Positions 1 to 64,000 of a stretch of 64,000 nucleotides of DNA are shown here, one piece after another. Under the pieces are notes generated by a model. That model searched no databases, was not told where the DNA came from, and was given only the letters and a program-made list of their open reading frames with translations. Position numbers and translations under genes: made by a program. How positions within the stretch are numbered: the stretch's first letter is position 1; every line of letters starts with the position of its first letter. The DNA is from Octopus sinensis (taxonomy: Eukaryota). The stretch is from positions 74,648,001 through 74,712,000 of the forward strand of contig NC_042999.1 of NCBI RefSeq assembly GCF_006345805.1, read 5' to 3'.

Positions 1-880
1 TTCGTACCTGACATACCGGAGAAAGTAGTGTCGATTGATGGTATGGGAAACGAATAGGTGTCAACATGTGCATTTAAATGAGCCTTGTAATCGACACACA
101 TGCAAAGAGATCCATCTTTTTTTCGCAGCCATACCACCTGTAAGGCTCATCTGACTCCAGAGTAATCCGACGGTGTGATGATACCCATCATTTCGAACCT
201 CTTTAACTCATCTTTCACTTCTTTCTTTCTTTCTTTCTTTCTTTCTTCAAACGTACTGGAACGTGTCTCGCTACATCTCGCATCAGAGAAATTAACTCGG
301 GCCACAAAACCTTTAACCACTGGAACACATCCGTGTTTAAATTGAAACAAAACGATCTGTCTTTAATAATATCTTTTCCAATCAGCCCAAAAGAGTACTC
401 GTCAGTGTTGTTGAGTTTAAATGTCACTCAGATTGATTCAACAACTATCAGATCTGAAGTGGTTAATCTATTGTGGCATGATTCGATTGGGATATCTCAC
501 TCTGAAGCAAATTATAACGGGATTATCGAACAAGTTGCACCAGCATCCACTTTCAGATCTATGCTTCTGTTATTTATAATACGCTTCCAAAAACCCATGT
601 TATCTGCACCCTCATTGTTGTTCACATTTAGTTACAAACTGCCGACAGATCCAGTCTCGCTTGGAGATACATTTATGTTGTCCACACGGTGATTCTTTTT
701 AGTTCGGCAAAATCAACTCGGCCGAACCCGAGATCGGTCTGGCGAGCAAGCATATTTTGCGAGATATCAACAACACCATAAGAAGGGTTACTAACCTCAC
801 TTTGTGGCGCAGCGCCAGCTAAGTGACTGCATGGTTTAACACTAACAAGGGTAGAGACAGAACAAGGTTCACCCAATTTC
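1..880 (-). mobile_element. Degenerate Ty3/Gypsy gag-pol fragment (aspartic protease and start of RT), runs off the left edge
   Basis: Minus-strand translation gives IDLKVDAGATCSIIP (protease D[T/A]GA motif), EVKDELKRFEMMGIITPSDYS and WLRKKDGSLCMCVDYKAHLN..FPIP (Gypsy RT N-terminus). It has several stops and frameshifts. Confidence 0.8.
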
Positions 881-982
881 ATATAATCGATTTTTACCCG
901 TCTATATCAAAAGGGTTACTGACCAAAACACTCTCTTTCACTAGGGACCTCACTGACGTTAGCGACGGACATAGAAATCATT

Positions 983-1140
983 ATGCCTAACAAGAAGACA
1001 GTACTGTTCAACAAAGGTTCGGTGTGGGTCAAACAATCCGACCCCACGGGTTCCTTTGATGTAGCGATGGGAACCTACGACAGTGCTGACGTGTGCGACC
1101 TTATAGGATTGTACATCCTGGAACCCTTAGGAAAAAGTTA
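983..1140 (+). mobile_element. Penelope-like element RT fragment
   Basis: ORF reads FDVAMGTYDSADVCDLIGLYIL, matching the PLE RT motif FDVxMGSxDGAExCxLVGLxxL from memory. It is short and isolated. Confidence 0.6.
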
Positions 1141-1199
1141 CCCTCTGTTTTCTTTCGCCGCTACAGGGATGATGCCCTGGCCATCTCTAGTGGGGCAAG

Positions 1200-1440
1200 C
1201 GGCCACACACTTGATATGGCTATACTGATATGAAAGTCTAACTGTCTTAGAAAACAATAATGTGAAAATGATTTGGAACTTCAGCACACATACATGCCAC
1301 AAAATAACACACAAGACAGTGTGACAATTTTTCATCAACAAAAACGACCATAGAGTATTAATAACTGGCATAGTAATTTCTAAATGACTTAGCATTGGGA
1401 CAAAAATGATTACGAAATAAAATGTTAAGATAAAACACAT
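1200..1440 (+). mobile_element. R4/Dong-type restriction-like endonuclease fragment, highly decayed
   Basis: Translation VLENNNVKMIWNFSTHTCHKITH resembles VLENDHISLLWNFTIQTDRKID in the R4/Dong copy at 40983-41411. Confidence 0.5.
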
Positions 1441-2287
1441 ATATCACACTGATTAAGTTTTATTAAAGATTTTGAATCATTACAAATGTTTACTTTTAAG
1501 ATTTTGAATAATTCATCATTGAAAATAATTCGCAAAATTTTTCTTGAATATAAGTGTTAGGAATTATGTAAAGTGTCATATAACAAGTGAATTGATTAAT
1601 TCTAAAAAAATTTTTGCAAAGTAAAAGTTAAAACTGAAGTTGACAAGAAAAACAAAAAACCCTAGAAAAAGCTAAAAGCAAAAAACAAAAACGCATGGCT
1701 GATAACAAATAATTACAGTGTCAAATATTTAACTGGTTTTGTTTATAGCTAAAATTACATACTTTCATAAATTACAGATGATTGTAGTTTCTAGAAAGGT
1801 GTATGTGTATGTATGCGTGCGCACGCATGTGTGCATATGATCATCTGTGTGTGTGCATGTGTGTAGGTGCGTGCGCGCGCGCGCGCGTGTGTATGTGTGT
1901 GTGTGTGTGTGTGCATATCTGTTCTCATGTCAGCATGATTCCTAAATTTAAAATTGCAGTAATTTATTTTGAAGTTAATGTTCATTATAATTCTTTCAAT
2001 TCTTTCAGTTTGAAGGTATTTCTGTGAAAATCAATCTTTCAATTTAAAACGTAATAAATTTATGATTAAAATAACGATATTACAAGAATACATTTGTATA
2101 TTTAAACTTTGAATAGATATGTATAAACAAAACTCATAGAATTAAAGGAAGCAAGCATTGAATACGATTCAAATTTAAGTCATCGGGTGAGATTTAAGAA
2201 TTATTGTAGGATTAAGCAGTTAATGAAATCAGTTTAGTTTAAGTACAAAATAATTTTGAACATCGCAAGAGATATTTTGAATGGAAT

Positions 2288-2455
2288 TTAGACATGTACA
2301 TATTTCTTAATCCATTCTATTCCGGAATAAACAGCAGAAAATCCTGCTGGATATGACACAGTATATCTGCAGTCTTTCGCAACAAAGCTGGAAACACCTT
2401 GCACCTCCCATTGACCATGGTCATTTTGTGTTTGGAATGGGCCTCCACTGTCACC
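2288..2455 (-). CDS. Last coding exon of LDLa-SRCR serine protease (catalytic Ser)
   Basis: Acceptor ttttttattctttcctag|GGT GAC AGT GGA GGC CCA. Reads GDSGGPFQTQNDHGQWEVQGVSSFVAKDCRYTVSYPAGFSAVYSGIEWIKKYVHV* with stop at 2290-2288. Phase 0 matches the exon at 31567. Confidence 0.95.
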   Translation of the reverse strand, partial: GDSGGPFQTQNDHGQWEVQGVSSFVAKDCRYTVSYPAGFSAVYSGIEWIKKYVHV

Positions 2456-3015
2456 CTAGGAAAGAATAAAAAATATCATTACAAAACTGAAAAATTATTA
2501 GATAACACAGTGTAACACAATCTTTTTTTCCTTGCATAGTAACTGTTATTTCCTATTTGCTTACCCCTAGAAAGTATGAAAAATGGTTAATGTTCCCTTT
2601 AAACTTTGTTTTTGCTACATTTATTCAAGTCCCAAAGAATCCTGCTCAACACATGGTTATGATTCTCCCCTACTACTCCCACTTATGATCAGAGATGCAC
2701 GTATTGTCAGACACTTGAGTTCAAGTGGCTAAGATCAAGCAACTGAAAAGAAAATCTGTAGTATTGAACAGAATGTTTGCTATAACGATATTTCTGCTTC
2801 AGCAACTCAGCATTGAATCTGTCTGAAATGTAATGGAAAATATGTCAGTTTCAGAACATTGATGTCTAGGCCAAAAAAGCGAAGTGTCAAGGGAATAATA
2901 GTCATTTATTTTGATTTCTAGATAGAAGGAAATTGGAAATAACTCTTACTGAACAAAGATACAAAAAAAAAAAAAATTGTTAAACAGTGTAATGGATATA
3001 AACCATTAATGCATT

Positions 3016-3170
3016 CATCATCATCATCATCATCATCATCGTCATCGTCATCATCGTCATCATCGTCATCATCGTCATCGTCGTCATCATCGTCATCGTT
3101 GGCGTCGTCGTCGTCGTCATCATCGCCGTCATTTTAACATCCATTTTTCCATGCATGCATGGGTCTGATA
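3016..3170 (-). repeat. (CAT)n/(CGT)n tract, the tail of an RTE-family 3' end
   Basis: On the minus strand, cccatgcatgcatggaaaaatggatgttaaaatgacggcgatgatg resembles the RTE tail at 54550-54595. Confidence 0.6.
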
Positions 3171-3396
3171 TTGAATGATTTTTAAAATCATATGCCTTTT
3201 CTATTGCCAAATCTAACCTGTCTCCTAGCAACATATTTTCCCACGATCATACATTGATTTTGCAGAATATTGTAAATAAATGACATTCATTAAGAACATT
3301 CATGTGATATCAAGACAAGGAGATACATATATACACTGACATATATATATGTTTGCGTCCATCTACAATGTATGTATATTATGATGTGTATGTATG

Positions 3397-3487
<91 letters not shown>

Positions 3488-3829
3488 CAAAGTAAAGTTG
3501 TAAGATACCTCACGAGTGGAAATATATATGAAAGAAGGTTTGAAAATGCAATTTTAAAGATGTTTATTCACTTGACCGGTTTCACTTTTTTTTAGAAAAA
3601 GATTGTCAAAAGTAAAATGTAAAGCTTTGTTGTGTTAAGTATTGGTTATCACAAAAGTATTAAAATACATATATACATTCTTTGATAATAATAAGAAAAT
3701 ATTAAAATCATTTTACAAGAAAGTATTTAAGAAAGTAATAAGAACGGGACTCCAAAAAGCATTTTGAGCTCAATAACAATATGTTTGTTTGGTAGTATAC
3801 ACACACACACACACACATACACACATACA

Positions 3830-3878
<49 letters not shown>

Positions 3879-4047
3879 GAGAAGGAGATATATTTAAGAA
3901 TTTACAAAAAATTGTAGAGGAATAACTGGCGTGTCTTTCTGACATTTTTTTCTCGTGTGTAGCTAAGGAATGTTTGCTATTTTAAGGGACAGTGTGGGAG
4001 GCTGGTTGGGGGAGGAAGAGCAATCTGGAATACATACACACATACAT

Positions 4048-4125
<78 letters not shown>

Positions 4126-4541
4126 ATATTATGATATATAATTATACCGTATGTTACATATATCATAACTTGATACTGTGTGGACTAAGATCCCCGTTGA
4201 CAGGCCGCTGGTATTTATAGTGTTAAACACTTTCAGTATGCAAATTAGGGACTCCTTCATAGAGTAACTGCTGCATTTGTTGAGTATATAAACAGTTTGG
4301 CAGCTTTGTTTCACTGGACATTGTCAGAATGATATAGACGCCTCTGATGAGAACTGAATAATGTTCAAAAATCGATTAAGGTTGTTCTTCACCTTCTTCA
4401 CTCTCCGGAGAAATGGCCAAAATTTTCCCTGTTTATAATTATACCATATGTTATTTATATATATTTCTCTACCAGTGTAAGCACATAAATGCGAAACAAG
4501 GTGGAAAAAATAGTACTCGAATACCGGAGGTAGAGTATGCA

Positions 4542-6111
4542 TCTCTCTATATATAAAATTGAGAATGTGTGTCTGTCTGTGTGTTTCCCTAAAACTTGAG
4601 AACTACACAACCAATTTCATTCAAATTTTACACATGCCTTACTTAGGGTCCATGTAGTTTCATGGGCAAAAAAAGTGTTCAACTTCTTGCCTAGGGCGAG
4701 CCCATAGCAATATCATATCTTCTTCACTATTTCAGTATTATGTGTTAAAAGTGAAACAAAAACATTTCTCTATTTTATGTCAGATACTTTCACTTTAACA
4801 ATAAAAATAATAATAACAATTGAATTATATGTAGTAAGTAATAATTAAAATCAAACTAAAGTATAATATAATCGTAACATAACAAAAGTAAATATAGCAA
4901 TTGGTATAAAATTGCATCAATGACTTGAACTTGAATAAGTGGTTTCACATGAATGGGAATAAATTAAAAATAAAAATAGCGTGCAGAAATGGAATAGTCC
5001 AGATGGAGCTGTGCACATACCGTTTACCACGGCTTTTATATTAGATTATCTGCTAATTAACTAGCATTAAGTATCTATATGAAGTTTGGCTGTATGTAAT
5101 GTCTGTTTTCTAGAACAGCCGCTTCTACTGAGTACTGCTGTTGGTTTATTTCTAATACATAAAGGACTATAGCTTCAACTGCGTACTGCTTTTTGATTCA
5201 CCGTAAGGTTTGTTGTTATTATTATTACTGTTTAACTATTGTTATCACGTTTGTTGGTTCCTCGTAAGGGAAACGTTGTTGTGTTGCATTTGTTAAATAA
5301 TTGTAAACTGCAACCCCCCCCCCCCTGGTTATTGTTTAAAAATTGAATTGTGTCCCTGTTTGGGGAAATTGACAATATTTTCACTGTTTACACGGAAGCA
5401 TTTTTGTTAGAATGCCTTCGATAGAAGAAAGTCCAAAAATGAATTTCGCTGCAGCCGTCGGCGGGCGCGAACTCATTAAAATTAAAATGGAAGAAATACA
5501 AACCTATTTCGGATTGATCACCGACAAAGACGGTGAATCTAGGATAACACCACCAAACGAAATAAAAAAAAAATTAAAGAAAAGACTATTGTCTATAAAG
5601 TATACAATGTAGAGAAAAAAAAAAGGTTTGAACACCTGGAGGAAAGCACCATCGAAAAGTGTCTTGGTGCGACTATGAAAGATATCTAACCAGAGGCGGT
5701 AAATTCGCCACAATAGAAGCAAGGTTCGAGTCAACGGAGCGTGCAAGGGAGTACTCAACTCGAACCTTGCAAAGTGGGAATATTTTATTTTTACCTTTAT
5801 ATCTGGGACATCCCGGATAAAAATTTTAAATGTCCCCCCAGAAGTAGAGGTAGGCTGGATTGTAGCCACACTTCTATACAAGAGGGAGGACAAGATACAA
5901 TTGATCGAAATTGCAAGAGACGGGTCTACAATTACAGTCTGTTATATATTTTGAGCATTGTTATCACTAGCGATATCAAGATATAACTTTGTATTTTGTA
6001 TTTTATGTGTAGATGTATATATATAGATGTACATGTAATATGTACACATATATATGCACATATATACATGCACTAGCACTATGACCCGGCAACGACGGGT
6101 CATAATGCTAG
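4542..6111 (+). mobile_element. Non-autonomous Helitron/HINE-type element with internal captured or inserted DNA
   Basis: The 5' end is A|TCTCTCTATATATAAAA at 4542. The 3' end has hairpin tatgacccg-gcaacga-cgggtcata (6080-6104) followed by CTAG|T (6108-6111). Insertion between A and T fits Helitron rules. Confidence 0.6.
5412..5945 (+). pseudogene. Frameshifted N-terminal ORF1 fragment of a Tx1/L1 LINE
   Basis: Across about 3 frameshifts it reads NFAAAVG..LITDKDG..KTIVYKVYN..IEKCL..GKFATIEARFESTERAREYSTRTLQSG..LYLG..RIKILNVPP..GWIVATL. This aligns by eye with ORF1 at 10250-10700 (NFAEAIK..LITNQNG..KTIVYKITN..VEKCL..NKFAHVQVVFQNEELAKKFSTITLHSD..SYLG..KVIISGVP..LWITSAL). Confidence 0.8.
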
Positions 6112-6115
6112 TTAC

Positions 6116-6276
6116 TAATAAAGCTGCAAAGACATCACAGAAGCTGTTACTCAAAGTTTCCCGTTCATCGGACAGTTTTGGTTTAGAATGGAACAAAACC
6201 AAAACTGTCCGACGAACGGGAAACTTTGAGTAAAACTCCGAGTAACAGTTTTTGTGATGTCTTTGCAGCTTTATTA
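6116..6276. repeat. Near-perfect palindrome (fold-back, MITE-like)
   Basis: Left arm 6116-6184 is the reverse complement of 6196-6276, with 3 mismatches and a 12-nt insertion in the right arm. The loop is about 10 nt and both ends are TA. Confidence 0.85.
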
Positions 6277-6289
6277 ATAAAATTTCATT

Positions 6290-9140
6290 TAAAAAATTTT
6301 TTATCTAGTTTCAGCTCACAAGCTGTGGCCATGCTGGGGAACCGCCATTCGGTGTTGCTACATGATTTTAATTCACGAATGCTTTTTAGCAATTGACATT
6401 TGATGCATGAGAGAGTTTGATGCAGCTGCCCTCATCTGTACCTCCTGCGGTGAAGTTGGTTCATCTGGGACACCTGACAGGAAGAGGTTCAGCTTTATTT
6501 TAAACACATCTGCATCCACCCCATGCAGGTCTCTCAGGTCCTTCGGGCGGATATTGAAGAGCTGTGGACCTCTGAAGCCCAGACTATCACAGTATCTTGT
6601 CCTACATCTTGATGGCAAATTTGGAGTCCTTGGCACTATGCAGTGGCGCCCAGTTCAAGTATTTGTGTAACTCTTGATGCCAAAGTTTGGGACAAGTCCT
6701 TCCAGGTGTATATTATTGCATATCTTTCTCGCCTACGCTCTAAGGAATAGAGTCTTAATCTCTTGAGTCTTTCCCAATAGCTTATATGCTACACAGAGGC
6801 TACCTTCTTCGTGTAGCTTCGTTGGATTGCCTCAAGTTCTGTGATTAATTTGACACTGGTTGGTGACCATAGCTGAGAGCAATAGTCAAAGTGGCTTAGG
6901 ACAAGTGTCCTCCAGATGACCATCATGGTTTCCTGGTCTCTTGTTCTAAAAGATCTAAGAATCCATCCGGTCAGCCGCCTACATTTCATTGCCAATTTAG
7001 CAACATGCACATGAAAGGTTGCATCATTACTCATGTAAATACCCAGGTCTCGCACTGATTGTGCCTCTGGGATTGCAATCCCTCCAGGTCCAGGGTATTT
7101 ATTGGGTATTGCATGCTGATAGCATAAAGCTTGAAACTTTTCAGCATTGAACTGCATGCTATTCTTTTCAGCCCACTTGTATATTTTGTCCAGCTCATGT
7201 TGCAGGTACATAGTGTCTTCAGGGTTCTGTATTACTTGTGAAACTTTTGTATCATCTGCATAACTTGTGATCGTGGCTCTCTGCGTGGCTGAGGGCATGT
7301 CTGAGAGGGCCAGTGGTCCCAAAACAGTGCCTTTCGGAACACCGCTCATTATTTGCGTATTATTGGAGGTAATTGGCTACTACCACCTGACTTCTATCCT
7401 TCAGAAAGTCATGAAGCCATTCTCCCAATTTTCCAACTATGCCAAGATCACGCAGTTTGTGACATCATTTCATGATCGACTTATCAAAAGCCTTTTTAAA
7501 GTCGAGATATATCACTTCCACATTTGAGTGGTTGAGCAGTTGTTTCAGCACCCAGTCATAGTGTTGTAGGAGCTGAGTTAGGCAGCTTCTTCCTGGTCAG
7601 AAACCATGTTGGGTGTTAGGCAGTAAGTTATTTTCTTCAAGGAAGGCGATTAGTTTCCTTCTGACTATTCTTTCCATGACCTTGCTGATGTGTGAGGTCA
7701 GAGAGATAGGTCTGTAGTTCTTGGCCTCCGCTCTGCTACCTCCTTTATGAATAGGGCATATTTTACCCTCCTTCAGTTTTCTTAGAAGTTTGCCAGTTGC
7801 AAGGAAGCTCTGAAAGAGGAACTGCAGTAGTCTTGCTGGGACTCGCTTACATACTTTTAGAAGGATTGCTGGGAATCCATCGGGGCAAGTAGCTGAATTT
7901 GGGTTCATTTCATCTATAGCCAGTATTACATCGTCTTCCTTTATATTGATGTAATCAATCATCGTTGCCTCTGATATTATATCTACAGTGGTAAAGAAGT
8001 CAGTTGGATTGCTGACTTGAAAATGCCCTAGGGGTGGAGTGAAAATACTTATGTATTGCTCATTTAGTATTTCACTTATCCTCATTGGATTTCCTGTGAG
8101 TGTACCATCTTTTTCAAGGAGTGGCCCTGTCCTGCATTGCACCGTAGCTGTTTCTTTGGCAAACTTGTAGCAAGCTCTGGGGTTAGATTTTATGTTGTCT
8201 ATAGCCCAGGCTTCTTTGTCTGCTCTTCTTTGTCTGGGAGAGTTGCATACATTTTTCAATTTCTAGCAGTTTTATTTTCAGGCGGGACTTTTCACTGCTT
8301 TCAATTTGTTTGTTTAGGCGATTTGAAACTTTTGTATGCCGTCTCATAAGAATTTTCCTCTCTCTGGGGATTTTGTTCTTGTGTACAGTGGCCTTTCTCT
8401 CTCGGACACATTTGTAGAATATGACTTGCATTACAGACATGAATTGTTGAAGTTTCATGTCGATGTCTGGTGAGGAGAGACATTTAGGCCAGTTTTGTTT
8501 GAGGATCTCTTTCTCAATTTGTTTCCAGTTTGCCTTATGGATGTTCAAGCTGGAAAGATTCTGAGAGTTTCTTGTAGGCTGCATGTCCATGCTTTCCTTT
8601 GGCCCGTACATGGTCAGCTCTACCATGTTGTGATCCGAGAGTAGTGTCGGTGTCACTTTCACATTATGGATGAGATCCATATTATTTGTGAAGCAGAGAT
8701 CCAGTATGTTACCTGCTCTGGTTGGTTGGAGTATTATTTGCTCCATGTACAGAGTGTTGATGAGGTTCAAGAGGGACCTCGCCTGTCCTCGTTCGCATCG
8801 TGTCATTCCTGAGAGAGAAAGGCATTCGGGCCATCTGACATTGGGCAGATTTAAGCTCCCATAAGAAGTACACTTATGTGTTGTTCTAATATGACTAGAA
8901 CTTCTATTTTTGTAAGGCCGTCTTGCTACATAACTTGGAGCATCTGGAGGGCGATATGTAGCACATATAATTACACCGAGTTGCCTTATATGTACAATTA
9001 GTGTGTCACACACCGAATTTGAGTATGACAAAAGGACCTGGGGTGTGAGGTCCTCACAGATGTACATAGCAACTCCTCCATGACTCCTTTTTTCTGTCGG
9101 TCCGTAATACAATATAGTGCGGTATGTGTATTTCCGCATC
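6290..9140 (-). mobile_element. CR1/L2-group LINE ORF2 (APE-RT), 5'-truncated and decayed
   Basis: ORF pieces 9139-8183 (APE: GGVAMY, YRPP, GNILDLCF, SDH), 8259-7597 (NYRPISLTSHISKVMERI, QHGF), 7349-6789 (GVPKGTVLGP, YADDT) and 6636-6373. Multiple stops and frameshifts. Confidence 0.9.
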
Positions 9141-9145
9141 TGCTA

Positions 9146-9290
<145 letters not shown>

Positions 9291-9501
9291 CAATGGACGG
9301 ACGATAGTCATATCGGCTCCACGTAAGTTGGCCACTTTTACATGTTTAAAACTCCTTTTTGTCAAATATTTTGTTTTAATCGTTGTGCAAGTTCATTCAC
9401 TAAAAAACCTGAGAATTATTCACGTAGAATTCCGCCCCTGTATGGGCGAAATTACAAAAAAACTTTCAAAACTTTCGTGGGTTTTTTAGCCATTTTTCAT
9501 T

Positions 9502-11798
9502 TTGAAAATGGCAACTAGAAACCACGTGGCTAGCCCGCCAGTCATGCAGAACGGTAGCAAAACACTATTGCTACCACTGGCTACTAAACATCGCAGCGTG
9601 AACACCGCTGCCACCACCATCACCACCACCACCAACAACAACAACAAATCTAACGCCGCACTCACCATCGCCACTGGCCACCACGAGGCTGAGTTGCAAG
9701 TGAAGCGTGACGCAGAAACAGAAAAACAGGATGCTCTGTTAGCATACGCCGAACCTGACAACTCCACCACCATCAACAGCAACAAATACAAAACAAAGGT
9801 CGCAAGGCCAAGCACCGTCAACACCATCAGTGAGTCAACCACCACCACCAACACCATGGCAGAATCTGCTACTAAAACTGCTATCCCTACTAAAGATATC
9901 GCCACCAATAACAACACCAGCATCACCATCACCGCCACCAAAGACCGTGCCGTCAATGCTACTAATACTACCAACACCACCGCCGTCACCAAGAACGACA
10001 ATAACAACAACAACAACAACGACGACAACAACAATTCCCTTCAACCACTGCTCACTCCATCACCAACAAGTGAAAAAATAACGACGACAAGCAAACGAAA
10101 CGCCGAAATTTGCGCTAATGCAGGACTAAATTACGCAAGCAATTTTCCACCCCTTGCTAGTTGCATAATCAGCAACCACAAACCTACAACCCACACCCCT
10201 GCCATCAACACCAACACCACCGGCAGTAACAACAATAACAAAACAACAACAAACTTCGCCGAGGCGATAAAAGAAAAGGTAACAAAAGTTTCGTTTACTA
10301 CACAACAGATTAAAGATTGCAGAAACCTTATTACAAATCAAAACGGAAAAATACTCTTACACATACCTCAGCACATACTGAATGAGGAGAAAAAAAGACA
10401 ATTGTATATAAAATCACAAATAAAAAAACAAAAAGTCCAGAAAAGGCAAGCACAGACAAAGTCGAAAAGTGCTTACGCCCCATCTGGGGATACAAGGATT
10501 GTGTGACTTGGGCGAACAAGTTCGCACACGTACAGGTGGTTTTTCAGAATGAAGAGTTGGCGAAGAAATTCTCAACGATAACCCTTCATTCTGATGAACT
10601 AACGTTGACACCGAGTTACCTCGGCCAGAAGGTGACGAAAGTCATTATCAGTGGTGTCCCCCAAGTGACTACAACACTGTGGATTACATCCGCATTAACA
10701 TCCGAAATGGAGGACTTAAACATCCTAGATATCGGTGTTTCGGAAAACAAGGACTGGCTGGGAAAGAGAATAGAGTTCCTCTTCCACATAAGTCAAGAGG
10801 ACATAAATAAAATCCCCACCCACGTACATCTTGAGGATGGCCGCAAGTTATACGTAGTAGTCGAGGGCAGAAGGCCACGATGCTATACATGTGGCAGTGA
10901 GGCACACCTCAAAAAGGAGTGCAAATCTGCCGCAAAATTACAACAACAACAGCCACAGGAAAAATCACAAAAGCCAGGATTATTGCCCACACCACAATAT
11001 GGACAGCTAGTCAAGAAGCTGTATGCGGAAATGCAGGAAAAACAACAAAGAACAAGCCAACCCAACCAAACAACACCAACACCAGCGCCAAGAACAGAAT
11101 CATCACCACCAACAACAAATAAACCAATTCCAACACCAAGAACGACAGCAAAACCCAAAGGAACAGAAAAACAAAGAAAACACACACAAACTGATCCCCC
11201 ATCCCTTATACCGCACTCAACACACACAAACACTCAACAACCAACAACAACGAAAACAACAACACAACCACTTACACAGACATACATAGAAGCCCACAAC
11301 ATACCCCTACCCCCTTCTGATTCCTCAGAAATTTCGTCGGAAGACGAAACCAGTGAGGAATGGCAAATAGCTACAAAAAGAAGGAAAATAAAGAGCAGAA
11401 ACACAACCAAACCAAATGCAAACACGAACAAAGCAGGGGGAAATACATCTCCCGAAGACATTTCAAAACCCAACGCAAACAACAGCCACACCAACACCAC
11501 AAAAACATATACAGCAAACATGCTCACAGCCATAGACACCAAAAACACAAATTTGATGGAATACATCCAATCAAAAACAAACATAACAGAAGAGGACATA
11601 AAAACAAACAATCACCCATACACAACACCACCAGACCACATCAAAATATTACACATCTCCAAAAGTCTGCACCACACACTCAAAGGCATTTTCCCCAGTG
11701 CGGTTGGTAAATGCCAAAAATATCTCACAAAGAAACTGTACTGGGATCTTCTCGAGGACAAACCAACGGAGGAGAAAGCAAAAACTTTCGAGCAGTAA
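9502..11798 (+). CDS. Tx1 ORF1 (T/N-rich N-terminus, RRM-like middle, CCHC knuckle), split by one -1 discontinuity
   Basis: ORFs 9502-10506 and 10503-11798 join into about 765 aa if one A is added to the A7 run at 10390-10396; the second frame is open from 10386. The knuckle is CYTCGSEAHLKKEC. Confidence 0.8.
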
Positions 11799-11829
11799 GT
11801 AACCCTCTGTATTCTAATTCATTAGAACT

Positions 11830-14800
11830 ATGATCAAGATTGGTTGTGTAAATGCGCGTGGCTTGGGGTCCCCTTGGAAACAAGGGTACCTCTTAAATGA
11901 CATAAAGTCACATAAGTTAGAAATCATAGCCATAAGCGAGACCAGACTCCACAATCCGCGGGCCCTAAAGACCATGTTTGGCGGACAGTTCAACATTTAT
12001 TTTTCCCCCTGTCTGCCGAGAATGGGCGGTAGTGGCACCGCGGTACTTTTTCACAAGAGTCTGGATCTCAAAGTAAGGACAATATTCGTAGACCCGGAGG
12101 GTAGACTGGTCGTCCTGGATGTCGACGGCAGCAATGGGTGCGCTTTTCGACTCGTATCAGTTTACGCACCGCCCTTAACAGGTCGGGCGGATTTCTTTCA
12201 ACGTCTAGAAGTTTTCTTGGGAACGTCTCGTCCTTTACTCTTAGTGGGGGATTGGAATGCTACCTTGGACACGCATGTAGACTACGTGGGTAGAGATAGG
12301 AATAGACGGGGATGCAAATGCCTCAGAGACCTGCTCAGACGCTTTCAACTGTCTGACAGGTTCCGACTAGACCACCCGAATGCGCCAACGTGGACATGGA
12401 GCAACCGCATCGGGTCGTCGAGATCGTATCTAGATAGGATACTGTGTAGGACAGTAGATAGAGATAGCATAGGATGTCCACATTTCCACATAGTCAGCTA
12501 CACGGATCACAAACTTGTGACATGTACGCTAGACTTAGGTAAGACACTTAGGCAGGGTCCCGGATACTGGAAACTAAACGCGTCTTTCCCATCGAGACAG
12601 GTTTTCAGAGACCGGATTAGCACACTAGTAAAGAGGGCTTTGACGGGAGCCATCATCAACAACAAATGGTGGTTTGCCCTCAAGAGAGCAGTAAAAGCAG
12701 AAGCGATTAGGTACAGCAAAGCACTAGCCATAGATAGAAATAGAGTAGAGGGTGAGCTAGTTAAGAAGCTAGAAGAGGCAATTAGAAGCGGCATCGCATC
12801 CGACGTTTTGGCGGCGAGGTTGGCCCTCGACCAACACTTCAACGCCAAACACGAAGGATGTGCTGTCAGAGCTAGGATGCGTGCTCTAAGGAACGAAGGT
12901 GTTGGAGCCGCGAGAGAGGCCCGGGTGGCAGAGGCGCAACAGGGCAACAAAGCCACCATTCGGTCACTGGTAGATGAACAGGGGCGCGAATTGCTCGAGC
13001 CAAATAAAATGTGTGAGGCCTTTCAGCAACATTTTGCCCGACTGTTCGGAACGAGTGGAGGGCAAGAACGTAGGGTGGACTTCAGTGCCTACCTACATAG
13101 CCTACCACGACTCTCGACAAGAAAGGCAGGGTGCTGCGAAGGTGCCATCACGGCGGCGGAAGTGCGGGAAGCGATGGCAGAATGCTCGAGGGACAAATCA
13201 CCGGGTTTGGATGGTCTACCCTACGAGCTTTACAATTGTATGCCAGACTTGTTTGGAGATCTCTTGGCGGCGGTGTACTGCAACTGGCAGCAAAACGGGA
13301 GCATTCCTGGTTTTGTGAGCCGAGGAGCCGTAACACTGCTGAAGAAAGATCTAAACAAGGGAAATGTAATAGATAACTTTAGGCCCATCACTCTGCTTAA
13401 TGCAGACTTGAAAATTTTGGCCAAGGTGTTAGCCAAGAGGTTGGCGCTTGTCATCGAGAAACTGGTCGACAAGGCGCAAACATGCGCCGTGCCAGGCCGG
13501 ACCATCCATGACAACCTCCATCTGATGCGCTACATCATAGACAGGGTAGTTAACGAACCTGGCATGGGTGGGGCCCTGATCAACTTGGATCAATCGAAAG
13601 CCTTTGATAGGGTAGACCATCGATACTTGGAGGCAGTCCTGAGAGCGGCTGGTTTCGGTCCCGTCTTCCGCGGCTGGATAGCTGCCTTGTACAGAGGCAT
13701 CCGTTCGGTAATTCGCGTAAATGGACATCTATCGAGACCTTTCGACATTGCACGTTCGGTCCGTCAGGGATGCCCCCTCTCGGCGCTTCTATACGTATTG
13801 ACTCTTGAGCCACTACTGCGGAAGCTGGCGACTCTAAGGGGCATCCCGCGAGAATTGGGATGCGGGACGAGCGTGTCTGCATACGCGGACGACGTCACCG
13901 TCATAGTGTCAAGCCACGAGCACATCGAGCTGGTCGGTGAGACACTGAAAAACTACGAAGCGGTGACAGGAGCGAAAATCAACCGGGAAAAGTCAGTGGG
14001 CTTGCGACTAGGCACCTGGAGAAGCAAGCCCATGCCGTCCACCAGCGCCTCCGTCGTGGGACGCTGGACCGACGGCCCGGTTGAGTTGCTCGGGGTCTGG
14101 TTTGGTCCGGACCTCCAAGTGGAGAAGAACTGGAACGAGATAACGAGTAGGGTGGTCACTCTCGCCCGGCAATGGGCCGAGAGGAAACTGTCCCTAAAAG
14201 GTCGAGCGGAGGTGGCGAACACGTACATCGCGTCCGTCATCTACTACCGCCTGACCGTCGTACCTTGTCCCGACCCTACCATCACCAAACTACAACGCAT
14301 CCTCTTTCGCTTCTTGTGGAAAGGATGCGTCCCGATGGTCAGGCGATCCATTTGCTGTCAACACCCGTTAAAAGGAGGGCTGGGCATGCCGTGGTTGATG
14401 ATGCGCAGACACGCGCTGAGACTGCGACATCTCTGGCTCTATGTAGACGACGGTGAACAGGTGTGGTCGCCGTTTGTGAGGCACGCTTTCCCGCAGCTCG
14501 TCTCCATGACCGAACTGCAGTCGTGGATCAAAAAGAGGCCGAGGAAGGGCGAATGGCACCGCGAGTGTCGCGTTGCTCTCAAGCAACTCTGCCGTCCTGG
14601 GTCGACCTTAAGTGACTTCAACACAACCAAAGCATTCTATAGGGGTTTAGTGGAGGGGAGGTACGACGACGAGCTCGGGGCGAACCTGGACGTCGACGAG
14701 GAGTACCTGACCCGCCTGTTCGGGACGACTTTCGGGCCAGGGCCCATGGACAACTTCCAGAGATCCCTGGCCTGGCAGTGCTACCGAGAAGCGCTACCCG

Positions 14801-15267
14801 TTCGGGATAAGCTCTACAGACACGGCTCGAGAAACACGGGGCCGACCTGCCCGAGATGCGGTCAGAGCGACGAAACCGTTCTGCACGCACTCGTTCAGTG
14901 TCCAACAATTTCCGACCTGTGGGCTTATGTCGAACAACTGCTGTCACGTGTGGGACGAGTCGGTTTATCAGCTGAGTCTATCGTCAATATTGTCACGCGT
15001 CCTTCCTTCAAACGGGAAGGAAGAGCTATTTTCATCATCCTTGTGGCTATGGCGAAAGAATGTATCTGGTGGACGCGTCTGAAAGGATTGGAGACAAACA
15101 CTTTCCTCTCTGGTCAATCTCTCATCAACTTCTTCAAGTACCACTTGAAAAGGAAAGTGAGAGTAGAGAGGCAAGTTTTGTCTAGCGAATGTTTTAAAAA
15201 AAGATGGGTGAATGTAGCAAGAATGGCACGTATGAATGACGAAGCCACCTTGAGCATAGTCCTATGA
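11830..15267 (+). CDS. Tx1/L1 ORF2: AP endonuclease, reverse transcriptase and C-terminal zinc finger (1145 aa, intact)
   Basis: APE motifs NARGL, SET, GDWN, SYLDRI and TDH. RT motifs FRPITLLN, DQSKAFD, RQGCPLS and YADD. C-terminal CPRCGQSDETVLHALVQC. Confidence 0.95.
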   Translation: MIKIGCVNARGLGSPWKQGYLLNDIKSHKLEIIAISETRLHNPRALKTMFGGQFNIYFSPCLPRMGGSGTAVLFHKSLDLKVRTIFVDPEGRLVVLDVDGSNGCAFRLVSVYAPPLTGRADFFQRLEVFLGTSRPLLLVGDWNATLDTHVDYVGRDRNRRGCKCLRDLLRRFQLSDRFRLDHPNAPTWTWSNRIGSSRSYLDRILCRTVDRDSIGCPHFHIVSYTDHKLVTCTLDLGKTLRQGPGYWKLNASFPSRQVFRDRISTLVKRALTGAIINNKWWFALKRAVKAEAIRYSKALAIDRNRVEGELVKKLEEAIRSGIASDVLAARLALDQHFNAKHEGCAVRARMRALRNEGVGAAREARVAEAQQGNKATIRSLVDEQGRELLEPNKMCEAFQQHFARLFGTSGGQERRVDFSAYLHSLPRLSTRKAGCCEGAITAAEVREAMAECSRDKSPGLDGLPYELYNCMPDLFGDLLAAVYCNWQQNGSIPGFVSRGAVTLLKKDLNKGNVIDNFRPITLLNADLKILAKVLAKRLALVIEKLVDKAQTCAVPGRTIHDNLHLMRYIIDRVVNEPGMGGALINLDQSKAFDRVDHRYLEAVLRAAGFGPVFRGWIAALYRGIRSVIRVNGHLSRPFDIARSVRQGCPLSALLYVLTLEPLLRKLATLRGIPRELGCGTSVSAYADDVTVIVSSHEHIELVGETLKNYEAVTGAKINREKSVGLRLGTWRSKPMPSTSASVVGRWTDGPVELLGVWFGPDLQVEKNWNEITSRVVTLARQWAERKLSLKGRAEVANTYIASVIYYRLTVVPCPDPTITKLQRILFRFLWKGCVPMVRRSICCQHPLKGGLGMPWLMMRRHALRLRHLWLYVDDGEQVWSPFVRHAFPQLVSMTELQSWIKKRPRKGEWHRECRVALKQLCRPGSTLSDFNTTKAFYRGLVEGRYDDELGANLDVDEEYLTRLFGTTFGPGPMDNFQRSLAWQCYREALPVRDKLYRHGSRNTGPTCPRCGQSDETVLHALVQCPTISDLWAYVEQLLSRVGRVGLSAESIVNIVTRPSFKREGRAIFIILVAMAKECIWWTRLKGLETNTFLSGQSLINFFKYHLKRKVRVERQVLSSECFKKRWVNVARMARMNDEATLSIVL

Positions 15268-15674
15268 ACCCAGAAATCGAAAACAGAGAGTTGCTTATTT
15301 GCAAAAAAAAAAAAAAAAAAAAAGAAATATAAAATGTGACTTCATTGACCGAGGTTACCGTGGTCTTTTCCGTAGGCTTTTCTTTCCACGGGTAAACCTC
15401 ACCTGTCCTCCCCTTTACACTTCATATTGACATTTCTGTGATAACGATCCCTATTGATCAATTTTTTATTCCTCTCCCCCCTTTTTTTTTTTTTTTTTTT
15501 TTTTAACCCCCCCCCTTTTTTTTGTCCTCTTTCTCTTCTTTTACGATCCCTTTTGATCGAAACTCCCCTTTCCCTTTTTTTTTTTTTTTTTTTTTTTTTA
15601 AACCTTCAAAAGAAAAGCTCTACCTTGTAATTTGTTCTATCTGTGTGCAGCCCTGTGTGGCTAATAAAGAAACA

Positions 15675-15757
15675 TATCTATCTATATATATATCTATCTA
15701 TCTATCTATCTACCTACCTACCTACCTACCTACCTACCTACCTACCTACCTACCTAC

Positions 15758-15801
<44 letters not shown>

Positions 15802-15802
15802 T

Positions 15803-15860
<58 letters not shown>
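15675..15860. repeat. (TATC)n/(TACC)n followed by (TAA)n microsatellites
   Basis: Directly visible. The TATC tract has the same orientation as the one at 9146-9290. Confidence 0.95.
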
Positions 15861-15878
15861 GGAGTATAACTCCAAACT

Positions 15879-16572
15879 TAAGATAAGAATGCAAATTACA
15901 AATATCATAATATAAATTATTGTAATCATTAAAATGACTTCTTACAGCTGTTTCAGACTATGGTTAAAAGTAGTTATTTTTATTTTCATTGCCTATACTT
16001 GTCAATATATTGAGGTTGTAGGCATTTAAAAATAGGGTACTTACATATATAACCATAGGCCTCACAATATAGATATATGAAATATAAATTAGAGTTAAAA
16101 CCACTATTATGTAATTCAAACAATGATAGACACAAACCAAAACATAAATAACAAATAAAATATATTTTTATTAAACATTTAACTAGGTCACAAAAAGTAT
16201 AAAAATGAATAATTGTGTTTATTTATGTGTTTTTACACATGTAAAGGTATATACACTCTGCTTATGTATGTATATGTGTATATGTCTATATGGATATTTG
16301 TTCATATTTTTTATATATATTAAATACTACGTGTATCATGTTTCATGTATTAATATTAATATTTTTAAAGTTCCTTATAAACTCTGACGAGGCCTATGGT
16401 TATATATGTAAGTACCCTATTTTTAAATGCCTACAACCTCAATATATTGACAAGTATAGGCAATGAAAATAAAATAACTACTTTTAACCATAGTCTGAAA
16501 CAGCTGTAAGAAGTCATTTTAATGATTACAATAATTTATATTATGATATTTATAATTTGCATTCGTATCTTA
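15879..16572. mobile_element. Penelope-like terminal remnant arranged as an inverted repeat
   Basis: Arms 15879-16063 and 16389-16572 are reverse complements with about 2 substitutions and 1 indel. The spacer is about 325 bp and the right arm carries a hammerhead core. Confidence 0.7.
16381..16515 (+). ncRNA. Hammerhead ribozyme-like motif with short helix III and extended helix II
   Basis: CTGACGA at 16384-16390; helix II ggcctatggtta (16391-16402) pairs with taaccatagtct (16485-16496); GAAA at 16497-16500; then C-AGCT-G with palindromic loop and a GTA cleavage triplet ending at 16508. Helix I is only about 2 bp. Confidence 0.55.
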
Positions 16573-16705
16573 TATGTATTGAATTATAATATATATATAT
16601 GTATGCTATTAAGGTTCTCATTTTGTTAAATGAATAAATAATTCAACATTCTAATATCCGAAAATTGATGAACAAACTAAATTTGTTTCTCCATTTTCTT
16701 ATTTG

Positions 16706-16760
<55 letters not shown>

Positions 16761-17246
16761 GAGAGCGGGAGGGGGAGAGAGGTTGGAGGGGAGTATATCT
16801 GATGTCATTTGGCTGCTACGGCGCTGACCATATAGAAGGTATTTCCTTGTCCCTTCACTTTAAGTCAACTAACGAAAGAGAAAGGGGCGAACACACCCGC
16901 TAACACACTAACTACAGCATGTCATACACACATACGGCATTAACTTTTATTTATTTTTGGTAAACAACCAAATCTACGTGAATGAAGACTATCTCCTGTC
17001 CCTTAAAAAAGAATATTGGTCCAAATTTGAGCCAAGTTTGAACATGATTGATTAACTGGTACAATGGCAACAAACTGACAAACAAAAAAGCAATTTTATA
17101 TATTAGATGACAAAGAGCTATGTACGAAACGTTAAAAACACTCTCCTTTCATCAAGCATCAAACTAGTATAATTCTTGTGCACGTCCTCACGTTTGTTTT
17201 CTTTTTAAATTTTACGCTTTTTCAATTGTTTGTTCACTGAATTGAC

Positions 17247-17351
<105 letters not shown>

Positions 17352-17361
17352 TTATGTGTAT

Positions 17362-17670
<309 letters not shown>

Positions 17671-17671
17671 T

Positions 17672-17729
<58 letters not shown>

Positions 17730-17770
17730 TATATACATATATACATATATACATATATATACATACATAC

Positions 17771-17801
<31 letters not shown>

Positions 17802-17806
17802 CATAG

Positions 17807-17849
<43 letters not shown>

Positions 17850-17862
17850 TATATACATACAT

Positions 17863-17895
<33 letters not shown>

Positions 17896-18114
17896 CATAC
17901 ATACATACATACATACATACATACATACATACATACATTTACATACATACATACATACATATATACATATATATTTATATATAACGGGAAGCTTTATGAA
18001 AATAGACAAAAGGCGAAGGCAGGTTTACGGAAATAAACAAAAGACGAAGGCAGGTGGAATACAAACAAACAATTGTATTAGTATAGCGCTCAGGAAATAT
18101 AAATAAAACATGGT

Positions 18115-18450
18115 ACCACATGGTTCCTGGCTCAGACCCACTGTGTGGCACCTTGGGCAAGTATCTTCTGCTATAGCATCGAGCCGACCAAAGCCTCGTG
18201 AGTTGATTTGGCTGACGGAAACTGAAAGAAGCCCGTCGTATATATATATATTTGTGTGAGTGTCTGTTTGTCCTCCGTCCATCGCTTGACAATCGATGTT
18301 GGTGTATTTACGTCCCCGTAACTTAGCGGTTCAGCAATAGAGGCTGATAGAATAAGTACTAGGCATACAAAGAATAAGTCCTGGGCTCGATTTTTTTTTC
18401 GATTAAAGGAGGTGCTCCAGCATGGCTGCAGTCAAATGACTGAAACAAAA
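18115..18450 (+). mobile_element. tRNA-derived SINE (recurrent family)
   Basis: Contains caccttgggcaag..gaccaaagcc..gtgag..gaaactgaaagaagccc and ends gcagtcaaatgactgaaacaa. Related segments recur at 61790-61960. Confidence 0.7.
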
Positions 18451-18879
18451 CTGACCGAAAAAACGTAGTGTTTGTTATATATTGCACTAAAGTCAGCGTC
18501 GAAGAAACCATGTGGTGATAAATCGTACTTTCAACAAGTGGCCATGTGCAAAAGAAATCAATTTCTCCTTGAAAAGAAACAAAAAACCAACGTCGTACAA
18601 CAACTAAAACTGGGAATTTTACCTCTTGTGAATAAGTACCGTATGCATTTTGTTTATTTTGGTGTTACCGAATAAAGAAAATTTAACGTAGGAGCTATTA
18701 ATTACTTTTTCTTTTTTTTTTCTTTTCTTTCCTTTGTTTACAATCAGCTGTTTAAAAAATTTAAGGCAGCAAATTCGTCACGAAACCTCTTCTTTCTTCC
18801 CGCTATCGTATTTAGTTTAAGTTCTCACTCACAGCCGCCTTTTCCGTTCTAAAACCTCTGTTTTTCTCCTTCCTTCATA

Positions 18880-19720
18880 CTTTCCTTATTTGCTCTTTCA
18901 TATCTTCTTCTTTTTCCCTTCTCCCTCTCCCTCTCTCTCCCCTTCTCTCTCTTTCTCTCTCCCCTTCTCTCTCCCCTTCTCTCTCTTTCTCTCTCCCTCC
19001 CTCTTTCCTTCATATCCCTCTCCCTCCCTCTGACATCCTACCGTTCCGTACCTACTGTTCTCTTTCTTTCATATCTCAATCTCTCTGTCTCTCTATTCCC
19101 ACTCTCTCTCTTTATCTCTTTATCTCCCTTCGTTTTCCTTTTCTCCCTCTCTCTCTTCCTCTTTTCCCCTCCTCTTCCTCACTGTCTCCTCTCTCTCACC
19201 CACTTCCGCTGTCTCCCTATCTTTCCATACCCCCTGTTCTTCTCTTTCCTTCATATCCTTCTCCCCCCTTTGTCTCCCTATCATTCCATACCTCCCGTTC
19301 TCTTTCTTTCATATCTCCCTTTCTCTGTCTCTCTACCCCACTCCCTCTTTCCCTCTCTTCATCTCTCTCCATTTTCCTCCCTCTCTTCTCTCTCTCCATT
19401 TTCCTATTTCTTTCTCTACCTCCCTCTGTCTGTCTCTCTCTCTCTACCCCTCTATTTCCCTCTCTTCTCTCCATCCCACTCTCCATATATTCCTCATTTT
19501 CTTTCCTCCCCATCATTCTATCTTTCTTTCCTTCATTTTCTCTCTTCTCTCTCCCTCACTCTGTCTCCCTTTTTCACTTTCGCTTCCTCTCCCTCTCTAT
19601 GTCTCTCTGTCGCTCCATACTCCTCTTTCTCTTTCTTTCACATCACTCTCTCCCCCTCCTTCCCTCTGCTTCTCTCTTTCTCTTTACCTACATCTGTCTC
19701 TTTCACTTCCTCTCGTTCTT
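18880..19720. repeat. About 840-bp polypyrimidine (CT-rich) low-complexity tract
   Basis: The plus strand is strongly C/T-biased, with recurring tctttc(c/t)ttcatatc subunits. Confidence 0.85.
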
Positions 19721-19739
19721 TCCCACGCCTCTCTGGGCT

Positions 19740-21115
19740 TAGACAACGAAGTTGGAACCAAAGTCGGAGTGCTAGAAACTGAAACTTCTGTCGCGAGCTT
19801 GGACAATAGTCGGTGGAGATCCTCCAAACGCCATCAATGTAGAATCATTGAGCAGATAGAACAGAAGAAAAACGAATTTATCCGATTCTATGCCCTTATT
19901 AGACCACACATTGACACTCTTGGTGCCATCATGGAAAAGAACTGTGGCAAGGCTGATAAGGATGGGGAAAATGAAGCAACAACCAGACGTCCCTCTGATC
20001 CACTAGTCCCACAAAAGAATGGAGTCCCCATTCCTGTGAACAACCAGGCTGATAAGGATAGGGAAGATGAAGAAGCAACAGCCAGAAGTCCCTCAACAAA
20101 AGAATGGAGCCCCATCCCTGTAGACAACCAGATGTATGTAAGGGCTACCACTAGTAAAGGAAGGAAAGACTACGAGTAAAAACATAAAAAGGGAAAAGGA
20201 GGAAAAGGAAAAGATGAAACAACTAAAACTGAAACCGAAAATCTCTAAACAAGAAACAACCCAAATATGGAGGCTCCAATGGAATCCCCAACTATACAGG
20301 AGAGAAAAAATTTGGAGTGAAGACGAAAACGTGCAAATTTTACTTGCAAGGCAAATGTTGGCATGGGGGAGACGGCACAAATTGCCGGTTCGCTCACTTG
20401 AGACTCCGCGAAAACTACATGGGCCTTAAGGAGAAATAGTTCCCAGAAGAGAGGCACCAATCGTCTCCAAAGAAGAAGTATGCAGATGCGGCGCACTCTT
20501 CAGATGTTATGCGAAAGGCAGTAGCTGAGCAAGAGTCTTTTTTGTGCATGGCACAAAAGATTGTGCAGCAGCCGAGCTGGCTACATCAAGCGGAAACACG
20601 GAACCTTGCCCACCAATGCGCAAGACCACCACAATCAACAGACACGGGATGGCCCCACCTAATGCCAGCTCAGTCGTCTCGCCAATATCTTTACTAAATA
20701 TTGGAGGCATGTTACATCACAACAACAAAAGCAAAATCTTTTTCCTGAGAAACGTTGCTGCATGCAATCAAGCCCTATGCATAGTACTCGTGGAAACTCA
20801 TCTTAGGCCTGATATAGAATATATAAAAGTACACTAACAAAGTATACCATAATGCGAACGGACAGAAGGGAAAGGGGCGATAGTGGAGTTGCTGTATACA
20901 CCCATGAAGACCTCACGCCCCAAGTCCTACTGTCACACACAAATTCAGTATGTGACACACAAGTTGTATACATAAGACAACACAATATAGTCATATGCAA
21001 TACATATCACCCACCGGATGCTCCAAACCACACGGGCAAGTTTAGAGATTGCCTCACAAGAATAAAAGAAACACTTTGCAGAATTGCAACTTCTTCGAGG
21101 TTCTGTATCCTCTGA
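19740..21115 (+). mobile_element. CR1-like LINE 5' part (ORF1 remnants and APE N-terminus)
   Basis: LLNIGG..LVETHL..GVAVYTHEDLTPQVLLSHTNSVCDT..YHPPDAP is close to the APE of the element at 6290-9140 (GVAMYICEDLTPQVLLSYSNSVCDT..YRPPDAP). Confidence 0.75.
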
Positions 21116-22262
21116 GGGACTTTGGTTTCGCTTGCATAGCTAGCAAGGGTGGCTACTTGAGTCAGAGAAGGCGACTATGAATAACAATGGCCCCATGATA
21201 GTGTCCTGTGGAACACTACTCATTATTTGTGTTTTCCATGAGATAGCCCCCGTTGACCACCACTACTTGATTTCTATCTTTAAGAACGTCATGTGGCCAT
21301 TCTCCAAGTTTTCCTACTATGTTAAAATTACTTGACAAATCATACCATGGTTAAAGGCTTTTGCAAAGTCGAGGTATACCACGTCCACATTTGAGTTGTT
21401 AAGCAGCTACTTTAGCATCCAGTCGTAATGCTGCAAGAACTGTGTCAGGCAGCTTCTGCCTGGTCGGAAACAGTGCTGGATGTCAGTCAGCAAGTCACTC
21501 TCTTCAAGGGATGTAATTAATTTCCTTTGGACTCTTCGTTCCATGACTTTGCTGATGTGTGAGGTCAGAGAGATAGGTCTACAGTTTTTAGCATCTACTC
21601 TACTTCCTCCTTTATGGATAAGGCATATTATTCCCTCCTTTAGTTTGTCTGGGAGTTTACTATTTCCGTGGAAGCTCTGAGAAAGTAGCTACAATGATTT
21701 TTCAAGGACTCGTTTGCATGACTAGAGAAGGATTGCTTGGAATCCATCAGGGCCAGTAGTTGAGTTTGCATCTACGTCATTTATTGCCAGTATTGCATCA
21801 TTGTTGATGTAATGAATTGTTACTGCCTCCTGTTCAGGTTCTTTAGTAGTAAAGAATTCTACAGGTTTGCTAACTTGCATTTGTTATAGGGGTTAAGTGA
21901 AGACACTTTTAAATTGTTTATTCAGTGTTTCACTTATCTTCACTGGGGTTTCCCGTGTGTAAGCTATCGTTTTGGAGGAGTGGCCCTACCCCGTAATGTA
22001 CAGAAGCAGTCTCCTTGGTGCACTTAAAGAAGGCTTTACGGTCTGATTTTACATTTCTTATAATCCAGGCTTTTCTGCCTGCTATTTCCTTCTCTTGGAA
22101 GCACTTCAGTTGTTTTTCAATCTCCTACAGTGTTGTTTCCAGGTGGGATTTCTCACTGTCATTGAGTTCTCTGTTGAGGCGGTTTTCAATCTTTGTATAC
22201 CGTTCCATAAGAACTTTTCCCTGCTTCTGTGAGGCCCAACACCCGAAATGATCTTTTCATGT
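21116..22262 (-). mobile_element. CR1-like LINE linker and RT segment in opposite orientation
   Basis: Minus-strand translation gives RPISLTSHISKVMERR, FRPGRSCLTQFLQHYD, VYLDFAKAF and VPQDTIMGPLLF, the same family as 7300-8300. Confidence 0.8.
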
Positions 22263-22399
22263 GTCACCGGCATTGGGCGCTTTGCCTCCACAAGGCCCGA
22301 TGCTCAAAAGGTGCTTTTTATGTGCCAGTTACATGACACCAGCATCAGCCACGACCACGATTTCACTTCTGGATGGGTAATGTTAGTGCACTTATACAA

Positions 22400-22995
22400 T
22401 AAAATGTAAGTGGATAGAAACAAAAATTGAGTATATGAGGCATCAAATGTACTGTGTGAGAGAGGGGACTGCACTGGTGTAGTCATGGGATGTGTATGAA
22501 TGAGGACAGCTGCATCAAGAAGTGCTGATCTCAAACTGTGGAAGGTGTGTGAGGAAAGAGTAGACCCAGAAAGAGGTGGGACAATGTACTGAGAAAAGAT
22601 CTTCAGGCATTGAGCCTTACGGAAGTGATTACATGGGACCAAGACATCTGGTGGTTTGCTGTGCTTCAAAATACATGCCAAGCTAAGTAAAATCATGGTC
22701 ATCCATGCATACAGATATGTCCTCAACATCCCTCTTTCAGCTGAGAGATCTTAATCTTGTGGACTTGTGGCTGTTGGTGCTAAGTGAAAACAACCATGAT
22801 GTTGCCACACATGTACTGGTGCTACACTTAAAGTACCCAATACACTTTGATAAGTGATTGGCATTTGAAGAGCATCCAACCATAGAAGCCATGCCAAAAC
22901 AGACAAATGGAGTCCAGGCAGCTCTCTAGCTGACCAGCTCTTGTCAATCAGTTCCACTCATAGCATCTTGATAATGGACGTTAAATGATGATGTA
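22400..22995 (+). mobile_element. Old RTE LINE 3' end fragment
   Basis: gaggacagctgcatcaagaagtg and ggacgttaaatgatgatg parallel the RTE copy at 53750-54595. Confidence 0.55.
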
Positions 22996-23151
22996 TATGT
23001 ATACATATATATACATAGAGGCACACACACACACACACACACAGATGTATACATGCATACATAATACATACATATGTACATACATACATACATACATACA
23101 TACATACATACATACATACATACATACATGCATGCATACATGCATACATAT

Positions 23152-23954
23152 TGTTATGAAGGAGTCAATTTGGGGACAGTGCTGGCGACCCACTTTTGGG
23201 AGTAACTCCATTGTTCTGCCAGATTCAGGTGAATTAATTAGCTCTGGGCGACCCCTTGACCCCTTCAGGTGAAATAAAGTTCGAAGAAGCTACCCCTTAA
23301 AATAAGCAGTTCAGTTTGTGAGACACAGTCAGCATTTGGGATTCAAGGCAGACAGTCGGCAGTTCGGATTGGAAGGAGGCAGTCAGCATTTGGATTTCAA
23401 GGCAAGCGGTCGGAGTTGTCAGTTTGTGAGAGTCAGTCGGCAGTTCGGACTGGAAGGAAGTCAGTCAGCATTTTGGGATTCAAGGCAAGCGGTCGACGGT
23501 TGGATTGTACAGCGAGTTAGTAATGGTTGTTCTGCTGTGACAGAGGAAGACAGACAGAGAGGATTGAGGAACTGCGAGAGATTACGGCGGGAAGGCATGG
23601 CTATTTGTAGTGGGAGTTGTAAATGAAGAACTCGCGGTATGTATTTTGTTTATATTTTTGATGTGTTGAAAAGAAATGAACATTGTGTTAAAGAATTAAT
23701 GTGAAAAGAAAAAGAGAAAGAGAGGAAAAGAAAAAGAAAGAACTGTGAAGAGAATTGTTGAGTTGAGAAGAGAAAGAAAAGAGAAAGGCTCTGTTGTAGT
23801 CTTTAATGAACATTGAACTGATTTGAACTGTTGTCTCCGGACTGTGCTATATCGTGAACATTCTGTTTTGATTCGACGTGAACTGATTTGAATTATTTGG
23901 ATTTGATGTATAATTGTATAAACTGTTGTCTATGTATATGCCTTGATTGTAACA
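23152..23954. mobile_element. Possible solo LTR with internal ~100-bp tandem repeats
   Basis: Starts TGTTA and ends TAACA; repeated cagtcagcatt..gattcaaggca..cagtcggcagttcgga units. The target duplication is imperfect (atat vs atgt). Confidence 0.35.
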
Positions 23955-24847
23955 ATGTATCTGCATGCTGTTGCTTATATTTTCCTATATTTTCTGTGAT
24001 GTTGTATCTTGATGATGATTATGTAACGAATATGATAAACTGTAGTTAAATGTAGCCGATTGCTTTGCCCTCTTTGTGTCTCTCTCAGTGTCTCTTTGTT
24101 GTTGTTGTTCTCTCCGGTCGGGTTGCCGGGTTCGCCGCCTTCTCGCCGACCGAGTTCTCTGTTTCCGTGGTGAATTCGCCGATCGATCGAGCCAGGTCAA
24201 TCGAGGTGGATTGCCCCCGCCCGTATCAATATGTACGTACGTACATACATATATATATATAACTTAAATGAGGAAAAGAGAAATCCAAATCGATGTTGAA
24301 AATGAGCATATTTCTTTGTTCTGTACCATATATAAATTTATGTAATATATGCAGTATATGAAACATATGTAATACAATAAAATTAAGAAAAATAACCATT
24401 ATTCATTCACATCCTTAAACATAATGATTTGAAACAACTAATCTATGAAATAAACATGCAATGCAAAATAAATATATATAACTTTATACACAAGTCAACT
24501 CCAAGCAAATAGACTGAACATATACAATCATTCATCAACGAACTTCTTAGCGTTTTATGACATATTAAATGTCTCAAAATGCTATGAAGACATAAGCAAT
24601 GAATTTTACTTTAGAGAAAACTGGAAGAATGTAGTGCTGTACCTGAATATTGGTTGTTGTTTATCTCTGAATGAGCAGACCAATGATATATAGGTAGAAG
24701 GGGAAATGAATAGGTGCTGTCCACAAGACTTCTGTCTTAGGCATGTCATATGTCAGGGTCCATTCAGTACACATTCTGATATGTAGTGGCTTATCTTCTT
24801 GGCATACAGAAACTAAAAGAAGCCCATCATAAAGACAGAAACTAAAA

Positions 24848-25078
24848 GGCGGCGAGCTGGCAGAAACATTAGCATGCCGGGTGAAATGTTTAGAGGTATT
24901 TCGTCTATCTTTACGCCCTGAGTTCAAATTCCGCCAAGGTCAACTTTGCCTTTCATCCTTTCGGGGTCGATAAATTAAGTACCAGTTACACACTGGGGTC
25001 GATGTAATCAACTTAATCCCTTTGTCTGTCCTTGTTTGTCCCCTCTATGTTAGCCCCTTGTGGGCAATAAAGAAATAA
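24848..25078 (+). mobile_element. Complete tRNA-derived SINE with target-site duplication
   Basis: B-box-like gagttcaaattc, central gcctttcatcctttcggggtcgataaattaagtaccag, flanked by repeated agaaactaaaag. Decayed minus-strand copies occur at about 25900-26070, 48000-48125 and 49030-49200. Confidence 0.8.
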
Positions 25079-26168
25079 GAAACTAAAAGAAGCCCATTAT
25101 ATATGTGTGCTTTTCTCTGTGTGTGTGTGTCTCTGTGTGCATGAATATGTACAATCTTTGGTGAGCTGTGCTACAATGACACCACCACTTGTAAGCAATG
25201 TCACTATTTTTAGCTAGTTTACAACCAGTGATGTTTATTGGCATTTCCTGTCAGCAAATCACCCTCTAGATCTGCACTTTTGAATACCTCTGGAATTAAA
25301 GTTCCCTTAATTGATAAACAGGAAGAGATCCTGCCCCAAATACTGTTCTATCTAAACTTTGTTAGCTTGGAAATATGGGAATTAAACAACTGAATGAACG
25401 TAATATTTCTTTCTCACTTGGCGTTGTTTAGCTCTAGATCAGTCTTGATCAAACAGACTTAAGTTCAAAGAAATTCCAACTGTGATCATCTTGTTTTCTT
25501 TTCAGACATCATTGTATCATCACATTAACCAATGTCTTCTTTGTTTTTTAAGATGGTAAGGTGTGATTTGAGGGTGATATGGTAGCTAATTCCAGAAGGC
25601 CTAATGATCACATGGTTCCTTCTTGTCTTATACAAACTGACTTTCATTTGCTTTTCTCAGTAGTTCCTGCATGTTACCACTATTTATCGACAATACAATG
25701 TTCAGCACAGTCTTCTCCATTCTAAACAATATTTCAGTTTCTTAAACATGCATTATTTATTCAGCATTTTCCTATCAATTCAGTGATGAAACCCATCCAC
25801 AGTAGTTTAGTCTGAGAAGTAGTAACTAAACATCCCTCAAATCAGACCCAACTACATGAAAATAGAAGGAAACATAGACAGCAATTTGAAAGGTGGGGCA
25901 AGTTGATTATGATGACACCAGTGCTTGACTGGTACTTAATTTATTGATCTTGAAAGGATGAAAGGCAAAGTTGACCTTGGCAGAATTTCAACTCAGAATG
26001 TAAAGGTGGATGAAATGTCACTAAGCATTTTGTCTGGCATGCTAGCAGGTATTCTAGCTCGCTGCTTTACATAGAGAGATAATGATGTCTGGGATGACCT
26101 GATAGCTTAAAAATGGTATAATAAGGTCCTTTATATTCATTCTGAGCAGACCTACTAATCAATAGCAT

Positions 26169-29100
26169 TGTAGCATGGCAGTTTCTGCCATTTTGAAATA
26201 TGACTATAGCGATTTCTAATATCGTCACTGTTGAAAGGCAAGGCAAGAAATGATCTCGTTTGAGGTTACAGCCATCTTCGGCCAACTAGTTCCTGTTGTA
26301 AACACTAACCTGATTGGTTGACACGTATATACTACGCAGCCAATAATAAGCATAAGTACGGAATTATTGACACAGAAGAAGCTGAAGAAGGAATTTAAAA
26401 AAAAAAGAAACAAAAACAAAATATATATTCATAAAAATAATGGAGCAGGATAAAAAAGAACCCGAGACATCGTACTTCGACAGAAGTCACACACAAGCTT
26501 CTGTCAATGTACTGAATTGTGTCCCGTGGTCTGGAGACACAGTAATTTGGTTGGCGCAACTAGAGGCAAGCTTTAAAGCCAACAGAATAACAAATGAGGG
26601 GCAGAAGTACAACATCATGCTTAGTAATTTGCCTCCACCTCTAAGCAATGAAATCAGAGATCTGTTACTGAACCCTATGGAGCCAGTTTTGTATTCTTCG
26701 ATTAAAGAAGAGATATTGAAGCGTACGTCAAGTTCGAAGCAAAAAGAATTCGCAAAATTATTTAACAACGAAGAGCTGGGTAGTAGAAAGCCCACACAGC
26801 TTCTACGAAGGATGAACGAACTGCTGTGGAATCAGCAAATAGAGGAATCGTACCTCAAGGAGGTATTTTTCAATAAACTGCCGTACAAAACCCAAACTTT
26901 ACTCTCGGCCGTAAAAAACCAGAATTCAAATCAGCAGTTGGCTGATCTCGCAGACGGTATTTTGGAGTTATCGTCTAGAGAAACTATTAGTGCGATTCCA
27001 TCTATTTCAAGTGAAATACAAGAGTTAAAAAAATGTTACGAGAAACAATTCGACATATTAACGAAGAAAATAGAGAGCTTACAACTTGAGAGAAACGGCC
27101 GCTCCGATCAACAAAAAAATACAAGATGGCGCAGGAGATCGAAGAGCCCTAGCTTGAAAAGAAATGCCATATGCTGGTATCACGCTAAATTCGGAGAAAA
27201 TTCTTTCAAATGCATCAAACCCTGTGCGTTTGATTTCCTTGCTAAAAAAAAGGGGAAATTCGGAAAACTTCTAAACCATAGATTGGAGGCGACGAAGTCT
27301 GTGGATAACATTATAAAAAGTCGCGTTTTTCATCTACGACCTGAACTTGAAAGAAAGATTTCTCGTGGATACAGGAGCAACGTGTTCAATATGGCCTGTA
27401 AGGCTCTTAAAACAGAAAACCAAACCTGTGTATATGACGCTTCAAGCGGTGAACCAGTCTGAAATCCAAACATTTGGAGAGATTAGCTTGACGCTCGATA
27501 TAAATTTACGAAGAGAGTACAAATGGATCTTCATAGTAGTGGATTTACCATATCCAATATTGGGAGCGGATTTTTTGGCGCACTATCATTTAATGGTAGA
27601 TGTGCACAAACAAAAATTAATAGACACACAAACCTCCTTAAAGATTCAGGGAATGAGATGCAGGGGAGCAACAATTAGTCCACTATATTTCATAGCGTCC
27701 TCAGAAAATAGGTATCACAGGATTTTGAAAAATTATCCAAAAATCACAAAACAGTTAGCTCTAAATACCACGTGTGCATATTCGGTAGAACATCACATCA
27801 TCCCACAAGGACCACCGAGTTTTTCTAAGCCGAGAAGCTTATCTTCCGGAAAAATTGAAGGTAGCTAAGGCAGAATTTCGGCATATGATGGATCTAGGTA
27901 TAATCCGTCCTTCCAGTAGTAGCTGGTCAACACCATTAGTTATGGTAAAGAAAAACCTTATCGACTGGCGACCTTGTGGAGATTTCAGATAGCTGAATGC
28001 GAAAACAAAGCCTGACAAATATCCAATAACCCACATAATGGATTTTGCAACTTCTTTGAGTGGGTGTACTATCTTTTCAAAAATTGATTTAGTCAGAGCA
28101 TACAATCAAATTCCTGTGGCAGAGAATGATATACCGAAGACAGGGATTACCACTCCATTCGGTTTGTTTGAATTTCTTCGCATGCCTTTCGGATTGAGGA
28201 ACGCAGCAAATACTTTTCAAAGGTTTATGGATGAAGTAACACGAGACTTACCTTTCGTGTTTGCTTATATAGATGATATTCTCATCGCTAGTCCATCAGA
28301 AGAAACGCATGAAGAGCATTTAAAAAAAATCTTCGAACGATTCACAAACTTTGGCATTGTGATAAACCCATCGAAATGTATTTTTGGTGAAACAACTATA
28401 TCTTTTTTGGGTCATCTTATAGATAAAGATGGAATTCGCCCATTACCAGAAAAATTTGAAGCGATAAAAAACTTTCCTGTACCAAATAATTTAAGGAAAC
28501 TCAGAGAATTTTTAGGGATCGTCAATTTTTACAGGAAGTTTATTCCTAAAGTTACGGAAACCCTATATCCCTTAACTGAGCTATTGAAAAATAGGAAGAA
28601 AATAATGAAGCCATAACTTTAAAAGAGACAAAATTACAAGCTTTTAAAGAAATTAAAGAGAAACTGTGTAAAGCAACGCTTTTAAACCATCAGGTTCCTG
28701 AAGCGAAATTATCATTGATGGTTGATGCTTCCGATGTTGGAATCGGTGGTGTTATACAGCAATTTCATTGTAATTCCTGGCAACCATTAGCATTTTTTTC
28801 AAAAAAATTCAAGGCACCAGAAACTAAATACAGTGTGTTCGGCAGAGAATTGTTGGCAGCTTATTCATCAGTTAAACATTTCAGACATCTTCTTGAAGGT
28901 AGGTCATTTACTTTATTCACTGACCATAAACCATTAACATATGCATTAAAAAATTCTTCGGAGAAATATTCTCCTAGAGAAATTAGACACCTTGATTTTA
29001 TTTCACAGTTTACTGTGGATATACGTTATATCAAGGGTGTTGAAAATTCAGTAGCAGATGCACTTTCTAGAATGAATGTAGATGCATTAAACTCATTAAA

Positions 29101-31464
29101 TATTATAAATTTGGAAGAAATGTCCAAGGATCAAGTTGCAGATAAAGAATTTTCTTTATATAAAAATTCCGATTCAACTGCTTTAAAATTTAAAATGTTG
29201 CCGATACATTCGTATAATTCACATATTTGGTGTGATATTTCTACAGGTTTTTCGAGACCATTTGTGCCTGAAATGTTTTTTCTAGCCTACATAATTTATC
29301 TCATCCAGGTATAGAAGCTTCGTTAAAGTTAATATCAAATCGTTTTGTTTGGCCTGGCATGAATAAAGATATTCGTTCATGGGTAAAGTCATGTATGCAA
29401 TGTCAGAAATCTAAAGTGCAGCGGCACATCAAAGCACCATTAGGTACATTTGCAAATCCGGATGCGAGATTCCAGCGCATCCACATCGATATAGTGGGAC
29501 CCTTACCTCCATGTGAGGATAATATCTATTTGTTGACGTGTGTCGATCGCTTTTCAAGATGGCCCGAGGCTTATCCGATAAAAGATGTATCTGTGGTAAC
29601 TATAGCAAAAACCTTGTTTACCAAATTGGATGTCTAGATTTGGCATCCCAAATACAGTGACAACAGATCGTGGTAGACAATTTGAGTCTAGCTTGTTCGC
29701 AGAATTCAATAAATTGTTGGGGGTTAATAGAATTCGTACTTCATATCACCCACAATCTAACGGAATGGTAGAAAGATTCCATAGACAGTTGAAAGCTTCA
29801 TTAAGAACTTATTTTAATTCTAACGATTGGCTGGAGGCTTTCCCAGTGGTATTGTTGGGAATTAGAAGTGCGGTTAAAGAAACTATACAGTATTCTCCGG
29901 CTGAACTTTTGTACGGAACAACATTAACTCTACCTGCTCAAATGTTCGAAGAAACTAATTTTTTCAATGGAGATGTTAATGATTATGTAACTCGTCTAAA
30001 AAAATTTCTTACGGATATTCTTTCTTGTACAAGAAAATTGCAAAATGTTAAAAGTTTTCTTCCTTCGGATATAAAATCTTGGACACATGTGTATGTCCGT
30101 AACGATGCAGCTCATAATTCACTGAAACATAAATACACCGGACCTTTTAAAGTCTTATCGGTTACAGACAAAACTATGACTTTGGAGATGAATGGAAAGA
30201 AAGAAATTGTCTGTCGACAGAGTAAAAAAAGCTTATTTCGACCAATATCCATGTCATGAAACCGGAGATATGAGCAACACACATCAACACAACGTGAAAC
30301 ACAAAAATGATATAGAAAAAAACAGATCCGATGTTGAGGGGAAAGCGAAATCAATTCTAAAATCACCTACAAATGTAAAAAAACTAGAAGTGGTAGAACT
30401 GTACACTTCCCCCAAAAATTTTTTCAGTTTGTTTGAGGATATATTTTTTTTTTTAAAAAAAGAAAATTTTTTTAAATTTTATCCATGGATTATATATATA
30501 TATATATATATAAAAAAGATTTGATTTATATTCATAGATTATATAAAAACAACAAAAAAAAGAAAAAAAAACATTATTTTTTTTTCAGTGAAAGGAGAGG
30601 AACAATGTACAAACAGGATAAATGTAAGCGGTATTGGAAAGACTAAATTCATATGTTTTAAACTTGTAAATGCATTTGTATATATATATATATATATAAA
30701 AATATATGTATAACGAATTTCCTTCGCAAAATTGTAACAATTTTTCTGGCAAGGGGCTGATGTAGCATGGCAGTTTCAGCCATTTTGAAATATGACTATA
30801 GCAATTTCTAATATCGTCACTGTTGAAAGGCAAGGCAAGAAATGATCTCGTTTGAGGTTACAGCCATCTTCGGCCAACTAGCTCCTGTTGTAAACACTAA
30901 CCTGATTGGTTGACACGTGACGCGATTTGTCTCTACTTATTTCGCGCCACTGTCCCGAAATAACCAATCACGGCCTTTGGTTAAGATTCCGTTTTTGAGG
31001 CTCGTTTGAGCCAACCAACCGGTATATAAAGGAGTGTTTTCAGACACTTTTCGTCTTTTAGTTCCAGTTCTTCTAAGAACTAACTTTAGGCCACAGCGTT
31101 ACTCAACCAAGCGATATACGATTGTTCTGGCTACTACCGGCTACGTTAATGTACACAATCATAGAAAGCCTACTATCTTCCCCGTCGCCACCATCATGTA
31201 CCTTCTATGCCAGCCGCATTCACCCTGATTGTCCTGCCACACACATGAACACACAGACACAAGACATGCGAACGCTTACAAACTCCTAACGTTGACACAA
31301 TTGTAAAATAAACAATATTTATATCTCAACAGCAAGACTTGTCAATTCACTTATGTTCTATTGTTACTGCATGTATTTATGGCTTGTAATAATTCGTTAA
31401 GAGTAGAACCACGTGCGATCGTATTTCCTACACGATACGACCGCATGTGATCCTATTGCTTACA
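26169..31464 (+). mobile_element. Ty3/Gypsy LTR retrotransposon, CsRn1/Kabuki-type
   Basis: TSD GCAT at 26165-26168 and 31465-31468; 3' LTR 30761-31464 (TGTA..TACA) after PPT ggcaaggggctga; 5' LTR remnant 26169-26326. Gag has LGSRKPTQLLRRM and the CHCC motif CWYHAKFGENSFKCIKPC. Confidence 0.92.
26440..30259 (+). pseudogene. Gypsy gag-PR-RT-RH-IN with several frameshifts and stops
   Basis: Motifs FLVDTGAT (PR), [15 protein letters not shown] and YIDDILI (RT), DASDVG..TDHKPL..VADALSR (RH), HIDIVGP, TDRGRQF, YHPQSNGMVERFH (IN) and GPFKV. Confidence 0.92.
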
Positions 31465-31566
31465 GCATCAACTCTACATTTGTGCATTAGAATTAAGAAG
31501 GTCCAGTAGAAACTACTTAATTCCTTCTGTAATAGAAGTTGTATGAGAGAATAGAAAAATACTTAC

Positions 31567-31700
31567 AAAACAGATTGGTGAATAAAACTCTTTATTATTG
31601 CCACATATTACAGCCTTCGTGATGGCTGAGAAATACTTTCTGCAGTTTTGATACTCTACAATTTCATTTTTGATTTCTTGTAAAGTATATACACTTTCAT
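31567..31700 (-). CDS. Serine protease exon 3 (Cys168-Cys191 region)
   Basis: ttttcatttaatttctag|AT GAA..TGT TTT|gtaagt. Reads (D)ESVYTLQEIKNEIVEYQNCRKYFSAITKAVICGNNKEFYSPICF; phase 1 to 0. Confidence 0.93.
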
Positions 31701-31981
31701 CTAGAAATTAAATGAAAACAAAAAGAAAAATATTCACCATAACATTTTAAATTTAATTTAATTGTTCAAGACAAAGAAAACTGAAAGGAAAACATATATT
31801 TCTGTAATACTTGGAATATAATTCTCAATGCATCTAAAATTTAAATGCTGAAAAATTAATTTATATATAAGGGCATGGTGGCCTTAGGAAGGGCATCCAG
31901 CTGTAGAAATCTTGCCAGATCAGCATGGAACCTCATGTAGCCTCCTGGCTTGTCAGACCACAGTCAAACCGTCAAACCGGT

Positions 31982-32031
<50 letters not shown>

Positions 32032-32269
32032 GTATGAGAGAAGGAGAATCTGACTATTGTGGATCCAATAGAAGGGCCAGCAATCCAAATAGACAGTAGC
32101 TAGATTAAGTGAACACATAGAGAGATGTGCAGATAATATCCAACCAAACTTCACAGTTTTTCCCCACCTACCATTGCAAAGAAACAACTTCTCTACAAGA
32201 ACATTTCAATAAAGAAAATTTAGAACATGTCTAAATATGAACGCATAACCAACTTTGATCGTAGGATAT

Positions 32270-35200
32270 TGTTGTTGTTATATATATCTAATGTATTGAG
32301 TATTAAAGGAAGTAGTGAGTATTTAGTATGAAAGATTAAAAAAGTGAGAGAGACTGAAAAAACGTGTTAACGATACGAGATACTTTATTAGACTGCGCGT
32401 TGTTGTACAAGGTATCTGTTGTGGCGGGAAACTTATTGATTGTCCTTGTATCAAGGGAGACAATGGGCAACGTTAATTGTTCATGTTTGTTGTGATGATT
32501 ACATAACATCTCCCCCCTTAAAAAAAATTTTTTTTTATCTGTATCTACAGGGAATAATTATTCGTCGTCCACTTTTTGTGGTTTTATTATTTTGTAGTGT
32601 TGAATTCTGTAGTTGTGCTGTTTTTGTTTTTTCATGCGTGTTTGTTGACTTTGGAAATATATTTTCATAATCTAATTCTTCTGTTATGCGAACGTGTTCG
32701 TTTGTTTTAAGAATATGTTGTCTATTTCGTTTGACTGTATTACCTTCCTCTGTTATTACTAAGTATGAACGAGGTTGCTCTAGTTTTTTAATTATTTTGC
32801 CCCTTCTAAACCAATTGTTGTTAAACTTAATTCTAACCGTGTCGTGTGGTTTTAACTCTGGGAGTTCTGTTGTAATGTTTGATTTCTTCTTTTCGTGAGG
32901 TCTGATACCAATTTTGTCGTGTAGTATGTTTGGGAGATTTGTTCGCAATGTTCTATTCATTATTTGATTTGCAGGGGATGGTGCACCATTTTGTAATTTA
33001 GTCGTGCGTCATGCTAAGAGCGCTAATTGAGGTTCATCGCCACTTTTGAATGCCTTTTTTAGCGTCTTTTTTATTGTCTGTATATTTCTCTCAACCATGC
33101 CATTCGCTTGATGATAATGCGGGCTTGTCTTCGTGTGATGAAAATGCCAATTTTTTGCAATTTTTTTGAATTCAGCCGAATTGAATTCTGGACCGTTGTC
33201 ACTTACAACTGTTTGCGGAATTCCGAATTTAGCAAAAGTTTCTTTTAATTTTTTGATTACGGTTTTTGACTGGCAATCATTTATTTCGTGTAGATCAAAA
33301 AATATTGTTGTATAGTCAATGATTGTCACATACGAATTTCCAGACAGGTGAAATACGTCTATACCCACTTTGGTCCATGGTGTAGTAGGTATTTCATGAT
33401 TTATTAGTGGTTCGGCTGGTTGTTGGTTTTTGTAGTCGATGCAGTATGAGCATGTGTTAATCATTGTCTTTGATTTGAGCGTTAATGCCAGGCCAGTATA
33501 TACATTCCTTGGCTCTCTCTATGCATTTTTCGATGCCCATGTGTCCGGTATGTATTTCCTGTAGAGCTTCTCTACGTAATGACTTAGGTACAATTATTCT
33601 TGAACCTTTTAGAACGAGACCATTGACGATTGATATTTCATCCCGAACGGAAACGAATGGTTTGATGTTTATTGGTATTTTGCCTTTTGGGGGCCATTCT
33701 GTTCTTGTATATGTGATGAGTGTCTGTAGTGACGGGTCGTCTGCAGTGGCTTCTTTATACTCGTTTAATTTAGTGTCGGTTATGGGGTAATTTTTTTATT
33801 ACTGCATATATGTGCGATTTCATATCTTCGTTTGATACTTCTGGAGTATTTTGCTCAAGGTATGCACGTGATAGTGTATCTGCAACAACTGATTCTTCAC
33901 ATTTTTCTATTATGTCGTTTGTGTTCGACGAATTTATTTTTGAAATTCTCTGAATTAGGTTCAGATCTTTAGCTGTCTTTGCATCTATAACTGCGTGCGA
34001 GTTTGTTTTTGCAACAATGAATTTTATTTGTTTTGATAATTCTTTGTATTTAATGACTGCTGTGCATTTTCCTAGCACTTTTATAGCTGTGTTATTGTAA
34101 GCTGATAATCGAGTTGAGGTTTTTTGCAGTTGTGGTTTTGGAATTATAGTTTTATATTCTCTGAATGGCAGTACGGTTACGTCTGCTCCAGTATCAATTT
34201 TGAATGTTACATTCGAGTTATTCACTTTTAGTTCGACCGTCCAAATGTCTTTTGGAGTCTTGAACTTTTCGATTTTGTGCACGCGAGAATTATTTGAAGT
34301 GATCATTTCGAGTGCATGTGTATCGTCATCTGATTCATCGTCGGTATGTGTCTCTACTTTATGTACAAATTTTCTTGATTTGCACATTTTTGCATAGTGT
34401 CCTTTTTTCTTGCATTTTTCACATGTCTTGTGAAATGCTGGGCACTTTTTTCTTTGGTGATTATAACCACAATAGTGACAGTTAGTGACGTAGTGTTGAT
34501 TTGGCGCTTGAAACTTCGCGGGCTTTCTGTCACTTCCGCCTTGTTTGTTTTGATGTCTGGATTGCATATGGCGAGTTATTTGAGTTTTGGCGCCTTTTCT
34601 GTCGTGTTGACTATATACCCTCGAGATTTCGTTATCTCTTGTTTCGGATGTGGCATTCAGCATCCTTGATTAGAGTCGTGTCTGCTCTGCACTCTGACCT
34701 GCTTGAATTGTTTTTTGTAAGTCTAAATTTGATTCTCTCAATAATCTTTCTCTTAGTCTCATGTCTCTGATTCCACATATCAGAATATCTCTGGTGCGAC
34801 TGTCTGTGAGGTTGCCGAATTCGCACTGTTGTGCCTTTTGGCGCAACTCTACCACGTACTCATCGAATTTTTGATGTTCCGCTTGTTCACATGTGAAGAA
34901 TTTGTGTCTCAGGAAAGTTATGTTTTTCCTGGGTTCACAATATGTATCGAATTTTTCGATTACTGTTTGAAGGTTCATTTCTTCGTCGGGTGAATCGAAA
35001 TCCAGAGTGGAATGGATGTCTCGGCCTTTGGAACCGATGCAAGTTAAAAACATTGAAGTTTTTACTTTGTCTGGCTTTATGTCACTTTCTGTTGCTATCA
35101 AAAAGAGATTGAATTCTTTTTTCCACTTTTTCCATGCTGCGGCTAGATTTTCCTGATTAAAGTCTAGGTCGTTTGGATGCGGTAAATTTTCCATTTCGTC

Positions 35201-35511
35201 TTTGAAGTATGATTTCAACTTCTTTTTTCTTTTGGTTTCTGTATGTTGGGTTCTTTTAGTATTCTGACACCATGTTGTTGTTATATATATCTAATGTATT
35301 GAGTATTAAAGGAAGTAGTGAGTACTTAGTATGAAAGATTAAGAAAGTGAGAGAGACTGAAAAAACGTGTTAACGATACGAGATACTTTATTAGACTGCG
35401 CGTTGTCGTACAAGGTATCTGTTGTGGCGGGAAACTTACTGATTGTCCTTGTATCAAGGGAAACAATGGGCAACGTTAATTGTTCATGTTTGTTGTGATG
35501 ATTACATAACA
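32270..35511 (-). mobile_element. Mag-type Gypsy LTR element with RT/RNase H deleted
   Basis: 239-bp LTRs at 32270-32508 and 35273-35511 differ at 5 sites; TSD GATAT on both sides; PBS TGGTGTCAGAAT (35272-35261, tRNA-Leu-like); PPT taaggggggaga. Gag has paired knuckles, PR is FKIDTGADVT, IN has SDNGPEF and QANGMVER, and no RT motifs are present. Confidence 0.93.
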
Positions 35512-36174
35512 GATATATTTTAATTCATGATCACATACCCATCACTGTACATATTTGATCCCGCTACTTTAGCTTTTGAGCTTTTGCTATATATATTTAT
35601 TTATTCCCTCCCAGAAAGATGAGCAATTACTTCCCCTGTCCCGAATAATAACGATCACCAATTACTTCCCCTTAGATTATTCTACTTGTTGAATCATTCA
35701 TTCACAAGCTTCTCCGTACAGATGGACGAAAGTCTAAAGAAAATTCGAAATTACAATAATTTCAATGTCATGGTTTGCGAAAGCGAAACTAGTCAACAAA
35801 CACAATATCTTTCACATACAAAATATACTAAAACTATGTGCATTTTCCTTCTTTTACTTTATATTTACATTTTTTGCATTAGAATTCACCATGTGGGGAT
35901 AATCGAAATTTCCTTCCTCCTTTTTGTTACAATCCAAATTTTATTTAATTTGCTTTGCAGGAGCAACTATTTTATCGAAAGCGTATATTGTTGTTAAATG
36001 CTTGAAGAACGGGACTAGAAAAACAGCCAACAACTGATAAAGGGTCGTTCTTTATGTTGTTTGTTTTGTTTTCCATTTGTGTCGTTCGTTGTTCAAAAGA
36101 ATAGTTCATGTTCCATGTACTCGTGCTTCGTACTTTTTTGTCGTACACATTTCATGACGTCCTGTGCCCACACA

Positions 36175-36632
<458 letters not shown>

Positions 36633-37848
36633 AGAGTGCGTTAGTTTTTTGAGAACACTTCTTTGAAGAGCTGAAATTTTCTTCTAAATAATTTTTAAAC
36701 TTTTTCAGATGAATAATGTCAGATATCAGGCTGTCTCAGCGAATGAACAGGCACACTGTACTCATTGCCCTAAAAGCCAAGTGTAGTTTTTTAGAGATAG
36801 CCTGCTTCCTGAGAGTTGCCTGATTCTTCATTGTCAAAGTTGAAAGGAGCTGAAATCTGTTGATGGGGATCTAACATCAACAGCTAAATGCAAAATTTAT
36901 GTACAGGACCCTAATACCATCAGAACACATAACTTTGTACAAACAGCCCAAAAGATAATTCATACAAAAACTCCGGAAAGTTAGAGCCATTGCAAAGGTC
37001 CTCAAGTTTTAAGAATGCGTCACCAAATCTGGCACAAGTCGTATGTGATGCAGAGGGGGCCAGATTATGTCAGAAAGGACAGAAGAGAAATGCTCTATTT
37101 GTGTAAAGCACTTGCTTACTAAGTTAAAACACCAAAAGGCTGGAATGCTTTGGTTTTTCTTTGATGTGAAAAACTTTGGTCAAGATCAAAAGGTAAACCA
37201 AATGAATGTAAGATTATGCAGAGACCCAAATGAGGTCTAGTGGTGATGCATACTAAACTCTCAGCAACTCTGATAGATCTGGGAATCCTCAGCGATGAGG
37301 GAGATGTCATGCTTCCTCATTTTTTCTCACAGGGCTTAAGAGTCAATGACACTGTTTCCCCAGAGGCACTGAAGGAATTTGTGCTGCCCTGGAAAGACAA
37401 AGTATGCAATGGAAAACTATACATCTTTCAACAAGACTCTATGCTGTCTCATAAAGCTAGGTCAACTCAAGTGTTGTACGACAATCTCCAAGACCATGTT
37501 CTTGACACATGACTTCCTAGCTCACCAGACCTCAATCCACTTGACTATTATATACCTGGGCTGTTGAAAGAGGTCATCAACACCCCTCACAACACCATAC
37601 AATCTCTCAAGTCTGCCATAACCAGCACTATGTCAAAAATTGATAAAAATCATCTGATTTGGGCATGTCATTGCTGCCAATCCCATTTTGAAGCAGTCAT
37701 TGATGCTAATAGTACATTCATTAAACAAATTTGGTAAAAGGATTCTCAAGATTATTTGTACCAATTCGTTTTCAAATACAGCTTCTCTTTTATGAGCTGT
37801 GTGCCTTTTTCTAGTCATACAAATGACAGCAAAAACTAATGCACTCTG
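36633..37848 (+). mobile_element. Tc1/mariner superfamily fossil (maT/DD37D-like)
   Basis: TIRs agagtgcgttagttttt and aaaaactaatgcactctg with TA flanks. Transposase remnant VLPW..GKLYIFQQDSMLSHKA..SPDLNPLDY. Confidence 0.75.
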
Positions 37849-38221
37849 TACATACATACATACATACATACATACATACATACATACATACATACATACA
37901 TACATACATACATACATACATACACATACACACATGCTCTTTATGTCCATTTTGCTATATTTGCTGGGTCACAAAACAATTTGTTGAAGCAGATTTACTT
38001 TGACTAGATTCTCTACCTGATGCCAAGCCACACTTATTTCTAAGTAAAATTTTCCTTAATTCTTTGAGCATGAATAACATAACGTCCAGATTTATTTCCT
38101 AGGAAAATTACAAACAAATGGTAATTATAATGGGAGCATAATGTTGCTGATCATTTACATTTAGCATGCAGTACTAAAACAACGAAACATAACCATACAC
38201 TTGCACCACACACACACACAT

Positions 38222-38427
<206 letters not shown>

Positions 38428-40084
38428 CTGATTATCCTGTTGTTGCTGGGAACTTTTTACAACTGAATGTCTTAAATAATTTTTGTTCATTCCATGTAAA
38501 ACCATGCCTTCCCCTACGGATAAGCCTCTCATCAAAACAGATTTGTGCAATTTTTTGCAAAAAACTTCGTTGAGGATTTTCCATTATAAGTTATTTACAT
38601 GTCTGTTCAACCGTTTCACATGACTTTATTCATTAAAACTTATTAAAACTTTGGTCCTCGTGATGCATTGCTATCGTTTGTTTAATAAAAATTTCTTCTC
38701 CTAATAATTTTGCTTTCATTTTGTGATAGACAGCTATCATGCAGAAAATGTCAGCTTCAAAATCTTGTTTTCTGATTAGGTAAAATAGATTAAACTTTAA
38801 ACCCCAGTAACATTTTTTTTTGCAATTTTTCTGGAAGAAAATCGGATTTAACGAGGAAAATTATTCCAATAAGCAAAATTTTAAAATTTTGACGTAATTT
38901 AAAAATTTCCCAATGTGACAGCAACAGGGATGACACTACAAAAGTAGAAAGACAGATTGTTATAGGACGTGACACCCCTCACACACACACTCTCACACAC
39001 ACACATTTACAAACGTACACACAGGTAAGCACGAATTTAAAATGTTGTATAGTAGACATGTATGTATGTATGTACGTATGTATATGTGTGTCTCTGTTTG
39101 AATGCTTTTTGTGATGGACAGCAGAAAGCTACCTACCATCTCTCTTCTTCAAGCTACGTATTCCTCACACCCACTTTTCTCTCCCTTCCTCGGCATTTTG
39201 AAAGTTACTTACTTGCATGTGTGTGTGCATATATCTATGTATTTACTAAAGTATGTAAGTATGTATACAGTATGTATATGACAGCTGTATTAACGTTACC
39301 ATCCCATTGGCACTCATATTTATCGTTTACATAACGTTGTTCTCTCCTTCCCTGATATTAGTCACACTCACTTCTGCTACTACATTTCTCTCATACTAAT
39401 ACTCTTTGCACCCTTCTTATTTTATCGTATAATTTTCTCAACCCCACTAGGGGTCACATAGATTTTTATTGAAATCCAATTAGCCTATTATTGAAATGGA
39501 TGCTAGTTTAACATGTGTGCAAAGTTTCATGAAAATTGGTTCACTGGTTAGGCAGTAAGATGATAACAGACAGATGGACAAAAAGACAGAAATTGCCATT
39601 TATATATAAGATACATATATGATGGGGTTTGTTCAATTGTCATGTATCAAACCAATTTACAAGGCATTGGCAGTTTGAGGTTACAAAAGAATATACTTGC
39701 TCAAGGTGTTGCAAGGTGATATTGAACTCAGAACCATTTGGTTGCAAAGTGATAGACAGCAGACTTCTGCACAGGTTCCATCTTCCAAGTTCATGCACCA
39801 TGGATTGGTAAGAGACAATTGTTCAAGGTGCCATGCAATAGGAGTGAACCTGAAACCATGTGGTTACAAAGCAAACCTCTAACCAGACAGCTATGCCAGT
39901 GCTTACAGACACATGCATTCACATCCACATACACTGAAACTCACACACACACAATACAGTACACACAATAAATACACATGCATAAAATACACACACACAA
40001 AACATACTCATACACATACACACCAATAACATGAAACAATTGGGTAAAAGAATATTAAAAAATAGAAATTATTTATTTTCTTAC

Positions 40085-40332
40085 CTTTTTCATTTCGACC
40101 CCAACCAGTCACATAGTAGACTTTATCTATGGAGGCAGGTTTTTCTGGAAGACAAATTGGTTGCACATCATCTGTCAATATAATTCCACTTTCTATATAA
40201 AGAAGTGCCAAATCATAACCTTTTATAAAATGCCCATACTCGTCATGTATTAAGACTTGAGTCACCTTATAAAGTTTTCCTTCACCTCTTTTTATAGATC
40301 CAGTTCTTACTGAATATCCGTAATAGTTGTTT
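40085..40332 (-). CDS. Serine protease exon 2 (catalytic Asp)
   Basis: ctctctttcttttatcag|A AAC..GAA AAA G|gtaaga. Reads NNYYGYSVRTGS..IHDEYGHFIKGYDLALL..VQPICLP..VTGWGRNEK; phase 2 to 1. Confidence 0.95.
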
Positions 40333-40372
40333 CTGATAAAAGAAAGAGAGAAAAACATTGTTATAATAATGC

Positions 40373-40426
<54 letters not shown>

Positions 40427-40429
<3 letters not shown>

Positions 40430-41636
40430 CTGAAAAACTCTGAGGACTGGATGTTAAAACTTGTCTCAAAACATGAAAACAAGAAAGCATCATACTCAGT
40501 CACAAAACAGGCAAAGGAATATCTAAGTGAATTCCGAATACAACCAATTTCGGAATTAGAGATAGTTATACAAGAAACAAGCACAGAAAAAGCTAGGCGC
40601 ATGAAAACCCGTGCCAAAACTGCGGCCTTAGATATTCTGAATAATAAATGGCAAGAAAAACCTCTCTATGGCAAATACCCAAAGAGTGAATAATGCAGAT
40701 ATCGACAAAGCCCTGACTCATCAATGGCTAATGGCCTCTGGCTTAAAATCTGAAACAGAGGGGTTTATCATAGCAGCTCAAGATCAATGCCTACCAACAA
40801 GAAACTACCAGGCCAACATATTAAAGAACGGCAGTAGCCCAACATGTCGTGTATGCCAACAACAAATTGAAACCATTGACCATGTTGTCTCCAAATGCAG
40901 TCTTTTAGCGCCTACAGAGTACCTCAGTAGGCATGATAGAGCTGCACAATATATTCACTAGGTAATTTGCAAAAACCTGGATTTGCCCCATGAAAAAAAC
41001 TGGTGGGAACACAATCCACCTCCTGTGCTTGAAAATGACCACATCTCACTCCTCTGGAACTTCACCATTCAAACTGACAGGAAGATAGATGCAAATAGGC
41101 CAGACATTATATTGAAAGACTTCAGACAAAGAACATGCCTCCTCATTGATATGACTGTCCCAATCGATATAAATGTATCTGTCAAGACCTACCAAAAACT
41201 GAGCAAATATAAAGATCTTGAAATAGAAATCAGCAAAGTGTGGAAGCTGAAGACTAAAACAATACCTGTTGTCATAGGTGCCCTGGGAATGATAGCGAAA
41301 GGGACTGATTGCTACCTAACTCAGATACCAGGAAACCCCAAAATCGCAGAAATTCAAAAGATAGTGCTCATGGGAACTGCTCATATCCGACGCAAAATAC
41401 TCTCTATGTAATCCCAAGGTTTAAAACAAACTTTTTTTTATTAATTTATTTTTTTTTATCTTTTTATTTTATTTTATTTTTTTTTATTTTTATGTATTAG
41501 ACACTCACTAGTACAACACCAAAAAAAAAAAAAACCCCAAATATATGGCACAGAACTTCCAACCTGTTGTCTCTTGAGGTTTCTTGGTGAGACTTGGAGC
41601 CAACTTGTACAGACATAAAGCAAAAGTCAAACATAG
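40427..41636 (+). mobile_element. R4/Dong-clade element, 3' part (CCHC and restriction-like endonuclease)
   Basis: CRVCQQQIETIDHVVSKC, RHD, NRPDIILKD..LLIDMTVP and KLSKY. Flanked by (TAA)n at 40372-40426 and 41637-41656. Confidence 0.88.
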
Positions 41637-41656
41637 AATAATAATAATAATAATAA

Positions 41657-41930
41657 TTTTAAAAGTAATCATGAATTCATGGAGAACCACCCTCATTTTA
41701 AACCATACACAAGGATATACCACCTCACCAGACATCAATATCACCCGTGGTATCTTTCAAGGTGACTCATTATCACCATTACCATTCTGTCTTACTCTGT
41801 TCTCATTATCCATGCAACCAGAAAATTAATCATCTACTCTATATGGATGATTTAAAATTGTTTGCCAAAAACAACAAAGAATTAGAAGAATATGAATATT
41901 ATCAAAGAATTCAACTCTGATATACTGGCA
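41657..41930 (+). mobile_element. R4/Dong RT fragment
   Basis: RGIFQGDSLSPL and HLLYMDDLKLF. Confidence 0.75.
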
Positions 41931-42075
41931 CACTAATGATTCTGCCAGCTTGTTGCCTCCTCCTCCTCCTCCTCCTCCTCAACAATAACAACAACAACAA
42001 CAACAGCAGCAGCAGCAGCAGCAGCAACAACAACAACAGTAATAATAATAATAAAAACAAAAATAATAATAATGA

Positions 42076-44258
42076 TAGTAAAAAACTTGACAACTCTCCA
42101 CAGGAGAATTGTGAGGCAGCTGGACAAAATACTGAATACTGACAGTCAAGTACTGTGCTGGATGACAAAAGGAAGAATGCTAGTATGCCAGAAGGACTCA
42201 AGTAAAGGGAATGCAGTTGGAAATTTCCAACCAATATCGTGTTTGCCACTGTTGGGGAAACTGATGATAGGCATCATGTCAAACAGCATCTATAAGTATC
42301 TGGATGAGAATGATATACTACCAGTTGAACAAAAAGGGTGTAGACGTAAGAGCAGAGGAACAGAAGATCAATTATGAATCGATAAGACTATCCTGGCTGA
42401 TTGCAAGAGGAGGTGCAAAAATTTGATGATGGCATGGGTGGACTACAGGAAAGCATATGACATGGTCCTACACTCGTGGATTATTGAATGCCTTAAACTT
42501 CTTAAGGTCTCACACAATATCTCACACAATGACAACATGGCGAACTGAACTCAGGATGGGGAGATAAGCTGGGAGGGGTAAATATCAAAAGAGGAATCTT
42601 TCAAAGCAACAGTCTATTGCCTCTCCTATTTGTTGTCTGTATACTGCCACTAACGAGTGTTTTAAGAAAGATACGTGTGGGGTACATGCTGGGCAGGGTG
42701 AAAGTAAACAGATTGTGGTTTATGGATGACCTAAAGCTATTTGCTAAGGCTGAGAAAGAAATTGAGAGTTTGACGGCAACTGTGCAGATGATTAGCAAAG
42801 ATATTGGCATGGAATTTGTGATCAAGAAATGTGGTGAATGATTCTCAAAAGGGGGAAAATCAGTAAAAGCCAAGGGATCAAGCTGGAAAGTGGTGAAAGT
42901 AAATGGAATTCAGAGAGGAAGGATATAAGTACCTGGGCATCACTGAAAGAGATAAGATGAATGAACACAAGATGAAAGAAATGTTCAGGAAAGAGTATTT
43001 GCAGAGAATTGGCTTGTGCTCCAATTGAAGCTAAATGGCCACTATAAGATTAGAGCAATTAACATGTGGGCTGTTGCCTTGATGAGATATGAGGCAGGAA
43101 TAGTATCTTGGAAGAAGCACGAATTACAAGAGATAGACCGGAGAACATGTAAACTAATGAAAATGAACAAAGAACTACATCCCAAGAGTGATGTGTCAAG
43201 ATTGTATGTAAAGAGGAGAGAGTGGGTACAGGGATTAGTGTGTTGTGAAGGTCGTGTAATGGAAGAAGAGAATAGCCTGGCTTGGTATGTCAAGGGGAGT
43301 AAGGAAGAAATGATTGAAGCAGTGAAAATGCAGGGAACCTTAAAAGTGAACAAAGCTGTAGATCCCATACAATTTAAGAAAGACCAGAGGGAGCAGATGA
43401 AGAAAATTTGGCATGACAAGAAAATGCACAGTCAGTTCCTGAAGAATAAAAATGAGATTGATTGGAATAGAACCTGGCAATGGCTGCAGAAAGGAGACTT
43501 AAAAGGGCATTAGTGTGCAGTGCTCAAGAACAAGCTCTCAGAAGAAACTACTCCAAATATTACATTGATAAATGCACTGACTCACCACAGTGTAGGATGT
43601 GCACTGAGAAGGGAGAAAGTATAGGCCATATTGTTAGTGAGTGTTGCAAGCTCGCACAATGCAAATAAAAAAGGAGATGCGACAATGTAGCTGGATATGT
43701 TCACTGGCTGTTGTGTGGTAAAGCAAACCTTGAGAAAGCCGAACAATGGTATGGACAGAAGCCAGAGGGAGTAATGGAAAACGAACATTACAAAATACTC
43801 TGGGATTTTAATATGCAGTGTGACCAAGTCATAGAGGCGACATGACCAGATATTGTGCTCATCCATAGATGGAAAAGAAGTAAAAATAATAGATGTTGCA
43901 ATACCAGGCAATTTGAGGGTGAAATGTAAAGAAACAGAAAAGATTGAGAAATACCAGCTACTGAGGAACAAGATATGAGAGTTATGAGGCATGAGGAAAG
44001 TAACTGGTGACACCAGTGGTAATTGGAGTATTAGGAGCAGTTTCCAAGGGCTTTGAAAAATATATTAAGAATACTGGACCTGTTGTCAGGCTAGCAGTAA
44101 TCCAAAAGACAGCACTGTTGGGTACAGCTTGCATTCTGAGGAGAGTATTGTCTCTTTGATTCACAAGAGAAGGCACTACTTGAAACCTTTGGTGATTTGT
44201 TGTTGCCTGCTTTCCAGTAAAGAATAATCCGTAATTAAGACCTATCTGAGAAGCTTTC
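42076..44258 (+). mobile_element. R4/Dong element (RT and RLE), decayed
   Basis: FQPISCLP, EQKGCR, DYRKAYDMV, FMDDLKLFAK and CRMCTEKGESIGHIVSEC; ends in (TAA)n at 44259-44281. Confidence 0.85.
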
Positions 44259-44281
44259 ATAATAGTAATAATAATAATAAT

Positions 44282-46900
44282 GGGAATTACAGAATGAAAA
44301 CATAAGAATAAGACTGAAAAGAAAATGTGGAATAAGAGATAAAGGGTATGATGTGATATTGGAAGAATTGAAACAAAGAGTAGTAGCAATCAAAGCAATA
44401 CTGGAAAGATATGACAGTAGAACAAAACAATTCAGGCAAAACAGATTGTTCAAAGCAAATCAGAAGAATTTGTTTTAGGAACTAGATTGGCAGTTACGTA
44501 TAACAATGATACCAGGTGCAGACAAAAGCAGGGAATTCTGGGGAGGGATCTAGGACCAATCTGTAAAGCATAATGATGAAGTGGAATGACTGCATGAAAT
44601 CCAAGAGAGGTTAAGAAATATAGAAGGCCAAGACACTATAAAAATAACTACAGAAATGATTAAAAAAAGCAATTAAGGAAAGTCCTACATTAGAAGAGTC
44701 CAGGACTGGAAGGTGTCCAAGGTTATTAGATGAAGAACCTGAGAGGGCTCCATAATAGGAAAGTGCGACAGCTAGATGAGTGCTTGTAGGAAGGCGTAGT
44801 GCCCAGTTGGATGATGAAAGAAAAGACATTGTTATGTACCAAGGATCTTTAAAAGGGTAATATTGCATCCAACTTCTGACCGATAATGTGTGTTCTGCTA
44901 GTGTGGAAACTATTGCCAGGTACTTTGGCTGATGAACTGTATAGATACTTGGAAAGAAAGTGGGCTGCTACCTATTGAGCAGGAAGGGTGCTGAAATAGG
45001 AGCTGGGGAACAAAAAGATCTAATTATTAGAAACTGCAAGAGAAGACACACAAACCTGAGCATGGAATGGGTTGACTATCGTGAGGTACATGATATGATA
45101 TCACACTCCTGCATAACAAGAACAATGGAAATGTATGGAGTAGCAGAAAACATGAGAAGCCTTATATGGAACAGTGTGAAATGTTGGAGAACTGAATTGA
45201 CAGCAAGGAATCTGGTATTAGAAGAGAAGCAAATAAAGAGAGGAATCTTCCAGAGGGATAGTGTGTTCCTGCTGATCTTTGTGCTGGGAATGATCCCCTT
45301 GATTGAAATACCACAGAAGACTTAGTTGGGGTATGATCTGAGAAGCAGTAAGAGAAAACTGAACCACTTGCTATTCGTGGATGACTGGAAGTTGTTCACA
45401 ATAACTGAGGCAGAACTGGACAGCCTAGACCAGTCAGTGAAGGTTTTCTCAAATAATACCAAGAAGGAGTTTGGACTTGCAAAATGTGGTATGATGGTGA
45501 AAAAAGTTTGTCAGAGCAGAAGGCATATATATATATGTCAATTAGTGAAATAATGAAGGTATTTGAACTTGAATCTGGTTATAAGTACCCGGGAATACTT
45601 GAGACAGATGGAATTAAACACAATGGTATGAAAGAAAAGACAAAGAAAGAGTACCTGCAGTGAGTGAGAAAAATATTGGCTTCAAAGTTGAATCCCAGAA
45701 ACATAATTTTGGCTCATGCACAGTCATAACTCATGCACAGTCATAACTCATGCACAAACTCATGCACAGTCATAATGTTTGTTAAGGCACTGGAATTCTG
45801 AAGTGGACCAAGGAAGAGCTAAAGGTGCTGGTCAGGAAGACAAGAAAGCTCCTAATGATGCATGGAACCTATCAACCACATGCAGGCACTGATTGCCTAT
45901 ACAGGAAGAGAGCAAAGGGAAGAATGGGACTGATAATTAGTGTGGAAGACTGCGTATGTATCAAACTCAAGAGTTTAATGAGATACCTATCCAAAAGTAA
46001 GGAACCTTGCGGGTATCAGTTAAGAAAGCAGAGGAAAAGAGAAAAACAAAGCAAGAAGTACAAAAAGGACATGAAGAAGCATTACACAACAAGGGACGAC
46101 ACAATCAATACCATGTAGCCACAAGTGAGGTTGCTGGAAAACATAGGTGGGATTGGCTGAAAAAAGGAACACTGAAAAAAAGAGACCAAAAGCACTATAC
46201 TGGCATGCAAGACTAAACTTTGGTCATGAACTGGAGGGTCAGCCTTAGGAATGAGCAAATGTCTCTACTGTGCTACATCTGTAATAGAGTGGATGAAACC
46301 ATTGCTCATATGAATGAATGCCCTAGACTTGCCCCAAACCACTACAAGTTGTGATGACACGATCAGATAGCAAAAGTGCTACAGTGGGAACTATGTGAAA
46401 AGTGGGGACTAGAGAGAGGCATGATGTGGTATGAGAACAAACTGCAGAGAGTGGCAGAGTTGGAGACCTGCAAAATCCTCTGGGATTTCCCAGACCAAAC
46501 ATATCAGGTGCTAGAGCATAACAAATAGTACCATATGTACTATATAGTTGATACTGCCTTCCCCTATAACCCATCAGAAAGAAGGCAAAAAAGAAAAACA
46601 AAATAGGTATATATGTATATACAATCCTCTTATATATGAAATAGCCCGACTTTGGAAAATGAAGGTGAAGATATTGTTGGGTCTTAGGGGACAGTATCAG
46701 AAGGATTCAAGAAGAATATAGAGGAAATCGGAATAGAGTGGCCAACAGAACTGTTACAAAAGGTTTGCCTCCTTGGCACAGCCAGAATAATCAGGAAAGT
46801 ATTAGATAATCGAAAAGAACAGATAGCATGGTACCATAGGCTGCAGATGGCAAGCCCACTATGCATGCAAGACTCCAGGAGTTAGAAGAAAACCTGAGAT
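44282..46900 (+). mobile_element. Older R4/Dong element (RT and RLE), heavily decayed
   Basis: KRGIFQRDS, LLFVDDWKLF and LLQKVCLLGTARIIRKVL. Internal 17-bp tandem repeat near 45714-45775. Confidence 0.8.
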
Positions 46901-47023
46901 AAAAAGAAAGAATAATATCTCATTAACATATAATCATAATATATGTTGATCACAATTACCATTATTTTCACAGCATTTTCATGATTGATGGTTTGGATGG
47001 AATTGCAGTAAATTACATTATTA

Positions 47024-47545
47024 CAGTAATTCCTTGATATATGAGTTAATTTGTTCCAAGAGATCGCTTGTGAAATGAAAACTTGTAAAGTAGAGCAATA
47101 ATTTATCATAGTAGCAATCTTATAAATTGTATTTCATTCCCAGGAAAATATTTTACCTAAAAAATTTATAATACTCATAAATAAATAGCAATTAAACAAC
47201 AGCAGAATGTAAAGAATAATTTATGTAAGGGAAAAAGAATGTCAAAATCATTTACAACAAAAATATTATTATAATCGTTTTCTGAATCACTTTCACTTGC
47301 ACTAGACTTGCACACACCATCAGTTGTAGACCCAATCACCAACTCACAAAGCACTGATAGATGGACTTGTAGATTTTTTTTTTAAAAACAAGTCTAGAAT
47401 TGTTTGCTTGGAAGTTTTTTTTGCTCTCTATAATTTGTGCAAAATTTGGATCTTGTGCTTGAAAAATGTCAGCTCACCATCCAAAAATAAAACTCATAAA
47501 CGCAGGGTCTCGTAAAGTGGATCTTTGTAAAGTGAGGTATTACTG
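47024..47545. mobile_element. Tigger/pogo-like non-autonomous DNA transposon remnant
   Basis: TA|CAGTAATTCCT at the left and AGGTATTACTG|TA at the right; imperfect TIRs and no ORF. Confidence 0.5.
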
Positions 47546-49548
47546 TATTAGTTTTAATCTAGCATCCTGAGTTTTAAGCACCTTATTTCTTGTATCTTTA
47601 TCAGCTTTCATCTTCTATAGATACTATCCAGAGACATCACAGAAAAGTCTTTCACTCAGATCTTTCCCATTCAGTGCTAATGTTTTACTACCATGTGACA
47701 TTGCACCTTACGTGCACTTATAATGTTTATTTTTAGCACAAAGCAACGGTTATTTTGGTAATAGTAGGTGACATACATGAACCTCTACCTCTTCCTTCTT
47801 TACACTATTTGTATTTGAGAATGTCATTATACATACAGAGAGGGAGAGGGAGAGAGAGAGTTGTGAATCAATTCAGAAGTTATGTTATAGATGGAAAGAT
47901 TTCACAAAATGTATAATTGTGACTGATATTGTATTTCTAATAGGTTATGTCTTCAATTTCCATCCATAGTTTATCAGTCATTTCTCTTATGACTAAACCC
48001 TTCTACTATAGGTACAAGGCCTAAAATTTGGTGGGAGGAGGCGAGTCAATTGGATTCACCCAGTATGCAACTGGTACTTGATTTATTGACCCTGAAAAGA
48101 TGAAAGGCAAAGTTGACCTCAACGGAATAAATTTCTCATATGAATACCATAAATTTTACGTTTTTGATTTTGTTCCATAATTAATGTTACATAGCTAGAC
48201 AGGAGCAGAATAATAATAAATGAATATAAAAGGTTTGATTAAGCAGACAACAATGAATTGCACTAGAGCACATACACTAAGTAACTGATGATAGAAAAGA
48301 AAAAGGCAGTTTAATAATAAAATCCTTCACTTTTGATCATCTCCATCTTCATTAACAAATATCCCTACTAATGATGTCACCACTACTTTAACAATTACTA
48401 CACAGCTGTTAAAGTACTTACATGTGTGTGTGAGAAATTATCTGTCTATAGAATTCCTTTTCCTCTACTCCCACCATTGCCAACTTCCCTCTGGTAAATA
48501 TAATCCTCACCTGTCTGTCTTTGCCCCTTCTTAAAGCTATACTTTTAATCTTAGTTTTACTCAAATGATTTAGTTTGTGAATTTTTACAATAAAATCACA
48601 TCAGCCTCAGTCTCTATATCTTTTATCTGAAATAATGTAAAATCAAACATTTAAAAACATACTAGATTTTGATGTTATTAATATCTTGAATCATAATCAC
48701 AGTTAACTATTTGACTAGTATTCTGAGGGCAAGTTCAAAAATTTAAATCAAAGTTTTGATCTGAAAGAGGAGTGCTATATTTTCAACTTTCCTTATATTC
48801 TCAGGATTGCTGATTCATGTGCTATCTCATTTTGGAGTATAGACATTTCATTTCATACTGAGTGTTATGCTGTTTTACAAAAAGTGTTGAAGATTAAACA
48901 TTCTAGACTTGCATTGAGAACTATTTTATGTTAAAATTCCAAGTTAATCAGAGTCTGGTATCAAGATTTTCATGAATTTGCTTCTCATGTGGGAACATTA
49001 CATTATATTGGATCATTTCAGTATGTGTATAATATTAATTTCAAATCTTGGCACAAGGCCAGCAATTTCAGGGTAGAAAATAAATACCAGCACTCAACTG
49101 GTACTTATTTTATAGGTCCTGAGAGGATGAAAAGCAAAGTCAACCTTAGCAGAATTTGAACTCAGAACATAAAGATGGAAGAAATGCTGCCAAGTATTTT
49201 GCTAATGAATCTGCCAGCTTTCCATCATATAGTATGTATGATATTGATATGCTAGGGTATGTATGCATGTTATACTGTGGAATGGTTAGTTGCAGAGAGA
49301 GACAATGTGAGAGGACAAGACAGAGAAGAGTATTTAACGGAGAGATGTGATAGTGATGAGAGGTAGGAGAAAGGAACACTATTATGTTAATAGTTTAAGT
49401 TTATAAATTTTCTTTATGCAACATGGCCTTCAGCTTCTGTATAAAATATAATAAAAAAACTTTCATTCAGCCAATATATGAAGAGCACATGGTAAATGTG
49501 ATGTAGCAGCCAGCTGAACAAACCATGACTAGCTCAACTTTTAACTAA

Positions 49549-49768
49549 CTCTTTAGCATTCAGATTAATCTGTCAAATGTAGTGTTTATTTATTCACATT
49601 GTTTTGAATTAATCATGCTTTATCTTGTAGCATTGAGATTTCAATGATGTGATTGTTTATTTTTACAATGCCATTATAGGGAAGGTGAGAGAGGCTGGGT
49701 CTGGCCAGTTTGAACATAAAACAGGTAGAATATTTTGACTGGATATGGCCAGTTTAAATGCTAAAGGG
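49549..49768. mobile_element. Short TTAA-type MITE
   Basis: taactctttagcatt and aatgctaaagggttaa are inverted ends. Confidence 0.5.
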
Positions 49769-49878
49769 TTAAATAGATAAATAAGTGTTGATATGGGAAT
49801 AAAGCAGTTTGATCACAATACAAAAATACCCATATTGCTCACATATACATATGAGATTAGTATACTGAAAGTACTTAC

Positions 49879-50047
49879 TCTACACAGTGAGCTGCAGTAA
49901 GCACATAATATCTGCTGATCAATGAGGCAGTGCAAACAAATCTGGTTCCTCTGAGTAACTCCACAACCCATGGCCATTCACCTTGTAAAGCATTATGTCC
50001 ATTCTGAACGATGGGTTCAAACAAATCTCGTTTTCGAGTACCACAAA
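49879..50047 (-). CDS. Serine protease exon 1 (activation region and catalytic His)
   Basis: tgtgtgttttcag|TT TGT..GTA GA|gtaagt. Reads (V)CGTRKRDLFEPIVQNGHNALQGEWPWVVELLRGTRFVCTASLISRYYVLTAAHCV(E); phase 1 to 2. Confidence 0.96.
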
Positions 50048-51679
50048 CTGAAAACACACAAAAATATAATAAAAACAAAGAACAAAATCAAGACAATAAC
50101 TTAAAACCAAAAAATCTTTGATTAGCAATAACATAACAAAGACTATCTAGCAAAACAAAACCGAAAACTAATACTTCCATAAAGAATGGTAGTTTTACTA
50201 ATAGAACACAACATAAAATTTTTTCATAAGCAACTTTTATCAACAACTTTTCTATTTCATGTAGATTGTAAGATTATAAAATATTGGAAAATAGCACGAA
50301 TTGTTGGAGCAATTAGAATGAAGAGTCAAGTTAGATTTTATGTCTTACATCAGGTTCTTAACCTTAAACTGAACTGGTATTTGTTCTCTGATAGATTCAC
50401 AAAAGTAAAGCAGAATAAAGTATTTTTGACAAGAGTGTAGACTAAATCTAAATTACAAATTTTATATGCTTGGTCTAACATCTTATCTATTCAACTGTAA
50501 TAAATCAATCTCTATATTATATAACATACTTTTCAGACTACATTCTACTCCCAACTAAAAACAATCCACTTATTGATTAGCTGTTACTTATCACTGATCC
50601 ACTGTATCTTGTTTCTTCTGAGGTACTGCACTGGTCATTGTTCTGCATCTGCAACTTATTGTCTACACTTAAAGTAACCTTCTTCTATAGCACTTCTCTC
50701 TCTAAACTTCACTGACTCTACGAAATGCTTTGTCATAAGCCTTTCTTCTCAGAATTATAATATATTTAGGACCTTTATATTTCCCTACATTTTCTACCCC
50801 AACCACAAAACTTTCTAAAGATCAAGTGTCCATGCATGTTTTTGCATTCTATATGGATAGATGAATTGGATATAAAATGACAAATCTATGCTTCCTAACA
50901 AGTTAAATAGATATTTCAAAACTAAACATTTCCATTTTCAAGGAAAAGATCAATTTCTTGAAAGATTGTCAGAACAACAAATAAAGTAGGAAAAATGACT
51001 TAAATTGCATCTTGTGAAATATCTAAAATATAAGCACTTGAAGTCTCATGCTTTAGCAAAATCCTTTATTTTTGCTTGTATGTTGGAAGATTATTTAGGA
51101 CAATGCTTGAAAATCACAAAACAAGAAATTAATAAAATCCTCTCTTGAATGATATAATTTGCGGTTGCATTTTGTAATTGTCATCAAGGAAAATATATGA
51201 CGTGATAAGCTTAAGCATGCAAATTTTGTTTTGTGAGTTGTTTAGTCAACAGAAACTACCAACAAAGCACAGTTATTGGTTTTAATAAAAATTAAATAGT
51301 AAAATGATTAAAGTTTTGGCACTACAAAATATAAAGAAATTTTTGATATTTTAAATAAATAACTGCATCAGAAAATAGGAATTATCACTGGCAGTTATGT
51401 ATAGGTGAGTAGTAATGCAGCTCTCTACATGATAGGCTATAATGAAAGGGCTTACAGCACTTTTATAGAAGTAAAACAACACAGATTACAGAAATGTACT
51501 TGCATAGCAAGCATTTTGATCTGAGTTCATGTTCTAAAACTAAAGGGGTTGCAGTGTGGAAGACATATGTTAACCATTCAGAAATGCACAAAGACTGTCA
51601 ACTTCACTTAAACATGTCAACTATGATTAAGTGAAGCTGAGAGTCACTCTGTGTTTCCAATACCCAAATGTTATTACAA

Positions 51680-51945
51680 TTTATTGACTCATAGGTTGGA
51701 TATTAACTATCTTGACTTTGCTAAAGCCTTCAATTCTGTGCCAAACAAACAACTCATGGCAAAACTCTTTGCAATGGGTATGTAAGATGATCTTTATAAC
51801 GGGTTGAAGTCCTTCATTCTCAGTTCAAAAAAAGTAATCACAGTTCTTGGGCATCATTCTTTACCCTATGAGATGACATCTGGAGTACCACAAGGATCTA
51901 GTCTTGGACCCCTGTATTTTTAGTTGCATATATTAATGTCTTAGA
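51680..51945 (+). mobile_element. Old CR1/L2-type RT, left part
   Basis: YLDFAKAF..TSGVPQGSSLGPL. Confidence 0.7.
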
Positions 51946-51949
51946 AATA

Positions 51950-54595
51950 ACATGGTAGTGGAACAATGTTGTTGACAGGGCTACTAGAGAAAAGAAACAG
52001 GCTTGGAAGGACTGGAAGAACGATGGTAGCAGGGAATTGTATCAGACTGCCAGAAGGGAAGCTAGGAGGCAGGTTTATTTAGTCAGAGGGGAAGCAGATA
52101 AGAAAAAATTTGCCAATGTTCTGTGCCATGCGGACCAAAGACTTGAGGTATTTCATGTTGCAAGACAGTGTGAAAGAGAGAATCGTGATGTTGTAGGAGA
52201 GAAATGTGTTCACATGGATGATGGCTCACTTGCACTAAACAAGCCTGCAAAGACAGAGGTTTGGAGATGCCACTATGAAAGGTTGCTGAATAAAGAAAAT
52301 GAATGGGAGAATGAGAGTTTGCCGAATGTCGACCAAACAGAGGGACCAGCTATCCGAGTTGACAGTACTTTGGTAGATAAAGCAATTAAGAGTATGAAGA
52401 CAGGGAAAGCCCCCAGCCCATCAGGAATCACTGCAGAAATGCTCAAAATATCTGGCAATGTAAGCTATAACCCAATCGCCCGTATAGTTAACCAGCTGAT
52501 ACAAAAAGGAGTCATACCCAATGACTGGTGTAGCAGCACTATAGTCAACTGCTACAAAGGTAAAGGTGACACTTTAGATACAAATAACTACAGAGGTATC
52601 AAGTTGTTGGATCAGGTAATGAAGATCACGGAGAGGGTCATAGCCCAACTAATTAGGGAGAGAGTTAGTTTAGATGAGATGCAGTTTGGGTTTGTGCCAA
52701 GGAAATGCACCACTGATGCTATATTCCTGGTAAGACAGCTGCAAGAGAAATACCTAGCCAAAGATAAACCTCTGTACCTGGCTTTTGTTGACATGGAGAA
52801 AGCTTTTGACAGGGTCCCCCGATCCCTTATCTAGTGGTCAATGAGGAAACTAGGGATAGATGAATGGTTAGTGAGGGCTGTGCAAGCCATGTACAGGGAC
52901 GCTGTCAGTAAGGTGAGGATCGGCAACGAGTACAGTGAAGAATTCCAGGTAGAGGTAGGGGTCAACCAAGGTTCAGTTCTTAGACTATTTATCATATCCT
53001 CCAGGCAATAATAGAGAAATTCAAGACAGGATGCCCCTGGGAGCTCCTCTATACTGACGACCTTGCTCTAATTGCTGAGTCACTATCAGAACTCAAGTAG
53101 AAGTTTCAGGTGTGGAAATAAGGATTAGCATTGAAGGGCCTTAGAGTTGACCTAGCTAAAACCAAAGTCCTAATAAGTAGGAAGGCAGGCAAACCACAAA
53201 TCCCTTCAGGTAGATGGCCCTGCTCGATCTGTTGAAAAGGCGTAGGTAGAAACTCTATAAGATGTACCCAGTGTAAGCTATGGACACATAAGAGGTGCAG
53301 CAATATCAAAGGAAAGCTAATTGGGAAGATAGTTTTTGTATGTGGCAGATGCTCAGGAGCAATAAACACTGAAAGTGTGCAGAGAACAACCTCCGCCATA
53401 TTTCTGGGAGAAAAACTAGAAGTTGTTGATAGCTTCTGTTACCTAGGTGACCAAGTCAGTAGTGGAGGAGAGTGAGCTTAAAGTGTAGCTGCTAGAATAA
53501 GAAAAGCCTGAGCAAAGTTCAGAGAGATCTTACCTCTGCTGGTGACAAAGGGCCTCTCGCTCAGAGTAAAAGGCAGACTGTATGACACATGTGTACAAAC
53601 AGCCATGCTACATAGCAGTGAAACATGGGCTGTGACTGCTGAGGATATACGTAAGCTCACAAGGAATGAAGCCAGTATGATGTGATGGATGTGTAATGTC
53701 AGTGTGCATACTTGACAGAATGTAAGTACCTTGAGAGAAGAGTTGAACCTAAGAAGCATCAGATGTGGTGTGCAAGAGAGACGACTGTGACAGTATGGTC
53801 ATGTGGCGAGAATGGATGAGGATAGCTGTGTGAAAAAGTGCCACACCCTAGCAGTTGAGGGAACCTGTGGAAGAGGTAGACTCAGGAAGACCTGGGATGA
53901 AGTGGTGAAGCATGACCTTCGAACATTAGGCTTCACCGAGGCAATGACTAGTGACCGAGACTTTTGGAAATATGCTGTGCTTGAGAAGACCCAGCAAGCC
54001 AAATGTGACCATAATCTCGTGGCCTATGCCCGGGGTGTCACAAGCTCACTTATGCGTACCTTTCCTTCATTGGACACTAAACTCTGCTTGCGAAGACCTG
54101 TTGAGGCAAGTGAAACTGAAATCTAAATCAAATTCGATGACTGGCATCTATGCTAGTGGAGCGCTAAGAGCACCATCCAAGCATGATCGTTGCCAGAGCA
54201 GCTAACTGGCTTCTGTGCTGGTGGCACGTAAAAAGCACCATTTGAGCATGAACTTTACCAGCGTCGCTTTACTGGAACTTGTGCTGGTGGCATGTGAAAA
54301 AATATTTGAGCGAGGTCATTGCCAGTGCCACTGGACTGGCTCCTGTACAGGTGGCATGTAAAAAACACCATTTGAGTGTGGCTGTTGCCAGTACCACCTG
54401 ACTGGCCCTCTTGCCGGTGGCATGTAAAAGCACCCACTACACTCTCGGAGTGGTTGGCATTAGGAAGGGCATCCAGCTGTAGAAACTCTGCCAGATCAAG
54501 ATTGGAGCCTGGTAAAGCCATCTGGTTTGCCAGTCCTCAGTCAAATCATCCAACCCATGCTAGCATGGAAAGTGAACGTTAAACAATGCTGATGC
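51950..54595 (+). mobile_element. RTE-clade LINE, 5'-truncated and decayed, with its 3'UTR
   Basis: ORF 52037-52834 (NYRGIKLL, QFGF, AFVDMEKAFDRVPR), then LLYTDD, a Cys-rich insert WPCSIC..CTQCKLWTHKRC, repeated ctgg..gtggcacgtaaaaagcacc units, and the tail catgctagcatggaaagtgaacgttaaac. Confidence 0.9.
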
Positions 54596-55070
54596 CAACT
54601 TGAAGAATATTACAGTGTTGAAATAAGCAGATGACATCAAAGTGTACCTTGAGATAAAAAAGAACAGATCTTGTATGCTAGAGATCTTTCCAGCAATCAG
54701 ATCTGGACACAATGTAGCAATGGATTACTGATTGGCAACTCGAGCTGGCTGTGGACAAGTGAACCACCATGCATTCTGTGAGGGAAAACCCAAGCTTTAC
54801 ATTCTCCCTCAACAACACCAATCCTAAGAAGTCTGCTAGTGAATGTGACTTGGACATCATTGTCAACAATGATTTGCATTGGACAAACTACATTTCTAAA
54901 ACTGTCAAGAAAGCTGCATGTGTCTTAGCATCACTCAGTAAGACCTTTGTTGGACACTCTCCTGCTATCTATTTAAAGCTGTATATGTCGATGAAATGTT
55001 TGCATGTAGAGTTTGCATCACAGGTGTGGAACCTCTATCTTGCCCAGCATATCAAAATCCTGTTACTAGA
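54596..55070 (+). mobile_element. Old CR1/L2-type RT, right part
   Basis: ADDIKVY..ECDLDIIVNNDLHW..VEFASQVWN continues the element broken at 51945. Confidence 0.65.
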
Positions 55071-55532
55071 TGAATACCTGTTGCCAGGTATCTACAATAC
55101 TCTGAACATTTTGCTTCCTTGGGCACGGACACATAAAAGTTCCAACATCTGGTAACTTGGTAGACACCTACAAGATTATTTATCAGCTTTGCAACAACAA
55201 CCTTGGGTACATTTTTGCATACCATATGTCTAATACTTGAGGACATACTTACAAAAATAAGAAAACACAACACTCATGACTTTTATTAACATTTTTTTCA
55301 TGTTCAAAATTGCTGGCTTGCCAGCTCCTGTCAAACTGCCCAACCCATGCCAGCATGGAAAACGGATGTCAAATTATGATGATAATAATGATGTTGATGA
55401 TGATGATGATAATGATGATGATGATGATGATGATGGTAATGACTCACAAGATTTTGATCAGCTTGGAGCTGTTGTAGAAGACACCTGCCTAAGGTACCAT
55501 GCTGTGGGAAGTATTATATATAGGTTACTTAC

Positions 55533-55570
55533 CTTCTTTACTGCATTCCAATACCATGTATTTGCACTTC
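55533..55570 (-). CDS. 38-nt exon, end of SRCR domain
   Basis: cttttactcttctctgtag|G AAG TGC..GAA G|gtaagt. Reads (E)KCKYMVLECSKE; phase 2 to 1 joins both neighbours. Confidence 0.85.
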
Positions 55571-56703
55571 CTACAGAGAAGAGTAAAAGTTTTATTATTA
55601 TATTTTTCAATGTTAAAATCACTTCTTTATACTGTTACCAAATCATATTGTAAGAGAGTAACAGCTAGATAAGTTATAGAACTGCACTGTGTTTATTGTC
55701 AAGGCATTTTTTGTAAATGATGTCGATCATCTAAGTTAAATCATTTAATACATAGTAGAACTGTTCATCATTGTAATCAGTGGGTGTGTTGTAAAACTGA
55801 TGAGCATCACATTAGCCTGAAAGTATTTATTTGGATTTTACCTGTGGTAACAATGTTAATAACTTAATGATGCTTTCAATTCTATCACAGTCACTTCAAA
55901 ATTAACATGAATGAAAATATCAATTGGTTCACGTCATCTAATTTCAAATAGGCATTGAGCAGACAAATAAGATAATAGACTATCTTCTCATAGATTGTAA
56001 ATTCAAATCTGCTGAAGTGAGAATAGATCAAATTAGGAATAGATAATTGGAAAAGCTGTCTGTGATAAACAGACCTTCTATCTAGGGTGGATTTTTCATG
56101 TTTTACGTCATGAAGCTGAGAGATAAACACCCACTCACAAAATACATTTGTTTTGGAGGAGATATTTTACATTATGTGTAAGCACAACTAACTGTTGCAA
56201 GTAGTAGAGGCAATATATAATCAATGAGTGCTTTCTTTAACCAGTGGAAAAGAGTTTGAAGCCATCTATACAACTCATCCATGATAAAAGTATCTATCAT
56301 GTTTTCATCTCTGCATTAACCAATTCTTTCACTTTTTCCAAATATGGGTATCATTATTTGATGTGACAAAGAGATCAATGATTTGGAAAAATTAATAGGA
56401 CAATGGCAAATTACTTTGTGATAATTACTAATGTCCTTTTTCAACCTGCATTAAAATCTTGGATCACTCATCTGGGATCAACAAAAGATCACTGGAATCA
56501 ATAAAGTCAAATTTAATCCATCACCAAAAAATAAATTCTCTGTTGAGTAAAGCATAAACTTTCAGTGAGCCAAGGTGACAAACTAGGACTCCATTTCTAG
56601 TTGTTGCTATTCCACTTGGTTACTGTAACAGGAAAAAATGCAGCATGGCATATAACATACTGTAACATGGCATAAATGTTGAATAACAGAAATAAATATT
56701 TAC

Positions 56704-56811
56704 TCGAAGGAATTTGCTTTGAATCCTGGAATCAGTCCCATATTGCTGTCTGAAGGGTTTTGTGTGAATTTTACACCAAATCCCTCAATTGAATTACCAA
56801 ATGTTCCATTA
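56704..56811 (-). CDS. SRCR middle exon
   Basis: cattcttattttctcatag|T AAT..TTC GA|gtaaat. Reads (S)NGTFGNSIEGFGVKFTQNPSDSNMGLIPGFKANSF; open only as phase 2 to 2. Confidence 0.75.
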
Positions 56812-57366
56812 CTATGAGAAAATAAGAATGAATGTAGAAAAATCAATAGAGACATAAATAGAGAAAGAAAGAGTCACAGATAGAAAAGAATATAGATCAA
56901 TTGATACAGAAAGATAAAGAGATAAAAGAAACAAAGAGGGCAACACAGATAGATTGAAGCAAAAATATAAAAAGTTAACATATTGGAAAGATATAAGATA
57001 TATTTAGATAATCAATTTTGATATTGTATACTTTCGCAAGTGAAATGACTTAGTTTATACATTCAGGAAAATTATGCAAATCCTGCACCTCAAAAGCATA
57101 GCGGTATATTCTCTAAGTTGATATTCACTACAAAACATTTTGTTTTATTTTTGGACAAGACATTTTATCTTCGTCCTCCTCCTTGGAATCATACTTGGAA
57201 TCTTGGAGTTAGTAGCCCACGCTCTTAACCACTATGCCATATGACTCAACATAATATTATTATGGTGCATTATCAATCATATGGCAGTCTTTTTGATTAT
57301 ATAAAATGATATACTGTCACCTTCAAAGAAGTGGACAATGAAAAATGTGTTATTCAGTTTTCCTAC

Positions 57367-57484
57367 CTTCTTCCAACAGAGGAACACAAATGATTTGCAA
57401 TTTTTTCACTGTTCAAGTTGTCTTCACAAATATTTTCATATGAACCATTGTGGGACACTAGAATTGTGTTGTTTATGTATGTAA
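57367..57484 (-). CDS. SRCR first exon
   Basis: tttgtttgttttttctag|TT ACA..AGA AG|gtagga. Reads (F)TYINNTILVSHNGSYENICEDNLNSEKIANHLCSSVGR, with the TTSP-type SRCR C..A..lC..lG pattern. Confidence 0.85.
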
Positions 57485-58877
57485 CTAGAAAAAACAAACA
57501 AACAAAAGAACAATACAAGACAAAGCAAAAAGTTAATTTTAATTTTATTAATCTATAACCAATATCAGCTTATGCACATACGATTACACTCAACACCAAT
57601 GTTTGCCACTACTCTACTTATGTGTGTGCTGGCATGTGTATGTGTGTATGTATGTGTATAAAACTGCAAACATGTGTATGTATAAATAGGATATAGCCTT
57701 TCATCTATGCACACTTTGCTGAACATATCAATGCAAAATTGTTAGCAATTTTAATGTTAAGATATTTGTATTCTCTAACTGCACACTTGGTTTACATAGG
57801 AATATTGTAATGACCTAAGCAGCAGAGGAAGTGCATATTCTGGAAACATAGTAATCAGAGTAAAAGTCCCAAGTGCTATCATTTCTGCTGGTAAAAAAAG
57901 GAACAAGTAAAAGAAATAACTGATGTTAAGCATAAAGAAGTAAAACCAAATATAAAGTTTCATCATATATATATGAACATGTATCCTTCACTTGTCATAA
58001 AACTATTCAAACAAGATGACACTTGAATTCATCTCAACATTTTTGCAGAGTAGTACACTGAAGAGAGATGTTCCTTAATGTACTTCATAATGTGAGTCAA
58101 AAATTGAAGGGATGGAAAATGAGGAGATGCATCTACATGTTGAGCAATGCACCTTACTTATTGTACTGCTGGTCACTGCACTAAAGTAAGAGGACCAGTG
58201 AGTATATGACTACATTTTATTTTTCAGACATGATTAAAATAGGAACTTGATTGGTATTCTGGCAAGGCATGTGAATGATTTTGTATTCTGAGGAAATGAA
58301 TTGTTTGAGAAAGGTGTAATTATAGTTTTGGAAAAGTAATTTAAAGTAGGAATTGTGTATTCAAGAATTGAAGATTGAATATATATCAATCTAAGATCCC
58401 TCCTAATTCTCTTCTCAAGATAATGTTAGTGTCATAATCAAGAAATTTTTATGAGGTAGAAGACCATGCCATTTATATATGTAAAGGGTAAAGATCCCCT
58501 TTGGTCATGAATGGCCATGGGATTACATCTAGAAAATTATCCTCCAATGTACAAGTTCAGGCAAGGTAGTTTATAGAAGACCACCAGTTGCCCATTCATT
58601 AAAGTCTTCCCTCTCTACGCCACCGATGTTATTCAAGGGAAAGGCAAAAGATGATACATCTTGGCACCAGTTATGTTACAACTCATTTCTACAGCTGAGT
58701 GAACTGGAGTAATGAGAAATAAAGTGTCTTGCTCAAGATCACAACACAACATGGTCTAAGAATTGAACTCACTACTTAATGATTGTGAGCCTGATTCTCT
58801 AACCACACACACATGCCCAAACCACACACACACACATGCAGTTTACACATACATTTACATACACACAGGCACACATA

Positions 58878-58909
<32 letters not shown>

Positions 58910-59226
58910 CAAATCATCATCATCATCATTGTTTAACATCCGCCTTCCATGCTAGCATGGGTGGGACCGTTTCATGAGCTGGCCAGGCAGAAGCCAGCAC
59001 CTGACCTCTGTGACTGTTTTGGCAGGATTTTTACAGCTGGATGCCCTTCCTAACACCAATCACTCAGCAGAGTGGATTTAGTGCTTTTTACGTGGCACAA
59101 GGACAGGTGAGGTGAGTAGTGCATTTTACGTGGCACAAGCATACATATATACTTTACAAATACACGGACACACATACACAGATGTATACTTATATTTATA
59201 TAGAGTGAGTAAATTTTTCTACGTAC

Positions 59227-59337
59227 AGCAATAGAATTCATCAGAGTCATCATCACAGTCTTTTTTACCATCACAGCGAAGTTCTTGTTTGATGCATTTC
59301 AGATTTTTGCATTGCCAATTTCCAATTGCACATGAAG
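59227..59337 (-). CDS. LDL-receptor class A repeat exon
   Basis: tttctactttcag|CT TCA TGT..TGC T|gtacgt. Reads SCAIGNWQCKNLKCIKQELRCDGKKDCDDDSDEFYC; six Cys, phase 1-1. Confidence 0.93.
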
Positions 59338-60376
59338 CTGAAAGTAGAAAATTGGGAAAAAGAAATCATCCATGGAATCTTTTGTAATCTGGAAAGCTAT
59401 CTTTTTTGCTGCTATTGTTTAGCTCAGGGTCAGTCTTTATCTTGTAGACCTATGACCATTCTAAGTTATACATCCTGTCTGTTTTCAGATATAGTGCATT
59501 TAGAAGTACATTGTTCAATGCATTCTTCCCTTTTTCAGGTTTTTTCTAGCAATTTCTGTAACTATGCAGAAGCTTTCTCATCTGCTCCACTGTGGATATA
59601 CTAAATATCCCTGTCATGTACTAAGGAAGAAATAATTGACTATACTTGCCAACTAAATTTGTAGCCTGCTATGTGAGAAATGCTTTTTGTTTTTTTTAAT
59701 CAATCCAGTTAAAACCTGAACTGATTCATTTTCTTGTTGAAGCTATTCTGTTTCTATTGATTCACTCCTTACTATGTTCCCCATTTAGTGATTAGAAAGA
59801 TGGCTGAATTACTTCTTAATAAAAGCATTTTATGTTTCCCATATAATAGTTAATAATCTTGCTGATTTAGTTCCATGTTGAAGCTATTTTGTTTCCTATG
59901 AAACAGTTGGAAGCCCTAAAGAAAACGTTTTGTTTTTTATGTCCCTGATGGAAACTGAAGGGTTTAAATTCTCAGCGTTGTTAATTTGGTTTTCATGTAA
60001 GCATTGACAACCAAACCCATTCAGATACCACTTACTGTTAATAGTTGGCAAACCAGTCGTTTCAATTTTTATCTGAAACCTTTTTATTCTCAAGATGTTG
60101 TTGATATCCTAGTTATCTCTATTTCCATTTCAAAGTATTTTCTTTCCCATTCAGTTATTGTGAGCAATCCAGCTGCTTCCACTCCCATGTAAAGCTTTTT
60201 TAAATACCATGCAGGACTTGTAAACTTAACTATTTCAGTTCCAATTCAAAGCTACTTTGTTTTGCTATGTAAGACTTGACAACCCAGCTGTTTCAATTTC
60301 AAGATTTACAATAGGCAACACAACACTTTCAGTTTTTATTCAAAACAGTTTATATTCCCAAGAAACAGTTGGTAAA

Positions 60377-61590
60377 TGTTGTGGAGGATACTCCTTGAGT
60401 GAGAGAAGTGGGCTGTTCCACTACAAATAAATAGTGGACAGCTACAAAGAGTGTAGTCAGTCACAGAGCTATTTTTGGTGTTTTTTTAAAATCATTTTTG
60501 ATCCCTGTGAGTGAAATTGTGAGTTAAATTGCTATATACTCATTGAAGGTCTCCTGTAAGGGTGAAACTATCTTTTGAATATCATTGTTAAACTGTTGAA
60601 TTGTTGTTGCTATTTTTGTCTGTGAAATTACAATTGTTTTCTTCCCCATTCACGGGTGAAGTAGACAAGACACAGAGGATAGAGTGGGAACCAGTTCCTG
60701 CTGGCAGTTATGCTCCAGCCACTGGAAGACGTTTGACAGCTGACGTGTTACAGGTATGAGAGATAAAGATGGAGCAGAGGAATGACCACAGGATACAAGG
60801 AAAAATTCGCTGACAAAAATAATTCTATGAAATAACAGAATATGATGGCAAAAAAATTCTGTTGAACAAAGGAGTACTACCCGGGACACAGAGAAAAAGA
60901 ATAATACAAGTCTGTTGAAAGATTTCAGTCAGGTTACTCATGTTTTCATAGCACTACTCGTAAGATTGTAAAGCATACATTCAAACAGCATGGTTTGAAA
61001 GTGGAATACACAGAGTTAAAAAAAACAGAATTGCCAATAAGTGTATATCGGAAAACTCTATGTAATAATTTATTTATGTGTGAAATAGAAATAATAGAAT
61101 ATGATGGGAAAAAAAAAATCTATTGAAGAAGGATTTCTGAAGTACTACCTGGGACACAGAGTTAACATAATGTAAGTCTATTTGAAGGATTTCTGTCAGG
61201 TAACTATGTGTTTGTAGCACTACTGGTAAGAATGTAGAGCCGGTACTACCTGGGACATTCTGGAGAGAGAACTCTATGTAATAATTAATTTTCCTGTGAT
61301 AATAAATTGAAAAAAAATTTTTTTTTCAATTTATTATCACAGAAACTGAAAATGAAAAAAAAATTTTTTTTGTCCTGCACAGAAACTGAAAATGAAAAAA
61401 AATTCTGTGTAAAAAAAAATGAAAAATAATAATTCTGTGTGTAAAAAAAATGGAAAATGAAAAAAAAATAATGCTGTGTGTAGAAAAAAAATCTCAAAAG
61501 GGGAGGTGTTGTGGAGGACACCTCTGAGTGAGAGAATAAATAGTGGACAGCTATGAGGAGTGGAGACAGTCGATGAGGTATGCCATTCGG
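60377..61590 (+). mobile_element. Degenerate small LTR-element remnant
   Basis: tgttgtggagga(t/c)ac..tgagtgagagaa..aataaatagtggacagcta occurs at 60377 and 61507; the second follows a purine tract aaaaggggagg. Internal diverged duplications lie at 60830-61260. Confidence 0.4.
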
Positions 61591-62034
61591 GCCAGTCATG
61601 CAGATGATGAAGTACATCGTTATAATGCAGGACATATCAGTGTCGAGCAAGACATAACAGAAAACTAGTTGCTTTTCTCCTCAGTTGAAATTATTTTGTG
61701 TTTTCTATAATAGTTGGCAATAGATCTGTTTCAAATCCTAGTTGAATTAATTGTTTCAAATTATTATTAAAATAATATTGTTTTTTATGTGCAAGAGTGG
61801 TTGTGTGGTAAGAAGTTTGCTTGTCAACCACATGGTCCTCGATTCAGTCTCACTGCATGGTACCCTGGACAAATGTCTACTTACTACTATAGCCCTGGGC
61901 TGACCAAAGGCTTGTGAATGGACTTGGTAGGCATAAGCTGAAAGAAGCCAATTGTATGTATATGTCATTAACATCACCATCCTCATCATTTAACACCCAT
62001 TTCCCATGCTGGCTTGGGTTGGACGGTTTGAGAG

Positions 62035-62114
62035 GAGCTGGCCAGTAAAGGAGCTGGCCAGTAAAGGAGCTGGCCAGTAAAGGAGCTGGCCAGTAAAGGA
62101 GCTGGCCAGTAAAG
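62035..62114. repeat. Five perfect 16-bp tandem repeats inside an RTE tail remnant
   Basis: (gagctggccagtaaag)x5. Confidence 0.9.
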
Positions 62115-62499
62115 AAGCTGTCCAGACTCCAATTGGCTGTTGTGACATGGTTTCTACAGCTGGGTACCTTTCCAACTTCCAGCCACTTTACAGAGTGTGC
62201 TGGGTGCTTTTTATGTGTCATTGGCATGGGTGCATTTACACAGCAGCATGAGTACATTTTATGTGACACTGGCATCTGTAAAGGACAAGTCTGTATATAT
62301 GGGTGGATGTCAACGATTTTACTTAGCTTCATGCATCTTCTCAAGCTGGCAACTTAGCTTTTTTTTTTTAAATACTAGTTGAAGCTGTGGTTTACTCATG
62401 CACAAGGAATGTACATGTCTCTACATGTTACATTGTAAATTGCAGCTTTCCACTAGTATTCATTTGTCTTTTGCAGCCGCTGAAGTGGACTAAAGCATT

Positions 62500-62790
62500 A
62501 TAAGAGGGGCAGTTGAATGCAGATCAGTTATCAGGTTCTTGTATCTGAAAGGTTGCACTCCAAAAGAAACTTTCGATGAGATGAAAGAAGTTTATGGTGG
62601 TGATGCACCATCATGTGACATAAGTCAAGCACTAGCATTGCCAGTTCAAATGTGGTTGGACATAGGTAGAAACTGCTTCTATTCTTAGACAGCCCTATTC
62701 CACCAATGATGGCAACACCATCCATAAAGTGGAAGCCACAATTTTGTGGATCAGTACATAACTATTTGGCAACTAGCTCAAAAAGTGAGC
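62500..62790 (+). mobile_element. Mariner transposase N-terminal remnant
   Basis: VECRSVIRFLYLKGCTPKETFDEMKEVYGGDAPS resembles the mariner HTH start. Confidence 0.6.
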
Positions 62791-63293
62791 TAGTTGAAGA
62801 TTTTTTTTGTTTCTCATGCAACAGTTTGTGACCCTTTTGTTCAACTGAAGCAATTGTGTTTCCTATGCAACATTTTATTTTCCTATTTCATCTCTTCTTT
62901 GTGAATATTTGAAAATTTACACATTTCTTAAATTTTGGAGCTTCTCAAGTTTCCATTTTCAAGTCAGCATTAAAACTACTTATGAGGGTTGATAGAATTC
63001 ATTTTTTGTATTGACATAAAACTGGTTGGAATGAAAAGGTAAAATTTAGATGGATTTTGTTATGCTGTTTACTACAGTGAAGATTTAATTATTTGATGAG
63101 GTCATTTTGTTTTAAAATGTTTTTGTTTGTAAATTGGATTACTGATTGAAGTGTTGTTCTCTACATTTCATGAAATAAACTACTTATGGATTCTTTGATA
63201 TGCCTGAGCAACCACATCTGGTCTAGATGGTAAACTTACTAAAACAAAATCACCTGATACTCTAATAAAAAGCAAGATATCTATCTTTCTTAC

Positions 63294-63425
63294 CGCAATT
63301 CTTTTCATCAGTGCCACCTTCACAGTCAATTTCTCCATTACACATACTTTCTTTACGAATGCATACATTTGTAGAATTGGTTTCATTGCGACCGGGAGGA
63401 CATCTAACTTCACCATTTTCACAAC
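63294..63425 (-). CDS. LDL-receptor class A repeat exon (gene continues beyond the window)
   Basis: ttttacatcttcaag|GT TGT..TGC G|gtaaga. Reads CENGEVRCPPGRNETNSTNVCIRKESMCNGEIDCEGGTDEKNC; six Cys, phase 1-1. Confidence 0.93.
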
Positions 63426-64000
63426 CTTGAAGATGTAAAAAAGAAAAAGGTGAATATATAAATTATAAATATTCTATAAATAAGTAAATAGTTAGCACAG
63501 TTAAGTATGTTTAATTTTCATGTAATCTTTTCCTGTTGGAATAATTAGTTAATGAATCATTTGCCTGACAACCAAACAATTATAATTTTATAATTTAAAT
63601 AGGTTTGCTTCATCGGAAATGATGCAGCTGTGGTCACATGCCCTTTCACTAAGATGTAAGCATAGATCTCTAGTTAGGCAGCTGGTGACATAGTATCATC
63701 CCAGGCTGTAAGGGCTAAAAAAAGGATTAAAGTGGTAGGTGGTAGGGATTGAAATCAAGAGGCTATGTGGGAAGCAAAACATAGATATATTTGCTTGATC
63801 CAGTGGATGATGTAACTGATAGATTTAAGCTCCAATACATTTATTGTATAAACCTGTAATGTAAGAAGTTCAGACAGAATTTTAAACTTGAGACTAAAAC
63901 AAAAGTGCATTCCAGAAGGTTTGAAACTTTTCCAGGAGAGACATTTATTAATTTCAAAGAAGGACAATACTCTAATATTCTTTAAAATAAGATCCTTTTA

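What the first reader, a model, noticed from the sequence alone, without database searches (positions are those of the whole stretch)
49960..50047. Non-canonical zymogen switch (EPI/VQNG) matching the enzyme's own predicted specificity, plus an upstream RKR
Seen: CGTRKRDLFEPIVQNGHNALQGEWPW has no Arg/Lys before an IVGG-like start. Counting back from WPW aligns E-P-I|V-Q-N-G with enteropeptidase T-P-K|I-V-G-G, giving P1=Ile and new N-terminus Val16. A tribasic RKR lies 6-8 residues before that bond. Inference: cleavage after Ile would suit an elastase-like pocket, so the pocket and activation site may have co-evolved into a trypsin-independent self-activating unit, possibly primed by a convertase cut at RKR.
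Basis: inference. Interest (0 to 1): 0.72.

Follow-up and report, generated by a model that had tools for sequence, protein, structure and literature searches.

The report
Octopus mosaic protease, non-basic activation site
The stretch is the activation-site exon of an octopus multi-domain serine protease whose whole mollusc family lacks the usual Arg/Lys cut site, but the Ile seen here is a one-base change from the family's usual Asn and is not matched to the enzyme's pocket.

Summary
The peptide is real. It lies on the minus strand, in one exon (50047-49879) of a nine-exon gene encoding LDLa-LDLa-SRCR-S1 protease; the gene's 5' end lies outside the window. Four independent alignments put Ile at position 15 (P1) and Val-Gln-Asn-Gly at 16-19. 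His57, Asp102, Ser195 and Asp194 are intact.

The co-evolution reading fails. The syntenic Octopus bimaculoides ortholog has the same pocket (Pro189, Ile190, Phe192, Val216, Ala226) but Asn at P1 (AAC against ATC). I found relatives in O. bimaculoides, O. sinensis, O. vulgaris, Argonauta hians and an oyster. In all of them P1 is Asn, Ser or Met, never Arg/Lys, and all have Pro189. Val216 occurs only in the window gene and its ortholog, so it predates the Asn-to-Ile change. The third basic residue of RKR occurs only in one sub-clade.

What remains is a family-wide non-tryptic activation bond on an otherwise canonical zymogen switch. Non-basic P1 residues are common in invertebrate S1 proteases, and LDLa-bearing, chymoelastase-like, self-activating proteases (ModSP/HP14) are a known precedent.

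The protease domain evolves fast (dN/dS about 1.1-1.4) with its reading frame kept. The binding modules are constrained (0.30). Who cuts the bond is unknown.

The parts
63294..63425 (-). Exon encoding LDL-receptor class A module 1 (CENGEVRC...DEKNC). It is phase 1 at both ends and has an acceptor site, so the gene continues upstream beyond the window.
   Evidence: Six-frame reading and splice sites; Pfam Ldl_recept_a, 2 stretches; matches P0129 residues 44-87.
59227..59337 (-). Exon encoding LDL-receptor class A module 2 (SCAIGNWQC...DEFYC).
   Evidence: Pfam best stretch 45-80; all six Cys are conserved in O. bimaculoides.
57367..57484 (-). First exon of the divergent SRCR module (TYINNTILVSHNGSYENICEDNL...VGR).
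   Evidence: tblastn with P0129; splice sites. A family profile hits CD163 SRCR domains at E 4.9e-11. Pfam SRCR is found in 3 of 5 family members but not in the window sequence taken alone.
56704..56811 (-). Second exon of the SRCR module (NGTFGNSIEGFGVKFTQ...KANSF).
55533..55570 (-). 38-nt exon that ends the SRCR module (KCKYMVLECSKE). Its internal ATG is the annotated start of the truncated O. bimaculoides model.
   Evidence: The frame is continuous with the exons on both sides.
49879..50047 (-). Protease exon A, which holds the finding: linker Cys (50045-50043), RKR (50036-50028), predicted scissile bond Ile15|Val16 (50012-50010 | 50009-50007) and His57 (49889-49887).
40085..40332 (-). Protease exon B, with Asp102 (40214-40212) and Cys122.
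31567..31700 (-). Protease exon C, with Cys168, Cys182, Pro189 (31578-31576), Ile190, Cys191 and Phe192.
2288..2455 (-). Protease exon D, with Gly193, Asp194, Ser195 (2449-2447), Ser214, Val216 (2383-2381), Cys220, Ala226 and the stop codon.

Best explanation
The finding is the zymogen-activation segment of a rapidly evolving octopus mosaic S1 serine protease with the domain order ...LDLa-LDLa-SRCR-protease. [quoted passage not shown]

The protease keeps the canonical switch: a hydrophobic residue 16, Gly19, Asp194, a linker Cys to tether the pro-region, and the full catalytic triad. It should therefore be turned on by one cut exactly at the 15|16 bond (inferred).

The whole family has replaced the usual Arg/Lys at P1 with an uncharged residue, mostly Asn, and has Pro at pocket position 189. 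The cut must then be made by a non-tryptic protease. The most likely candidate is the enzyme itself or a paralog, acting in trans when molecules are concentrated through their LDLa/SRCR/MAM modules, as in insect ModSP/HP14. An unidentified upstream protease is the alternative (inferred; no cleavage data exist).

The Ile in this window is a lineage-specific single-base replacement of Asn. It is one of many amino-acid changes in a protease domain under diversifying or relaxed selection. It is not a pocket-matched adaptation. The RKR is a clade-specific elaboration of a conserved Arg-Lys in the linker, not a demonstrated convertase site.
For: Gene structure:
- Nine exons, all with AG/GT splice sites, join into one 407-codon open frame.
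- Pfam finds Trypsin at E 1e-44 and two Ldl_recept_a stretches.
- The SRCR module is identified by a family profile.
- The triad, Gly193, Asp194 and 8 Cys are present.
- The ortholog's AlphaFold model has pLDDT 88 and TM about 0.8 to FXIa, enteropeptidase and TMPRSS11D.

Family comparison:
- Orthology to O. bimaculoides P0001 rests on synteny, with about 88-92% non-coding identity.
- The family motif is CG-x-RK-x-x-L-[FV]-E-[PS]-P1|[IV]xxG. P1 is N in six relatives, S in one, M in one and I in the window. Pro189 is present in all.
- The P1 codon is ATC in the window and AAC in both O. bimaculoides loci.

Evolutionary rates:
- Whole protease domain: 67 nonsynonymous against 13 synonymous differences, dN/dS 1.40. 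Exons B-D alone give 1.12.
- There is no indel (P 0.004 from the intron indel rate), no stop (P 0.024), and all Cys and catalytic residues are kept (P 0.023).
- The binding modules have dN/dS 0.30.
- Changes are spread over both lineages, 18 against 23.

Precedent:
- HP14 and its orthologs carry 4-5 LDLa repeats (PMC1761132).
- In one insect genome, 58 of 177 S1 proteins carry a non-basic P1 and 5 more lack a P1 residue (PMC10036332).
- Predicted non-basic P1 (Y, L, F, M) also appears in mosaic proteases of mosquitoes, a nemertean, a brachiopod, an annelid and a scallop.
Against: - Nothing here shows that the bond is cut at all, or by what.
- P1 varies (N, S, I, M). That fits no single known S1 specificity well, so self-cleavage by a conserved pocket is not obviously compatible with every member.
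- dN/dS at or above 1 in the protease domain could mean relaxed constraint.
- One O. bimaculoides paralog, P0276, has already lost His57 and Ser195.
- Expression, the signal peptide and the 5' end of the gene were not seen, because they lie outside the window.
- The Ile rests on one base in one assembly. A polymorphism or a sequencing error cannot be excluded.
Confidence: 0.55

Rival explanations
1. P1 Ile and an elastase-like pocket (Val216) co-evolved into a self-activating, trypsin-independent unit, primed by a proprotein-convertase cut after RKR.
For: - Val216 is elastase-like and rare: 14 of 119 homologs have it.
- Ile is a plausible P1 for a narrowed hydrophobic pocket (my own knowledge).
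- The order of events, Val216 first and then Asn to Ile in the window lineage, is compatible with a site that later adapted to the pocket.
- RKRDLFEP is identical in the window, P0001 and P0129.
Against: - The ortholog with an identical pocket keeps Asn.
- P1 does not co-vary with residues 190 or 216 across the family.
- Residues 189/190/226 are Pro/Ile/Ala, not elastase-like.
- The convertase consensus lacks Arg at P4. The third basic residue is missing in Argonauta, in the O. sinensis and O. vulgaris paralogs, in P0128 and in P0180. The oyster has no basic pair at all.
Confidence: 0.08
2. The bond is no longer used. The protease domain is drifting, locked as a zymogen or acting only as a binding module or a weak single-chain enzyme. 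The Asn-to-Ile change is one neutral or degenerative substitution on the way to a pseudo-protease.
For: - dN/dS is 1.1-1.4 in the protease domain, with differences spread equally over codon positions (28/27/25). The binding modules stand at 0.30.
- A paralog, P0276, has lost the catalytic His and Ser, and its activation segment is degenerate.
- The Cys136-Cys201 disulfide has been lost in this clade.
Against: - Under pure neutrality, the joint chance of no stop, no indel and all 13 key residues kept is about 3e-6.
- The activation segment is conserved at 15 of 16 positions, against a 22% background rate of change.
- The nonsynonymous rate exceeds the intron rate (0.119 against about 0.087, P 0.006). 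That points to positive rather than merely relaxed selection.
Confidence: 0.17
3. Activation in the family is Asn-directed. Either a legumain-type asparaginyl endopeptidase cuts the bond, or the Asn cyclises and cuts its own bond. The window's Ile allele would then escape or abolish that control.
For: Asn is the P1 in six of nine family sequences, across very different pockets. Asn-specific endopeptidases and Asn-cyclisation self-cleavage both exist in other protein families (my own knowledge).
Against: - Ser (Argonauta), Met (oyster) and Ile (window) at the same position are incompatible with a strict need for Asn.
- A literature search found no S1 zymogen known to be activated this way.
- The window lineage shows no extra acceleration of change after losing Asn (18 against 23 changes).
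Confidence: 0.08
4. A convertase cuts after RKR, and exopeptidases then trim DLFEP(I/N) to expose Val16.
For: A K-R pair is present. Six residues, which is three dipeptides, separate it from Val16.
Against: - The Pro in the stretch to be trimmed would block a cathepsin C-type dipeptidyl peptidase (my own knowledge of its rules).
- The site is not conserved across the family.
- Basic clusters right after the linker Cys-Gly also occur in vertebrate membrane serine proteases, such as hepsin, without being cleaved (from memory).
Confidence: 0.04

Closest known systems
Vertebrate mosaic and type II transmembrane serine proteases with an LDLa-SRCR-protease C-terminus (enteropeptidase/TMPRSS15, TMPRSS2-4, matriptase)
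   Same: - The order of modules before the catalytic domain is the same.
- A linker Cys sits about 12 residues before residue 16.
- Both have the chymotrypsin fold. Sequence and fold searches return enteropeptidase, TMPRSS2 and TMPRSS11D at E 1e-26 to 1e-27 and TM 0.8.
- The larger relatives carry MAM domains, as enteropeptidase does.
   Different: - Those enzymes have Arg/Lys at P1 and Asp189. Here P1 is Ile (Asn in relatives) and residue 189 is Pro.
- The N-terminal anchor was not seen in the window.
- Identity is only about 28-33%.
Arthropod modular serine proteases: Drosophila ModSP, Manduca HP14, Tenebrio MSP
   Same: These are LDLa-bearing mosaic S1 proteases with a non-tryptic (chymoelastase-like) pocket. 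They self-activate when concentrated by recognition proteins (PMC10732536, PMC10795361, PMC1761132). They are the functional precedent for a trypsin-independent, self-activating zymogen.
   Different: - They have a Sushi/CCP domain and a Wonton domain rather than SRCR.
- They prefer Leu at P1.
- No close sequence relationship was found.
- Self-activation of the octopus protein is untested.
Pancreatic-type elastases and chymotrypsin C
   Same: They are the best-scoring catalytic-domain homologs, at about 31-36% identity. Val216 is shared with some elastases.
   Different: - They are single-domain digestive zymogens with Arg at P1, activated by trypsin.
- Their pocket has Ser189 and Thr/Ser226, not Pro189 and Ala226.
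[quoted passage not shown]
   Same: They share the SRCR-protease junction, the activation motif, Pro189 and a non-basic P1. This is the family to which the window gene belongs.
   Different: - Those proteins are about 2000 residues long, with up to 7 MAM domains. How far the window gene extends upstream is unknown.
- They have Gly216, keep Cys136-Cys201, and have Asn, Ser or Met at P1.

Membership tests
S1A (chymotrypsin-fold) serine protease, Pfam PF00089 | Profile match above the curated cut-off | tested here: met
   153-155 bits against a cut-off of 20.6, covering profile positions 2-220 of 220.
S1A (chymotrypsin-fold) serine protease, Pfam PF00089 | Catalytic triad His57/Asp102/Ser195 plus Gly193 and Ser214 | tested here: met
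   TAAHC, YDLALL and GDSGGP are present. The columns are checked against chymotrypsinogen numbering.
S1A (chymotrypsin-fold) serine protease, Pfam PF00089 | Two-beta-barrel fold | tested here: met
pLDDT is 88 and TM 0.8-0.83 to FXIa, thrombin and enteropeptidase.
Zymogen with the Ile16-Asp194 activation switch | Hydrophobic residue 16, Gly19, Asp194, and a tethering Cys before the site | tested here: met
   Val16, Gly19, Asp194 and Cys at 50045-50043. [IV]xxG is conserved across the family.
Zymogen with the Ile16-Asp194 activation switch | Arg/Lys at P1 (tryptic activation) | tested here: not met
   Ile in the window; Asn, Ser or Met in relatives.
Zymogen with the Ile16-Asp194 activation switch | Actual cleavage at the 15|16 bond, giving activity | not testable with these tools
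   This needs protein chemistry.
LDLa-SRCR-protease mosaic (enteropeptidase/TMPRSS type) | LDL-receptor class A module(s) upstream of the protease | tested here: met
   Two Pfam Ldl_recept_a stretches, at E 5.6e-11.
LDLa-SRCR-protease mosaic (enteropeptidase/TMPRSS type) | SRCR domain directly before the protease | tested here: met
   A family profile of the 90-residue module hits CD163 SRCR domains at E 4.9e-11. Pfam SRCR is found in 3 of 5 members, best E 7.9e-6. The window sequence alone is below detection.
LDLa-SRCR-protease mosaic (enteropeptidase/TMPRSS type) | N-terminal signal anchor or transmembrane segment | not testable with these tools
   The 5' end of the gene lies beyond window position 64000. 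The O. bimaculoides flank is full of N gaps.
Pancreatic/neutrophil-type elastase specificity pocket | Ser189 with bulky residues at 216 and 226 (Val216/Thr226) | tested here: not met
   Val216 is present, but residue 189 is Pro, 190 is Ile and 226 is Ala. No homolog among the 119 has Pro189 or Ile190.
ModSP/HP14-type self-activating modular protease | LDLa repeats plus a Sushi/CCP domain and a Wonton domain | tested here: not met
   The LDLa repeats are present. No Sushi or Wonton domain is found in the part seen; an SRCR sits there instead.
ModSP/HP14-type self-activating modular protease | Self-activation on clustering, with a non-tryptic P1 | not testable with these tools
   Only the non-tryptic P1 and the non-tryptic pocket can be read from sequence.
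Proprotein-convertase (furin/kexin) processing site | R-X-[K/R]-R consensus, conserved among relatives | tested here: not met
   The sequence is T-R-K-R, with Thr at P4. Relatives have RKL, RKI or RKA, and the oyster has none.

The most novel reading that the evidence does not exclude
The family-wide pairing of Pro189 with an uncharged, mostly Asn, P1 marks a so far undescribed activation logic for S1 zymogens in molluscs. It could be an Asn-directed cut, by a legumain-type enzyme, by Asn cyclisation, or by a pocket selective for Asn. In that case the Ile in this octopus would be a natural rewiring or loss of the switch, inside a protease domain under diversifying selection.
Probability: 0.1. 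Interest if true: 0.65.

Novelty: new variant of a known kind. Interest (0 to 1): 0.33.

Why it matters
If the bond is used, this mollusc family would be a second, independent example, after arthropod ModSP/HP14, of large recognition-module proteases that sit at the top of a cascade and start without a trypsin-like activator. That would give a handle on extracellular protease cascades in cephalopods (immunity, mucus, saliva), which are essentially unstudied.

The contrast between fast-changing catalytic domains and constrained binding modules also makes the tandem octopus paralogs a compact case for studying how protease specificity diversifies.

For the scan itself the lesson is more modest. 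A non-basic P1 is ordinary in invertebrate S1 proteases, and a single sequence cannot support a co-evolution claim.

Tried and rejected
1. I first thought the 38-nt exon (55570-55533) could not be spliced in frame after LDLa2, because that junction gives TGA, and that LDLa2 joined exon A directly. I rejected this once P0129 revealed two SRCR exons in between. All nine exons then read in one frame.

2. My first join of exons B and C read through the donor site (KGDES). The correct reading is NEK-D-ESV.

3. A word-index protein search with the 61-residue exon peptide found no candidates. The exhaustive HMMER search with the same peptide found the family.

The output carries no coordinates, so it says nothing about whether the N-terminus inserts.

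5. I looked for further upstream exons in the 4.4 kb of O. bimaculoides flank and in window 63426-64000. Nothing was recognisable, and there are many N gaps.

6. Literature searches for a described S1 zymogen with Asn at P1, or one activated by legumain, turned up nothing relevant. A search for the octopus MAM/LDLa proteases found only mentions in skin-mucus proteomes.

7. I considered a pseudogene and rejected it as the main reading, because the frame, the Cys framework and the catalytic residues are kept against expectation.

Full report
**What is at the coordinates**

The reported peptide is encoded on the minus strand. Translating window 50060-49860 (-) gives CVFS|VCGTRKRDLFEPIVQNGHNALQGEWPWVVELLRGTRFVCTASLISRYYVLTAAHCVE. 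My first two translations of the stated coordinates, plus strand and minus strand in another frame, give something else. The peptide sits in an exon bounded by a ttttcag acceptor and a gtaagt donor, 50047-49879. The window is AT-rich eukaryotic DNA with long introns.

**The gene**

They carry Asp102, the Cys168-Cys182 region and GDSGGP.
- Guided by a paralog found later (P0129), I placed five upstream exons: two LDLa modules, two SRCR exons and a 38-nt exon.
- All nine exons have AG/GT boundaries and join into one 407-codon frame that ends in a stop.
- The first exon has an acceptor site, so the gene starts beyond position 64000.
- Pfam finds Trypsin (E 1e-44) and two Ldl_recept_a stretches.
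- The 90-residue module before the protease is a divergent SRCR. A five-sequence family profile hits CD163 SRCR domains at E 4.9e-11, and Pfam SRCR matches 3 of 5 members.
- The part of the gene in the window therefore encodes LDLa-LDLa-SRCR-protease, the same module order as the C-terminus of enteropeptidase and the TMPRSS enzymes.

**Checking the numbering**

Four independent alignments agree that Ile is residue 15 (P1) and that Val-Gln-Asn-Gly are residues 16-19:

- tblastn with chymotrypsinogen;
- MAFFT with 119 homologs;
- the Pfam HMM, whose position 2 falls on Gln;
- phmmer against PDB chains that begin at IVGG.

In the 119 nearest homologs P1 is R 106, K 7, L 1, M 1 and a gap in 4.

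His57, Asp102, Ser195, Gly193, Asp194 and Ser214 are present. So are four disulfide pairs, counting the linker Cys and Cys122. The pocket is Pro189, Ile190, Phe192, Val216, Ala226. None of the 119 homologs has Pro189 or Ile190; 14 have Val216 and 7 have Ala226. The pocket is non-tryptic, but it is not a textbook elastase pocket.

**Relatives**

The only close hit in the 5.8-billion-protein index was O. bimaculoides 'serine protease 48' (P0001, 78% identity).

- Its locus (L001) is collinear with the window at about 88-92% non-coding identity, so it is the ortholog.
- Its annotation is truncated because upstream exons fall in assembly gaps.
- Its pocket is identical, but its site reads EPN|VQNG (AAC against ATC).

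An exhaustive HMMER search with the exon peptide, with cluster names, found the wider family:

- a tandem paralog about 300 kb away in O. bimaculoides (P0129, 449 aa, LDLa-LDLa-SRCR-protease);
- two unnamed fragments, P0128 and P0180;
- from a further search, a Crassostrea virginica homolog and an O. bimaculoides paralog that has lost His57 and Ser195.

Aligned together, the family shows the following.

- The motif is CG-x-RK-x-x-L-[FV]-E-[PS]-P1|[IV]xxG.
- P1 is Asn in six relatives, Ser in Argonauta, Met in the oyster and Ile only in the window.
- Pro189 is present in every member.
- Residue 216 is Gly everywhere except in the window and its ortholog.
- The third basic residue of RKR is confined to the window/P0001/P0129 clade.

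The core claim was that the pocket and the scissile bond co-evolved so that Ile fits an elastase-like pocket. It is not supported, for three reasons.

- The same pocket goes with Asn in the ortholog.
- Asn is kept across pockets that differ at residues 190 and 216.
- Val216 predates the Asn-to-Ile change, which is one transversion in one lineage.

A weak version, in which the site later adapts to the pocket, cannot be excluded, but it rests on a single event. Convertase priming is also weak, since P4 is Thr and the site is not conserved.

The general point survives. No member of this family can be activated by a trypsin-like enzyme at the canonical bond, while the rest of the switch is conserved.

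**Evolutionary rates**

Against the ortholog, the protease coding sequence has 80 differences in 717 nt.

- They are spread evenly over codon positions (28/27/25).
- 67 are nonsynonymous and 13 synonymous; dN is 0.129, dS 0.092 and dN/dS 1.40.
- Exons B-D alone give 1.12. Exon A has 15 nonsynonymous changes against 1 synonymous.
- Non-coding DNA differs by about 8.3% and has 0.0078 gap openings per base.
- Under neutrality the coding sequence should have collected about 5.6 indels (P of none 0.004) and a stop codon (P of none 0.024), and should have lost some of 13 key residues (P of keeping all 0.023). None of this happened.
- The nonsynonymous rate exceeds the intron rate (P 0.006).
- The LDLa and SRCR exons have dN/dS 0.30 against the paralogous locus L002.
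- Polarised with other family members, the changes fall on both lineages, 18 against 23. The Asn-to-Ile change is therefore not followed by lineage-specific decay.

I read this as a working gene whose catalytic domain is diversifying on a fixed scaffold. Relaxed constraint is the main rival reading.

**Mechanism**

- Shown: the domain set, the intact catalytic and switch residues, the non-basic P1 and its variability, and Pro189.
- Inferred: one cut at the 15|16 bond frees Val16 to pair with Asp194, and the cut is made by a non-tryptic protease. This is most simply the enzyme or a paralog in trans, when molecules are clustered through the recognition modules.
[quoted passage not shown] HP14-type enzymes carry 4-5 LDLa repeats (PMC1761132).
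- Weakness: N, S, I and M at P1 do not fit one obvious specificity, and nothing shows that cleavage happens.

**How unusual it is**

- In Ostrinia furnacalis, 114 of 177 S1 proteins have Arg/Lys at P1. Of the rest, 16 have chymotrypsin-type, 21 elastase-type and 21 other residues, and 5 lack a P1 residue (PMC10036332).
- Among the best matches to the exon peptide, a pattern scan predicts non-basic P1 in mosaic proteases of mosquitoes (Leu), a nemertean (Tyr), a brachiopod (Met/Phe), an annelid (Phe) and a scallop (Tyr).
- A non-canonical P1 is therefore ordinary for invertebrates.
- What I did not find described is the combination of Pro189 with a mostly Asn P1 in a mollusc MAM/LDLa/SRCR protease family.
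- Octopod serine proteases are known for lineage-specific expansion and expression in the salivary glands (PMC7656900). [quoted passage not shown] Neither paper can be tied to this gene.

**Verdict**

The feature is a new variant of a known kind: a mosaic S1 zymogen with a non-tryptic activation bond. Interest is modest.

Noticed in passing
window 52037-52834 (+): A 265-residue ORF with reverse-transcriptase-like motifs (…LAFVDMEKAFDRVP…) lies in the intron between the 38-nt exon and exon A. The same stretch aligns to O. bimaculoides L001 14285-15000 at 89%, so the insertion predates the split of the two species.
   Followed up: no
window 2456-31566 (intron between protease exons C and D): This intron is about 29 kb here but about 4.1 kb in O. 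bimaculoides (L001 39636-43764). Only scattered blocks align, so there are large lineage-specific insertions, or deletions or gaps on the other side.
   Followed up: no
L001 (O. bimaculoides CM046603.1:146910856-146964787): The public model XP_052822578 ('serine protease 48', 248 aa, no signal peptide) starts at an internal ATG of the 38-nt SRCR exon. The LDLa1 exon, the end of the first SRCR exon and all of the second SRCR exon fall in runs of N, so the model is a truncated annotation rather than a short protein.
   Followed up: partly
window 49586-64000 against L001 and L002: The 5' half of the window gene (LDLa, SRCR, exon A) is about 89-93% identical to both O. bimaculoides paralogous loci. 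The 3' half (exons B-D) is 88-92% identical to L001 but only 73-80% to L002. This suggests a partial duplication, or gene conversion of the 5' half, within the tandem cluster.
   Followed up: partly
P0276 (O. bimaculoides, 592 aa): A family member with the same MAM/LDLa/SRCR front end has lost His57 (TPAAYL) and Ser195 (SFDEGS), and its activation segment is degenerate. It is a non-catalytic protease homolog within the same family.
   Followed up: no
window exons B and D (residues 136 and 201): The Cys136-Cys201 disulfide, present in the Argonauta, O. sinensis and oyster relatives, is absent in the window gene, its ortholog and P0129 (Tyr136; Gln or Thr around 201).
   Followed up: no
window about 40372-40420 and about 55350-55450 (minus strand): A long (TTA)n microsatellite runs to within about 40 bases upstream of the exon B acceptor. 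A (CAT)n run, reading as poly-His in one frame, lies just downstream of the 38-nt exon.
   Followed up: no
hits P0126, P0187, P0192, P0196, P0226, P0234, P0247: A pattern scan of the best matches to the exon peptide predicts Tyr, Leu, Phe or Met at the canonical activation position in mosaic proteases of a nemertean, a brachiopod, an annelid, mosquitoes and a scallop. The taxonomic spread of non-tryptic zymogen sites looks wide and uncatalogued.
   Followed up: partly
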